From Pseudobutyrivibrio sp. (GTDB taxonomy: Bacteria; Bacillota; Clostridia; Lachnospirales; Lachnospiraceae), in contig JABUSV010000186.1 of assembly GCA_021442555.1 (NCBI GenBank), positions 1-55,965 on the forward strand: a stretch of DNA of 55,965 nucleotides, given 5' to 3'. This document shows positions 1 through 55,965 of this stretch, piece after piece; positions within the stretch are counted from its first letter, which is position 1; the number at the start of each line of letters is the position of its first letter. The notes beneath the pieces are model-generated. The model saw only the letters and a list, made by a program, of their open reading frames with translations, was not told the DNA's origin and searched no databases. The position numbers were made by a program, and so were the translations under genes.

Positions 1-59
1 CTGCACGGTCGCCCACCAGAACCTAAATCTGGCGCGTCTGCCAATTCCGCCACACCCGC
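1..59 (-). tRNA. tRNA-Leu(TAG), 3' end truncated by window edge
   Basis: Reverse complement reads GCGGGTGTGGCGGAATTGGCAGACGCGCCAGATTTAGGTTCTGGTGGGCGACCGTGCAG: Leu-type D-arm, anticodon stem CCAGA/TCTGG with loop TTTAGGT, long variable arm. Confidence 0.95.
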
Positions 60-126
60 TTAATCGGAACTTATCAAGCAAAAAAACTAGTAACTCGCGT
101 CCCGATGTCGGCTCATCGACTGTCCT

Positions 127-155
127 AGATTAACACACTTAAAGACCAGACGCAA
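127..155 (-). promoter_or_regulatory. sigma-A-type promoter for the tRNA
   Basis: TTGCGT-17 bp-TAATCT with extended TG, upstream of the tRNA 5' end. Confidence 0.55.
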
Positions 156-182
156 GGGAAATTGATCTAAAACTTCAAATAT

Positions 183-1403
183 TTATTCATCAAAGGCTTC
201 TTCCATTCGTTCCAACATTCCATCTTCAATAAGCGCTACGGCAATACCTGCAAACTCAGGATCAAACTGTGTTCCCCTACCTGCATTAAGTTGAGATATT
301 ACCGTCTCTTTTTTTGCCTTCTCTCTGTATATTCTTGTAGTGTACATTGCATCCAATGCATCTGCCACGGCAATAATTCTTGCAAACAATGGTATCTGCT
401 TGCCCTTGAGCTGATGAGGGTAACCATTTCCATCAAATCTCTCATGATGATACAGTGCGCCTACATCAAGACCCTGGATCGTCTCAAATGCTGACAATAT
501 CTTGGCGCCTGCTTCAACGTGGTTCTTCATAACTTCGTATTCCTCGTCAGACAGCCCACTCCTCTTATTGAGAATATTATCTCTGATTCCTATCTTGCCT
601 ATATCGTGAAGTCTGGCTGTTGTAGCCAGTTCAGCAAGAGTATCCTCTGTCAGTCCATAGGCTCTGCCTATCTCTACTGAGTAGAATGCAACATGTTCGG
701 AATGTCTATGGGTATACTCATCTCTGGCATCCAAAGCACTGGTAATGGAAGTGATTGTCTCCAAAGACAGACGCTCAACTCTCTTCTTTTCTCTGCCTAC
801 AGCCTCCTCTAATTCGTACTTACGATTAACCTCTGATAAAAGCGCACCTTTGCTCTTGTAACCAATAAGAAAAGCTAAAGAGAAACAGCAAATATACATC
901 AATGGAAATCTGCTGGTTACCTCAACAGGATACTGATATGGCATATAGTTCCTGATTGGAGTCCAAAAGCTGAATATCACAAGACACGCAAAATATGTTC
1001 CTACCATCAATCCCTGCTTGAAATTAAACAAAGACATATACACAAAAGGAATCACAAGTATCCAGTAGATTGCTGTTCCCTTGGTACTTCCATCAATGAA
1101 AAGATATGTGAACAGAATCACAAACCCCATCAGAATCATGTTACGCACAATAACATCATTGTAGAAGAATATAGCCACCAACCATGAAATTGCAAAAATA
1201 AGCACTGCTACTACAGATACTATAGATACATTTGCGTTATTCAAGGTGTATGAATTGATAAGAGCCATCACCGAAGTGACTATAATCATCAGTACACCAG
1301 CGAATTGGAAGGTCTTCTTCTCCCTGCGCTTATAGTCCTCTGTATCTATCTCAGCATTAATAAACGCTATTAACTTTTCTATTTTCTCACTCACTGTAGC
1401 CAC
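183..1403 (-). CDS. Membrane-anchored HD-GYP domain cyclic-di-nucleotide phosphodiesterase
   Basis: N-terminal TM helices; ARDEYTHRHSEHV, LHDIGKIG, HHERFDGNGYP, RIIAVADALDAM motifs. Confidence 0.9.
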   Translation of the reverse strand: MATVSEKIEKLIAFINAEIDTEDYKRREKKTFQFAGVLMIIVTSVMALINSYTLNNANVSIVSVVAVLIFAISWLVAIFFYNDVIVRNMILMGFVILFTYLFIDGSTKGTAIYWILVIPFVYMSLFNFKQGLMVGTYFACLVIFSFWTPIRNYMPYQYPVEVTSRFPLMYICCFSLAFLIGYKSKGALLSEVNRKYELEEAVGREKKRVERLSLETITSITSALDARDEYTHRHSEHVAFYSVEIGRAYGLTEDTLAELATTARLHDIGKIGIRDNILNKRSGLSDEEYEVMKNHVEAGAKILSAFETIQGLDVGALYHHERFDGNGYPHQLKGKQIPLFARIIAVADALDAMYTTRIYREKAKKETVISQLNAGRGTQFDPEFAGIAVALIEDGMLERMEEAFDE

Positions 1404-1404
1404 T

Positions 1405-1707
1405 CTATCCCTGTAATCCTCTTGATTGACGATCCATGTCCTCGATTACAATATCATATATCTCGCCGAGTGTACTGCAGTACTGCAAAACAAGCCAAGG
1501 CTCGTTGGTGTGATAATGTATCTTGATAGGGTCTCCGTCGCCGCCAACTGCAAGCAGACAGTCGCCCTTAAAATTGTTGGAAATGTAATCAAATACCTCA
1601 TCTTCATCAAGATCATCACCATCTATCAGTAACTGAGTGTCATATCTGAACTCCGACATTCCCTCGTCATTATCATCTCCATTCATCCATGATTGTACTT
1701 CTGACAT
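1405..1707 (-). CDS. Small acidic protein resembling the stand-alone middle domain of DAK2/FakA fatty acid kinase
   Basis: YDTQLLI...GDCLLAVG...IKIHYHTNEP...IVIEDM resembles the FakA pattern YCTEF...GDSLVVV...VHVHTxxP...IKIENM; RBS GGGAGG. Confidence 0.65.
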   Translation of the reverse strand: MSEVQSWMNGDDNDEGMSEFRYDTQLLIDGDDLDEDEVFDYISNNFKGDCLLAVGGDGDPIKIHYHTNEPWLVLQYCSTLGEIYDIVIEDMDRQSRGLQG

Positions 1708-1860
1708 TATTCGTCCTCCCTGTTATCGTTTCGTCACTTTTAACCATTTCTATTAATATACCAAATTTAGCATTTTAATACAAATACCTTGAAATTTATG
1801 ATATTTCTGCTATTATGTTGAAGTCTATGTAATTGTAGTTTTATGTAGGAAAGGATAATT

Positions 1861-3501
1861 ATGATTCAAGCTAGTAATATAGCTCTTCGTTTTGGAAAAA
1901 AAGCACTTTTCGAAGAGGTTAATGTAAAGTTTGTGGAAGGCAACTGCTATGGTATTATCGGAGCCAACGGAGCAGGTAAGTCTACATTTCTCAAGATTCT
2001 TTCAGGTCAGCTAGAGCCTACCAACGGTGAGATAATCATGACACCAGGTAACAGACTCTCTTTCTTGGAGCAGGATCACTTCAAATACGATGAATATACA
2101 GTACTTGATACAGTTATCATGGGTAACCAGCGTCTCTACGAGATCATGAAGGAAAAGGATGCTATCTACATGAAGGAAGACTTCTCTGACGAAGATGGTA
2201 TTCGCGCCGCCGAATTAGAGACAGAGTTTGCTGAGATGGATGGTTGGAACGCAGAGGCAGATGCCGCTACTCTTCTCAACGGTCTTGGTGTAGAGACAGA
2301 ATATCACTACACTGTTATGGCTGACATGCCAGGCGCCCTCAAGGTCAAGGTTCTTCTTGCAAGAGCACTCTTCGGCAACCCTGATGTTCTCCTTTTGGAT
2401 GAGCCTACCAACCACCTTGATTTGGATGCCATTGCATGGTTAGAGGAGTTCCTTATCAACTTCGAAAACACAGTTATCGTTGTATCCCATGACCGTTACT
2501 TCCTTAACAAGGTTTGTACTCAGATTGCAGATATTGATTATGGTAAGATTCAGCTTTATGCTGGTAACTACGATTTCTGGTATCAGTCATCACAGCTCAT
2601 TATCCAGCAGCGTAAGGAAGCCAACAAGAAAAAGGAAGAGCAGATTAAGGAATTACAGGAATTCATTCAGCGATTCTCTGCTAATGCTTCCAAGTCAAAG
2701 CAGGCTACATCTCGTAAGCGTGCCCTTGAAAAAATCGAGCTTGACGACATCAAGCCATCAAGCCGTAAATATCCATATATTGACTTTAGGCCAAAGAGAG
2801 ATATTGGTAACGAAGTTCTTATGGTTGAAAACCTTACCAAATCTATCGATGGCGAGCTCATCTTGGATCATGTATCCTTTAACGTAGGTCGTGAGGATAA
2901 GATTGCTCTAGTTGGTTCTAACGAAAAAGCAAAGACCGTACTCTTCCAGATTCTTGCTGGCGAGATGGAGCCAGATGAAGGTAATTACAAGTGGGGTGTT
3001 ACAACCTCACAGTCATATTTCCCTAAGGACAATACTGAGATTTTCTCAAATGACCTTCTCATTGTTGACTGGCTGACTCAGTACTCAGAGATTAAGGATG
3101 CTACCTATGTACGTCAGTTCTTAGGACGTATGCTTTTCCCAGGAGAAGCAGGTGTTAAGAAGATGAAAGTATTATCAGGTGGTGAAAAGGTACGTGTTCT
3201 CTTAGCTCGTATGATGATTGAAAACTCCAACATCCTTATGCTCAACGAGCCTACTGACCACTTGGATATGGAATCAATCTCAGCACTTAATACAGGACTT
3301 CAGAAGTTCTCTGGCGTTATTATCTTCTCTTCTCGTGACCACGAGATCGTGCAGACAACTGCCAATCGTATTATCGAGATTCTGCCTAATGGAACCATCA
3401 TCGACAAGATGACCACATATGACGAGTATCTGGATTCAGATGAGATGGCTCGTAAGCGTACAATCGTTGAGCTTTCTGATGACGAGCTTGCAGATGATTA
3501 A
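1861..3501 (+). CDS. ABC-F family ATPase (YbiT/YkpA-like)
   Basis: Two ABC domains, no TM; GANGAGKST, LLLDEPTNHLD, SHD, interdomain linker FIQRFSANASKSKQATSR. Confidence 0.93.
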   Translation: MIQASNIALRFGKKALFEEVNVKFVEGNCYGIIGANGAGKSTFLKILSGQLEPTNGEIIMTPGNRLSFLEQDHFKYDEYTVLDTVIMGNQRLYEIMKEKDAIYMKEDFSDEDGIRAAELETEFAEMDGWNAEADAATLLNGLGVETEYHYTVMADMPGALKVKVLLARALFGNPDVLLLDEPTNHLDLDAIAWLEEFLINFENTVIVVSHDRYFLNKVCTQIADIDYGKIQLYAGNYDFWYQSSQLIIQQRKEANKKKEEQIKELQEFIQRFSANASKSKQATSRKRALEKIELDDIKPSSRKYPYIDFRPKRDIGNEVLMVENLTKSIDGELILDHVSFNVGREDKIALVGSNEKAKTVLFQILAGEMEPDEGNYKWGVTTSQSYFPKDNTEIFSNDLLIVDWLTQYSEIKDATYVRQFLGRMLFPGEAGVKKMKVLSGGEKVRVLLARMMIENSNILMLNEPTDHLDMESISALNTGLQKFSGVIIFSSRDHEIVQTTANRIIEILPNGTIIDKMTTYDEYLDSDEMARKRTIVELSDDELADD

Positions 3502-3518
3502 TATTTATACAGATTATT

Positions 3519-3548
3519 AAAGCCCTGGCTATTTTGCCAGGGCTTTTT
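3519..3548. terminator. Intrinsic terminator between convergent genes
   Basis: AAAGCCCTGGC-TATTTT-GCCAGGGCTTT followed by a T run; overlaps the acyltransferase stop codon. Confidence 0.8.
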
Positions 3549-4590
3549 CTATACTTCCAGTAATCTGTTTTGTAACCAAACGAAGAGCAATAACTGCTAT
3601 CAATATTTCCACAGCATCTATTAGAGCAATAAACATAACCTGATATGTTTCAAGATAAATACCCATATATTTATCAGCATTCATCACTATAATCACATGA
3701 TGCACCAAGTATATATCGTAGGTATACCCCGCAATAAACTTTACCACGCCGTTAACCTTTTTATGCTTTTCAAACACATCACTCAATGAAAGAAACAGCA
3801 AGAACACCATTAATGATACTATGGTAATCTTAAATCCCATAGGGATAATAATGTCAATAGTGGATACTCTGCAAAAAATAATACCTGCAAGGCACACATA
3901 TCCTATTTTTTTATTTATCCTTTCGTATGTTAAGGCAAGACACATTCCAAGGAAGAATTCAAAGCCCTTGAGAATGGGATTCATATGAACCTCAATTGTA
4001 TACATTAGATAATAATTGACTGAAAGTCCTGCATAAACAACAAAAGCAATAAAGCATGTAATCTTTGGATGCTTAAGAAGCGCGCATCTTAACAGTGGAA
4101 AAATCAGATAAAGCACCATAAGATTGCCTAAGAACCACTCTCCTATACCAAGAGTTGTAGTAGGCATACCCAGCATACTAATCCATTCATCCATGCCAAA
4201 CAAAGTAAAGATAAAGGTTTTCTTGCTGACAAATCCAAGTGGCCATCCCTTGCACGCTACAGCTCTGCACACAAATACGTATGCATAGGTTATCCAAAAA
4301 GGAAGCAGTATTTTTGTCACGCGACTATAATAATATCCTTTTAGGTCAAACTTATCCTTTGTAGACAACATCAGCCCAAAGCCTGAGAGCATAAAAAACA
4401 CACCTACTGCCATGGTGGCCATGTGCATATTGGTACTGCCTGTTATAATGTAATAATCCCTGGGAGCATATGAGCCATTAATATTCAGATGTACGAAAAA
4501 ATGGTAGATTATAATACAAAAAAACGCTACCACTCTCATACAATCCAAAGAATATATCCTTTTGTTTTTCAATATCATTAACCTCTGCAA
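3529..4590 (-). CDS. Acyltransferase-3 (OafA-like) membrane O-acyltransferase; start may be a few codons later
   Basis: RIYSLDCMRVVAFFCIIIYH, VGVFFMLSGFGL, WFLGNLMVLYLIFP, TYDIYLVH; multi-TM. Confidence 0.88.
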   Translation of the reverse strand: MQRLMILKNKRIYSLDCMRVVAFFCIIIYHFFVHLNINGSYAPRDYYIITGSTNMHMATMAVGVFFMLSGFGLMLSTKDKFDLKGYYYSRVTKILLPFWITYAYVFVCRAVACKGWPLGFVSKKTFIFTLFGMDEWISMLGMPTTTLGIGEWFLGNLMVLYLIFPLLRCALLKHPKITCFIAFVVYAGLSVNYYLMYTIEVHMNPILKGFEFFLGMCLALTYERINKKIGYVCLAGIIFCRVSTIDIIIPMGFKITIVSLMVFLLFLSLSDVFEKHKKVNGVVKFIAGYTYDIYLVHHVIIVMNADKYMGIYLETYQVMFIALIDAVEILIAVIALRLVTKQITGSIEKALAK

Positions 4591-4680
4591 TCAAGTAAAG
4601 TTACCTAGTAATTATATATTATGGTTGCCAATATCGCCATAAACAGATACAGTATTTTTAAACTTTTACAGGAGATCCTT

Positions 4681-5166
4681 ATGCTTATCAGAATAATCGA
4701 AAAAAAAGATGACGCCATAATAGCATCTATTATCCGACAGTGCCTTATAGAATACGGTGGAGACCACAGACCCGACACCGCGTGGGCTGACCCATTTCTG
4801 GATAGATTTTCAGAAGTATATATACATGATAACAACTGTTACTGGGTTGCAGAAAATGAAGATGGTCAGGTTATTGCTGGTGTAGGCATCGGCCCTCTTA
4901 ATGGAAAAGAAGGTATATGCGAGCTTCAAAAGATGTATTGTCTTCCAGAGTACAGAGGATGCGGCATCGCTCAAAAGCTGCTTGATACCGCCTTGGATTT
5001 TGCAAAACAGCAATACGCAAGCTGTTATCTTGAGACAATGCAAAATATGGACCGAGCCAAATCCTTCTATGAAAAAAATGGCTTTGCCCATACCTGTGAG
5101 ACAATCGGAAACACCGGTCACTGTGGTTGCGATTATCATTATATTTTACATTTCAATCATAATTAA
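4681..5166 (+). CDS. GNAT family N-acetyltransferase (YjgM-like)
   Basis: CELQKMYCLPEYRGCGIA, YLET, FYEKNGF, TGH; ATG at 4681 preceded by AGGAG, preferred over 4621. Confidence 0.88.
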   Translation: MLIRIIEKKDDAIIASIIRQCLIEYGGDHRPDTAWADPFLDRFSEVYIHDNNCYWVAENEDGQVIAGVGIGPLNGKEGICELQKMYCLPEYRGCGIAQKLLDTALDFAKQQYASCYLETMQNMDRAKSFYEKNGFAHTCETIGNTGHCGCDYHYILHFNHN

Positions 5167-7124
5167 TAGCACAGCACGTTGCCTACCTCTGTAGACTTGT
5201 TCTTATCAAAGACTATTACTGCTCCAAAACCTAAGCATCCATCAGCTTTTACAAGATCTGTAGGAGAATTTATCTCCTGGTGGCAGATGGTAGCAACATA
5301 AGCTGTCTTGTCTGTGGAAATTTTTATCCCTTCTGCCATATAATCTTCATATGTACAGCCCTTAAGGGCTGACTCTATCGGTATCTTTTCTATTTTATAA
5401 TCATCTAACCTTCCATGCTCTATCGTATGCACAACAATGATATTGGTACAGGTGGATTCACCTTGCCATTCATATACTATGGTCTTGTTGACAGTTTCAT
5501 GATTATAGCTACGGGATATATGTGTATCAATTATAGTAGTTGTTGTATTTGGAGTAATGAAATCCAACACTGTGTCTGCCTTAATACCTCGATATATTGC
5601 GCGATTATCACAAAGCTCCACCGTGCCATGTTCGTTAAAATGCAGATATCCCTGATACTTGTGTGCACTGTTGGCATAGCACTCATCCACAATTATATAT
5701 GTACTTATACCCTTAATATGAATGATTTTTCTATTAATGAACACTCCCAAGTCCATCATGTAGCCGAGATGTCCACCCTGAACAAATTCATATTTATCTA
5801 AGAATCTATATTGCTGTTTTACAGGAGCAGAAAGCTTACTGCACTCCCAGGAATCCTTGTTTACGGTAAAATACTTTCCATCCACAATAATGGTATTGTG
5901 AGCTGTCGGATTCTTGTACTCATTACGCTTATCCCCCCATACATAGGTATACCGCCCGCTGTCCATCAGCACATCCTCGCCCTTTGCGATTATGTCAAAA
6001 TGAAGCTGGTCGGAATGACCATGACCTGCACCTATGGTACCGCAGTGAAATCTAAGTACATTAGCATCCTCCTCCCAACTGCTTCTGAAAAAATAGTTTC
6101 CTGTGTCCTCCATTGCAACAGAGGTAAAAGAAGGATTCGTCTTTTTCATTGACTCAAATACACGGATTCCTTCGATTCCTACTTCCCAAACGGTCTCAAA
6201 ATCCACTATTTCCTTTGCCCCTGATTTTAAAACCGGATCTTCAAAGGCTATAGCGGCTTTGCATAGGTACTGGCTCATATCAAAATCATCGCTGTCACCC
6301 ATCATAAACTCATGATGATCAGGCTTCATCCATTTGAGGTCTGCCATAGCCATATTATACACAGTGTCAAGAATGGATTGCGGCAAATCAAATCCCTTTC
6401 TCTTTGCAATAATAACCACATCCAACAAGTCCTTAAGCACCTCATTATGGTACATGGGAGACTGTTCCCATTCAGCTCCGTCAGGCATAATTGACATACG
6501 GCATAGCTTGTCCAGGTGATCTATCGCTATATTTCTGTACTCTCTTGACTCATCATCTTCTGGCAGAGTCAAAGAAATCAAGAAAAGACCATGGTTTTCA
6601 ATAACACCCCAGTTGCTTATCAATCTGTAAGCGTTATGCATGGAAATAATGTATTTGGCATGAACTCTAAGGCAGTCATACATAAGCTTTTTTAGTTCAT
6701 CAGTAACATTTGGACTGTCTTTAAACAATTCAAAAGCATGTGTCCAGTAATCTCCTCTAAACCCTGCCTCTAAGATACGCCAGGTTGTGGTCTTGCTGGA
6801 CTCTGTAAAAGGACAGCTAAGAATCCAATCCTCTAACATATCAGCATAGGCGATGGCATATTTTTCATCCAGGGTAATCTGATAGGCCTGTCCCATGGTA
6901 ATAAAACAGCGGTGACGATTAAACTGCCAGACATACTCCTGATCATCAGCTGGCTTCCACTCCCAGTCGATTTTTCTACCATAAGTCATTACGTCGTCTA
7001 TCTGCTCTAAATCATTTTCAGTGTTAAATAAAAACTCATGACGGCAGAACATGTCTGCATATTTTATCACAGCTTCTGTTTTGTCTTTATGATATTTTTT
7101 GCAATAGTTAACCAGTTCTTCCAT
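5163..7124 (-). CDS. Heparinase II/III-like polysaccharide lyase (PL12-like)
   Basis: WQFNRH, SNWGVIE, DGAEWEQSPMYH, GHGHSDQL, DSGRYTY, AHNT motifs. Confidence 0.87.
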   Translation of the reverse strand: MEELVNYCKKYHKDKTEAVIKYADMFCRHEFLFNTENDLEQIDDVMTYGRKIDWEWKPADDQEYVWQFNRHRCFITMGQAYQITLDEKYAIAYADMLEDWILSCPFTESSKTTTWRILEAGFRGDYWTHAFELFKDSPNVTDELKKLMYDCLRVHAKYIISMHNAYRLISNWGVIENHGLFLISLTLPEDDESREYRNIAIDHLDKLCRMSIMPDGAEWEQSPMYHNEVLKDLLDVVIIAKRKGFDLPQSILDTVYNMAMADLKWMKPDHHEFMMGDSDDFDMSQYLCKAAIAFEDPVLKSGAKEIVDFETVWEVGIEGIRVFESMKKTNPSFTSVAMEDTGNYFFRSSWEEDANVLRFHCGTIGAGHGHSDQLHFDIIAKGEDVLMDSGRYTYVWGDKRNEYKNPTAHNTIIVDGKYFTVNKDSWECSKLSAPVKQQYRFLDKYEFVQGGHLGYMMDLGVFINRKIIHIKGISTYIIVDECYANSAHKYQGYLHFNEHGTVELCDNRAIYRGIKADTVLDFITPNTTTTIIDTHISRSYNHETVNKTIVYEWQGESTCTNIIVVHTIEHGRLDDYKIEKIPIESALKGCTYEDYMAEGIKISTDKTAYVATICHQEINSPTDLVKADGCLGFGAVIVFDKNKSTEVGNVLCY

Positions 7125-7143
7125 ACCCTAACCCTTGTCAGCT

Positions 7144-8328
7144 CTACCAATACTGATTCCAGTCCTTGCTCATTCTGGTAAGAGCTTCCATATAAAAATA
7201 GTCGCCCCAGCTGTTACACTCATCAACTCCATAGTGATTACAGGTGTTATATGGACTGTGATTCGAATATGTGCTGTGTAGCACAAGACCATTTGATTTA
7301 TTAACATCCTTCACCTGATAATTATCATATAAGGATTTCAACAGACATCCTGCTATAGCCATGTACTCTGCAGCCTTTTCATCGGATACATACTTGGCCA
7401 TTTCCAGCAGGCCACATGCTACTATTGATGCACTCGAGCTGTCTTTTGGCTGTTGATCACCATCGGTAAATTCCAAATCCCAATACGGAATCAGATCCTG
7501 TGGCAGATGATTTAAAAAATACTGCAACACTCCATCAAATTTTTCTATGTACTCTTCCTCCCTGGTATAACGATAGGCACAAGCCATACCGTACACTCCC
7601 CATGCCTGTCCTCTGGCCCAGGCTGAGCCATCTTGATAGCCCTGACAGGTACTGCCATGGCTGGGTTTACCCGTATTTATGTCAAAATAAAATGTATGCC
7701 AGGTAGAGTAATCTTCCCGAATAACATTATCTACGGCAGTCTGTATATGCTTTTGGGCAATATCCCTGTACTTATTATCACCCGTTACCTCTGTGGCCCA
7801 ATATAAAAGCGGCAGGTTCAACAGACAGTCAATGATTAATCTGTAATTTTCAGGCTCATCCATTGACCCCCAGGCCTGAATAAAATTACCTACACCGTGA
7901 AATCTCGTTATCAGCTGGTCAGCAGCCATAATAGCTGCTTCCTTGGCTCTCTCATCTTTTGTAAGCTTGTAAGCTGCAACACAGGATGGTGTATAAAGAA
8001 ACCCCATATCATGATGGTCTACCGCTACCTTATTTTTGATTCTCTGATAAAAGGATTCCACTTGAATCTTAGCTGCCTCATGAAGCTTATTTGCCTCATC
8101 TGTTCTTTCATGCTCCAATGCCCACTCATAGGATAACCACAGCTCACCAGTCCAGAATCCGCAAGTCCAGTCTGTGTTGTCTATTTCCTGGTAAAAGCCA
8201 TCTACACTATATGCGTTTTGGAATTTATACGTGAACTTGGGCAGATTATTTATTACCTGATTAAGGCAAAAATCCATAGCCTCTTCTATTTCACCACTCT
8301 TTATCTTCGGGTTACCAAAAGTATCCAT
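7144..8328 (-). CDS. GH88 unsaturated glucuronyl hydrolase
   Basis: WTCGFWTGELW, HHDMGFLY, IIDCLLNL, WARGQAW, DSSSASI, WGDYFYMEAL. Confidence 0.93.
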   Translation of the reverse strand: MDTFGNPKIKSGEIEEAMDFCLNQVINNLPKFTYKFQNAYSVDGFYQEIDNTDWTCGFWTGELWLSYEWALEHERTDEANKLHEAAKIQVESFYQRIKNKVAVDHHDMGFLYTPSCVAAYKLTKDERAKEAAIMAADQLITRFHGVGNFIQAWGSMDEPENYRLIIDCLLNLPLLYWATEVTGDNKYRDIAQKHIQTAVDNVIREDYSTWHTFYFDINTGKPSHGSTCQGYQDGSAWARGQAWGVYGMACAYRYTREEEYIEKFDGVLQYFLNHLPQDLIPYWDLEFTDGDQQPKDSSSASIVACGLLEMAKYVSDEKAAEYMAIAGCLLKSLYDNYQVKDVNKSNGLVLHSTYSNHSPYNTCNHYGVDECNSWGDYFYMEALTRMSKDWNQYW

Positions 8329-8349
8329 TTTCTTCTCCCATTGCTCTCG

Positions 8350-10143
8350 TTATTTATAGTCTACGTCTGGAATATTGTTCCATCTATGCCTCATGGCATG
8401 AGCAGCAAGCTTAGGTTTTCTTTCTCTGGTAAACAATCCCTTTTTATTACCACCTGCTCTCATAGGACCTTGAATCGTACCAAAATCGGCAAAGTTCCAC
8501 ATCTGCTCCCCTATGATAAAATCACGCTTGTCGAAGGCTTCACCATAGGCAAGTAAAAACTGAGCCTGATACTCCTCTGAAAACATCTCTGGTACAGTTG
8601 CATGCATGCCCGACACTGTGTCGGCGCCATACTCTGTCAGCATAACAGGTTTATTCTGCTGCTCCCAAAAATCCAGTTCCAGATTAAGAGCATACATGGC
8701 GGCATCCAAATCGCCCGACAGATTATACCAGCCATAATACCTGTTAAGACATACTACATCCATGGTTCTCGCAACTATATCCCTGGTGTAATCGTTCTGA
8801 GAACATACAAAGGTGACAGGTCTGTTTTGTCTGTCAAGACTATGGGTATAATCGTATAGACTGTGCCAATATTCATATGCTTCCCTAGGATACGACTCAG
8901 TGTCGGGCTCATTGCCCATTGACCACATAATGACGCAAGGGTGATTTTTATCTCTAGCTATCATATCTTTTATCACATCCTCATGATGGGCTCTGATATC
9001 AAGAACCTCATATGGGTTAGCTTGGCCTGCAGCGATACCAACAGCAGGAGTCTCGTCTATAATCAGTATTCCCTCTCTGTCACACAGATCATACATCTCC
9101 TCCGCATATGGATAGTGACTGGTCCTGAAGGAATTAGCGCCAAGCCAGTGAATCAGACCTGCATCCTTCACATCATATGTCAAATCAAAGCCTCTGCCCT
9201 TAATATGACTGTCTTCGTGTTTTCCAAAGCCCTTGAAGTATACTGGTTGGTTGTTAAGCAAAAACTGCTTTCCTCTAACCTCTATGGTTCTGATACCAAC
9301 ACTTAGACTGTAGAAATCACTTGTGTTGGAAAGCTCTAATGTATAAAGATATGCATTTTCTTTTCCTATTGACCATAGCTTCGCATCCTTTACCATAATA
9401 CTGCCGTTATCTGAGGTAGCTACAACGCTACCCCTCTTATCTTTGAGGGTAGCAAAAACTGTTTCATCATTATCGCAAAGAGCATAGTAACTAATCACGC
9501 CATCTCTTCCTACAATATCCGTCACCACTGTAATGTCCTTGATATATCCTGTCTTTGGCGTAGTATATATTCTCACAGAACGATTAAGTCCCGCATAATT
9601 AAAGAAATCAAAATTAGGAAGATTGATATCCGCCTGATATTCCTTACCCTTTTGAACACTTGGAACCTGTGCATTATCTGAACCAAAGAAAGCCCCTTTC
9701 AACTTATCATTCCCCACCGGCAAAGTGGTGCTGTTAACCCTGTTGTCCACCACAACAGATATTGTAAACTCCACTCCAACGCTAACCTTTTTAGTAATAT
9801 CTATCTCAAATGGAAGATATCCCCCTTTGTGAGTAGTAATAAGCTCACTGTTAATATATACTCTTGCTGAATTTGTCACTGCATCAAATCTAAGTAAAAG
9901 TCGCTGAGCTTCCATAATCTTTGGCAAAGTAAAGCTTCTTTGATACAAGGACTCTCCTGCGAATCTTCTATACGCCTTGTCTTCCTTCTGATCGTTATAT
10001 GAAGCAGGAACAGCAATCCACTCAAAGTCAGAGGTTAATATATCCCCCGGATTGTAGTTAAAGCCATCATTAATAAGTCTGAATTTCCATAAGCCATCCA
10101 GTGAAAATACACTGCGACAGCTGTTTGTCTGTGGATATAACAT
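8350..10143 (-). CDS. uidA: GH2 beta-glucuronidase
   Basis: DFFNYAG, GFGKHED, FRTSHYPY, catalytic NEP and TEYG glutamates, NRYYGWY, GNKKG (N-K motif). Confidence 0.9.
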   Translation of the reverse strand: MLYPQTNSCRSVFSLDGLWKFRLINDGFNYNPGDILTSDFEWIAVPASYNDQKEDKAYRRFAGESLYQRSFTLPKIMEAQRLLLRFDAVTNSARVYINSELITTHKGGYLPFEIDITKKVSVGVEFTISVVVDNRVNSTTLPVGNDKLKGAFFGSDNAQVPSVQKGKEYQADINLPNFDFFNYAGLNRSVRIYTTPKTGYIKDITVVTDIVGRDGVISYYALCDNDETVFATLKDKRGSVVATSDNGSIMVKDAKLWSIGKENAYLYTLELSNTSDFYSLSVGIRTIEVRGKQFLLNNQPVYFKGFGKHEDSHIKGRGFDLTYDVKDAGLIHWLGANSFRTSHYPYAEEMYDLCDREGILIIDETPAVGIAAGQANPYEVLDIRAHHEDVIKDMIARDKNHPCVIMWSMGNEPDTESYPREAYEYWHSLYDYTHSLDRQNRPVTFVCSQNDYTRDIVARTMDVVCLNRYYGWYNLSGDLDAAMYALNLELDFWEQQNKPVMLTEYGADTVSGMHATVPEMFSEEYQAQFLLAYGEAFDKRDFIIGEQMWNFADFGTIQGPMRAGGNKKGLFTRERKPKLAAHAMRHRWNNIPDVDYK

Positions 10144-10233
10144 AGTATTCCCTCCTGTACATATATCACTTTATTCGACCTTGCGCCTTATCACAATTCA
10201 AAATCTTATCCATAATATATAATTTTATACAAT

Positions 10234-10263
10234 AAAAAAGAGTTGTCCGTTATTGGACAACTC
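10234..10263 (-). terminator. Intrinsic terminator after cyclohydrolase gene
   Basis: GAGTTGTCC/GGACAACTC stem with U-tract on minus strand. Confidence 0.8.
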
Positions 10264-10274
10264 CTGTAAGCAAT

Positions 10275-10898
10275 TTATCTTAATTTACTTTCTACAAAGC
10301 TGTATATCTCATCTGCCTTGGCACTACCCTGTAATACAAGTTCATCAAGCTCAGCCTCGGTTTTGGCTCTAAGCTCTTCATCCTTCATAAGCTTGGTATT
10401 AATGAGAACATTGAGCTTGGCGCCTTCCATGGCCGCCTTGCAAAATGCTGCAGCACACCCCGCATCTGAGACAGCTATCACAGAACCTTTTTTTGCATAT
10501 ATCTCAATAAGCTCCAAGGCTTCAACAGAAACCCGAACTATCTCAAGAGGAACCAGCGCCGCATCCACTAATGCAGCCTGTAGTACCCTTTCCTTTTCAG
10601 CCGCCTCCTGAGGAGTATCCTTGGGCATACCATAGGCCAAAGATAAAGGATAAAAAACCTCTGCATCCCTTTCTACAAGTCTTTCCAGCTTTAATCTAAG
10701 CTCGGCAGACCTTTGGTTAAGCTCTATAATCTCAGCTTCAACATCTGCATATTTCTTTTTACCAACAGTAAGGGAACCCACCATGTTGCCTAATGCAACA
10801 CCTATGGCACCAACATATGCACTGGCACCTCCACCTCCTGGAACAGGTTCCTTGGTAGATAATACATCTGTAAACTGGGAAAGTGACTTTTCTAACAT
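10275..10898 (-). CDS. Cyclodeaminase/methenyl-THF cyclohydrolase family protein (FTCD C-terminal domain, FchA-like)
   Basis: PVPGGGGASA, MVGSLTVGKKKY, SDAG, LNVLIN motifs. Confidence 0.88.
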   Translation of the reverse strand: MLEKSLSQFTDVLSTKEPVPGGGGASAYVGAIGVALGNMVGSLTVGKKKYADVEAEIIELNQRSAELRLKLERLVERDAEVFYPLSLAYGMPKDTPQEAAEKERVLQAALVDAALVPLEIVRVSVEALELIEIYAKKGSVIAVSDAGCAAAFCKAAMEGAKLNVLINTKLMKDEELRAKTEAELDELVLQGSAKADEIYSFVESKLR

Positions 10899-10912
10899 GC
10901 GACCCTCACTAA

Positions 10913-12172
10913 CTAATTATTGAAATACTCTTTAAACTCAGTGTATCCGTCGTTAGCTAACTGCTCCTTTTGGAACTTCTTGTTCTTGTTCATACGAACG
11001 ACAAGAACTGTCTGCCCCTGAGTTCTCGCAGCCTTGGCTTCCTGCATAATCTGCGCAACCTTTGCAGCATCACAGCCTTTTTCTATAAGATAAGCCACCT
11101 TGGTAGCTGCTCCTGGTACCTTAAAGCCCTGCTCCATAAGAAGGAGAATAATTCTCTCAAAGCCTATTGAAAAACCACAGGCTGGAGTATTCTGACCTGT
11201 AAAGTTACCAATCATCTTGTCGTAACGTCCGCCACCACCGCAGCTTCCGCCAAATTCTGGAATAGCAATCTCAAAAATAGTACCTGTATAGTAGCTCATA
11301 CCACGCACCAAAGTAGGATCAAATACCAGCTCAAACTGCGCTTCCTTGGTTGCATCCACTGCTATGGCAATCTCAGACATCCAATCTGCTACTTCTTTTT
11401 CAAGATATGCTCCAAGATTATCCAAAAGAAGCTGCATGCCTTCTTTTACATCCTTAACGCCCTCTAGTAATGAGAAGATAGCAACATACTTTGAAATAGA
11501 CTCCTGAGAGAAGCCCTGCTCTAAAAGCTCTGCCGAAACGCCTTCTAAACCAATCTTGTCCATCTTGTCTAAGGTAATAAAGATAGAATCGTAGTCCTTC
11601 TCTTCAAAGCCTGCATATGCTGCCATTGCCTTGAGAATGCGTCGTTCGTTGATTCTGATTTCAAAATTCTTAAAACCAATTCTGCCAAGAGTAGTTGTAG
11701 TGGCAAGAATAAGCTCTATCTCAGCCAAATTGCTTGGCTCTCCTAAAATATCTATATCACACTGGGTGAACTGTCTGTATCGTCCACGCTGCGGTCTGTC
11801 AGCTCTCCATACCGAACCAATCTGAAGGGCCTTAAATGGAGAAGAAAGCTCATTGGCATGATTGCTGTAGAATCTGCAAAGAGGTACTGTAAGGTCATAT
11901 CTCATACCAAAATCAACAACCTCTTCCTCTGTTGTAGCCTCTGCAATGTTTAGCTTCTCCCCTCTCTTCATTACTTTGAAGATAAGCTTTTCGTTTTCAC
12001 CGCCCTGCTTGTTGCTAAGATTGCCAATAGACTCCATAGCAGGTGTCTCGATAGGAGTAAATCCAAAAGAGCGATATGTTTCCTTGATTATAGAGGTAAC
12101 ATAATCTCTTACCTCCATCTCATAAGGCATAATGTCCTTCATTCCATTAACTGGTTTTTTATTTAAAGCCAT
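10913..12172 (-). CDS. hisS: Histidine--tRNA ligase
   Basis: GMKD, RYDLTVP, RADRPQRGRYRQFTQCDIDILG, LVRGMSYYTG, GGGRYD, GFSIGFER. Confidence 0.96.
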   Translation of the reverse strand: MALNKKPVNGMKDIMPYEMEVRDYVTSIIKETYRSFGFTPIETPAMESIGNLSNKQGGENEKLIFKVMKRGEKLNIAEATTEEEVVDFGMRYDLTVPLCRFYSNHANELSSPFKALQIGSVWRADRPQRGRYRQFTQCDIDILGEPSNLAEIELILATTTTLGRIGFKNFEIRINERRILKAMAAYAGFEEKDYDSIFITLDKMDKIGLEGVSAELLEQGFSQESISKYVAIFSLLEGVKDVKEGMQLLLDNLGAYLEKEVADWMSEIAIAVDATKEAQFELVFDPTLVRGMSYYTGTIFEIAIPEFGGSCGGGGRYDKMIGNFTGQNTPACGFSIGFERIILLLMEQGFKVPGAATKVAYLIEKGCDAAKVAQIMQEAKAARTQGQTVLVVRMNKNKKFQKEQLANDGYTEFKEYFNN

Positions 12173-12222
12173 GATATATCCTTTCTAATTCAACAAATCC
12201 TAATAATATTACCATATTTTCC

Positions 12223-13650
12223 TTAGTTATCAACGCCAAAGAGCTGTCTTTTTCTATCAATCATCTCGTCGATTCGCTCAATGTACAATTGAACATCCTT
12301 GACATTCTCGCATCTTGCAGTGCTCTTGTCGGGAAGTATCTTCTTGCAGGAAGTTCCAGCTCCCAAAGCGACTATATCCTGAATCTCTTCCATGATAAGA
12401 ATATTGTAAATGCCCTCCTTGCCCAAGGCAGAGTAACCAATGTTTTCAAGATTTGCCGCAATATTCTTTTGACGATACAGATAATAAGCTTCAAGCCCCA
12501 GATTCTTGGCAGCTTTTTCTGCCGCGTCCATATGAGCCTGAGAATTCTCTATCAGATAATCGTCATAAGCTTCTTTATCTATGTTAAGCTTGGAAGAATG
12601 CTTCAACGCAAGAGAATGAATGGTTAAACTGTCAGGCTTAAGTTTGGATACCTCTTGTAATGTATATTGAACATCTTCAATAGTCTCGCCAGGTAGCCCC
12701 AAAATTAAATCCATATTTATATTCTGAAAATCATATTCTCTGGCCCAAGCCATTACTTTAACAATATCATCCACCGTATGATGTCGACCGATTAGCTTAA
12801 GCGTCTTATCGTTCATGGTCTGTGGATTAACAGATATTCTAGTAATTGGATGAGATTTGATAATTCCAAGCTTCTCTCTTGTAATGGAATCAGGTCTTCC
12901 TGCTTCTATTGTATATTCCTTTAGATTCTTTGTATCAAAATATCTGTCTATGGTATCCAAAAGAACAGCCAGATGTTCTTCATCCAAGGATGTAGGTGTC
13001 CCACCCCCTATATAGATGGTATCTAATGTTTTCTTAGAAAAAGCCTTTGAAGTATACTCCATTTCTTTTTCAAGGCATTTCAAATAATCGTCCACCCACT
13101 TGCGATATGCTGCATATGGGTAGGATGTGAACGAACAATACAAACAAGTACTTGGGCAAAATGGTATACCAATGTACAGCGAATATCCATTGTCATAGTC
13201 TATTTTTTTTAGAATCTCATGTTCATGGTGCGATACCTGAAGACAAAGTTCTGTTTTCTCATCACTGGTGAGATATGTAGACTTCATATAGTCTCTGATT
13301 TCCTGATCTGTAGCCCCATCCATAATCATTTTCAGACTAATTTTGGTTGGTCTGATTCCTGTAAGGGTTCCCCAAGGCAGGTCCGTTCCTGTTCTCTTCT
13401 GAAGATAATTATAAACAGCAAGCTTAAGCCTGTTTTTTGTATCCGGACGATTGGAGTAATCTATTGGAACTTCTGCGCCATTGAGCAGAAGCTTATCCTC
13501 AAAATATTCTACAGAAAATGAAAAAGATATCTCTTCATTGCCCTCATACTCTCCTGGAGCAATAATAACCTGCTCCTTTGGGTAAAAAGCCTTCACCAAT
13601 GAATAGATATCATATTCAAAATTAGATTTGTTAAGTTTACAGTATATCAA
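12223..13650 (-). CDS. hemZ: Radical SAM coproporphyrinogen dehydrogenase-like protein HemZ
   Basis: PWGTLTGIRPTK, YIGIPFCPSTCLYCSF, GGGTPT, EAGRPDSI, YYLYRQKN; usual position between MBL gene and hisS. Confidence 0.92.
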   Translation of the reverse strand: MIYCKLNKSNFEYDIYSLVKAFYPKEQVIIAPGEYEGNEEISFSFSVEYFEDKLLLNGAEVPIDYSNRPDTKNRLKLAVYNYLQKRTGTDLPWGTLTGIRPTKISLKMIMDGATDQEIRDYMKSTYLTSDEKTELCLQVSHHEHEILKKIDYDNGYSLYIGIPFCPSTCLYCSFTSYPYAAYRKWVDDYLKCLEKEMEYTSKAFSKKTLDTIYIGGGTPTSLDEEHLAVLLDTIDRYFDTKNLKEYTIEAGRPDSITREKLGIIKSHPITRISVNPQTMNDKTLKLIGRHHTVDDIVKVMAWAREYDFQNINMDLILGLPGETIEDVQYTLQEVSKLKPDSLTIHSLALKHSSKLNIDKEAYDDYLIENSQAHMDAAEKAAKNLGLEAYYLYRQKNIAANLENIGYSALGKEGIYNILIMEEIQDIVALGAGTSCKKILPDKSTARCENVKDVQLYIERIDEMIDRKRQLFGVDN

Positions 13651-13651
13651 A

Positions 13652-14275
13652 TTACACTAAATACGGATTATACACCCGTTCCTCTTCTATTGTTGTTGGT
13701 TCATTATGACCAGGATAACATATAGTATCTCCTGGTAAAATCATAAGCTTTTCCTTAACAGAATTAACAAGCTGACTCATGGAGCCCCCAATAAAGTCAG
13801 TACGTCCGATAGAGCCACAAAACAGTGAATCACCGGTAAAAACAGTACCCTCATATGGGAAATAATAGCAGCATCCACCTGTAGTATGTCCTGGTGTAAG
13901 AAGCATTCTAAACTTAAATCCTGCCAATTCAAGCTCCTGCTCATCTTTTAATAATACATCTGCTCGATACTCTGTTGGAGTTCCAAGCCAATCAGATAAA
14001 TTAATTCTAGAATTAATAAGCGTTCCGCTTTCTGCACCTGCTGCATATATCTGGATATCATAATGGTCAGCCAGTTCCTCACTTGCCCCTGCATGATCAA
14101 AATGACCATGGGTAAGAAGTATGGCAACAGGCTTTACCTGAAGCTTAGTTATCTCATCCATGATTCGAGTCGCCTCATCTCCTGGATCGATAATCAGCCC
14201 CTCAAGAGTCTTTTCATTATAAGCTACATAACAATTGGTAGCACATACGCTAACTATTATATTTTTGACCTTCAT
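13652..14275 (-). CDS. MBL-fold metallo-hydrolase (glyoxalase II-like)
   Basis: THGHFDH, TPGHT, FTGDSLF, GRTD, PGH. Confidence 0.92.
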   Translation of the reverse strand: MKVKNIIVSVCATNCYVAYNEKTLEGLIIDPGDEATRIMDEITKLQVKPVAILLTHGHFDHAGASEELADHYDIQIYAAGAESGTLINSRINLSDWLGTPTEYRADVLLKDEQELELAGFKFRMLLTPGHTTGGCCYYFPYEGTVFTGDSLFCGSIGRTDFIGGSMSQLVNSVKEKLMILPGDTICYPGHNEPTTIEEERVYNPYLV

Positions 14276-14280
14276 GTATA

Positions 14281-16602
14281 TTAGCCTCTGGACCTCTCCA
14301 CATCTATAATGCCAGGTATCTGGCGTATCTTTTCTACCAGTGAACTAAGTTGTCCCTTACCATTTATTCCAAAGGATATAGTGATGGTAGCCACTCCCTG
14401 CTTACTGGTCTTGCTGTGAATCGCCTCAATATCTATATCACGTTCTGTAAATGTACGTGTCAAATCAACCAATAGACCTGTACGATTGTTGCTGTATATC
14501 TTGATTTCCGTAAGATAAACATCACCTGATTCGTTGTTAACGCCATCTGCCCACTCTGCCTCTATAAGACGCATAGCCTCAAAGCTTGGAAGATTGATCA
14601 TGTTAACACAATCTGTACGGTGAATGGAAACACCACGCCCTCTGGTGACAAAGCCTACTATCTCATCTCCTGGTACCGGGTTGCAGCATTTTGAAAAACG
14701 AACAGATACGTCATGTATACCATTAACAGTAATACCATTTTTTGACTTGGTCTGCCTCTTCTTGGAATAATCTGCATCCTTATCGCCTGAATGTTCTGCC
14801 AGAATATCTGCATCTGTAACCAAAACAGGATGGTCCTTCTGATATGCATTGTACATACGATTGATTACAGCGCCTTCCTTGATGGCACCCTGTCCTATGG
14901 CAGACAGGCAGTCATCCCAACTGTGGAAGCCATATTTGTTCTTGATGCGCTCCTGATATTCAGGAATATTAAGCTTGGAAAACTCATAGCCCTTTGCCTT
15001 GGCTGAGGCTACCAACAATTCCTTGCCTTTTGCTATGTTTTCTTCCTTGGACTCATTTCTGAACCACTGATTAATCTTGTTCTTTGCCTGACCAGAAGCC
15101 ACGATGTTAAGCCAGTCACGGCTAGGTCCCTTGGCATTCTGGGAAGTGATAATGTCGATTCTGTCTCCGTTTTGAATCTTATAGTCGATAGGTACAAGTC
15201 GTCCATTAACCTTGGCTCCAACCATCTTGTTACCTACAGCTGAATGAATGGCATAAGCAAAATCTATAGGAGTAGAACCTGTAGGAAGATTCTTGACATC
15301 ACCTGTCGGAGTAAAGCAAAATACCGTATCCGAGAATAAATTTAAATCCGACTTTAACAAAGACGAAAATTCTCTGTTATCCTGAATATCCTGTTGCCAC
15401 TCGAGAATCTCACGAAGCCAGCTAAGCTTTGCCTCCTCACCTACTACTGTAGAGCCCTCTCCAGACTCCTTATACTTCCAATGAGCGGCGATACCATACT
15501 CAGATGTACGGTGCATCTCATATGTACGAATCTGTATCTCAAATGGAGTTCCACTAGGTCCAATAACCGTAGTATGCAACGACTGGTACATATTAGGCTT
15601 TGGCATAGCGATATAATCTTTGAAGCGTCCTGGAATAGGTGTATATTTCTCATGAATAACACCAAGGGCTGCATAACAGTCCTTAATATCCTTTACCAGA
15701 ATACGAATAGCAAACAGGTCATATATCTGTTCAATGGTCTTGTTTTGATTGACCATTTTTTTATAAATACTAAAGAAGTGCTTGGCTCTGCCATAAGTTT
15801 CAGCATTGATACCTGCATCCCTAATAGCTTTATCAACCTCATCTACCAGAGTCTGTATATAATCCTCTCGCTGGTTCTTGCGAAGAGCAATCTTTTCTAC
15901 CAGATCATAATAAGCATCAGGCTCGATATATTTTAAGGACAAATCCTCCAGCTCAATCTTAACCTTACTGATACCAAGTCTTTGCGCCAAAGGAGCGTAG
16001 ATTTCCATGGTTTCTCTGGCTTTTTCCTTTTGCTTCTCAGGTATCATGAACTTGAGAGTACGCATATTGTGCAGTCTGTCTGCCAATTTGATAAGAATAA
16101 CTCTGATATCCTTGGCCATGGCAAGGAACATCTTACGAAGATTCTCCGCCTGAACTTCTACCTTATCTGCGTTATATGACAACTGTCCCAACTTAGTGAC
16201 ACCATCTACAAGCTCTGCAACTTCTGGAGAAAAAGCTTCAGCTATCTCCTCCTTGGTCATAACAGTATCCTCTACAACATCATGCAGAATACCTGCTACG
16301 ATAGTCTCTTTATCAAGCTCCAAATCAGCAAGAATAATAGCCACGCAAAGTGGATGTATGATATATGGCTCTCCAGACTTTCTAACCTGACCCTCATGAG
16401 CGTCACGAGCTATCTTATAAGCCTTTTCAACCATGGATATATCTGCATTTGGGTGATATTTGAGGATACGATCTATAAGCTCCTTGTGAAGCTTTTCCTC
16501 ACTAACGAAATCTGAAGTGGCTACAATCAGCTGAGTAGACGCGGCGATATCCTGTTCCATCATCTCTAAATCTTTTTTAGAAAATTCTGCCATAAATCTC
16601 AC
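14281..16602 (-). CDS. relA: Bifunctional (p)ppGpp synthetase/hydrolase; ATG at 16593 is an alternative start
   Basis: RKSGEPYIIHP, LHDVVEDT, RFKDYIAMPKPNMYQSLHT, TGS domain, CCNPVPGD, ACT domain. Confidence 0.97.
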   Translation of the reverse strand: MRFMAEFSKKDLEMMEQDIAASTQLIVATSDFVSEEKLHKELIDRILKYHPNADISMVEKAYKIARDAHEGQVRKSGEPYIIHPLCVAIILADLELDKETIVAGILHDVVEDTVMTKEEIAEAFSPEVAELVDGVTKLGQLSYNADKVEVQAENLRKMFLAMAKDIRVILIKLADRLHNMRTLKFMIPEKQKEKARETMEIYAPLAQRLGISKVKIELEDLSLKYIEPDAYYDLVEKIALRKNQREDYIQTLVDEVDKAIRDAGINAETYGRAKHFFSIYKKMVNQNKTIEQIYDLFAIRILVKDIKDCYAALGVIHEKYTPIPGRFKDYIAMPKPNMYQSLHTTVIGPSGTPFEIQIRTYEMHRTSEYGIAAHWKYKESGEGSTVVGEEAKLSWLREILEWQQDIQDNREFSSLLKSDLNLFSDTVFCFTPTGDVKNLPTGSTPIDFAYAIHSAVGNKMVGAKVNGRLVPIDYKIQNGDRIDIITSQNAKGPSRDWLNIVASGQAKNKINQWFRNESKEENIAKGKELLVASAKAKGYEFSKLNIPEYQERIKNKYGFHSWDDCLSAIGQGAIKEGAVINRMYNAYQKDHPVLVTDADILAEHSGDKDADYSKKRQTKSKNGITVNGIHDVSVRFSKCCNPVPGDEIVGFVTRGRGVSIHRTDCVNMINLPSFEAMRLIEAEWADGVNNESGDVYLTEIKIYSNNRTGLLVDLTRTFTERDIDIEAIHSKTSKQGVATITISFGINGKGQLSSLVEKIRQIPGIIDVERSRG

Positions 16603-16752
16603 CGCCTCTCGTTCGCAAAAGGTAACCGCTCTCGTACTAGAAAAAATTATATGCTATTATATCCCTCATTCCCTATAAAATCAAGGTTTGTCGTACTTCA
16701 AATTGTCTTTTTTTCTAACACTGATATAATGGAATAAGAAAGGATAGTTTCC

Positions 16753-17832
16753 ATGAAAAAATTTATCAAATCGTTATTCACAACAATTATTTTATTGATA
16801 GTAACAGTTGTTGCATTTGAATTCTCACATCTCAATACAATTCCATCTGATTTATTTAAAACTAACGAGGAATCAGTTTCTGTCACACCCACTCCTGTCC
16901 CTATGACTACTGACTCATACAAGGAACAAAAAAACGAAAACGAAATCGAAGTAAACGGACAAGCCTACACCATCACTCCTCTTACTATTACCATGTATGC
17001 TTTTGACGATTTTGACTTATACCCTACACCTGATGACAGTCAAAATTGCATACTAAAGATCTACTATAATGATAGTGTAGATGTAACGGGAGAAGTAACT
17101 ATTGATGATGCATCATGGTATAAAATCACATCCGGTGATTATACAGGCTTTGTTCAATCTGAAATGCTGATGGATGAGCCAATCACTCTGCCAATACCAT
17201 ATCCTGCTGTTATGCCACAGCCTGCCACTCAAAAAGACATTTTATTTATCGGTAACAGTATTACGATCTATCCAGCCACTGAAGACTGGTGGGGAGAAAC
17301 CCATGGCATGGGCTCCTCGTCCATGGACAAGGACTGGGTGCACCTTACAGTAGCAGCCACAGGAAAAGGAGCCTACGATGTAACTTCCTTGCGCACTTGG
17401 GAATTCTCCAAAGAGCGTAACAATGAGCTTACAGTCCTTGAGCCCCTGTTATCTGCCAACAAATACAGTTACACTGTAATAATGCTTGGTGAAAACTGCA
17501 ACGCGCACCTTTACACCCTCACAGGTGACATGTGTGATCTTGTAAAATACATCAAAGCCTTCAACCCTGACACCAAGGTGGTTCTCATCGACAACTTCTG
17601 GGCGTCCTCTACCCTGACTTCAGTCAAGAAAAATGTATGCTCATCTACAGGCGCTGACTTTATAGATCTAAGTGCTGTCTCTTCCAACCCCGACTACCAA
17701 TGGAAGGAAGGCGACATCTTCACCACCGCAGATGGCCGCGAGTACACCATCAACAGATTTTTAGCCAAGCATCCCAACGACGCTGGCTACCAAGCCATCG
17801 CCGACCAGGTTATAGCCTACTTTAACCGCTGA
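16753..17832 (+). CDS. Exported SH3-like plus SGNH/GDSL hydrolase
   Basis: Signal/TM anchor; WYKI...GFV SH3b-like segment; FIGNSIT, LGEN, HPNDAGYQAIAD. Confidence 0.8.
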   Translation: MKKFIKSLFTTIILLIVTVVAFEFSHLNTIPSDLFKTNEESVSVTPTPVPMTTDSYKEQKNENEIEVNGQAYTITPLTITMYAFDDFDLYPTPDDSQNCILKIYYNDSVDVTGEVTIDDASWYKITSGDYTGFVQSEMLMDEPITLPIPYPAVMPQPATQKDILFIGNSITIYPATEDWWGETHGMGSSSMDKDWVHLTVAATGKGAYDVTSLRTWEFSKERNNELTVLEPLLSANKYSYTVIMLGENCNAHLYTLTGDMCDLVKYIKAFNPDTKVVLIDNFWASSTLTSVKKNVCSSTGADFIDLSAVSSNPDYQWKEGDIFTTADGREYTINRFLAKHPNDAGYQAIADQVIAYFNR

Positions 17833-17850
17833 ACATCCAATGAACTTGTA

Positions 17851-18123
17851 CGTCATATACGCACAAGTTTACCTAAAAAGCTATCAGTGCTTCAAGGGTC
17901 TCTAGTGCTCATCATCTCGCAACGAAAATCCGCACTAGAGACTCCTTAAAGCCCTTGATAGCTTATATTAATCAAAGGTTGTGCGTATAGGACGAACTAT
18001 TGAAGCAGGGTGCCCCGCGTTTAAAGAACACAAACAATAAGAAAAGGAAGCCTGCGGCTCCCTTTTTAACTTTAAGCGACTTCGCCGAAGTCTCGTCTAT
18101 AATTTGTTGCGCAAATTATCTCC
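17851..18123. repeat. Cluster of inverted repeats between convergent genes
   Basis: 144-nt nested fold-back at 17851-17994 plus small hairpins AAAAGGAAGCC/GGCTCCCTTTT, GACTTCG/CGAAGTC and ATAATTTG/CAAATTAT. Confidence 0.75.
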
Positions 18124-18128
18124 TAGGG

Positions 18129-18698
18129 TTAGTTGGTAGGTTGAACCAGACGTCGGTCTGTGTCAAAGACCTCGGCGATGGCACGAAACATATGGACGAT
18201 TGCTTTTCCATTGTCGGTGAGCTGGTATTTACCAGGCTCTACTTCTACCAGGTTTTTAGAGACGACTTGTTCGTTGAAACGCTTTTCGAAGGCCTGGTAT
18301 TCGTCGACGTATATGTCCACAAAGACGTCTCGTACATCTTCCTGGGTGTAGAGATGGTCATCATGACTTTCCATATAGCTTAAAGTAAAGACCGACACTG
18401 AGCGCTCCACTGTAACAGGTATCAGTGTAAAAAATACTGTGTTGACACAACAGAATCCCACAAACATGACAAATACATCTTTGCCGGTTAGACCTATATT
18501 ACTCCATTTTTTCTTGGCAAATGCCATTAGTATGGCCGACAGGATTCCTGTAAGTATCACAAAGAATAATCCTTTGTACATTAATACACTGTACCCTGAA
18601 AGAATTGGTGTGTGGAACAATCCTACCCAGATTGCTGTGCAAATTATGTAGATTATCAGGTATATCAGAAACTGATACAGTGCATTTTTTATTTTCAT
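18129..18698 (-). CDS. Hypothetical membrane protein (3 TM plus soluble, possibly winged-helix-like C-terminus)
   Basis: Three hydrophobic segments, PVTVERSVSVF, YQLTDNG; RBS GGAG. Confidence 0.75.
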   Translation of the reverse strand: MKIKNALYQFLIYLIIYIICTAIWVGLFHTPILSGYSVLMYKGLFFVILTGILSAILMAFAKKKWSNIGLTGKDVFVMFVGFCCVNTVFFTLIPVTVERSVSVFTLSYMESHDDHLYTQEDVRDVFVDIYVDEYQAFEKRFNEQVVSKNLVEVEPGKYQLTDNGKAIVHMFRAIAEVFDTDRRLVQPTN

Positions 18699-18716
18699 GT
18701 TACCGCTCCTGTTTGT

Positions 18717-20225
18717 TTATAATACATTTATGTTGGTAAAATTAAGTCCCTTGGCAAGCCCTATGTTAAGAGTCTGTTCTCTGCGTGGCTGTCCTACTTT
18801 ACCAAGAGTGCAGTTGTCAAAGCTGACATCCTTAAGCTCATGCCCTGGTTTGTCAAATCCTATAAGTTCAATGGCATGGCAGGGTATTCTCTTCCGCTCA
18901 TGATTATAGAGTTCTCCCCAGATTTCAAGATTTGAAAACGTACATTCTTCAAATATCGGAGGTATGGGTGCTCCTAAACCATCATCGTTATAGCCCACAG
19001 AATGAAAACTTATATGAGAGACTATTGTATTATCCACACTTATATCTCTTACATATCCGCCCCGTTTACTGGTGGCTTTGATTTCGATGCCCGACATGGA
19101 GTCTCCCATATCACAGTCCCATATTTTGACATCTTCTATGCCTCCACTCATTTCTGAACCAATGGCTATGCCATGTCCGTAGGCACATTTGCAATCAAAT
19201 ATTCTAACGTGTCTTGTGGGTTTGTTAACTATATTTCCCTCTGGATTCTTGCCTGATTTGATTGCCACCGAATCATCTCCAGTATAAAACCTGCAATCAA
19301 AAATAGTACAATTCTCAGAGGAATCAGGATCCCATCCATCTCCATTCCAGATTCCCTCTGACACAAAAACGCATCTGCTTGTTACTATATCATCACTGTA
19401 AATAAAATGCACATTCCAGCTGGCACCATTTTTCAATGTAACATCTGTGATCGTAATGTGCTGACAGTTGCTCATGTTAATGAGGCGTCCGCGCATACGA
19501 CCAGGTATTGTGTCCTTGTGCTCATATTCCTTGATTTTGTCGCCTAAGGCACTTAGCTCATTAGCAAGACGCTCTCTTTCATATCTGATGGTATATTTTG
19601 CCAGCTTAGCTCCTCCGCCACAGATGGTTCCTCCACCTGTAATTATAACATTACAGCAATTATATTCCCCATTTCTGTCAAGACAGCCCAAATTGAGCAG
19701 ACTTCTATAGCACTCCATTTCTGTGCCCTCAAAGCGGGACCAAATCTTTGGCAGATAGTCATTTATATCAGAAGTTCCAAGAATAGTAGCGTTCTTATCT
19801 ACATGAAGTTCCATATCGCTGTGTAAGTCAAGAGCTCCTGTGAGATATGTTCCTGCGGGAACATATACTCTTCCGCCCTTTGGGCATGCATCAATTGCTA
19901 ACTGCAACCCCATGGTATTCATGGTGATTCCATCACCTACACAATTAAAGGGAGCTGCTGTAACATCTATCATTACAGGACAAAAAAGAGTGCAAGCCTT
20001 AAGTCTTGCTTCCAGTTTCCCTTGTTTTACCACCACATCAAATTCTGTCTTCTCTGGTAAGTTCGTAAATAATACATGAGTTTTATCAGAGGTAAGCGTA
20101 TAAGTATCCTTGTCTGAGGTCAGTGTAACCTCATATGGTTGTGCTGCAACACCTGGTGTTGGCTTATCCCAATAGACCTCTATGCTGTGTTCTAATTCTA
20201 TGGTTTTAACTGTTGATTCCCACAT
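18717..20225 (-). CDS. GH28 glycoside hydrolase (polygalacturonase family) with N-terminal FnIII-like segment
   Basis: GDGITMNT, VPAGTYLTG, NGDGWDP, GDDSVAIKSG, GHGIAIGSE. Confidence 0.9.
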   Translation of the reverse strand: MWESTVKTIELEHSIEVYWDKPTPGVAAQPYEVTLTSDKDTYTLTSDKTHVLFTNLPEKTEFDVVVKQGKLEARLKACTLFCPVMIDVTAAPFNCVGDGITMNTMGLQLAIDACPKGGRVYVPAGTYLTGALDLHSDMELHVDKNATILGTSDINDYLPKIWSRFEGTEMECYRSLLNLGCLDRNGEYNCCNVIITGGGTICGGGAKLAKYTIRYERERLANELSALGDKIKEYEHKDTIPGRMRGRLINMSNCQHITITDVTLKNGASWNVHFIYSDDIVTSRCVFVSEGIWNGDGWDPDSSENCTIFDCRFYTGDDSVAIKSGKNPEGNIVNKPTRHVRIFDCKCAYGHGIAIGSEMSGGIEDVKIWDCDMGDSMSGIEIKATSKRGGYVRDISVDNTIVSHISFHSVGYNDDGLGAPIPPIFEECTFSNLEIWGELYNHERKRIPCHAIELIGFDKPGHELKDVSFDNCTLGKVGQPRREQTLNIGLAKGLNFTNINVL

Positions 20226-20228
20226 CAG

Positions 20229-20888
20229 TTAATCCTCTTTTCTTGTATATACCCCGTTTCTTGCATCCTCCAGTGCGCCGTCCTCCTCAGACATTACGCT
20301 TCTAAAGATTTTTTCCATGGCAGGATGCAGCGCCACCATATACACACCTGGAATCAAAATCAAAGATCCCTTTAATACATATGCGCAGGCTGCAAACAAA
20401 GCTGTTGTAATAAGCACGACAAGACTTGTTCCAAAATGTAAAATAGCCAATCCTGCACCTACCTTAAGAGTTGCCTTGAATCCATTGGAAAACCTTGCCA
20501 TATAAAGCAAAGTATATACAGCCCAGATGACCAATAGACAAATGAACACCAAAAACAGAATGGTCATGTTGCCTATTACATCCCCTTGTTCCTTGAGTTT
20601 TTGGCAAAACCATGTATCATATGCAAAAATAAGCCCTACCGCAAGCATAATAAACCATGTAAGGGTAGCCTGTTTAAAATTATCCTTAAATGCCACAAAA
20701 TATGTCTTAAAGCAATAATCTCTGTCCTGATATACGCACTTATGAATGGTGTAATACAAAGCTACTGTGGAAGCTCCTATTGTAAAAACAGGCAGGCTTG
20801 TAAGGCACCACAACAGACTCAGCAGAATAACATCCACTGCCTTTCCTAAAAATGTAAAAAATCTCGATTCAAAAAAACGTGTTAACAT
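20229..20888 (-). CDS. YesL/DUF624 family membrane protein
   Basis: LWCLTSLPVFTIGASTVALY, FKDNFKQAT, ARFSN. Confidence 0.9.
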   Translation of the reverse strand: MLTRFFESRFFTFLGKAVDVILLSLLWCLTSLPVFTIGASTVALYYTIHKCVYQDRDYCFKTYFVAFKDNFKQATLTWFIMLAVGLIFAYDTWFCQKLKEQGDVIGNMTILFLVFICLLVIWAVYTLLYMARFSNGFKATLKVGAGLAILHFGTSLVVLITTALFAACAYVLKGSLILIPGVYMVALHPAMEKIFRSVMSEEDGALEDARNGVYTRKED

Positions 20889-20927
20889 TAAATCCTATTA
20901 TCCTCTCGTATTCCCATAATCATTGAG

Positions 20928-21239
20928 TTAATCAAGATGAAATACCTTGTACAGATCAGTTGTCACTGGAGAGTTATCAGGGTTAGTCTCCATAATATCT
21001 GCCATGTAATCCCACCATTTGCGATTGATAGCTGTATCAGCTCCTTTTGCCCACAGCACCTCATCCTCAATCTCTATATAGCCAAACAGAGTCAGAGTCT
21101 CTTTATCCAAAAATATAGTGTAATTTTTTCCCCCATGCTCATGAATCATATCCTGCATTTGGGGCCAGAGTTCATTATGTCTCTTTTCATATTCAGCTTC
21201 CTGTCCCTCATACAACTTCATTTTAAACCCTTTTACCAT
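20928..21239 (-). CDS. rhaM: L-rhamnose mutarotase
   Basis: EYEKRHNELWP, NYTIFL, LFGY, RKWWDYMADIMETNPDNSP, VFHLD; start moved to MVKGF after AGGAGG. Confidence 0.92.
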   Translation of the reverse strand: MVKGFKMKLYEGQEAEYEKRHNELWPQMQDMIHEHGGKNYTIFLDKETLTLFGYIEIEDEVLWAKGADTAINRKWWDYMADIMETNPDNSPVTTDLYKVFHLD

Positions 21240-21307
21240 TACATCATCCTCCTTCTTGATAGAATATATTACATAATATATCACTATCTCCTGGCCCTCA
21301 ACGCATA

Positions 21308-21937
21308 CTAGACCTGCTGCATATCATTTTCGACTATATATTTATCAAAAATCTTGGCCAGCATAATAGAATTAAGCAAGGCAATACCGCCGGCAGAAAT
21401 AATTAGCAGTGGAGCCATAATATACACTCCTGCCACAATAAAACATACTGTGATGGTATTCATCAATAAGGTCCAGCCCAGATTTCTTACTGCCAGCACA
21501 AAGGAAATAATAAAAAGATTCTTAAGGCTGTTGGAAAACTTCGCTATTGCCGGAAAAATATATGTAAACATTGAAAGAATTATAAACGCTGCCACGAGCT
21601 GTACCAGCATCATCATCTTGGCAAATTCACTATCCTGATTATAGAAAAAGTAAATATTAATACTACATACAAGACCGCTTATCACAATTATTGCCCAGGC
21701 AGCTGTAGACTGCCAAAAGCTCTCTTTAAATGCCTCAAAAAACTGCTTCGTGATAATTCCCTCCTGCCCCTTTACCATCTTAAGAGTCACTGCATACACA
21801 GCCTTTGTAGAAGCTCCGATAGTAACCACAGGAATAGAGCATACAAACCAAAGTATAGTAAGCCATACCCCGTCACAAATACAGCTAAGCACCCTTGCCA
21901 CTATATTATCCGGACTAAAAATCCTGCCAATGTTCAT
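21308..21937 (-). CDS. YesL/DUF624 family membrane protein
   Basis: LWFVCSIPVVTIGASTKAVY, FKESFWQST, AKFSN. Confidence 0.9.
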   Translation of the reverse strand: MNIGRIFSPDNIVARVLSCICDGVWLTILWFVCSIPVVTIGASTKAVYAVTLKMVKGQEGIITKQFFEAFKESFWQSTAAWAIIVISGLVCSINIYFFYNQDSEFAKMMMLVQLVAAFIILSMFTYIFPAIAKFSNSLKNLFIISFVLAVRNLGWTLLMNTITVCFIVAGVYIMAPLLIISAGGIALLNSIMLAKIFDKYIVENDMQQV

Positions 21938-21962
21938 CCCATTATCCTCCTGAAGTTTACTC

Positions 21963-22122
21963 TGTTTTTGCGACAGCCTGTAATGACACTACTCTACCGC
22001 AGACGCGCTTTCGCTCGGATTTCAGCGTAACGGTACTAAGCTCAACTGCGTTTCGCTAGGTGCCGACGCTTACATACGGTCTGCTTATAGAGCAGTATCA
22101 TTACAGGCTGTCACAAAAAACA
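21963..22122. repeat. 160-bp element with long imperfect terminal inverted repeats (MITE/REP-like or structured RNA)
   Basis: TGTTTTTGCGACAGCCTGTAATGACACTACTCTA pairs with TAGAGCAGTATCATTACAGGCTGTCACAAAAAACA (3 mismatches, 1 bulge); inner stems present. Confidence 0.8.
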
Positions 22123-22205
22123 CGTACCTATTCAGTATATATGCTTTGGCACATAAATTCAAAAAATATTATATTTCTCTTTATTTTTGGATATTACACA
22201 ATCAC

Positions 22206-22238
22206 AAAATCAGGGCTGCAAACCGAGGTTTGCAGCCC
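22206..22238 (-). terminator. Terminator after ABC permeases
   Basis: GGGCTGCAAACC/GGTTTGCAGCCC stem with short U-tract on minus strand. Confidence 0.75.
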
Positions 22239-22243
22239 CATTC

Positions 22244-23083
22244 TTAGCCTTTGATTCCTGTAGAGGCAACGCCTTCTACGAAATATTTTTGCAGTATTAA
22301 AAATACGATGATGACTGGTATCAGGGAGAGAACTGAACCTGCCATTATTAATCCGTAATCTGATGAATACTGTCCTATAAACATCTTAAGCCCAAGCTGA
22401 ATAGTCTTTTTCTCCTGACTCTTTAAATATATTAATGGTCCAAGGTAATCATTCCAGGTATTTACGAAGGTAAATATTGTTAGCGTAGATAAAGCAGGCT
22501 TTGACAAAGGAATCATAATATTGGTGTATATCTTGTATTCACTCATGCCATCTATTCGCGCCGCTTCACATAATGAGCTTGGTATGCCTTCATAAAACTG
22601 CTTCATCATAAATACACCAAATGCCGAAAATGCCTGCAGACATATGATGGCAAGGAGCTTGTCGTTTAGTCCCATTTTTCTCATCATAATAAACTGTGGA
22701 ACCATGTATACCTGCCATGGCATGGCTATTGTTGACAGATATCCCATAAACAGTATATTCTTGTGCTTAAACTCCAGCTTTGCAAAGGCATACGCGGCAA
22801 AGGAGCTGGTTAACAGCTGAAGACAGGTTACTATTATTGTCAGAAATACAGTATTTCCCACAAATCTGCCAAAAGGTATCTTTGTCCATATCTCAGAATA
22901 ATTGCTCCATCTTGGATTCTTGGGAATCCACACAAATGGATTCATCCTAAATACTTCTGCATCTGTCTTGATGGAAGCAGACAGCATCCACAAAAATGGG
23001 ATTATCATCAAAGCTGCCATAATCAGAAGTATTATGTATACCAATGTCTTAAGGGCTATAGTATTTGCGCTTTTTGATTTCAT
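22244..23083 (-). CDS. Carbohydrate ABC transporter permease (MalG-type)
   Basis: EAARIDGMS motif, WNDYLGPLI, QKYFVEGV. Confidence 0.95.
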   Translation of the reverse strand: MKSKSANTIALKTLVYIILLIMAALMIIPFLWMLSASIKTDAEVFRMNPFVWIPKNPRWSNYSEIWTKIPFGRFVGNTVFLTIIVTCLQLLTSSFAAYAFAKLEFKHKNILFMGYLSTIAMPWQVYMVPQFIMMRKMGLNDKLLAIICLQAFSAFGVFMMKQFYEGIPSSLCEAARIDGMSEYKIYTNIMIPLSKPALSTLTIFTFVNTWNDYLGPLIYLKSQEKKTIQLGLKMFIGQYSSDYGLIMAGSVLSLIPVIIVFLILQKYFVEGVASTGIKG

Positions 23084-23095
23084 ATTCCGCCTCCC

Positions 23096-24148
23096 TTACC
23101 CTTCCTGATACTTTTTTTGCCCCCAGAACTGGATTAATGTAACTCCAAGCACCAGGACAAACAGTACCATTGCTACAGCAGAAGAATATCCTAGTTTCCA
23201 CTCGATAAATGCCTTCTGGTAGATATAGTATACAAGTACAGTAGAATTGAGTGTCAGCTCACCATTTCCGCCTGCTGCCAGCATGATTGCTATATCATAC
23301 ACCTTAAAGCAATTTATGGTCAGCATAACTATTACAAAAAAAGTGGTGGATGAAAGCTGTGGCCAAGTCACGTACTTGAACTTGGCCCAGGTTCCAGCAC
23401 CATCCAAAGCGGCTGCTTCATACAGCTCTCCATTCACCCCTTGAAGACCTGCCAGATATATAACCATGTAATAGCCCATGTATTTCCATACTGAAAACAT
23501 TATCATGGACAAAAGCACCAACGAGCCTGTAAACCACTGTGGAAGATTCTCCTGTTGCACGTTAAATACATTAAACAACAGGTTGTTTATTGGACCCTTT
23601 GACGGATGAAAAAGCATTTTCCATACAGATGTAATAGCAACCAAAGATGCTACATATGGGAAAAATGCAAGTGTTCTAAATAAACCTCTTCCCAAAACCT
23701 TATGATTGAGAAGAATCGCAAGCCCCAAGGATACTATCATGGTGAGTGGTACCGTACCGACACAGTAGATAATAGTATTTTTCAGGGCTGCAATAAAAAA
23801 CTTATCCTTGAACAGAGATTTGAAATTCTTCAAACCGGCCCATTCTATAGGATTAGAACCATCCCAACTAAGAAACGCCAATGCAAAGGCAAACACTATT
23901 GGGATTAGTGTAAACACACAAAAACCTATGAAATTGGGAGCAATGAAGGAGTATGCAATAAGATCTCTTTTTGTCTCGCGACTTAGCTTGCTTTTCGAAC
24001 GATAAGCTGATATAGATCTTTGAATCTTATCTATTCTCTTGAGGTACTTCATCTTCTGCTTTGGATTTGATTCTGTATGTATTTTTTCTATAAGACTTGT
24101 CAGCTCATTTTGAAAAGACTCAACATTAGCTGCTGTAATTTTTTCCAT
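23096..24148 (-). CDS. Carbohydrate ABC transporter permease (MalF/UgpA-type)
   Basis: YLAGLQGV, ELYEAAALDGA, GYSSAVA. Confidence 0.95.
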   Translation of the reverse strand: MEKITAANVESFQNELTSLIEKIHTESNPKQKMKYLKRIDKIQRSISAYRSKSKLSRETKRDLIAYSFIAPNFIGFCVFTLIPIVFAFALAFLSWDGSNPIEWAGLKNFKSLFKDKFFIAALKNTIIYCVGTVPLTMIVSLGLAILLNHKVLGRGLFRTLAFFPYVASLVAITSVWKMLFHPSKGPINNLLFNVFNVQQENLPQWFTGSLVLLSMIMFSVWKYMGYYMVIYLAGLQGVNGELYEAAALDGAGTWAKFKYVTWPQLSSTTFFVIVMLTINCFKVYDIAIMLAAGGNGELTLNSTVLVYYIYQKAFIEWKLGYSSAVAMVLFVLVLGVTLIQFWGQKKYQEG

Positions 24149-24174
24149 AAGGTACTCCTCTAAATTGGCAAAAT

Positions 24175-24207
24175 ATACGGGAGCAAGAACTGTTCCTGCT
24201 CCCGTAT
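24175..24207 (-). terminator. Stem-loop after solute-binding protein gene (partial terminator or mRNA stabiliser)
   Basis: ATACGGGAGCAAGAAC/GTTCCTGCTCCCGTAT inverted repeat. Confidence 0.7.
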
Positions 24208-24217
24208 TACATTCTTA

Positions 24218-25576
24218 TCACTGAGCAAGAATTGCGCCAATTTCTTCATTCATGCTGGCAATACCTTCATCAATTGTACATTCACCTTGCATAATCATGC
24301 CGTGATATGTATCAAGAACTGTGTTGATTTCAGATACGTTAGCATCATAAGGTACCTCTAGGTAGATGTTAGAAGTCTTAAGCGCCTCCTTGGAAGCATC
24401 ATCTGTTGGGAATCCCTCAAGACTTGTGATTGTTGTAACAACATCATCTGTCATGATTGCTGGGAAGTTACCTGTAGATGCCATAACTGCTGCACCTTCT
24501 TCTCCTGAACACCACTTGACAAAATCCCATGCAGCATCAGGAACATCTGTAGAAGATGTAACAGCAAGACCTGTGAATGTACCAAGGGTTGAACCTGCCT
24601 CTACCCCATCAGCATGTGGGTACTTTACAATACCCCAGTTGCCGCATAGTGATGCATCATACTCACCTGAAGCAATATTATTTATAAGTGTTGAAATAAA
24701 CCATGAACCCATGTTGAGCATAGCCGTGTCGCCAGCGGAAAAGGCAGCTGAGTAGTGAAGTCCCTCTGTCTTAAGGTCTGCATATGATCTTACAACTCCA
24801 TCTTTTTCCTCAGCAAGAACCATCTCGTAATATGGCTTCATGAAATCATAATTTCCCGACAGGATATTGTGCTCACCATCAAGACATCCAATAAGACCTA
24901 TTGTTGATCTCCAGGTATGATAGTGTCCTCCATATACCTGAGAGCCAAATGTAGTATCTGTAACTGAACGAGCAAGCTTGTCATACTCCTCCCATGTCAT
25001 GTCATTTGTAGGGTATGCAACACCTGCCTTATCAAATACATCCTTATTGTAGAACAAAACCCAAAAATCATTTCTGAAAGGAAGTTCATATAATGAACCA
25101 TCTACTGTAACCTGATCTGTAGCGCCATTATAAGCAGCCAAATCCACTCCATCTGCTGATATATAGCTATCAAGAGACTGGATGGCATTCTTCTGAACCA
25201 AAGTAGCATATCCTGGTACGTCCTTGATTGTAACAACATCAAAATCAGAACCACTGCCTGAAAGTTCTGTAGCAAGAACCGTCATATAATCCTGCGAACC
25301 AAGGTCAACCATCTCGATAGTAACGTTGGGATTCTGTGCCATATATCCATCAGCAAGAGCCTGCCAATATGTGGTGGTTTCCTGGTCCCAGATAGACCAC
25401 TTAAGTGTTACAGCCTCTGCAGAAGAATCTGCAGCAGGTGCTTCTGTTGCAGTGTCTGTAGCAGACGCATCCGTAGCAGGTGCATCTGTTGAAGCATTTG
25501 AGCCGCATCCTACCATCAAAGCCCCCGCCATGGTAGTTGCCAATAACATGCTAATTAATTTTTTCCTCATCCCCAT
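24218..25576 (-). CDS. Sugar ABC transporter substrate-binding lipoprotein
   Basis: Lipobox MVGC, Ala/Thr/Asp linker, LFYNKDVFDKAGV, TWEEY, AAWDFVKW. Confidence 0.94.
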   Translation of the reverse strand: MGMRKKLISMLLATTMAGALMVGCGSNASTDAPATDASATDTATEAPAADSSAEAVTLKWSIWDQETTTYWQALADGYMAQNPNVTIEMVDLGSQDYMTVLATELSGSGSDFDVVTIKDVPGYATLVQKNAIQSLDSYISADGVDLAAYNGATDQVTVDGSLYELPFRNDFWVLFYNKDVFDKAGVAYPTNDMTWEEYDKLARSVTDTTFGSQVYGGHYHTWRSTIGLIGCLDGEHNILSGNYDFMKPYYEMVLAEEKDGVVRSYADLKTEGLHYSAAFSAGDTAMLNMGSWFISTLINNIASGEYDASLCGNWGIVKYPHADGVEAGSTLGTFTGLAVTSSTDVPDAAWDFVKWCSGEEGAAVMASTGNFPAIMTDDVVTTITSLEGFPTDDASKEALKTSNIYLEVPYDANVSEINTVLDTYHGMIMQGECTIDEGIASMNEEIGAILAQ

Positions 25577-25716
25577 TTTCCTCCTCTATCAATATAATTA
25601 GAATGAAAAGAACTATAATTATAGTATTTTATTAAGGGACTCAGATAAATGTATTATTTGGTGTATAATATGTGAATTTCCATGTAGCATATAAAAAATT
25701 ACACTCCTGATATATT

Positions 25717-27312
25717 TTATTTAGCGAATTCTGTTGGGGTAATTCCAGTTACCTTTTTAAATACCTTTGAAAAATAAAAAGCATTCTCAAAACCCAGCAT
25801 ATCTGCCACCTCATATATCTTGTATTCTCCCTCAACCATCAGCCTCTTGGCTTCGTCTATCTTGCAGGAAGTTACGTACTCGTTAAAACCCTGGTCGTTA
25901 TATTTTTTAAACAGCTGACTTAGATAGTTAGGACTGATTCCAAACACGGCTGCTACTTCGTTTAAGGACAATCTCTGACTTACATTTTCTTTGATGTAGC
26001 GCTTAACCTGAGTTACAACTGGCTTTCTGTTTTCTTTTTTATGTTCCACAAAGTATGTACATAATCCATTTTTAAAATGAATAAGCCATGTGATTATCTG
26101 CTCCACAGAAGTCAGCTTATACAAGGACATATAGCCTTCTGACTGATTAGAGAAAATCTCAAGCACTATGTCCTCTCCTCTTGGTATAAGTGAAAGGGAA
26201 AGATATAAAATGTTGCTGGCACAATCCATTGCCTGAACAAAATAGCCTGTATTTGCTCCAAACAAATCAATAATATTGTCAATGGTATTAGAAAGTGTAT
26301 TTGCATCATAAGATTCATATGCTCTGGCCAAATCGTTTTTGAATATTGAAAAATTAAATGACTTGTTATATTTTTCCTTGGCGCTATCCTCACTAAACAT
26401 CACAACATTGTGCTCCAATGTAGCAAGGTTGTAGGCGTCCCTTGCATACTGATATGACTCACATATGGCTATTGGTTCTTCCACCAGACTGCCCACTCCA
26501 CTGCACAACCACACGTTATAATAGCTATGTAATGTATCACTAACCTGTCCTATGACTTCAGCTATCCTTTTACAATCTCTGTCTTCTAATGTAAAAATAA
26601 CCGCAAAATGATGTAAATCCAGCATTATGGTGTATGTCTTACCATACTTTGCCAGCAATTCAGATGCCATCTGAAAAGTAGAATTATACAATCCAAGCGT
26701 TGTCTCATCTGACATTAAATCCGTATGATTGGTCTTTATCTCGTTGTATACACATACATATCCCCTGTGAGTAAAATCCAGCCTTAGTTCCTTAGCCTGA
26801 AGTTCAAACTGTTCTTTATCCACAAATAGATTATGCAAAAGGTTAATAAAGAACTTTTCATGATACAAGCTCAGGGTTTTATCGGCCTCTATAGCAGAAT
26901 TTGCATTACTTCCTGAATTAACAGCCCTGTTTTTGAGATTTTTGATTATTTTTTCAACAGACTCCTTGAGAATATCTGGTGTCAGCTCAAGCTTGATCAA
27001 ATAATCGCATACTGAAAGCTGCAAAGCCTCCCTGGCCAAGGCAAAATCCTCATAGCTTGTAAGTACTATAAAGTAAGGTCCATTTTCTTTGTATTCCTCT
27101 ATACATTTTGCCGCCAGCTCCAAACCGCTCATTACTGGCATCTTGATATCTGTAATAACAATATCTGGCTTATTCTTCTCTATTATGTCCCAGGCTACCT
27201 GCCCATTAGCAGCCACTCCGATAATCTCTATGTCCATAGACGACCATGGAAGCATTGACTTTATCCCCACTTGCACCAACGGTTCATCGTCTACTATTAA
27301 TATCTTGTACAT
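25717..27312 (-). CDS. YesN-like response regulator (REC plus AraC HTH)
   Basis: ILIVDDE, TDIKMP, YLSQLFKK, YFSKVFKKVTGITP. Confidence 0.95.
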   Translation of the reverse strand: MYKILIVDDEPLVQVGIKSMLPWSSMDIEIIGVAANGQVAWDIIEKNKPDIVITDIKMPVMSGLELAAKCIEEYKENGPYFIVLTSYEDFALAREALQLSVCDYLIKLELTPDILKESVEKIIKNLKNRAVNSGSNANSAIEADKTLSLYHEKFFINLLHNLFVDKEQFELQAKELRLDFTHRGYVCVYNEIKTNHTDLMSDETTLGLYNSTFQMASELLAKYGKTYTIMLDLHHFAVIFTLEDRDCKRIAEVIGQVSDTLHSYYNVWLCSGVGSLVEEPIAICESYQYARDAYNLATLEHNVVMFSEDSAKEKYNKSFNFSIFKNDLARAYESYDANTLSNTIDNIIDLFGANTGYFVQAMDCASNILYLSLSLIPRGEDIVLEIFSNQSEGYMSLYKLTSVEQIITWLIHFKNGLCTYFVEHKKENRKPVVTQVKRYIKENVSQRLSLNEVAAVFGISPNYLSQLFKKYNDQGFNEYVTSCKIDEAKRLMVEGEYKIYEVADMLGFENAFYFSKVFKKVTGITPTEFAK

Positions 27313-27338
27313 AAATCCCCCTTTATTGACTTTTCAAA

Positions 27339-29129
27339 TCATCCATTCTTCCTTTGCGGAAGTCTTATTTTCATACATGTATATTCACCCAGCTCGCTGT
27401 CTACAGTTACCCCATAGTCTAATCCAAACTCATACTGCAGACGCTTGTGTACGTTGCTTACACCTATCTCCTTGAAGAAATCAGAAGGGCGTTCGTTGTT
27501 GTCCCAAAGAATGGCAATGGCAGTTTTCTTATCCATGCCTACACCATCATCTATAACATCTATAGCCAAGAGCTTATCCTCATCCTCATATATATCTATT
27601 GTGACTGTTCCAGCCATCCCCTTTGGCTCAATTCCATGAAAAATGGCATTTTCAACCAGCGGCTGTAGCGTAAACTTGATTATCTGACACTCCAACAAAG
27701 ACTTGTCTTTTACGTTTACAACAAGCTCTATAGTTCCGCCATATCTGTATCTTTGAATGGTAAAATAATCCTCTACCAGGGATAGTTCCTCCTCCAGAGA
27801 AATCTGAAGCTTTGTTCCCTTGGATATGCTTTTTAAAAGTCTGGCAAGAGCTGTTGTCATATCCACGATTCCGCTGGCACCCTGAATCTGCGCCATCCAC
27901 TTAATGGAATTAAGCGTATTATATATAAAATGTGGATTAATTTGACTTTGAAGTACCTTATACTCCAAGTCTTTTTTCTGCTTTTCATTCTCTATTCTGG
28001 TATCGATTAGCTGAGAAATATTCTCCGCCAGGTCATTTACACCTTTGCCTATTTCCCCCAACTCATGATTCCACTCAATAGCTTCATCTCTGGAAAAATC
28101 TCCCTCAGAGATTTTCTTGAGACGCCCGTTAATCTGTTCTACTGGCTGTGAGATGGATTTATTCAAAAGAGTATTGAGTCCCACTGCAAGTACAATAAGC
28201 ACTCCAAACAAGACAAGCAGGGTCTGCCATAGTTTTAGCATCTCTGCCTTGGCCTCACCTAACAATACAACCTGACTTACATAGCATCCCTCCTTTTGAA
28301 GAGGCTCTGTTATTACAGTATATTCCTGATTATTATCCGTAATCACTGTGCTAATAGTACCATTTTTGCTGCCAGACAGCTTCTCAGTTATTATCCTGCA
28401 ATTATCTATATTATCTATATATTCCAATTTGCCATCAGAGGTGTACCGATAATTGTTTTCTCCAAGAGTAAGAATCATATCTCCAGAATCTTTTCTGTAG
28501 TTATTGGCCAATGCATCTGTAAAAAGCGACTGATCCACCTCTATAAAAACATATCCTCCTAAATCAGAGGTATGTGAATATGTGATTGGTTCTAAAACCG
28601 GCACAACTGTCTTACTTCTGGATTTGCTATAAGGATCAGTCATAAAGCCATAATTATAGTTCTTGTAATCCTTGTCCGATAGAGCAGTATATAGATCAGA
28701 CCCAAGTAGCTCTCTGGCGACATTGATTGTACTTGAATAAGTTGCAGCCACTATTTGAATATAGGAATCAGAAAGATTTGTAACCATTACCCTGTGCAGG
28801 TATTTGCTAAAAGAGCTGCTCATACAATACTCGTCCAATGCATCATATGCCTTGATTCTCTTTTGATCTGGTTTTACGTGAGATTCAACATACAGCACAA
28901 TCGAACTGTTGGTCTTACAATATTGCACCAGCTGATCGATGTTATCTAACTCGTTGTCCAGATAATCTACCAAAAAGCGCAGACTTGTATCCGTGGAATT
29001 TTTAAGATTATCCTCTACATACTTGGAATAGATAAGATAAGAAAATGAAGATATCATCAAACCGATGACAAGAATAAAAAAACTTGTTGTCCCAATAATA
29101 TGATTACGTAGTCTATGATTTTTTTTCAT
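27339..29129 (-). CDS. YesM-like sensor histidine kinase
   Basis: 2 TM, HAMP, LQSQINPHFIYNTL, LQPLVENAIFHG, DDGVG. Confidence 0.95.
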   Translation of the reverse strand: MKKNHRLRNHIIGTTSFFILVIGLMISSFSYLIYSKYVEDNLKNSTDTSLRFLVDYLDNELDNIDQLVQYCKTNSSIVLYVESHVKPDQKRIKAYDALDEYCMSSSFSKYLHRVMVTNLSDSYIQIVAATYSSTINVARELLGSDLYTALSDKDYKNYNYGFMTDPYSKSRSKTVVPVLEPITYSHTSDLGGYVFIEVDQSLFTDALANNYRKDSGDMILTLGENNYRYTSDGKLEYIDNIDNCRIITEKLSGSKNGTISTVITDNNQEYTVITEPLQKEGCYVSQVVLLGEAKAEMLKLWQTLLVLFGVLIVLAVGLNTLLNKSISQPVEQINGRLKKISEGDFSRDEAIEWNHELGEIGKGVNDLAENISQLIDTRIENEKQKKDLEYKVLQSQINPHFIYNTLNSIKWMAQIQGASGIVDMTTALARLLKSISKGTKLQISLEEELSLVEDYFTIQRYRYGGTIELVVNVKDKSLLECQIIKFTLQPLVENAIFHGIEPKGMAGTVTIDIYEDEDKLLAIDVIDDGVGMDKKTAIAILWDNNERPSDFFKEIGVSNVHKRLQYEFGLDYGVTVDSELGEYTCMKIRLPQRKNG

Positions 29130-29173
29130 GCCCCATTACCAACCCAATTATTATCTTATAAAAGATATATTAT

Positions 29174-29201
29174 AAAAAGGACAAGGCTATTAACCTTGTC
29201 C
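29174..29201 (-). terminator. Terminator after Na/Pi transporter
   Basis: GGACAAGG/CCTTGTCC with U-tract on minus strand. Confidence 0.75.
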
Positions 29202-29207
29202 ATAAAA

Positions 29208-30839
29208 TTATATACGAGTGTCTCTCTCTTTTAAAGCATAAGCTATGTTGATGGAGTGATCTGCACATCGTTCAAGGTCTGTCACCATGTCAGTGAAGAT
29301 AACTCCTGCCAAAGCATCGCATTTGCCATCCATCAATCGTTCTACGTGATGATTGATTAAACTCTTCTCCTGCTTGTCTATCTTGGCTTCTATTTTTTCG
29401 ATAACACCAAGCTGGCTGTAGTCCTCTGTTCTAAAGGTCTCTATAGCCATATTTACTACTTCCATGGCATTGTCTGCCATCTCCGAAAGTTCCTTTGCAG
29501 CCTTTTTGGAAAGCTTGGCCTTCTTTGACTTCATGCGCTGAGCGTATTCTATAATATTCTCTGCATGGTCAGATATTCTCTCAATATCGGTACATGCAAT
29601 AGATATCATGGATATACGTCTGAGATTTGCCTCAGACAAATCCAACGCCTTGAGGGTAATCATGGCATCCGCTATGGCATGGTTGAGAATGTTAACTGTG
29701 TCTTCTCGCTGCTCAACTGATTCTACCTTGTCTGAATCATAATCAAAGAAGCATGACAGCGCTTCTGCAAAGTTCTCAGCAGCAATCTGTCCCATGCGGG
29801 CTGTCTCAAGCTGAGCCTGATGTATAGCCATATTAGGTGGTACGTTGGCCATCTGATTCATATATACCAGCTGTCTGTCTTCAAGAGCTCTGGTCTCCTC
29901 AGGAAGTTCAGGAATAAGCTTGTATGCAATAGCTATAATATAGTTTGTAAATGGAAGAGCTGCCACTACTGCTATAATAGAAAAAATAGTATGAGTATTA
30001 GCTATCTGTCGTCCTATATCATCAGGTGACAGCATCTTAATCCAGTCAAGCAATGGAATTACATTGATAATGATTATAAGTAAAGCTGCTCTGAACAGGT
30101 TAAAAATCAGATTAAGAATAGCAGATCTTTTACCGTTGCGGTTGGCTGTAAGCGAAGCCAAAAGATTAGGTGTAACAGAGCCAATAGCTGCACCGATAAC
30201 CAGATAAACAGCTACATCATATTGCAGCATACCCTGAACGCAGAAGGCCTGAAAGATAACTATTGATGAGCTTGAGCTCTGCAATAACGCTGTAAATGCC
30301 ACACCAAACAAAACAGCCAAGGCAGGATTCTCGAGTCCTGACAAAAAGCTCTTGAAGGCAACCGACTGCGAAAGTGGTGCAATAGCTGTCTTCATAATAG
30401 TAATACCCTGGAACAGCATACCAAAGCCCATAATAACTGAGCCCACATGTTTAGTCATGTTGTTCTTCATAAACAGGTACATTATAGCACCTATGAATAA
30501 TAAAAACGGGGTAAAAGTAGATATGTTAAAGGCCGTAATCTGGGCTGTAATAGTAGTACCGATATTAGCACCCATGATAACTCCTATAGCCTGAGCCAGT
30601 GTCATCATACCAGAGTTAACAAAACCTATAACCATAACATCAGTAGCTGAAGAGCTCTGAATAAGAATTGTCATTCCTAGACCTACCAGAACAGCCTTGT
30701 ACTTGTTCTTGGTAGCTTTTTCCAATATGTTCTGCAAATTATCTCCACAACTGTTGCGAAGACCGGTGGACATGATTGACATACCAAACAAAAAAAGTCC
30801 GACTCCACCTAATAGCGATAGTATACTCGCAATCGACAT
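29208..30839 (-). CDS. Na/Pi cotransporter family protein with C-terminal PhoU domains
   Basis: GGVGLFLFGM, QSSSAT, GANIGTT, second QSSSS, DIERISDHAENI; start set at MSIAS. Confidence 0.93.
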   Translation of the reverse strand: MSIASILSLLGGVGLFLFGMSIMSTGLRNSCGDNLQNILEKATKNKYKAVLVGLGMTILIQSSSATDVMVIGFVNSGMMTLAQAIGVIMGANIGTTITAQITAFNISTFTPFLLFIGAIMYLFMKNNMTKHVGSVIMGFGMLFQGITIMKTAIAPLSQSVAFKSFLSGLENPALAVLFGVAFTALLQSSSSSIVIFQAFCVQGMLQYDVAVYLVIGAAIGSVTPNLLASLTANRNGKRSAILNLIFNLFRAALLIIIINVIPLLDWIKMLSPDDIGRQIANTHTIFSIIAVVAALPFTNYIIAIAYKLIPELPEETRALEDRQLVYMNQMANVPPNMAIHQAQLETARMGQIAAENFAEALSCFFDYDSDKVESVEQREDTVNILNHAIADAMITLKALDLSEANLRRISMISIACTDIERISDHAENIIEYAQRMKSKKAKLSKKAAKELSEMADNAMEVVNMAIETFRTEDYSQLGVIEKIEAKIDKQEKSLINHHVERLMDGKCDALAGVIFTDMVTDLERCADHSINIAYALKERDTRI

Positions 30840-30904
30840 AATAATCCTCTCTTTACATTTAATACACATTAATTTTACTTACTTATTATATACTTGTCCA
30901 CAAA

Positions 30905-30940
30905 AAAATAGCCTCTTCAACGTTTAGAAGAGGCTATTTT
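30905..30940 (-). terminator. Terminator after htrA
   Basis: AAAATAGCCTCTTC/GAAGAGGCTATTTT. Confidence 0.8.
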
Positions 30941-30948
30941 TGTATTTA

Positions 30949-32301
30949 TTACTGTACCTTTTGATTTTTATGGGTCAAAGTAACCTGATATGTGGTCTCT
31001 GCATATTCATCCGATGCCTTTGCAACTACAACATCTATCGTTGTACCTGCTGGAAGATACTGCAGGACGTTTTGAATAGTACTCATGGATGTCACTGTAC
31101 GTCCATTAAAGCTGGTGATTACATCGCCCTGCTCTATTCCTGCTGCCGCAGCTCCAGATCCTTCCATAACCTGCTGTACATATACACCTCTTGGCAGATC
31201 ATATTGAGCCGCAAGCTCTGAAGTTATATCAACACCTCCAATACCAAAATATGATGCATTGATATCATTAACCACCTCACTGTTAATCATCTGCTGAATA
31301 ATACCCAGCGCATAATCTATAGGAATAGCATATCCCATACCTTCGACTGCTTCGTTGGTGTATTTTGCTGATACAATACCTATTACCTCGCCATCCATAT
31401 TAAGCAGCGCACCACCCGAGTTACCTGGATTAACAGCGGCATCTGTCTGAAGCAATGAGTTAACAACCATCTCACCATCATCGCCTTCTAATTCTACAAC
31501 TCTGTCCTTGGCACTGATAACGCCACTGGTTACTGATTGTCCATAGCCCAAGGCATTACCGATTACAACACAGCCCTGTCCTACCATAAGCAAGTCCGAA
31601 GCTCCCATGGACGCTACTTTTATCTTGGCCATGGTCTCTGTTTTGATATCACTTATCTTTACAGCTATTACTGCAAGGTCACAGGAATTATCTGTTCCCT
31701 TAATCTCACCAGTTACAGCTTCTTCATCGCAGAAAGTAATAGTAAGAGTCTGTGCACCTGACACTACATGGTTGTTGGATGCAATATATATGTACTCATC
31801 ATCCTGGCTGATTATAATACCAGAACCTGCCGAAGAAACATCCTGTGTGTATATACCAAACAAAGTACGATATTCCTGGATACCTACATTTGTAACCTGC
31901 ACTATTGCTGGCATGACATTATCTGCAATAAGCGCTATATCTGATGTTTGAGAGACCGTGGTAACATTCACCTTTTGATCAGAATCCGTAGTCTGAGGTA
32001 ATGCTATTACAGGCTCTACAGTTTGTTCAGATGTTGGTTCAGCTGGCAAAAGCTGTCTCATGCCATAGCTTGCTGCCTGAAAACTTGCACCTGACACCAA
32101 TCCAAATACAAGGGCTAAGGCCGCTACTTTTACAAGCTTTTTACCAAACCCATCCTTTTTTGACTTGTCTTTTATCTTATCTTTTGATTCATAATCATAG
32201 GGAGTCCAACTATAAGTTCCTTCTCCCTGATTGATATCTTCTCTTTTGTAGGAATATTCAGAGTCTCTTTTCTCTGGTCCGTTATCTAAAAAATCACTCA
32301 T
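30949..32301 (-). CDS. htrA: HtrA/DegP-family serine protease with PDZ domain
   Basis: GSGIII, SNNHVV, DLAVI, QTDAAVNPGNSGGAL, C-terminal PDZ. Confidence 0.92.
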   Translation of the reverse strand: MSDFLDNGPEKRDSEYSYKREDINQGEGTYSWTPYDYESKDKIKDKSKKDGFGKKLVKVAALALVFGLVSGASFQAASYGMRQLLPAEPTSEQTVEPVIALPQTTDSDQKVNVTTVSQTSDIALIADNVMPAIVQVTNVGIQEYRTLFGIYTQDVSSAGSGIIISQDDEYIYIASNNHVVSGAQTLTITFCDEEAVTGEIKGTDNSCDLAVIAVKISDIKTETMAKIKVASMGASDLLMVGQGCVVIGNALGYGQSVTSGVISAKDRVVELEGDDGEMVVNSLLQTDAAVNPGNSGGALLNMDGEVIGIVSAKYTNEAVEGMGYAIPIDYALGIIQQMINSEVVNDINASYFGIGGVDITSELAAQYDLPRGVYVQQVMEGSGAAAAGIEQGDVITSFNGRTVTSMSTIQNVLQYLPAGTTIDVVVAKASDEYAETTYQVTLTHKNQKVQ

Positions 32302-32374
32302 ATCTTTTGTCCTTTCTTTAAGTTTCTTGCCATAGTCTATCCAAGCAATGTGATGGCTATGTGAAGATATACTG

Positions 32375-32402
32375 AAAAAGGAGGCATATTAACTGCCTCC
32401 TT
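32375..32402 (-). terminator. Terminator after glmS
   Basis: AAGGAGGCA/TGCCTCCTT with U-tract. Confidence 0.75.
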
Positions 32403-32409
32403 CTTAAAT

Positions 32410-34236
32410 CTATTCAACTGTAACTGATTTTGCCAAGTTTCTAGGCTTATCTACATCAAAGCCCTTACCAAGAGTAACATAATATGCAAATAGCTGAAGT
32501 GGTATGATAGCAAGTGAGTTAGTAAAGTACTGATCTGTCTCAGGTATATACATTACATAGTCAGCTACTTCTTCAACCTCGGTGTTGCCTACTGTTGTAA
32601 CTGCAATAACAAAAGCGCCACGACTCTTTACCTCTACGATATTAGAGATTGACTTAGGTAGAAGCTCCTTCTGCGTACATACAGCACCTACCAGTGTTCC
32701 CTCCTCAATAAGAGAAATAGTACCATGCTTTAATTCGCCTGCAGCATATGCCTCTGAATGAATATAGCTAATCTCCTTGAGTTTTAAGGAAGCTTCAAGT
32801 GAGATAGCATAGTCAACACCACGTCCGATGAAATATACATCGTGAGCTGTTACATAGCGGTTAGCAAATCTCTGGATGCGCTCCTTGTTGTTAAGAACCA
32901 TCTCTATCTGTTCTGGAAGCTTGCGCATACTCTGGATATACTTAGCCTCATCCTCCTCAGACACCTTGCCTAATGCCTTGCCAAAAGAAATGGCAAGAAG
33001 ATAATGTGTCATAAGCTGGGCACTGTATGCCTTGGTTGTAGCAACAGCAATCTCTGGTCCTGCATAGGTTAATACTACGATATCTGCATCACGGGCTATT
33101 GATGAGCCCTCTACATTGACTATTGCAAGAGTCCTGATTCCCTGCTCCTTGGCATAGATTAACGCTGCCTTGGAATCTGCTGTCTCACCAGACTGGCTGA
33201 TGATAACAACCAGCTCGTTAGGATCAAGAATAGGATTACGATATCTGAACTCACTGGCAAGATCGCATTCTACTGGAATACGACACATACCCTCGTAGAT
33301 ATATTTTGCTGTAACGCCAGTATGATAAGCTGAACCACAAGCTACTATTCTGATACGGGAAATCTGTCTCATGTCATCCTCTGACATATTGAATCCCTCA
33401 ATATTTACCTTGCCATCCTTTACATGATGAGACAGTGTATCTCTTATTGTCTTAGGCTGCTCATGAATCTCTTTTTCCATGAAATATTCATAGCCGCCCT
33501 TTGAAGCAGCCTCGGCATCCCATTCGATGGTCTTTGATTCCTTTTCGATAGGCTGACCATCTACATCAAAGAAATCAATGGCGTCTTCTGTAAGATGAGC
33601 AATCTCACCGTTGTCTATAAAATATACATTACGTGTGTACTTAAGTACTGCAGGGACATCGGAAGCGATGAGGTTGCCATCCTTGCCTCGGCCTACGATA
33701 AGTGGGCTATCCTTACGAACTGCAAAAATCTCATCAGGATGCTCTGCAAAGATAATACCCAAAGCATAGCTGCCCTCTACACGGTGCATAACCTTGGTAA
33801 TAGCTTCTAGTGGATCGCCCTTGTAATAATAATCCAAAAGATGAGCTACTACCTCAGTATCAGTCTGAGATTTGAAACTATATCCACGTGAGATAAGCTT
33901 ATCCTTTAGCTTTGCGTAGTTTTCAATAATACCATTGTGCACTACTGCAATAGTCTCTGATTCGTTAAGATGTGGGTGAGAGTTAATCTCACTTGGCTCA
34001 CCATGAGTTGCCCAGCGTGTATGACCTATACCAATAGTACCAGGCATAGTCTCTCCATCATGGGTCTTTTCACTAAGCACCTTGAGTCTTCCAAGTGCCT
34101 TCTCAAATGCAATCTTGTTGCCATCATATACAGCCATACCAGCTGAATCATAGCCTCTATATTCAAGCTTAGCCAGTCCATCCAAAAGAACAGGGGCTGC
34201 TTGTGATTTACCTACGTATCCAACGATTCCGCACAT
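32410..34236 (-). CDS. glmS: Glutamine--fructose-6-phosphate aminotransferase
   Basis: True start MCGIVG (catalytic Cys) after AAGGAG; LEYRGYDSAG, GHTRWATHG, SQSGETAD, PRNLAKSVTVE. Confidence 0.98.
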   Translation of the reverse strand: MCGIVGYVGKSQAAPVLLDGLAKLEYRGYDSAGMAVYDGNKIAFEKALGRLKVLSEKTHDGETMPGTIGIGHTRWATHGEPSEINSHPHLNESETIAVVHNGIIENYAKLKDKLISRGYSFKSQTDTEVVAHLLDYYYKGDPLEAITKVMHRVEGSYALGIIFAEHPDEIFAVRKDSPLIVGRGKDGNLIASDVPAVLKYTRNVYFIDNGEIAHLTEDAIDFFDVDGQPIEKESKTIEWDAEAASKGGYEYFMEKEIHEQPKTIRDTLSHHVKDGKVNIEGFNMSEDDMRQISRIRIVACGSAYHTGVTAKYIYEGMCRIPVECDLASEFRYRNPILDPNELVVIISQSGETADSKAALIYAKEQGIRTLAIVNVEGSSIARDADIVVLTYAGPEIAVATTKAYSAQLMTHYLLAISFGKALGKVSEEDEAKYIQSMRKLPEQIEMVLNNKERIQRFANRYVTAHDVYFIGRGVDYAISLEASLKLKEISYIHSEAYAAGELKHGTISLIEEGTLVGAVCTQKELLPKSISNIVEVKSRGAFVIAVTTVGNTEVEEVADYVMYIPETDQYFTNSLAIIPLQLFAYYVTLGKGFDVDKPRNLAKSVTVE

Positions 34237-34263
34237 AATAAATCTCCTTTTTCTATTTAAATT

Positions 34264-34294
34264 AAAAAGTCGACGGAGCGCAAACTCCGCCGAC
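34264..34294 (-). terminator. Terminator-like hairpin between LCP gene and glmS
   Basis: GTCGGCGGAG/CTCCGTCGAC followed by TTTTT on minus strand. Confidence 0.7.
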
Positions 34295-34313
34295 ATTATA
34301 TAACATATACAAC

Positions 34314-35528
34314 TTATTGTCCATCACTGGTCTGATTAATGGTCGCACTGTCAACTGTTGTACCAGTATCTGACTGAATCTGTTGGCTGATTCCCTTAAC
34401 AGTAGCAGTTGGCACATAATCCACCTGATCATACAACAATTCATGAAGCTTAATAACGTTTGTCTCCAAAGTACATGGAACAACAAGGCTACCCTTGTCC
34501 CCAAACTTACCTGACATAAGATCAAATGGGAAACCACAGGTTGTAGCAATATCATATTTGCTCAAATCAATTGCCAATCCGGCAACCTGATCTGGTGAAA
34601 GTGATGTTGATACGTTTGGAAGTACTGCATCAATAACTGCATTAAGCTCCATTGCAGAAGCATTCTTTAATTTATCTATAATCTTGAGAACAACTTCACG
34701 TTGTCTTGCAGTACGGTCATAGTCATCACCACCGCCATAACGATTACGACAATATGCAACAGTCTGGACGCCATCAAGTGTCTGTACACCTGGCTCAAGA
34801 TACCACTCAGTCTCTATACCTGTAACCTCTGATACCTCGGCGATATAACTTGCAAAAGCTGGAAGGCCTGTCTCCTTATTAACCGCTTCTACAAAGCTCT
34901 TAGAAAGTTCTACCTCAATACCGCCTACTGCATCTACCACCTGCGCCAATGCCATAAAGTCCACTGCGCAGTATCCGTCAACCTGAATATCAAGATTAGC
35001 ATTGAGCATGTTAAGCGATTCCTTAGGTCCGCCATGGTTGTATGCATAGTTACACTTACGATACTTATCGTTAGTATCTACTCTAAGATATGTATCACGC
35101 ATTACTGAAACTACGTTGACTTCCTTAGTGTCATTGTTAATAGATACAATCATCATACTATCAGAGTTACCTGATTCGTAATTGCCGTTGGTACGGTTAT
35201 CTACACCAAACAATGCAATAGTAGTGTAGTTCTTAATTATTGCTTCTGTTTCATCATCAAGTTCGTTAACCGTCAAGTCCTCGACACTTATTGTATTATC
35301 CCAGTTAACCTTACCAACCTTGGTCCATACGAACACAGCTAAAAGAAGTATAATAACCAACAGTATCTCTACTATCAGAATTATTGTTTTTTTCTTTTTT
35401 TTCTTTTTGGCAGCCTCAGCCTTTGCTCTGCCGTTAGGTCTTGCAGGCTGATTTGGATTGCCTGGCCTTCTCTGTCCGTTAGCAGGTCGTCTATTAGGTG
35501 TTCTCTGGTCTCCATTACCAGTACTCAT
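34314..35528 (-). CDS. LCP (LytR-CpsA-Psr) family phosphotransferase
   Basis: Basic N-terminus plus TM; FGVDNR, NSDSMMI, SVMRDTY, YCRNRY, DYDRTARQR. Confidence 0.93.
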   Translation of the reverse strand: MSTGNGDQRTPNRRPANGQRRPGNPNQPARPNGRAKAEAAKKKKKKKTIILIVEILLVIILLLAVFVWTKVGKVNWDNTISVEDLTVNELDDETEAIIKNYTTIALFGVDNRTNGNYESGNSDSMMIVSINNDTKEVNVVSVMRDTYLRVDTNDKYRKCNYAYNHGGPKESLNMLNANLDIQVDGYCAVDFMALAQVVDAVGGIEVELSKSFVEAVNKETGLPAFASYIAEVSEVTGIETEWYLEPGVQTLDGVQTVAYCRNRYGGGDDYDRTARQREVVLKIIDKLKNASAMELNAVIDAVLPNVSTSLSPDQVAGLAIDLSKYDIATTCGFPFDLMSGKFGDKGSLVVPCTLETNVIKLHELLYDQVDYVPTATVKGISQQIQSDTGTTVDSATINQTSDGQ

Positions 35529-35583
35529 ATACTTATCTCCTTATTTTTACATGATGTAATAATATATAATGTCACTTAGAAAA

Positions 35584-35612
35584 AGCATACTCTTAGACAA
35601 ATAGTGTGTCAA
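35584..35612 (-). promoter_or_regulatory. sigma-A-type promoter for LCP gene
   Basis: TTGACA-17 bp-TATGCT. Confidence 0.55.
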
Positions 35613-35674
35613 GTTTTATAGATATTTTTGTCACAATTGTATAAAAAATAGCAACATTTTACTATAAGTGCCAA

Positions 35675-37084
35675 TTAACTATCTGCAGATATGTCATCTT
35701 CTGACGATTCTTTCATAGGCTGATATACAAATTCACCATCCACTCCCGGTAACATATAGTTACTTAGTCCTAACGGAAGGTTCATATTATAATAAGGATC
35801 TCCTGATTTTAGTTCATCCTGCCACGTGCTAACCAGCAATTCATGGGAGGTCTGTGAGCTTATCTCTTCTTTTTTCTTGTATTTAGCAATACATTCCGGT
35901 GCTACTATTGTCCTGTATCCCTTGGCTCTTGCTCTCATGCAAAAATCAAGCATGGCATCTCTTCCTGTAAGGGATGGATTGAATCCGCCCAGTTTGCGAT
36001 ATACCTTGGCATCTATCATGCAACAGCCAGAATCTACTGTAGCTACATCTCTTGGAATCAGAGCCAGGTCCTCATAGGATGAATGATATATCTTCTGCCC
36101 GTGGAAAGCAGGATATGTAAATCCTTCATTATCAATGGCAAACCCTATGTTGTCTACTGTAAAAAGCCTGCCCAAAAACCTGACTCCTACCACAGCAACA
36201 TCAGGTATTTTAAGATATCCGTACAGTGTTTTGGCATTGTTTCTGGTGATAAGCTTGACGTTATCATCATGCATAAAGATATAGTCCTTGGAAAATCTCT
36301 TGAAATCCGAACTATCGTAGACTATTCCCCACTTGGTTTCATTTGGCTCTGAAATAGTGCTGATTACCATTCCGCTTTGTCTAAGATAGGTTGCAGCAAG
36401 GGCCACATGTTCCTTGTAGGCATAGCTTCTTTCCTGTCTTTGCTCCTTGGTAAGAGGGCCGTTTATTAGTCTTCTCTTATGATATAAAAGCATAGGAATA
36501 TGCTCAAAGACAGCCCCTTTGAAACAACACCTTAATATGTAATCATACATATATGCATATTTTGCCTTCTCCTGAAAGCTTCCGCACTTTTTGTACAGCT
36601 TTTTTGAAATACAAATAAAGTCCCCCATGTAATGGGTATGCATTAACAATTCTCGATTATAATGTTCTTTGAAATGGGGATTCATTCGATCCTGACCCAC
36701 CAGCTCATCGTGGTCAGTATAGATAACCAGATTCTCAGCCTCACTCTTATATGCCACCTGGGCCATTTCAAGCAACGTCTTAGAGCTTAGTCTGTCGTAT
36801 TGGTTAATATACACCAGATAATCACCCTCAGCAAAATGAGAGCCTATGTTATTTGCATAGGCTCCACCTTTGGGATTCTTAAGCTTTCGATAATGTACCT
36901 TGTCGACAATATCAGGAAAAAATTCCTTGATAATCACCTCAAGGGCATCGGTCTTGCTCTCATCTAAAATATAAAGTTCAAATTCTCTGTATTCCTGCTC
37001 ATCGATAGATTCAAGCATGTCCTTGAACATATCCTGGTCTGTATCATGAGCCCATACTATAAGAGAAAAGTAAGGTGTCTCCAC
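35675..37084 (-). CDS. GT2-like glycosyltransferase, divergent motifs
   Basis: Collinear with the two-domain GT2 at 39746 (IYTDHD, PHFK, HIP, GDPYYN) but the DxD-type motif is altered. Confidence 0.8.
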   Translation of the reverse strand: METPYFSLIVWAHDTDQDMFKDMLESIDEQEYREFELYILDESKTDALEVIIKEFFPDIVDKVHYRKLKNPKGGAYANNIGSHFAEGDYLVYINQYDRLSSKTLLEMAQVAYKSEAENLVIYTDHDELVGQDRMNPHFKEHYNRELLMHTHYMGDFICISKKLYKKCGSFQEKAKYAYMYDYILRCCFKGAVFEHIPMLLYHKRRLINGPLTKEQRQERSYAYKEHVALAATYLRQSGMVISTISEPNETKWGIVYDSSDFKRFSKDYIFMHDDNVKLITRNNAKTLYGYLKIPDVAVVGVRFLGRLFTVDNIGFAIDNEGFTYPAFHGQKIYHSSYEDLALIPRDVATVDSGCCMIDAKVYRKLGGFNPSLTGRDAMLDFCMRARAKGYRTIVAPECIAKYKKKEEISSQTSHELLVSTWQDELKSGDPYYNMNLPLGLSNYMLPGVDGEFVYQPMKESSEDDISADS

Positions 37085-38508
37085 TACTTTGAACCCTTTC
37101 CAGAAAATACAACACCAACTGTCTTAAATAGTATTTTCATATCAAGGCCAAGTGACCAGTTGGATATATATTCTGTATCCAGTGCCACCACCTCTTCAAA
37201 ATCTGTAATATCACTTCTACCAGATACCTGCCACATTCCTGTTAATCCAGGAGTTATGGACAATCTGGCCTTATGATGCAAAGCATAGTTTTCGTATTCG
37301 TCCTCTGTAGGTGGTCTTGTGCCTACCAGCGACATATCGCCTTTTAGCACATTCCAAAACTGAGGCAACTCATCTATAGAATATTTTCTAAGGAAATGTC
37401 CAATAGGAATTATACGAGGATCGTTTTTCATCTTGAACATATTACCTTCTATTTCATTTTGAGCCATGAGCTCCTGTTTTCTGGCATCAGCATCCACAAA
37501 CATGGTTCTGAATTTGTAGAACTTAAATCTGCGTCCGTTTTTTCCTATTCGGGTGGAATTGTAAAAAACAGAGCCCTTTGACTGTACCTTAATAGGAATG
37601 GCAAATATAAGAAAAGCAATAAGTGTAAGCAAAAGTCCCACAATACTACCTATTATATCCGTCAACCTCTTTAAAAATACCTGTCTGTTGCTGGCAACAT
37701 GCATACTGGTGGTAAGCACATAATAGTTGCCATAGTTCTCCATGATGCGATTAGGCATAAGCTGGTCAGCATGAAGTAAAGCAATATGCACTATAAGGCC
37801 TTGCTCTACAAGCTCTCCTGCCAAACACTCTGCTGCCTCTCTGTCGCCACCATCAATATATACTTCATCGATAATATTGTTCTTGAAGTATTCATACATG
37901 GTATCCTTGTTAGCTACAACATCAAAGCCATGAATCTGTTGGCCCATCATATCCCTGTCCAAAAGAACAACGCCGGATACCTTGAAATCAGTGTATTTGT
38001 TGAAAGCAATCTCATTAAGACAGGCCTCTACCGTCTCTGTCTCGGCCACTACAATCATCTGAGATTTGTTGATATCCTTCAGCTTTCTCTTGCGGATAAC
38101 TCGCTTCCAGATAACCCTGCCCACATAGGAAATAAAAAGCATCAATACAAAGAATATACCAAGCGCAAGTCTTGAATATTCCTTGGTATGCTGAGTAACC
38201 CATGCGTATACCAGTATTCCACCCATATTAATTGCGGAATGGACAATACAGGAAATCAGCTCTTCATATTTAGTTCGTCTGAGGATTCCATTGTAAGACT
38301 CTGTGAAGAACACTCCCACCAGATCGATAAAAATTACCATTCCGGCCAGACGTTCATACAATATATAATACTCATATCTGTCAACAAACATGACAGCACC
38401 CTTGAACTTAATCATTATCGCTAAGAATAATGCCAATTCACAGGCTATTAAGTCTATTATTGTAAAATCCAGATGCTTAGCCCAGGATCTCTTTTTTCTT
38501 CTGTACAA
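37084..38508 (-). CDS. Polyprenyl glycosylphosphotransferase (priming sugar transferase, CpsE/WcaJ-like)
   Basis: KRLTDI, YKFRTM, DPR, SIDELPQFWNVLKGDMSLVGTRP, PGLTGMWQVSGRS. Confidence 0.95.
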   Translation of the reverse strand: MYRRKKRSWAKHLDFTIIDLIACELALFLAIMIKFKGAVMFVDRYEYYILYERLAGMVIFIDLVGVFFTESYNGILRRTKYEELISCIVHSAINMGGILVYAWVTQHTKEYSRLALGIFFVLMLFISYVGRVIWKRVIRKRKLKDINKSQMIVVAETETVEACLNEIAFNKYTDFKVSGVVLLDRDMMGQQIHGFDVVANKDTMYEYFKNNIIDEVYIDGGDREAAECLAGELVEQGLIVHIALLHADQLMPNRIMENYGNYYVLTTSMHVASNRQVFLKRLTDIIGSIVGLLLTLIAFLIFAIPIKVQSKGSVFYNSTRIGKNGRRFKFYKFRTMFVDADARKQELMAQNEIEGNMFKMKNDPRIIPIGHFLRKYSIDELPQFWNVLKGDMSLVGTRPPTEDEYENYALHHKARLSITPGLTGMWQVSGRSDITDFEEVVALDTEYISNWSLGLDMKILFKTVGVVFSGKGSK

Positions 38509-38519
38509 ATCCCTTTACC

Positions 38520-39746
38520 TTATAACTCAATACCATTAAGCTTTAACAGTTCTCTTGCTGAATCTACAGAATCGACACCATGCAGGTTCTTAATAGGAGC
38601 AAATTCCTTTTCTCTTACGACTTCAAATGCGAGATTGTTATCCATCATCTGAATCATATCAAGAACCAGTAGTTCAAACTTGTAACCGTTTGGTTCTGTA
38701 GGTGATACATTTTCACCTGCCTCGTTAACATATGGAATCTTCTTTTCAACCACATGTACCATCATGTTATTATTAACAATTTCTTCTAATTTTTCAACTG
38801 CAAAGAGATAGTTAAGAATAACACCATGCTTGTATAACAGACTGCCGTCGGCTGCACAAGCTTCTGCCATATCCTTGTCCATCTCATAATATTCTACTAT
38901 ACTTGGATGTCCATTTTCCATACAAAGTAGACCAAGCTTTTCTTGTGGTTCAACCTTGCGTACGACTTTGGAACCGCAGCAGAATCCACCTGAGATTGTA
39001 GCTCCCACAAATACAGGATCCGCAATCTGCTGAAGCACATTGTCTACAGCAAAAATATTAATCCACTTAACACCACGCTTATGTAAGTCCTTATCAAGCC
39101 CAGCCTTAACCATAGATGCAAACCAACCGCCATTACCGTTTGGAGATGTAGCAAGTCTGCCTGACTCTTCTAATAAAAGCTTGCCATTGTAATCAACTGC
39201 ACAGGCCATATCCTGAATAAAAAACCTCACGTAGCTTTCATCATAGCCAAAATAATTGTGCTCCTTGAAAAACTTGCGAGTATTCTCATCGTTTTTCTCG
39301 CTGGTCATAACATAAAATGGTATAAAACAGCCGGCTTTTTCAACCACCTTCATCAGGTTATTGATAAGGCACTCGAATATATAAAGTTCTCTTGTCACTC
39401 CTACATTATAGCAGCCCTTTGGCAAATCAAAGCCAAGTCTTGTTCCCATACCGCCTGCTAAAAGTACTGCAGCCACCTCGCCTTTTTGGATGGCTTCAAG
39501 ACCAATAGCTTCGAACTCATCATGTCTTGCCTCTATTTCAGCACATTCTACTGCTGCCGGCACCTCAAAAGGTCCTCTGTTTTCACAAGCTTCATTGCCA
39601 GCAATAAGCTCAAAATCACCCCAGTTGATATTCTCTATCTGAGCTAAAAATTCCGCCTGTTTTTCTGCAGTAAGTGTGTCAAAGCCCTTCATAATGTGTG
39701 CCTGATTCTTTGCCTCTAATAATTCAAGCGCTTCTGTTTTGTTCAT
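38520..39746 (-). CDS. UDPGP type 1 family nucleotidyltransferase (UAP1-like UDP-GlcNAc/UDP-sugar pyrophosphorylase)
   Basis: LLAGGMGTRLG..PKG, SPNGNGG, VDN, VEYYE, KKIPY, KFE, REKEFAPIKN. Confidence 0.9.
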   Translation of the reverse strand: MNKTEALELLEAKNQAHIMKGFDTLTAEKQAEFLAQIENINWGDFELIAGNEACENRGPFEVPAAVECAEIEARHDEFEAIGLEAIQKGEVAAVLLAGGMGTRLGFDLPKGCYNVGVTRELYIFECLINNLMKVVEKAGCFIPFYVMTSEKNDENTRKFFKEHNYFGYDESYVRFFIQDMACAVDYNGKLLLEESGRLATSPNGNGGWFASMVKAGLDKDLHKRGVKWINIFAVDNVLQQIADPVFVGATISGGFCCGSKVVRKVEPQEKLGLLCMENGHPSIVEYYEMDKDMAEACAADGSLLYKHGVILNYLFAVEKLEEIVNNNMMVHVVEKKIPYVNEAGENVSPTEPNGYKFELLVLDMIQMMDNNLAFEVVREKEFAPIKNLHGVDSVDSARELLKLNGIEL

Positions 39747-41596
39747 TACTCTTCTCCCTTGATGCTAAAATCAAATCTCCTGGTTGTGAGATTCTTATTA
39801 TAATATGGATCAGTATGTTCTAAGACATCCTTCCATCTGTATGTAAAGATCCTGGTCTCTTCTTCTAATCTTACTTTTTTGTTATTGTCCTCATAATCAT
39901 AGCCTCTGCTTACAGATTCAAGATGATACCACTGTGCGTATGGCACATAGACGATGAGCTTATTCTTGCTGCGAAGCTTCAGACAATAATCAATATCGTT
40001 ATATGCAACAGCAAGCTGTGTATCAAAGCCACCTGCCGACATATAGTCATTTTTGCTTGTAAGAAGACATGCTCCTGTTACTGCAGACATATCCGACACT
40101 GTGGTGCTTCTGTAAAAATAACCAACCTGCTCACGTCCACTCCCTAAAAACGCTGAGTTGGCCACTCCACCCAATCCAAGGATTATACCTGCATGCTGAA
40201 CAGTATTATCACCATAATATAATCTGGCGCCTACTGCACCTACATCATCGCGACGTACCACATCAAGCATCTCCTTGATGGAGTCTGGTTCAATAAGTCT
40301 GGTGTCGTTGTTAAGTAATAAAATGTATTCACCCTTTGACTGACTTACGCCATAATTTACCAAGGCTGAGAAATTAAACCCTGTTACAGCATCCTCACAG
40401 GCGCAATAATCGCAAACCTTTATCTGTATATCATCTCTATGTGTAAGCTGTCTGTAATATTCTTGAATCTCAGATGAAGTACTGTTGTTCTCAACGATAA
40501 CAAATTCCAGATTCTTATAAGTACTAAGAGATAATATAGACTCTATACAGGGCTCAAGGTCCTCCTTGTTATCCTTGTTGGGAATCACGATGGACACAAG
40601 TGGTTCACCTGGCCAGTCATAGCAAGTCCTGTAATATCCCAAATGAGTATCCAACACCACATGAGCTGGTATGCCACATCTTCTCAGATGATCCTCGACG
40701 GCTCTTCTGCCATTATCAAAGGCATACATCTTGGCCTCAGGCGCCGAAGCTGTTGACGCGTCATGACATCTCCAGTGATATACTGCCTCAGGAATATGTC
40801 TGATATTACTGCATCTTTCCACAACTCTTAGAAGCATATCATGATCCTGTGCACCATCGTACTCACTCTTAACCTTGAGCTCCTTGATGAGTGGTGCCTT
40901 GCAGACAACCAGATGTGTTATATAGTTATGGCTGCGAAGTAAGTCAATATTGAAATCAGACTTGAAGTGTGGAAGAAAATAGTTCTTGCCTTCCATATCT
41001 ATCTTGTCTTCGTCTGTATATATAAAATCAATGGTATTGTCCTGATTTAAGGCCTTAACCACCTGATACAGGGCATCTGCCCTAAGCAAATCATCATGAT
41101 CACAAAAAGCTATGTAATCACCTTCTGCCATATCAATAGCCGCATTGGTATTGCCTGCTATTCCCTCGTTGGTGCCCAGGAAGCTGTAGCATATCCTGCT
41201 GTCATCCCTGGCTCCTGTGGCTCTGTCAATAATATCTGCAATACCCTCATTAGGGCTTCCATCAGCAAGACAAAGCTGCCAGTTGGTATATACCTGCGCT
41301 TCTATCGACTCTATGAGCTCGATTAGGAATCTCTCTGGAGTATTATACAAAGGAATTACTATACTAATCAGCGGTCTGAATGAAAACTCATCAGCCTCGT
41401 GCCTGTATTTCAAAAGCATCTCATCAGTAAGCGGATGAAGCTTTAAAAACTGCGAATACGCAAAATGCTCCTGGTCCCTGCCCATGAGCTTTTTGATTAT
41501 TTTGGAAGCTGTCTTTTTGACACCGTAGTGCTGACAATACACATAGGCTTTTTCTAATTTATTTGAAGGTTCTTTGTATTCTCTGATTTTATCCAT
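39746..41596 (-). CDS. Two-domain GT2 glycosyltransferase
   Basis: ISIVIPLYN, FCDHDD, YTDEDK, GAQDHD; second domain SIVIPNKD, LLNND, AVTGACL, YNDIDYCL, HLESVSRG. Confidence 0.93.
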   Translation of the reverse strand: MDKIREYKEPSNKLEKAYVYCQHYGVKKTASKIIKKLMGRDQEHFAYSQFLKLHPLTDEMLLKYRHEADEFSFRPLISIVIPLYNTPERFLIELIESIEAQVYTNWQLCLADGSPNEGIADIIDRATGARDDSRICYSFLGTNEGIAGNTNAAIDMAEGDYIAFCDHDDLLRADALYQVVKALNQDNTIDFIYTDEDKIDMEGKNYFLPHFKSDFNIDLLRSHNYITHLVVCKAPLIKELKVKSEYDGAQDHDMLLRVVERCSNIRHIPEAVYHWRCHDASTASAPEAKMYAFDNGRRAVEDHLRRCGIPAHVVLDTHLGYYRTCYDWPGEPLVSIVIPNKDNKEDLEPCIESILSLSTYKNLEFVIVENNSTSSEIQEYYRQLTHRDDIQIKVCDYCACEDAVTGFNFSALVNYGVSQSKGEYILLLNNDTRLIEPDSIKEMLDVVRRDDVGAVGARLYYGDNTVQHAGIILGLGGVANSAFLGSGREQVGYFYRSTTVSDMSAVTGACLLTSKNDYMSAGGFDTQLAVAYNDIDYCLKLRSKNKLIVYVPYAQWYHLESVSRGYDYEDNNKKVRLEEETRIFTYRWKDVLEHTDPYYNKNLTTRRFDFSIKGEE

Positions 41597-41606
41597 AGTT
41601 AGATTA

Positions 41607-42941
41607 TTATAACCCTTTTGGTGACATAAAGCAAAATCTCAGCTTTGGTACACGGATTGCTAAGAGTATAGCTTTTGCCACATTGTCTGCTATCATGCAC
41701 ATCCATACAATACTAAGATCTCCCCCTATGTAGTTCACACAATAGTAAGTTGATAATATACGAACTATCCACATTCCAAACAGCTCCACAAACAGTGGAT
41801 ATCTTGTATTACCCAATCCATAATAAAAGCCTTCTGTAACAACATAGATTCCAAAGAACGGCTCAGAAAAAGCAACCATCTTGAGTACCGTGGCCCCCAT
41901 TTGAGCTACAGTTGCATCCGTTGTAAACAACTCCATAAGTGGCAACGCAAAATTATAGAGCAATACACCTGATATAAGCATCACACCTATAGTCATGGCC
42001 GTTGCCATCTTAGTCACCGACTTGTATTTGTCATAATCCTGTTCACCATAGCTTATTCCTGTCAAGGTCGTGGCTGCTGATTTAAAACCATAACCTCCTA
42101 TATAGAATAATTCCTCAGCCCCTAGAGCAATGGAATGGGCGGCAAACACCCATGTTCCCATATGGGATACCATACCTGCAAAAACCACATATCCTGAACA
42201 TGAAGCCACATTGATAATCAATACTGGATAGCTCATCTTCCACATTTTAAGAAGTATTCCTCTGTCCATGGAAACATGTTCTATTGAATTTTTAAATTCA
42301 TTCTTTGACAGGAAGGCAAAGAGCGATACGCTTCCCGCAAATGCTGTTGAAACCGCTGTTGCCATGGCAGCTCCAAAGACACCGCCACCCATCTGGTAGA
42401 TAAAAATATAATCCAACACCACGTTGAGAACATTTGACCCAATGCCAATATACATCGGTGTTCTGGTATCTTTGGCCGCTCTTAGTGCGTTGTTAAGAAT
42501 AATATTTACTGCTCTAAACAGAACAACACACGATATCACTCTGAAATATAAAGCCGCATCATGACATACCGTTTCATCTGCTCCCATCCAATATGGAACA
42601 TAATCAGCTATTAAATAGCATATAAAACCTATAATAGCACCAATAAACACCGCTATTATCAGACTGTGCCTTGCAATCTTTTTTACATCTTCCTCGTCCT
42701 TGCGTCCAATCGCCTGGGCGATAAGACTCATGGTTGCAACGCCAAAGGCACCTGGTATACTACCTATGAGCCAGGTAATTGTTGTTGAAACAGACACTGC
42801 CGCAGTAGCATTTGGACCCAGATGTCCTACCATGGCAGTATCCACGTATTGCATAAGCACAGATAATATCTGCTCTAACATCGTAGGTAATGCCAGAGAT
42901 ATTAGTGTATTAAAAATATGTCTTTTATCTTTATAGCCCAT
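41607..42941 (-). CDS. MATE family efflux transporter
   Basis: LALP, VDTAMVGHLG, DTRTPM, NVVLDYIFI, GAAMAT; multi-TM. Confidence 0.92.
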   Translation of the reverse strand: MGYKDKRHIFNTLISLALPTMLEQILSVLMQYVDTAMVGHLGPNATAAVSVSTTITWLIGSIPGAFGVATMSLIAQAIGRKDEEDVKKIARHSLIIAVFIGAIIGFICYLIADYVPYWMGADETVCHDAALYFRVISCVVLFRAVNIILNNALRAAKDTRTPMYIGIGSNVLNVVLDYIFIYQMGGGVFGAAMATAVSTAFAGSVSLFAFLSKNEFKNSIEHVSMDRGILLKMWKMSYPVLIINVASCSGYVVFAGMVSHMGTWVFAAHSIALGAEELFYIGGYGFKSAATTLTGISYGEQDYDKYKSVTKMATAMTIGVMLISGVLLYNFALPLMELFTTDATVAQMGATVLKMVAFSEPFFGIYVVTEGFYYGLGNTRYPLFVELFGMWIVRILSTYYCVNYIGGDLSIVWMCMIADNVAKAILLAIRVPKLRFCFMSPKGL

Positions 42942-42943
42942 AA

Positions 42944-44146
42944 TTAAATATTCTTCAAATCAAAGTATTTGATAACCTCTCCAATAAAATACAGAGAACC
43001 AAACACTATTATTCTATTGTCAAAACAGCAAGCCCGTTCCATGGCTTCTTCTATCGAAGTGCAGTCTATGGCCTCAATTCCATCAGCATTTATCTCATCC
43101 GCCAGTGTCTTTGCCTGAAGTGCCCTGCTGTAGTCCACTGTAAGTGTAAAAAATCTGTCAGCCAGAGGTTCCATCAGCAGCATCATTTCGTGATAATCCT
43201 TGTCTGCCATGACTCCTACTAAAAAGGTGTATTTTTCCTTGGAACCAAAGGCATCAATAAGGCCATCTCTTAACGCCTCTACTCCATTAGGGTTGTGAGC
43301 ACCATCTATAAGTACATAAGGCTCCCTGGATATGATCTGCATACGTCCTGGCCAAACTGCTTTCTTTAGACCCAATATGACTGCATCATCACTAACACCC
43401 ATTGCCTTGCAGGCTCTTTGAGCAACTCCTGCATTAAATCTCTGATACTTGCCAAAAAGTCCCAGTTCAATATCATCTTTAACTGGATCTGCTATTGTAT
43501 AATCAACATTAAGCTCACAACATCTGTCTTCAATAACTCTTAAAGCCTCCTTGGGGATTTCGCTTCCAATAACACATTTTTTAACCTGAGGCTTAATAAT
43601 TCCAGCTTTTTCTTTGGCTATCTTTTCTATTGTATCTCCCAATATGGCTGTATGTTCCAGGCCAATGCTTGTTATGGCGCACACTTCAGGTATAGTTTGA
43701 AGTCCCGACGAGGAATCCTTTGCTCCACCCAAGCCCGTTTCCAACACCATGTGGGAAATATTTTTTTCCTTAAAATAAATAAGACCCATTGCAAGACAAT
43801 AGTCAAACATAGTGGGTTCAAGCTCAGGTGTCAGCTCAAGCAGAAGCGTTCCTATTCTTGTAACATCCTCATCGGATATCTGCTGTCCCTGCACCATAAT
43901 ACGTTCATTAAATTTTACAAGATGAGGGGAAGTAAAAGTGCCTACACTATACCCCTGCTGCATAAGAATACTAGTGGCAAAGGCTGCTGTTGAGCCTTTG
44001 CCATTGGTACCAGCAATATGCAATATTTTCATTCCTTCTTCAGGATGACCCAGGAGCTCTAAAAGCTCCTCAGTCACTTCTTTGCCACAGGCCTTTCCGA
44101 AGCGACGTTTGTTCTCTATTGTATCTACCACCTGTTGGTAAGTCAT
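42944..44146 (-). CDS. folC: Folylpolyglutamate synthase/dihydrofolate synthase
   Basis: HIAGTNGKGST, FTSPHL, ETGLGG, EKAGIIK, WPGR, DGAHN, GSLY. Confidence 0.95.
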   Translation of the reverse strand: MTYQQVVDTIENKRRFGKACGKEVTEELLELLGHPEEGMKILHIAGTNGKGSTAAFATSILMQQGYSVGTFTSPHLVKFNERIMVQGQQISDEDVTRIGTLLLELTPELEPTMFDYCLAMGLIYFKEKNISHMVLETGLGGAKDSSSGLQTIPEVCAITSIGLEHTAILGDTIEKIAKEKAGIIKPQVKKCVIGSEIPKEALRVIEDRCCELNVDYTIADPVKDDIELGLFGKYQRFNAGVAQRACKAMGVSDDAVILGLKKAVWPGRMQIISREPYVLIDGAHNPNGVEALRDGLIDAFGSKEKYTFLVGVMADKDYHEMMLLMEPLADRFFTLTVDYSRALQAKTLADEINADGIEAIDCTSIEEAMERACCFDNRIIVFGSLYFIGEVIKYFDLKNI

Positions 44147-44983
44147 TTACACCACCATTATAAGTCCGCCATCGTTGGCATACATACTACTTACTCCACG
44201 CGTATCAACGATAAAAATATCCTTGAAATCACACAAAGCTTCCATTTTTTCCTTGAGCATCTGAGCCTTGGCAGGAGCATTACAGTGTGAGATGGCAAGT
44301 ATTTTCTCCTGAGAATTCTCAGTAACCTCCATAAGACATTGCCCCATCTTGTCAAGGGCCTTGACCATACCTCTGGCCTGTGCCAGCTGCTGAATACTTC
44401 CTTCATCTGTAGAACCCATAATAGGCTTGATGTTAAGAGTACCTGCAATAGCTGCCTTGAGATTACTGAGACGACCGGCTTTTCTAAGTGTATCCAGTGT
44501 CTCTAATACAAAAAATGTATGCTGTCCTTCGATATATTCATTAACAGTCTCTACCACTTCTTCAAAGCTCATACCGGCTTCTTCACACTCTGCTATCTTA
44601 AGTCCAATAAGAGTCTCACCTATTGATGCAGACTTGGAATCAAATACATGAATACATTTACTGTCGTCGTCCTCCTCATACAAGTCCTTGCCCAGGCATG
44701 CACTGTTGTATGAACCAGATAACTGAGCAGATAAAGTAACAACATATATGTGCTCTGCCTCGTCATCCATTTCAAGCATATAGGCATTTGGCGATGGACA
44801 GGCTGACTTTGGAGATACATCACAGCTTGCTACCTTTTCCAGGAAAGACGCCTGGTCAAAGTTCTCATCGTCTGGTATCTCTTCCTCTCCCAAACGCAGA
44901 GTAAGTGGGACATTTACAAAATGTCCATCCCTTTTCATCTCCTCAGTTAGTTCACCACAACTATCAATAATAATCTTGTACAA
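44147..44983 (-). CDS. DegV family fatty-acid-binding protein (FakB-like)
   Basis: IIIDS, SACPSP, LSGSYNSA, FDSKSAS, GRL, LNIKPI. Confidence 0.93.
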   Translation of the reverse strand: MYKIIIDSCGELTEEMKRDGHFVNVPLTLRLGEEEIPDDENFDQASFLEKVASCDVSPKSACPSPNAYMLEMDDEAEHIYVVTLSAQLSGSYNSACLGKDLYEEDDDSKCIHVFDSKSASIGETLIGLKIAECEEAGMSFEEVVETVNEYIEGQHTFFVLETLDTLRKAGRLSNLKAAIAGTLNIKPIMGSTDEGSIQQLAQARGMVKALDKMGQCLMEVTENSQEKILAISHCNAPAKAQMLKEKMEALCDFKDIFIVDTRGVSSMYANDGGLIMVV

Positions 44984-45033
44984 CTCTATATCCTCTTTTT
45001 CGTTAAGATATTCTATCTATAGTATTGCTAATA

Positions 45034-46245
45034 TCAATGCTTCCATTGGAATGTAAGGACATTAACATTATCATCTGTAATATATGAGACATTGCGTATC
45101 TCCCAGCAAAAGTCTGTCAGATGCATATCTGTAATAAAATATTGTACTGTCTGATTCATAAGGGCAGTATCAGAAAACTTAAGGCTTATCTCATCTTCCA
45201 AAAGATCCCAGCTATCACCAAGAGTATATCCTATCCCACCAACATCCCAGCTGTCAAAATATCTGCTTTCCTTGACAAAATAGTTGTCTTCGCTGGCAAA
45301 ACAATTTGGAACAATAAAATCTGTATCCAGTTCATGGGTAGCTAACAGTTCGTCTGTTGTCATGGACATGTACGCATAATTTACATGTTTTTCTTCCATG
45401 CTGTCTGTACTAAGATATCTGGAATTGCCCCAGGTAACATCCATGTAGTAATAATTGCCATCCATCTTTACAAGATTCCATGCATGAGGTTCTCCATGAG
45501 CATTACCCGTGATAACAGTACATGGAACTCCAAGTTCTTCAAGCATATACCAGGCAGCATCGGAATATCCCTGACACACTGTTCTTTGATTTAAAAAAAC
45601 AGAAACAATATTTTGATTATCTTCACTGTTTGTATCGTATTCTACATTGTTAATCAACGTCTCAAATACATATTTGACCTTGTCATAATCGCTGTCAGTA
45701 AAGGAAATACCTACCATCCACTGTTCAACGGTGTCGTCTATCCTCTGTTGGATGTCATCCCGTTGTTCCTTGGTCATGGTGTAGCTTGGAACAAACTCCA
45801 GGCTAATTATGGCATCGCCCTGAGTGTATGTATTATATACATAACCGTTCACCCAGAACAGCCCACCGTAGTCAGCCTTAACGCAATTGAAGGCTGTATC
45901 CAAAACATCTGCATCCTTGGTCAAAAGAACTACTTTTTCCTTGTGACCTAAAATGGTATCCAATACCTGATCGTATACCTGTCTTGTCTCATCATTAAGC
46001 TGCTGGTATGCATATCTGTCGTAGGATATGGAAGTAACCTTCTCAGGTTCACCAACCACCACATTACCCACCTGCTGATAGTACCATTCCTTGACATCTT
46101 CAGTATTTTCGGCCTCTGTCAATTCCTTTGGCGAAAAATTGTCAAAGTGTAGTCCGCTGATATCAAAATCTAAAAAAACAGCTACTCCTAAGACAACACA
46201 CAGTATAAAAAGTGATCTAAATAAAAATCTGAATAATCTCTTCAA
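45034..46245 (-). CDS. Membrane-anchored transglutaminase-like domain protein
   Basis: Cys-His-Asp triad: VCQGYS, HAWNLV, YMDVTW. Confidence 0.88.
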   Translation of the reverse strand: MKRLFRFLFRSLFILCVVLGVAVFLDFDISGLHFDNFSPKELTEAENTEDVKEWYYQQVGNVVVGEPEKVTSISYDRYAYQQLNDETRQVYDQVLDTILGHKEKVVLLTKDADVLDTAFNCVKADYGGLFWVNGYVYNTYTQGDAIISLEFVPSYTMTKEQRDDIQQRIDDTVEQWMVGISFTDSDYDKVKYVFETLINNVEYDTNSEDNQNIVSVFLNQRTVCQGYSDAAWYMLEELGVPCTVITGNAHGEPHAWNLVKMDGNYYYMDVTWGNSRYLSTDSMEEKHVNYAYMSMTTDELLATHELDTDFIVPNCFASEDNYFVKESRYFDSWDVGGIGYTLGDSWDLLEDEISLKFSDTALMNQTVQYFITDMHLTDFCWEIRNVSYITDDNVNVLTFQWKH

Positions 46246-46348
46246 ACAAACACCTATACCAAAACCTACTTCTTTACTTGTAAAGAGGTATACTATTCCT
46301 TTTTACAATCCATTTAATTTTAATACATCCTCTTGGTTTTGTCCAAAG

Positions 46349-46373
46349 AAAAAAGCGGTGATAAAATCACCGC
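46349..46373 (-). terminator. Terminator of csp transcript
   Basis: GCGGTGAT/ATCACCGC with U-tract. Confidence 0.75.
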
Positions 46374-46467
46374 CCCCCTTAATCATGTCGTTCTCGCCTA
46401 GCTATTTATTACCACTTTCGTGAAAAACAAAAGGTACTTGAAAAACTCTGATTAAACTGTCATACAA

Positions 46468-46671
46468 CTAGCGAACTACTGTTACGTTAATTGCCTGTGG
46501 TCCCTTAGCGCCATCTGTAACATCATACTCAACAGCTGCACCCTCTTCGAGAGTTCTGTAGCCTTCTGCATTGATGCCACTGAAGTGAACGAACACATCG
46601 TTGCCTGACTCATCACAGATGAATCCGAAGCCCTTTGCACCGTTAAACCACTTAACTGTACCCTTGCTCAT
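46468..46671 (-). CDS. Cold-shock protein (CspA family)
   Basis: [24 protein letters not shown]. Confidence 0.96.
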
Positions 46672-46717
46672 TTTGGTACCTCCAATTTCATACTCGCCGA
46701 TTTATATCGACTAAGTA

Positions 46718-46746
46718 AGAATATCATAACGGCATATTATACGCAA
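46718..46746 (-). promoter_or_regulatory. sigma-A-type promoter of csp
   Basis: TTGCGT-17 bp-TATTCT with extended TG. Confidence 0.55.
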
Positions 46747-46756
46747 TATACATATC

Positions 46757-48448
46757 CTAACGAACGTCTTTACCATTCTTCAATTTGGTCTTGTTTGCGT
46801 ACATATTCTGATCAGCTTTTTCAAACAGTTCTTCATAGCTTTCACCATCTGTTCCCAAAGTAGCCATTCCGATTGCTATGGTTGGGCTGCCAGAATCCAA
46901 AGTATCACCTTTTTTGCTCATTACCTCCATGAAATCGTGAACCAGAACCTCTCTGTTATAGTAATCCTCAGAATCAAGTATTACTACAAACTCATCTCCG
47001 CCTATTCTAAAAACAGGACTGTGCGCAAAGGTCTTGCATATAACTTTGCTGGCGGCAACAATCATCTTGTCACCTTCTTCATGTCCGTAATTATCATTGA
47101 TAGTCTTAAGGTTGTTCACATCACAAACCAACACCGCGTAGTCTTTATCCTGAGTAGAGTATTCTACACTTATTTTATCTACATACTGTCTGTAGGCAGT
47201 CTTGTTTCTAAGTCCTGTCAATTCATCCTTGAGAGCCATATCATTGATATACTGGATATACTCCTTGGTCTTCTTGGCCATCACAGTAATGTTTTCTGTC
47301 AAAATCTGCAGCTCATCATTGGTGTTACAGCTAACCTTGGCGTCCCAGTCTCCTTCAGCAAAGCTCTTGGTGGCTGCTGTAATCTTGATAATAGGCTCTG
47401 TAATATGCCTAATCATTCTGGCCGATGTAAAAATAGTAATAATTAAAAATCCTATAAGAATAAGTCCACTATAGATAATAACCATGGTTTTTTGCGATTC
47501 TATGTCCGCCACCTTGGCATACATGATAAGCTTCATGTTATTTCTAAGGGTGTTAAATTCATAGGCATATTTACCATCTATAGTATTAAAATATTCCAGC
47601 TCACCTGACTTATCATTGTTTTTAATAGTAACTAACATCTCATCAGAGAGCTTGTCACCAAACACATTATTTTCTTTATAGTATATAGCTTCACTGTCTA
47701 CACTTGCCAGTACGACTCCTCCTGTTTGATATACCGCAATATCCTCAGCCTTCTCCAATATACTGTCAAACGCTATATCCATACCAATAAGACCTATCAG
47801 AATATCGCCTTCATAAACAGGAACAATGTAAGATATCATTTCTACACCAACATTATCATTGTAGTATCTGTCCATCCACACAGCCTCACCTGCATTAACT
47901 GGTGTATAATACCAACCTACATGTTCAACATCATCCGGTTCATATGCAGTTATATCCGTTAATATAGTCTCCTCAAACTCTCCTGTCTCTGGAGATTTGA
48001 CATAGAAAAAGCCCAACCTGGTGTTGCTGCTCAAGGTTGGTTCAACAAAATAGTATACTGACATAACTCCATCAGTATTCTCTGCTATCTTAAGTGCTGT
48101 ATTTGTGAATTCATGTAAGAAAAGTCTCACCCTCCATGCTGAACGCAGTTCACTTGCAGGAGGTCTTACACCTTCAGAAATGTGATAGATATTATTTACC
48201 GACTGCTCCACAAGTCTAAGCTGAGAATTAACACTTTGCAGCTGTGCTTCACAGCTCTCACGAAGCATGGTCTCAGAGTTTCTTTTTATAAAATAATCCG
48301 TAATAAACACATTAACCACAATCATTACTATGGATAACAGAATAATGCTTATAGTTAACTGCGAATTAATCTTATTTCTTATTGACTTTCGGATTGCAAA
48401 ATTTAAATTGTCCATCTGTGGTTGTGCACCCCTCATCATACACTGCAA
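46757..48448 (-). CDS. Diguanylate cyclase (Cache sensor, HAMP, GGDEF); probable start at ATG 48415
   Basis: WYYTPV/YYND Cache-like segment, HAMP, DELTGLRN, DVNNLKTINDNYGH, RIGGDEF, ADQNMY. Confidence 0.93.
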   Translation of the reverse strand: MQCMMRGAQPQMDNLNFAIRKSIRNKINSQLTISIILLSIVMIVVNVFITDYFIKRNSETMLRESCEAQLQSVNSQLRLVEQSVNNIYHISEGVRPPASELRSAWRVRLFLHEFTNTALKIAENTDGVMSVYYFVEPTLSSNTRLGFFYVKSPETGEFEETILTDITAYEPDDVEHVGWYYTPVNAGEAVWMDRYYNDNVGVEMISYIVPVYEGDILIGLIGMDIAFDSILEKAEDIAVYQTGGVVLASVDSEAIYYKENNVFGDKLSDEMLVTIKNNDKSGELEYFNTIDGKYAYEFNTLRNNMKLIMYAKVADIESQKTMVIIYSGLILIGFLIITIFTSARMIRHITEPIIKITAATKSFAEGDWDAKVSCNTNDELQILTENITVMAKKTKEYIQYINDMALKDELTGLRNKTAYRQYVDKISVEYSTQDKDYAVLVCDVNNLKTINDNYGHEEGDKMIVAASKVICKTFAHSPVFRIGGDEFVVILDSEDYYNREVLVHDFMEVMSKKGDTLDSGSPTIAIGMATLGTDGESYEELFEKADQNMYANKTKLKNGKDVR

Positions 48449-48661
48449 ATACGAAAACGTATAAGTAAAATATAATCAGATCAGTCACAACACTATTTCC
48501 CCTAAAATCCTATGATTTATCACCATAGAATACAAAAACAAGTATTAAACAATACTTGTGAATATACTATCATTTTTTTTGCAAATTTTGTGAATAATTG
48601 CATGAATTCATAAAGAATTGCGAGTTTAGACACAGCTTGCACATATTCTCACCCAAATATG

Positions 48662-49237
48662 CTATTCAACCGTAGCTAAATAGCTTAAAAGCTCTTCACA
48701 CCTTTCCATGGTCATCTCTGCCATCACTGTGCTGTACTCTACCACACCAATGGGATTACCATTATATTCATCCCTTATCTGTTCTGCCGATGTGTTTCGG
48801 TTATTTTCCCAGGTCAATTGCTCTTTGACTATCTTTTCATAGCTGGTTTCATCTACAATATTCATAATGTAATCAAGAAGCTTTTGCATGCATTCATCTG
48901 CAACGTCATAGGCTTTGTCCATGTTGTCATTTGCTTCTTTTGTTGTAATAAAATCGCAGGCTTTTTTTACATAATCTTCATAGTCAGATTTGTATTCACT
49001 AACAATAGCCTCTGCTTTAAGATAAGTCTCAGATTTAGGAGCCTCCTTAGTATCTGATGTTATCGTTTCACCTGCCTTGGCTTCAGGTATTGCATCCTCT
49101 GTTTCAAAAGAATCTGATGTCTTGGATTCCACAGGTATAGTCGTATCATAATCATTGTCATCTATAGTATTTGAGCCTCCACACGCAGTAAAAAGTATAC
49201 CGCAGAGGGCAACTACAAAAGCATACTTATATCTCAT
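48662..49237 (-). CDS. Lipoprotein with C-terminal LprI/DUF1311-like domain
   Basis: Lipobox FTAC; EQLTWENNRN...TMERCEEL pattern. Confidence 0.75.
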   Translation of the reverse strand: MRYKYAFVVALCGILFTACGGSNTIDDNDYDTTIPVESKTSDSFETEDAIPEAKAGETITSDTKEAPKSETYLKAEAIVSEYKSDYEDYVKKACDFITTKEANDNMDKAYDVADECMQKLLDYIMNIVDETSYEKIVKEQLTWENNRNTSAEQIRDEYNGNPIGVVEYSTVMAEMTMERCEELLSYLATVE

Positions 49238-49327
49238 TTACGCCTTCTCCTATCAGCTGCAAAAACATATGAGATATATTACTATTTTAATGTGAAAATA
49301 CTGTTATCTTGAAAATGCTGGAATCTA

Positions 49328-50011
49328 TTATTTCTTTGCCTGGTTTTTTTTCATCTGTTGCCAGCTGAAGAACCCATACAAATCATTAATAAGAAATATT
49401 ACAAAACACACTACGACTGATATATAGCTTTTGTTCTGCAGGGTGGCGATAATCCAAAGAATAATCAGTACCAGATCATTGGAAGCATAAGCCAAGGCAA
49501 AAAATTCACACCTTCGCATGGTAAGATAAGAAGCAACAAAGCTGGTAAAAACAGACAGCGTGCTAAAGATTAGTGCCGGTGTATCCAAAGCGCGTAGAAT
49601 GAAAAAGAATACGCTTGTCACACCACATGATAAGAAAAACAAAAAAATATATTCCACCTTTTTCAGGTGATTTACCTCCACCTCATTTTTACCGTTGTCA
49701 GATGGATTCTTTATCCAAGTAATGATTGATGCCATTGCAATAGGCGCTGTCATCCCAAGATAGGTGATCATCTCTCCGTAATAAGCCTTATTATAGGAAA
49801 TAACACCATACATAATACTAAAGACAACTGTAAGGATCTGTCCCCACACGTTGCCCTTGGCATTTAAAATCAAAAAAGTCGTTCCCACAAGAGATGCTAT
49901 AAGCACCAATATATCTATTGGCCCAAAAATAAGCGCAGAAACTGAAATAGTGACCACCGACACTATCCATAGGATTATTTCGAATCTCGTAAAATATGAT
50001 GTTAAGCGCAT
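49328..50011 (-). CDS. pnuC: PnuC-family nicotinamide riboside/vitamin transporter
   Basis: LNAKGNVWGQ, YYGEMITY, YASNDLVLIILW, NDLYGFFSW. Confidence 0.85.
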   Translation of the reverse strand: MRLTSYFTRFEIILWIVSVVTISVSALIFGPIDILVLIASLVGTTFLILNAKGNVWGQILTVVFSIMYGVISYNKAYYGEMITYLGMTAPIAMASIITWIKNPSDNGKNEVEVNHLKKVEYIFLFFLSCGVTSVFFFILRALDTPALIFSTLSVFTSFVASYLTMRRCEFFALAYASNDLVLIILWIIATLQNKSYISVVVCFVIFLINDLYGFFSWQQMKKNQAKK

Positions 50012-50042
50012 AATATTTCCTTTTATACAGATGCATTCTGAT

Positions 50043-50591
50043 TTATTGTAGCATCCATCTTTTCTTTACAGGATAGTGCTCTCCTGTCAACCAGAAATCC
50101 TTAGTAGATATATTATCCCAATCCTTTTTAGATAATTGCCCTTCATAAACCACATAGCACAGTGTCACTTCTTTTTTTTCATAAGGCATTAACTCAATAT
50201 CTAATTGAGGTGTGTCTGTCAAAAGCTGAGCTTCAGCGGCCACCCCGTTTGCATAGACCAATGTTTCAAGATATAAATCATATAAATATACAGGTATAGT
50301 GCTGTCTGTTATGTTTGAAACACTTGCCTCTACTTCGATAATATCAAAATCAGTTCCGTCTGATACTTCCAGTACATCTTGTCCATATATCTTGACAGCT
50401 TCTTCATTAGTGTATACTTTTGCATTATTTACGGTAAGTGTACAGCATTCCTGCCACTGCTCTGATGTATTAAATGCAATATCTTTGTATTCTACCTGGG
50501 GATATTTCATGTTTATTCTGACTGTAGCTACTATTATACATACAAACAGGATAAATCCTACTACAAATAATATATATTTAGACTTTTTCAA
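50043..50591 (-). CDS. Membrane-anchored exported protein (DUF5028/DUF4352-like)
   Basis: N-terminal TM, RINMKYPQ, beta-rich domain, C-terminal YPVKK; overlaps the ABC gene. Confidence 0.65.
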   Translation of the reverse strand: MKKSKYILFVVGFILFVCIIVATVRINMKYPQVEYKDIAFNTSEQWQECCTLTVNNAKVYTNEEAVKIYGQDVLEVSDGTDFDIIEVEASVSNITDSTIPVYLYDLYLETLVYANGVAAEAQLLTDTPQLDIELMPYEKKEVTLCYVVYEGQLSKKDWDNISTKDFWLTGEHYPVKKRWMLQ

Positions 50592-51210
50592 GTTTACCTT
50601 CCTTCATTGAATACATTTCATCTACAAGCTCACCCATCTCATCAAAATCATGAGAGGCTACAATAATCAACGCTCCTCTTTTCTTCTCTTCTGCCAGAAT
50701 GTTTCTTAATCTTATAACAGATTCATCGTCTAACCCATTAGTCGGCTCATCAAGAATTATCAAATCAGGTTGTTCAAATATTGCAGCCGCAATACCAAGC
50801 TTTTGCCTCATTCCAAGGGAATACTGTCTATACTTCTTCCCGCTATCTTCAGCAAGCCCAACTCTGGCTATTGTATTCTCAATATCTTTTTGGCTGGCAA
50901 TCTTTTTTATCGAAGCCAGCATTGAGAGGTTATCATAGGCCGTCAGTCCTCCATGAAAGCCTGAATTTTCAATCATTAATCCAACACTACGTGGGAAATC
51001 CATATCCCTTCCAAGACACATATCATCGATGTATATCTCCCCTTCATTTAATTTGATCAACCCACATATAGCCCTAAGAAGCATAGTCTTCCCTGAACCA
51101 TTTTTGCCTTTTAAACCATATATTTTTCCAGAAGAGAACTGTACATTACAGTTACTTAGAATACTGTTATTCTTTATCTCCTTTGATATATTTCTCACAT
51201 CTATAATCAT
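50578..51210 (-). CDS. ABC transporter ATP-binding protein (YybJ-like)
   Basis: GKNGSGKT, YSLGMRQKL, ILDEPTNGLD, SHD. Confidence 0.93.
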   Translation of the reverse strand: MIIDVRNISKEIKNNSILSNCNVQFSSGKIYGLKGKNGSGKTMLLRAICGLIKLNEGEIYIDDMCLGRDMDFPRSVGLMIENSGFHGGLTAYDNLSMLASIKKIASQKDIENTIARVGLAEDSGKKYRQYSLGMRQKLGIAAAIFEQPDLIILDEPTNGLDDESVIRLRNILAEEKKRGALIIVASHDFDEMGELVDEMYSMKEGKLEKV

Positions 51211-51219
51211 GCCTTCTAC

Positions 51220-52014
51220 CTACCATTCCATGTATGTCGAGCATTTCACCCACACCAATAATGTAATTATCAAATATATAATACAGCCCGCCACCGTCCA
51301 TACGCTTCCCAATCCCATTGCAGGCACCAAAAATACATTAGGACATATCACTATAGTCTGAAACAAACCACCCAAAGTAAATAAACAGTAATAAATAGCA
51401 AATGGGAAAACACTGGCTAAAATATAACTGTCCACCAAATGAAAAATTCCACAGGAAAAAAGTGCTGTGGTTCCAGAAAACAAACCATCAAATAGAATAT
51501 AACTAATGGTATAGATTAAGGGATGTTTATAAAATAAGGCAGCCCCTATCTCGTTTGCATATGGTCCTACTGCTATTAAAGGATCAGGATACAAAAGAGG
51601 TCTGACGGTCATTGTAAGTGTAAAATTAAGCAACAGCGGCACAGCTATAACCATAAATCCCAATGAAAAGATCATTCCGCCCGTTTTAAGGCAAAATGCT
51701 TTTTTAGTCATACGTACCTTGTGCTGCATATAATAGTTATTCTTAACCAGAATCCCATACTCTATACATACAGACATGCCTGAAAGAATTGGAAGGATAA
51801 GATAAAACCAGTTACTGTGGACAAAATACAACGACCCACCAATCCATGATATATATGCATTTTCAGGAATCCCATAAGCCATGTTATTCCATAAAAATGC
51901 GTTTTCTATAAACTGCCATAAAGCAATGAAAGTTCCCACCATCAGTGAGACAAAAAACATCTTATGAGTAGAAATAAAATTATTAAAAACCATTTTTACA
52001 ACTTTTTCTCCCAA
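51220..52014 (-). CDS. Multi-TM membrane protein, probable ABC permease; start uncertain
   Basis: About 6 TM, WIGG, FYLILPIL, PLLLNF, HPLIY. Confidence 0.75.
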   Translation of the reverse strand: MGEKVVKMVFNNFISTHKMFFVSLMVGTFIALWQFIENAFLWNNMAYGIPENAYISWIGGSLYFVHSNWFYLILPILSGMSVCIEYGILVKNNYYMQHKVRMTKKAFCLKTGGMIFSLGFMVIAVPLLLNFTLTMTVRPLLYPDPLIAVGPYANEIGAALFYKHPLIYTISYILFDGLFSGTTALFSCGIFHLVDSYILASVFPFAIYYCLFTLGGLFQTIVICPNVFLVPAMGLGSVWTVAGCIIYLIITLLVWVKCSTYMEW

Positions 52015-52771
52015 AACAAACTAAGAATAAAATTCCAATCCCATAAAGAACAAGCACTAAGATCATCATTTTATTATCTTCAATAATCCATGAATTTTTT
52101 GAGAGCATTGCAAGCTGCGCAGGTAATAACCCAATCTCCAACAGCACTCCTGCAACTGCCAGCCCAATGCTTACACAAATACCAATCAACGGAGAAATTT
52201 TTATCTCTATAATCAGTTGAACCAATCCTACAAGATATGACCGTAAAATAAACAGCAAACTGGTAATAATATATGCTTTAAAAGAAAAATCATCATAAGA
52301 AGACTCTATAGTATCTGCAGTTAGTGGCACACATATTATTTTTTCAATAAAAACCGTTCCAATAAGAATACAACCCAACACGGTGTAGTATATTATTGCC
52401 ACGAATGCAATCCATCTGATTCTTCTATTCCACCATTTGCTAATACTTTCATACCTTATTAGACTTTGAACTTTCCCTGTTATTTCATCATAAGCAAATC
52501 CCATTATTGTCATGCTAAATCCAATTTGTATTGTCAGCCACTCTATAGGAAGATCCCTCTTCCTCTGTGTCATAAACCCAAAGCTTTTCCTTGTTCCATA
52601 TAAGATTTTTCCCAGATGATATTGAACCGATGATGGCAGACAATATCCTTCATTTATCGCCATTACATAATCTGCCAACTGACTAAATAAGATTATGAAA
52701 ATAGCAATTACAGGTATTATTATCAATAATTTCCTGTTCCCTATTCCATATTTTATTTCAAAATCATTCAT
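51983..52771 (-). CDS. Multi-TM membrane protein, probable ABC permease (DUF2705-like)
   Basis: About 6 TM, LPIEW, QSLIRYESISKWW. Confidence 0.72.
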   Translation of the reverse strand: MNDFEIKYGIGNRKLLIIIPVIAIFIILFSQLADYVMAINEGYCLPSSVQYHLGKILYGTRKSFGFMTQRKRDLPIEWLTIQIGFSMTIMGFAYDEITGKVQSLIRYESISKWWNRRIRWIAFVAIIYYTVLGCILIGTVFIEKIICVPLTADTIESSYDDFSFKAYIITSLLFILRSYLVGLVQLIIEIKISPLIGICVSIGLAVAGVLLEIGLLPAQLAMLSKNSWIIEDNKMMILVLVLYGIGILFLVCFGRKSCKNGF

Positions 52772-52777
52772 ATATAT

Positions 52778-53485
52778 TTAAAAATCCATCTCTGGTTCTA
52801 GGTATACAAAACAATACTTATCATTAGATGTCCCATTAATTAAAGCCATGGTTTCATCTTCAGCGTACAAACACAACACATTATCCTTCGTCAAATAATC
52901 TTCGTTTTCCATATAAAAAACATATTCAACGTTGGTAATTTCTTCTCCAGTTATAGGCTGATCTATAAAAACATCCGCAGTATCTCTTATTTCCTTTGGC
53001 AGATTCGAATGATATGAAGTTGTGATAAATGTGCTCATGTCCAGCATTTCTCCTGATTTAAGGTTATAACACATAGTATACAATCCCCAGGAACACAATC
53101 TTTCATCATCCAAAACGCTGATATCCATATTAATAACCGCATAATATCCATCAGTCTGAAGTACACCATCTATCTCATCATCATCTAGTGTATCAACCAG
53201 ATTAATCCAATCTCCATGAGTCTTGGTAACTCTGGCCGAATTCACTTTAATCTTAAAACCTGCTTTTTCAAACGTATCTCCTGCCTTATATACCTCGCAG
53301 CCTTTTCCTATTTCCTCTATTCTTGCTACAGTATCTGTATTATCCTCTTCACTATCGACTATTATTATCTCTGGTAAAACTTCATTACCCTCTTCTGCTA
53401 CATTTTTTTCTGAGTTACCGCATCCTGCCAATAGTATAGCCGATAAAATAAACAATATCGCTTTATTCTTTTTGATTCCAAACAT
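52778..53485 (-). CDS. Acidic lipoprotein of unknown function
   Basis: Lipobox LLAGC; RBS AAGGAA. Confidence 0.8.
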   Translation of the reverse strand: MFGIKKNKAILFILSAILLAGCGNSEKNVAEEGNEVLPEIIIVDSEEDNTDTVARIEEIGKGCEVYKAGDTFEKAGFKIKVNSARVTKTHGDWINLVDTLDDDEIDGVLQTDGYYAVINMDISVLDDERLCSWGLYTMCYNLKSGEMLDMSTFITTSYHSNLPKEIRDTADVFIDQPITGEEITNVEYVFYMENEDYLTKDNVLCLYAEDETMALINGTSNDKYCFVYLEPEMDF

Positions 53486-53509
53486 ATTGTACCGTTCCTT
53501 TATTTAAAC

Positions 53510-53545
53510 CCGCAGTCTATCACTATTATACATGATAGACTGTGG
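53510..53545 (-). terminator. Stem-loop after first gene of the operon (leaky terminator or stabiliser)
   Basis: CCGCAGTCTATCA/TGATAGACTGTGG with only a short U-tract on minus strand. Confidence 0.65.
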
Positions 53546-53554
53546 TAATATTAA

Positions 53555-54007
53555 TTAATATCTATTACTTATATTATCTGGGCTCCACTTGCCTGATACT
53601 TTATGAATTGCATTATCCTGCCTTATTACTACCATTGGATACGCATACTTTCTGTTACCATACAGCCAGTTTGAAATATATCTATATGACCCGGTTGGTA
53701 CAGATACCCAATCTGAATATATCTTAGGATCTATACCCGTGCAGCTAGTTGCTACATTTGTACCTGCAACTGCTGTATTGAATTTCGTCGACTTAGCATT
53801 GTTTTTGACATAAGTAGCAGTATCATCCTGTTTTTCTCTTGCAGGACTTATACTTCCATCTGATCCATCTGCATAAAAATTAAAATCAAACGTCGCATCC
53901 TTATAGTTATTAGCACTTGCTATATTCTTGGTTTGAATTATCGTACAAGCCATTAAAATAAAAACAAAAATCTTACGTGCAAAAACCTTACTTTTACATT
54001 TTTCCAT
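53555..54007 (-). CDS. Small secreted beta-rich protein with C-terminal SGKWSPD motif (YybN/DUF2712-like by context)
   Basis: Signal peptide ending ASA; REKQDDTATYV; GKWSPD; RBS GGAGG. Confidence 0.75.
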   Translation of the reverse strand: MEKCKSKVFARKIFVFILMACTIIQTKNIASANNYKDATFDFNFYADGSDGSISPAREKQDDTATYVKNNAKSTKFNTAVAGTNVATSCTGIDPKIYSDWVSVPTGSYRYISNWLYGNRKYAYPMVVIRQDNAIHKVSGKWSPDNISNRY

Positions 54008-54113
54008 AAATACCTCCGTTTTAATGTAAATTATTTGTTCTACAATTAGATATTGCCGGCCATCTAATTCTACAATCCAAATATATCACTTTTAATACAC
54101 AAAAAAACAAAAA

Positions 54114-54149
54114 GGGTACAAACTGCATTGTTTTGGGTACGAACTGCAT
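54114..54149 (-). promoter_or_regulatory. Direct repeat with 21-bp period, LytTR-type operator candidate
   Basis: Minus strand ATGCAGTTCGTACCC-N6-ATGCAGTTTGTACCC (14/15 identical), i.e. GCAGTT-N15-GCAGTT. Confidence 0.7.
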
Positions 54150-54180
54150 ACTTCACCTCAAAAAATGATACTCAAGCCAT

Positions 54181-54355
54181 AAAAAACCTAGAGTATAATT
54201 ACTCTAGGCCAGACTGACGCGCAAACTTTCGGTCCACTGAAGCATATTCTGCCACAGTTAGCGTAATTCAATCTAACGCTGTTTCATATTAAGTATTAGC
54301 TACGAATCATCGGCTATGTTCTCTTTGTCAGTTGGATCTACCCAACAGCTAGTAT
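54181..54355 (-). ncRNA. Structured ncRNA candidate ending in an intrinsic terminator
   Basis: Stems UAGCUGUUGG/CCGAU..UAGCUA, AGCGU/ACGCU, ACUGAC/GUCAGU; terminator CCUAGAGUA/UACUCUAGG-UUUUUU at 54181-54208; no annotated ORF. Confidence 0.6.
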
Positions 54356-54385
54356 TGAATAATTCTTTTATTTGGCTAAAATATA

Positions 54386-54844
54386 ATGAGCGTAAAATCA
54401 GTAGCATTTGGAGTTATCATTGTTATGGGAAAAATAGAAAAAACTTATACTAAAACAAAATGTGGAGTTCCCGTTGAACAAACATATACATTAGAGCCTG
54501 CTTTAAACAATATGTATGAAAACATGAGTATGAAAGCATTGGCCAAAGAGATATTGCTTGAAGAAAACTATGTGAGATATATAAAGTCCTATTATTTTAC
54601 ATTTTGGGCTCAGATTCTGGGTATTTTGGCAGGCTTTCTTATTCCTATGATTATATTTAGCATTTATCTTAAGGATATAGAAAATGGTATCCTTGCAGGA
54701 GCTGGATTTGGGAGTATGTGGATGATTCTTTGGATTCCGGGAGCACTGTTGCTGCCGCAAACAAGGATATACAGACAATTTGCCAAATGGTACAGAGATG
54801 ATAATTCGCAAATATATGAATTGAACTTAATATTTAAAAAATAA
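54386..54844 (+). CDS. Hypothetical 2-TM membrane protein; start may be ATG 54425
   Basis: ORF with two hydrophobic helices, co-oriented with the next gene. Confidence 0.7.
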   Translation: MSVKSVAFGVIIVMGKIEKTYTKTKCGVPVEQTYTLEPALNNMYENMSMKALAKEILLEENYVRYIKSYYFTFWAQILGILAGFLIPMIIFSIYLKDIENGILAGAGFGSMWMILWIPGALLLPQTRIYRQFAKWYRDDNSQIYELNLIFKK

Positions 54845-54865
54845 TACTCAGGGAGAACAAATAAT

Positions 54866-55117
54866 ATGTATGAAAATCACAATGTAAAAGTTACAGTATT
54901 AAGCAGCAAATGTCCCAAATACAAAGCCGGAGACGAGATACACTTCAACGGTGCTTTTATAGACAAAGAAAGCAGTGCTGAACTTTGCATGGTTGCCATG
55001 CAAGCCATTTATCCATTTATATATGCTTTCAGACGCGGTGGAAAACTAAAAGAAGGTCCTTATCAATGTACAGATTGTGAAGAAACAGTCGTATTTAGGA
55101 TTGAGCAAAACGATTAA
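54866..55117 (+). CDS. TIGR04076-family small Cys-rich protein
   Basis: KVTVLSSKCP..KAGD, LC..A...IYP, QCTD...VVFRIE; RBS GGGAG. Confidence 0.8.
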   Translation: MYENHNVKVTVLSSKCPKYKAGDEIHFNGAFIDKESSAELCMVAMQAIYPFIYAFRRGGKLKEGPYQCTDCEETVVFRIEQND

Positions 55118-55227
55118 TTTAACCTGGGAACCCAGTGCAATCTCAAGGAGGGGCCCACATTGGTGGGAGGATTCCTTGAGATAGGAGAATTTGCATGCAA
55201 ATTCGACATTTCTCAACCAACTAAACT

Positions 55228-55247
55228 AGCGCGAGACGGGACTCGAA
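55228..55247 (-). mobile_element. tRNA-Gly 3'-end fragment, probable att site of an integrated element extending to the right
   Basis: Minus strand TTCGAGTCCCGTCTCGCGCT = T-loop, T-stem 3' strand, acceptor 3' strand and U73; no 5' half; TTTAGACGC direct repeats nearby. Confidence 0.75.
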
Positions 55248-55372
55248 TACCCTTCAAAATTTTCTTAAATCTCCCAACCCCCGAAAATACAAGGAAAGGA
55301 AGACCTGTACCTCCGGGGAGATTTGTTTTAGACGCAGTTTAGACGCGAAATATATCCTATCACATTCTCATA

Positions 55373-55401
55373 TTGACAAATATGTCACTCGAAAGTAAAA
55401 T
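55373..55401 (+). promoter_or_regulatory. Near-consensus sigma-A promoter of the antitoxin RNA
   Basis: TTGACA-17 bp-TAAAAT. Confidence 0.8.
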
Positions 55402-55407
55402 CTATCT

Positions 55408-55497
55408 AAACAGAGCACTCGCCCACAAGGTGGGTTAGCTCCCGAGATGAACTATAGCCTATCTCAGCTCGCCAAAGTTGAGGGATAGGCTATTTTT
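55408..55497 (+). ncRNA. Antisense antitoxin RNA (about 90 nt) of a type I TA module
   Basis: Promoter upstream; ends at ATAGCCTATC...GATAGGCTAT-TTTT terminator abutting the toxin stop codon; convergent with the toxin. Confidence 0.72.
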
Positions 55498-55594
55498 ATT
55501 TGCGCTTGTTATTCCTATCGTCTAAATAGGCAAGCAATGCTATTAAGAAAGTACCAGCCAGAAACAATGTTGTCAGAACTTCATATGTACTCAT
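55496..55594 (-). CDS. Type I toxin, holin-like/TxpA-type 32-aa peptide MSTYEVLTTLFLAGTFLIALLAYLDDRNNKRK
   Basis: Translated by hand; RBS GGGAGGTG; MSTYE start, single TM helix, charged C-terminus; below the ORF-track cutoff. Confidence 0.88.
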   Translation of the reverse strand: MSTYEVLTTLFLAGTFLIALLAYLDDRNNKRK

Positions 55595-55669
55595 GATAGC
55601 ATCACCTCCCTTCCATGAAATGGCTCGGGAGGCTAACCACACCTCATAACACGAGTGCTCATGACGAAA

Positions 55670-55698
55670 ATAATATCACACTAAAAATGTTACCTCAA
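55670..55698 (-). promoter_or_regulatory. Promoter of toxin mRNA
   Basis: TTGAGG-17 bp-TATTAT with extended TG. Confidence 0.65.
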
Positions 55699-55965
55699 TA
55701 AAATTCGAACATTTTTTCGAAGTTGCACATTTTGATAAATTATCAAATTCTTCACAGATTTTACAAGTTATACAGATAATTATTCGCTATAACTGACACT
55801 CGCCCATGTCCCAGTTGCTTGTCATACAAAATATGGCAGTATACTTCAATGGTACTTTTATAGGCAAAGAAAGCAGCAAGAAACCCATGCGGGAACCCAA
55901 GGATACACAAACTCCACCTCTGTCACTTCAATTGATTATTATTGACACATTTATTACAAAGGGTA

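What the first reader, a model, noticed from the sequence alone, without database searches (positions are those of the whole stretch)
50043..54149. AT-rich secreted-protein/ABC operon of unknown function under probable LytTR-type control
Seen: six co-oriented, mostly tightly spaced genes encoding a 150-aa secreted protein ending SGKWSPD, an acidic lipoprotein, two divergent multi-TM proteins, an ABC ATPase and a membrane-anchored exported protein. A stem-loop after gene 1 could make the secreted protein the most abundant product. Known: the layout recalls the uncharacterised Bacillus subtilis yybNMLKJ operon and lactococcin-972-type bacteriocin/immunity loci. Inference: an uncharacterised secreted effector (antimicrobial, signalling or surface-assembling protein) with dedicated ABC-type immunity or export machinery. 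This is the best candidate for an undescribed system in the window.
Basis: partly seen in the sequence, partly recalled or inferred. Interest (0 to 1): 0.75.

Follow-up and report, generated by a model that had tools for sequence, protein, structure and literature searches.

The report
Jelly-roll bacteriocin candidate with ABC immunity
This six-gene cassette, shared by gut bacteria, Bacillus and small Lactococcus plasmids, pairs a predicted secreted protein with a membrane transporter that many relatives keep after losing the secreted gene, so it is likely an unstudied antibacterial protein with its own self-protection machinery.

Summary
There are six co-oriented genes and a hairpin after gene 1 (z -4.6). 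A repeat pair with 21-bp period recurs, with the same promoter layout, at only two other sites in the genome, one directly behind a LytTR regulator gene. Gene 1 is a DUF2712 protein with a predicted jelly-roll fold. Genes 3-5 are a likely type V ABC transporter; genes 2 and 6 are related Ig-like surface proteins. The cassette is conserved: 33 of 33 gene-1 loci have the gene-4 permease. It is the only cargo of 8.5-kb Lactococcus plasmids. Among 42 close permease loci, gene 1 is intact in 19, broken in 6, absent in 13 and undetermined in 4, while the transporter stays intact. The gene-1-less loci are not one clade (AU p 1.7e-5). This orphan pattern fits a secreted antibacterial protein with ABC self-immunity (about 55%): it would work like lactococcin 972, but it is not in that family. 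Against: a Lactococcus strain carrying the cassette is not among the producers in a published screen, and no activity is shown. The layout matches the uncharacterised B. subtilis yybNMLKJ operon. No earlier scan note covered it.

The parts
54185..54210 (-). Terminator-like hairpin with T run, upstream of the promoter; likely insulates it
54114..54149 (-). Direct-repeat pair, 15 nt, 21-bp period; likely LytTR-regulator binding site
   Evidence: same pair and downstream layout at G000:C92 (behind a receiver+LytTR gene) and C207; 0 of 400 other family genomes
54080..54088 (-). Extended -10-like element, aligned at the same distance in all three repeat promoters (inferred)
   Evidence: alignment printed
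53555..54007 (-). Gene 1: DUF2712 protein, predicted Sec signal peptide (about 1-32), 118-aa mature jelly-roll of 13.3 kDa, pI 9; candidate antibacterial effector
   Evidence: Pfam 22.1 bits vs cut-off 22; 49 of 71 aligned relatives hit DUF2712; Atlas 0.94; AlphaFold pLDDT 92; fold searches
53510..53545 (-). Stem-loop after gene 1; likely sets gene 1 in excess over the rest
   Evidence: similar hairpin after gene 1 in 20 of 36 related loci vs 1/22, 2/42, 2/37, 5/37, 3/34 after the other genes
52778..53485 (-). Gene 2: acidic lipoprotein, DUF5027/DUF4352-like Ig-fold surface protein; the fastest-diverging and optional part
51983..52771 (-). Gene 3: six-segment membrane protein, DUF2705-like, distant paralogue of gene 4
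51220..52014 (-). Gene 4: six-segment ABC-2-type (type V) permease; start may be the ATG 21 nt into the frame
50578..51210 (-). Gene 5: ABC ATPase
50043..50591 (-). Gene 6: membrane-anchored Ig-fold protein (DUF5028/DUF4352, MPT63-like fold)

Best explanation
The cassette likely encodes a secreted antibacterial protein (gene 1) together with a dedicated ABC transporter and Ig-like surface proteins (genes 2-6) that would protect the producer, and it is likely switched on by a LytTR-type response regulator. Shown: the gene set, its conservation, the hairpin, the three-site repeat family, carriage on small mobilizable plasmids, and repeated loss or decay of gene 1 with the transporter kept. Predicted: Sec export of a 13-kDa jelly-roll protein; type V transporter; Ig folds. 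Inferred: a LytTR regulator (best candidate G000:C92:99-812) binds the repeats; the hairpin yields much more effector than immunity proteins; the effector binds an envelope target (glycan, lipid or protein; not identified) on related Gram-positive bacteria through its invariant residues (K59, W141-S-P-D144 and near-invariant N34, D37, R57, D61); the G3/G4/G5 transporter, helped by G2 and G6, strips it from the producer's own membrane, as LanFEG and the Lcn972 ABC are thought to do; relatives that drop gene 1 become immune non-producers.
For: (1) Orphan pattern: of 42 strong gene-4 matches in 201 genomes, gene 1 is intact in 19, broken in 6 (one in-frame stop, three frameshifts, one internal deletion, one lost N-terminus), absent in 13 and undetermined in 4. 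In the 6 broken loci the transporter genes that were detected are each in one frame. (2) Five orphan-carrying genomes show no gene-1 relative elsewhere, only weak matches (E 0.01-0.1) within the first 81 profile positions; G014 and G109 have only distant types at other cassettes. (3) Orphans are spread over the permease tree; monophyly rejected, p-AU 1.7e-5, 11 state changes. (4) The whole cassette is the only cargo beside rep/mob genes on 8.5-9-kb Lactococcus lactis plasmids, and a five-gene form sits on a 10-kb Bacillus cereus plasmid; Lcn972 is likewise carried with its putative immunity ABC on an 11-kb plasmid (PMC4055356, passages). (5) LytTR/agr-type genes lie in 16 of 59 cassette loci by a strict search; 21-bp-period repeats just upstream of -35 are the LytTR layout of bacteriocin promoters (PMC6193735, passages). 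(6) The pneumococcal Lcn972-like streptococcin B locus is LytTR(ComE)-controlled and 27.5% of genomes keep only the predicted immunity genes (PMC11796350, abstract and passages). (7) B. subtilis yybN genes are listed among Rok-repressed, AT-rich, probably acquired units beside the sunA, sboA-alb, sdp and yyd operons (PMC2978689, passages); that these four are antimicrobial loci is recalled.
Against: No activity is shown for any member. L. lactis UC063 carries the cassette on pUC063E yet is not among the six strains that inhibited L. lactis HP in a screen of 'all the available strains' (PMC6458302, passages); one indicator and one condition, and expression there is unknown. The fold matches no known bacteriocin; best hits are generic jelly-rolls at Z 7-9. 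Mature proteins are not uniformly cationic (pI above 8 in 32 of 71). Gene 1 does not diverge faster than the permease, and its distances track gene 4 only weakly (Mantel rho 0.20) and gene 2 not at all (0.09, p 0.15). Loss of a secreted gene with receptor and transporter kept also fits any shared secreted good. Some orphan loci (L110, L111, L118) have other exported ORFs upstream that could be unrecognised partners. L085 has an intact gene 1 but no gene-3-type ORF, and L033 has a broken extra gene-4 copy. No AgrB was found in this 84%-complete genome.
Confidence: 0.55

Rival explanations
1. Assembly or release machine: gene 1 is an abundant structural or adhesive subunit (fibre, matrix or lectin), and the type V ABC with the Ig proteins releases, folds or assembles it on the surface.
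For: Jelly-roll matches include Ena spore-appendage subunits and carbohydrate-binding modules. The hairpin implies subunit excess. Invariant N- and C-terminal motifs could be assembly contacts. A YybN-GFP fusion was punctate (PMC13599486, passages). The negative bacteriocin screen.
Against: An assembly machine without its subunit should decay, yet 19 of 38 determinable loci keep it without an intact gene 1, and only 2 of the 13 gene-1-less loci show a split transporter gene. The Ena alignments (Z 6.2-7.0) mostly have rmsd about 6-7 A and run into the signal peptide; the Ena1C match (rmsd 4.0) is no better than other jelly-rolls. The mature chain starts about five residues before the first strand, with no connector arm.
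Confidence: 0.17
2. Shared scavenger or decoy: the secreted protein binds a nutrient, a host or rival antimicrobial, or a phage; the Ig proteins and ABC recapture it or protect the envelope, and non-producers keep the receptor side as cheaters.
For: Explains the orphan pattern equally well. Fold neighbours include ligand-binding modules and the lysozyme inhibitor PliG. A DUF4352 domain occurs in the mycobacterial phage-resistance protein Mpr (PMC12596739, search listing only). Small lactococcal plasmids often carry defence genes (established knowledge).
Against: Type V ABCs are not usual importers and no solute-binding protein is encoded. No PADLOC match for the non-ATPase proteins. No metal- or nutrient-regulator context was seen; the context is LytTR/agr-like.
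Confidence: 0.15
3. Protein signal: gene 1 is a secreted signalling protein sensed or cleared by the ABC complex and fed back to the LytTR regulator.
For: Frequent neighbourhood of LytTR/kinase genes; orphans could be eavesdroppers.
Against: Plasmid versions carry no kinase or regulator. A 13-kDa folded protein made in excess is unusual for a Gram-positive pheromone (established knowledge).
Confidence: 0.07
4. Ordinary nutrient importer or generic drug-efflux ABC with a passenger gene.
For: The ATPase resembles lantibiotic-protection and efflux ATPases (TIGR03740 167 bits, below the 309.75 cut-off), and the transporter occurs without gene 1.
Against: Gene 1 was never found without the permease (33 of 33). 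Distant gene-1 types sit on distinct permease branches. The hairpin after gene 1 is conserved.
Confidence: 0.06

Closest known systems
Bacillus subtilis yybNMLKJ operon (uncharacterised)
   Same: Small DUF2712 gene first, then membrane genes and an ABC ATPase; the DUF2712 profile hits the B. subtilis control genome; YybJ2KL is listed as a type V exporter of unknown function (PMC11466899); AT-rich, probably acquired (PMC2978689). The five-gene form on plasmid CP001168 has this layout.
   Different: Here there are two membrane proteins instead of three, plus two Ig-fold surface proteins, and LytTR-type repeats instead of Rok repression. That the B. subtilis DUF2712 hit is yybN, and that YybK is DUF2705, is recalled; the Yyb proteins were not aligned here.
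Lactococcin 972 family loci (Lcn972 on pBL1; pneumococcal streptococcin B, scbABC)
   Same: Unmodified bacteriocin gene followed by ABC genes thought to give immunity; small-plasmid carriage; LytTR-family control and natural loss of the bacteriocin gene with the ABC kept (PMC4055356, PMC11796350).
   Different: No sequence match to the Lcn972 families; mature protein 118 aa jelly-roll versus about 66 aa (recalled); ABC-2-type six-segment permeases instead of one large DUF1430/TIGR01654 membrane protein (recalled); extra Ig-fold proteins.
Lantibiotic immunity LanI + LanFEG (NisI/NisFEG)
   Same: Lipoprotein plus two different small permeases plus one ATPase; TIGR03740 is the ATPase's best NCBIfam match.
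   Different: Below cut-off; permeases match no Lan permease model; no precursor peptide or modification enzymes; the partner is a folded secreted protein.
Endospore appendage (Ena) jelly-roll pili
   Same: Small jelly-roll subunit among the fold matches.
   Different: Weak structural match, no N-terminal connector in the mature chain, Sec signal peptide, and an ABC partner.

Membership tests
DUF2712 (PF10916) / yybN-type loci | First gene scores at or above the Pfam DUF2712 cut-off | tested here: met
   22.1 vs 22 bits, borderline alone; 49 of 71 relatives match; Atlas features 0.94 and structure TM 0.76
DUF2712 (PF10916) / yybN-type loci | Followed by ABC-2-type/DUF2705 membrane genes and an ABC ATPase | tested here: met
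   ABC2_membrane_4 in 6 of 33 relatives; DUF2705 in 3 of 29; the window's own permeases score below Pfam thresholds
DUF2712 (PF10916) / yybN-type loci | Direct homology of genes 3-5 to B. subtilis YybM/L/K/J | not tested
   The B. subtilis locus could not be fetched with the searches available
Lactococcin 972 family bacteriocin loci | Precursor matches the Lcn972 family models (Pfam PF09683, TIGR01653; accessions recalled) | tested here: not met
   no such match for gene 1 or for 71 and 59 aligned relatives
Lactococcin 972 family bacteriocin loci | ATPase above TIGR03608 cut-off and a DUF1430/TIGR01654 membrane protein | tested here: not met
   102.6 vs 254.85 bits; no such membrane-protein match
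Lactococcin 972 family bacteriocin loci | Same fold as Lcn972 | tested here: inconclusive
   not among the listed matches; absence from a list does not exclude it
Bacteriocin (functional class) | Kills or inhibits other bacteria while the producer is immune | not testable with these tools
   only indirect genomic support; one published screen negative for a carrier strain
LanI/LanFEG lantibiotic immunity | ATPase above TIGR03740 cut-off; Lan permease models; lantibiotic genes nearby | tested here: not met
   167 vs 309.75 bits; no permease match; no precursor or modification gene among the ORFs of 44000-55965
LytTR-regulated promoter | Direct repeats with 21-bp period a few bases upstream of the -35 position | tested here: met
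   layout as in PMC6193735
LytTR-regulated promoter | Bound and activated by a LytTR protein | not testable with these tools
   9 LytTR genes in the genome; C92 is the candidate by position only
Ena-type jelly-roll pili | N-terminal connector arm in the mature subunit | tested here: not met
   first strand starts at residue 38, five residues after the predicted cleavage; Ena alignments use the signal peptide
Type I/II ABC importer | Solute-binding protein and importer-type permease | tested here: not met

The most novel reading that the evidence does not exclude
DUF2712 and its more distant relatives are a widespread, undescribed superfamily of folded jelly-roll bacteriocins of Gram-positive bacteria, each neutralised by a co-inherited type V ABC plus Ig-fold immunity module. 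Gut Lachnospiraceae-like bacteria collect orphan immunity modules against each other's variants, and the long-unexplained B. subtilis yybNMLKJ operon is the model-organism member.
Probability: 0.45. Interest if true: 0.8.

Novelty: new variant of a known kind. Interest (0 to 1): 0.58.

Why it matters
If true, it adds a new bacteriocin fold and immunity architecture that occurs in about a tenth of sampled genomes of a major gut family (43 of 401), with orphan immunity about as common as production. It would give a function to the B. subtilis yyb operon and to cryptic dairy Lactococcus plasmids. It is directly testable in two laboratory species.

Tried and rejected
No Rfam match in the window. 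No PDB sequence relative of gene 1 (best E 1.4). Foldseek gave no match at E<=0.001; VIA best Z 9.1 (GOLD domain) and 8.5 (XepA), treated as generic; Lcn972 not listed. No phage-record match for the Bacillus plasmid homologue; no plasmid match for gene 1 itself. PADLOC only matched the ATPase generically, and PHROGs gave two weak gene-2 matches. The exact repeat pattern was not found in 400 other family genomes, and a scan for tandem repeats upstream of gene 1 exceeded the shuffle maximum in only 6 of 37 loci, so this operator is not a conserved part of the cassette. Collection scans gave 3 loci for the ATPase and none for gene 1. A search from a WDEE-type homologue did not reach B. subtilis YybN. 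No RNA holder was listed. pnuC (49328-50011) follows gene 6 by 31 nt but was not found in any of 33 related loci, so it is not counted as a part. Literature: 'DUF2712' 0 papers; yybN/M/K/J 31 papers, 20 listed, none of those listed giving a function; operon names 2 papers, both on Rok; DUF2705/DUF5028/PF10916/PF10920/WSPD 133 papers, the 20 listed all unrelated uses of WSPD; DUF5027/4352/5028/2705 17 papers, the 12 listed only DUF4352; nothing relevant. The original Rok regulon paper (Albano 2005, recalled) was not held. Subscription journals and supplements were not searched and may hold phenotype data on yybN.
Full report
Observation. The hairpin after gene 1 is real (z -4.62, 0 of 200 shuffles). 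The cassette is 34.7% GC against a genome mean of 39.2%, mildly AT-rich. The host is probably a Lachnospiraceae-type bacterium, inferred from the names on a few homologues.

The parts. Gene 1 just passes the Pfam DUF2712 cut-off. 49 of 71 aligned relatives match DUF2712 and the Atlas agrees. A search of 1.84 billion representatives gave 83 relatives; I aligned 70 of them with the query, leaving out fragments and long outliers. Invariant positions are K59 and W141-S-P-D144; A32, N34, D37, R57, D61, Y66 and G106 are nearly invariant. AlphaFold gives an N-terminal helix (the predicted signal peptide) and a beta-sandwich (pLDDT 92). Fold searches place it among jelly-rolls with no specific relative: GOLD Z 9.1, XepA 8.5, CBM86 and PliG 7.3, PirA 7.1-7.7, Ena 6.2-7.0. 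Genes 3 and 4 are distant paralogues (profile probability 93.8%); relatives match ABC-2 membrane families and DUF2705. Genes 2 and 6 are also related (96.5%); relatives match DUF5027, DUF5028 and DUF4352, and the gene-6 model matches MPT63-like Ig folds (4LES, 4R4G, 3CFU).

Regulation. The repeat pair at 54114-54149 occurs at exactly three places in the genome under a relaxed search. Each is followed by the same T-rich spacer and extended -10-like element. One lies directly behind a receiver+LytTR gene (C92), one precedes another membrane protein and ATPase gene (C207). A 21-bp period just upstream of -35 is the published LytTR layout (PMC6193735, passages). The exact pattern was not found in 400 other family genomes, so the operator is lineage-specific. 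LytTR, kinase or AgrB-like genes lie within 16 of 59 cassette loci by a strict search with six queries. No AgrB was found in this 84%-complete genome.

Conservation. The gene-1 profile matches 43 of 401 family genomes (a few weak, partial matches included, 10 candidates scored per genome) and 3 of 401 across the phylum. I fetched 33 loci around the better matches. All 33 have the gene-4 permease, 31 a gene-3 type, 30 the ATPase (two of the three misses are cut by contig ends), 26 a gene-6 type and 16 a gene-2 type by the iterated model; the family models were grown on these same loci from the window's proteins. A strong hairpin follows gene 1 in 20 of 36 loci, against 1/22, 2/42, 2/37, 5/37 and 3/34 after the other genes. 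The cassette is also on plasmids: 8 records match gene 4. On the 8.5-kb Lactococcus plasmids it is the only cargo beside replication and mobilisation genes, and a five-gene form without the Ig proteins is on a 10-kb B. cereus plasmid. The minimal unit is therefore the secreted protein, the permeases and the ATPase.

The reverse test is the most informative result. A gene-4 profile search of 201 genomes gave 42 strong matches above 150 bits and a weaker tail. Of the 42, gene 1 is intact in 19, broken in 6 (from five genomes), absent in 13 and undetermined in 4 because of contig ends. In the 25 loci that have gene-1 sequence, no main copy of genes 3-6 was split; one extra gene-4 copy was (L033). 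The two split transporter genes lie in gene-1-less loci (L111, L118). Gene 1 is the shortest gene, so random assembly error should hit it least. Detection by a gene-4 profile biases towards intact gene 4, but not genes 3, 5 and 6. Five orphan-carrying genomes show no gene-1 relative elsewhere. Orphans, classed before the tree was built, are scattered among intact loci; holding them together is rejected (p-AU 1.7e-5, quick tree of 80 rows). I looked at 14 of the weaker loci: five carry more distant small secreted genes in the same first position, the rest none that the broad model found.

Mechanism. One-way dependence (secreted gene never without the transporter, transporter often without the secreted gene), selective decay of the secreted gene, selfish-plasmid carriage, excess expression and LytTR-type control together describe a bacteriocin with separate immunity. 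The closest studied parallel is pneumococcal streptococcin B, a ComE-controlled Lcn972-like bacteriocin where 157 of 571 genomes keep only the predicted immunity and transport genes (PMC11796350, abstract and passages); that paper notes the role of those genes is not experimentally verified. I therefore commit to a secreted, envelope-targeting antibacterial protein with ABC-plus-Ig self-immunity at 0.55. The target is unknown.

Against. L. lactis UC063 carries the cassette and is not among the six producers against L. lactis HP (PMC6458302, passages). The fold gives no hint of a toxic activity. Charge is not conserved, gene 1 is not unusually fast-evolving, and its distances track gene 4 only weakly and gene 2 not at all. 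The orphan pattern fits any shared secreted good, such as a scavenger or decoy. L085 has an intact gene 1 without a gene-3-type ORF. An assembly role (0.17) and a scavenger or decoy role (0.15) stay open.

Known systems. The layout is that of B. subtilis yybNMLKJ, which is in print only as a Rok-repressed, probably acquired operon (PMC2978689), a type V ABC of unknown function (PMC11466899) and a punctate GFP fusion (PMC13599486), all read as passages. DUF2712 returned no paper. It fails membership of the Lcn972 and LanFEG families on sequence but would work like them. Earlier scan notes did not cover it.

Verdict. A real, widespread, uncharacterised cassette; a new variant of a known kind; interest 0.58.

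Noticed in passing
window 55496-55594 (-), with arms 55430-55446 and 55624-55640: 32-aa Hol-Tox family peptide (Pfam PF16935, E 1.6e-9) flanked by complementary arms; likely a type I toxin-antitoxin module.
   Followed up: partly
G000:C57:156-566 (-) and G000:C97:6115-8982 (-): A second, distant cassette in the same genome: a small secreted gene with a hairpin and the start of a permease-like frame at the C57 end, and a permease, second membrane gene, ATPase and anchored protein starting at the C97 end; the two contigs may join.
   Followed up: partly
G000:C207:862-2469 and G000:C92:1-812: The two other promoters with the same repeat pair: one before a 374-aa membrane protein with no Pfam match and an ATPase, one behind the LytTR gene with its target cut off by the contig end.
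   Followed up: partly
G000:C2:7688-9880 (-): LytTR regulator followed by a gene-4-like permease and an ATPase, with no secreted gene.
   Followed up: no
window 54939-54975 and 55840-55876: 37-nt near-copy (89%) of part of the TIGR04076 gene 901 nt away, suggesting a duplication scar near the contig end.
   Followed up: no
L028, L040, L077, L078, L087: Tandem copies of gene-2/gene-6-like surface genes (three in L040), and a repeated gene-1 plus surface-gene unit in L028, like expanding immunity arrays.
   Followed up: no
L037, L114, L121 (one genome, G009): Cassettes with no ATPase gene in the locus; they may share one in trans.
   Followed up: no
L133, L134, L137, L141, L142: Small secreted first genes with no significant Pfam match, linked to distant gene-4 permeases; possibly a wider superfamily.
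   Followed up: partly
window 49328-50011 and 48662-49237 (-): PnuC transporter and an LprI-domain lipoprotein directly downstream; not part of the conserved cassette.
   Followed up: yes
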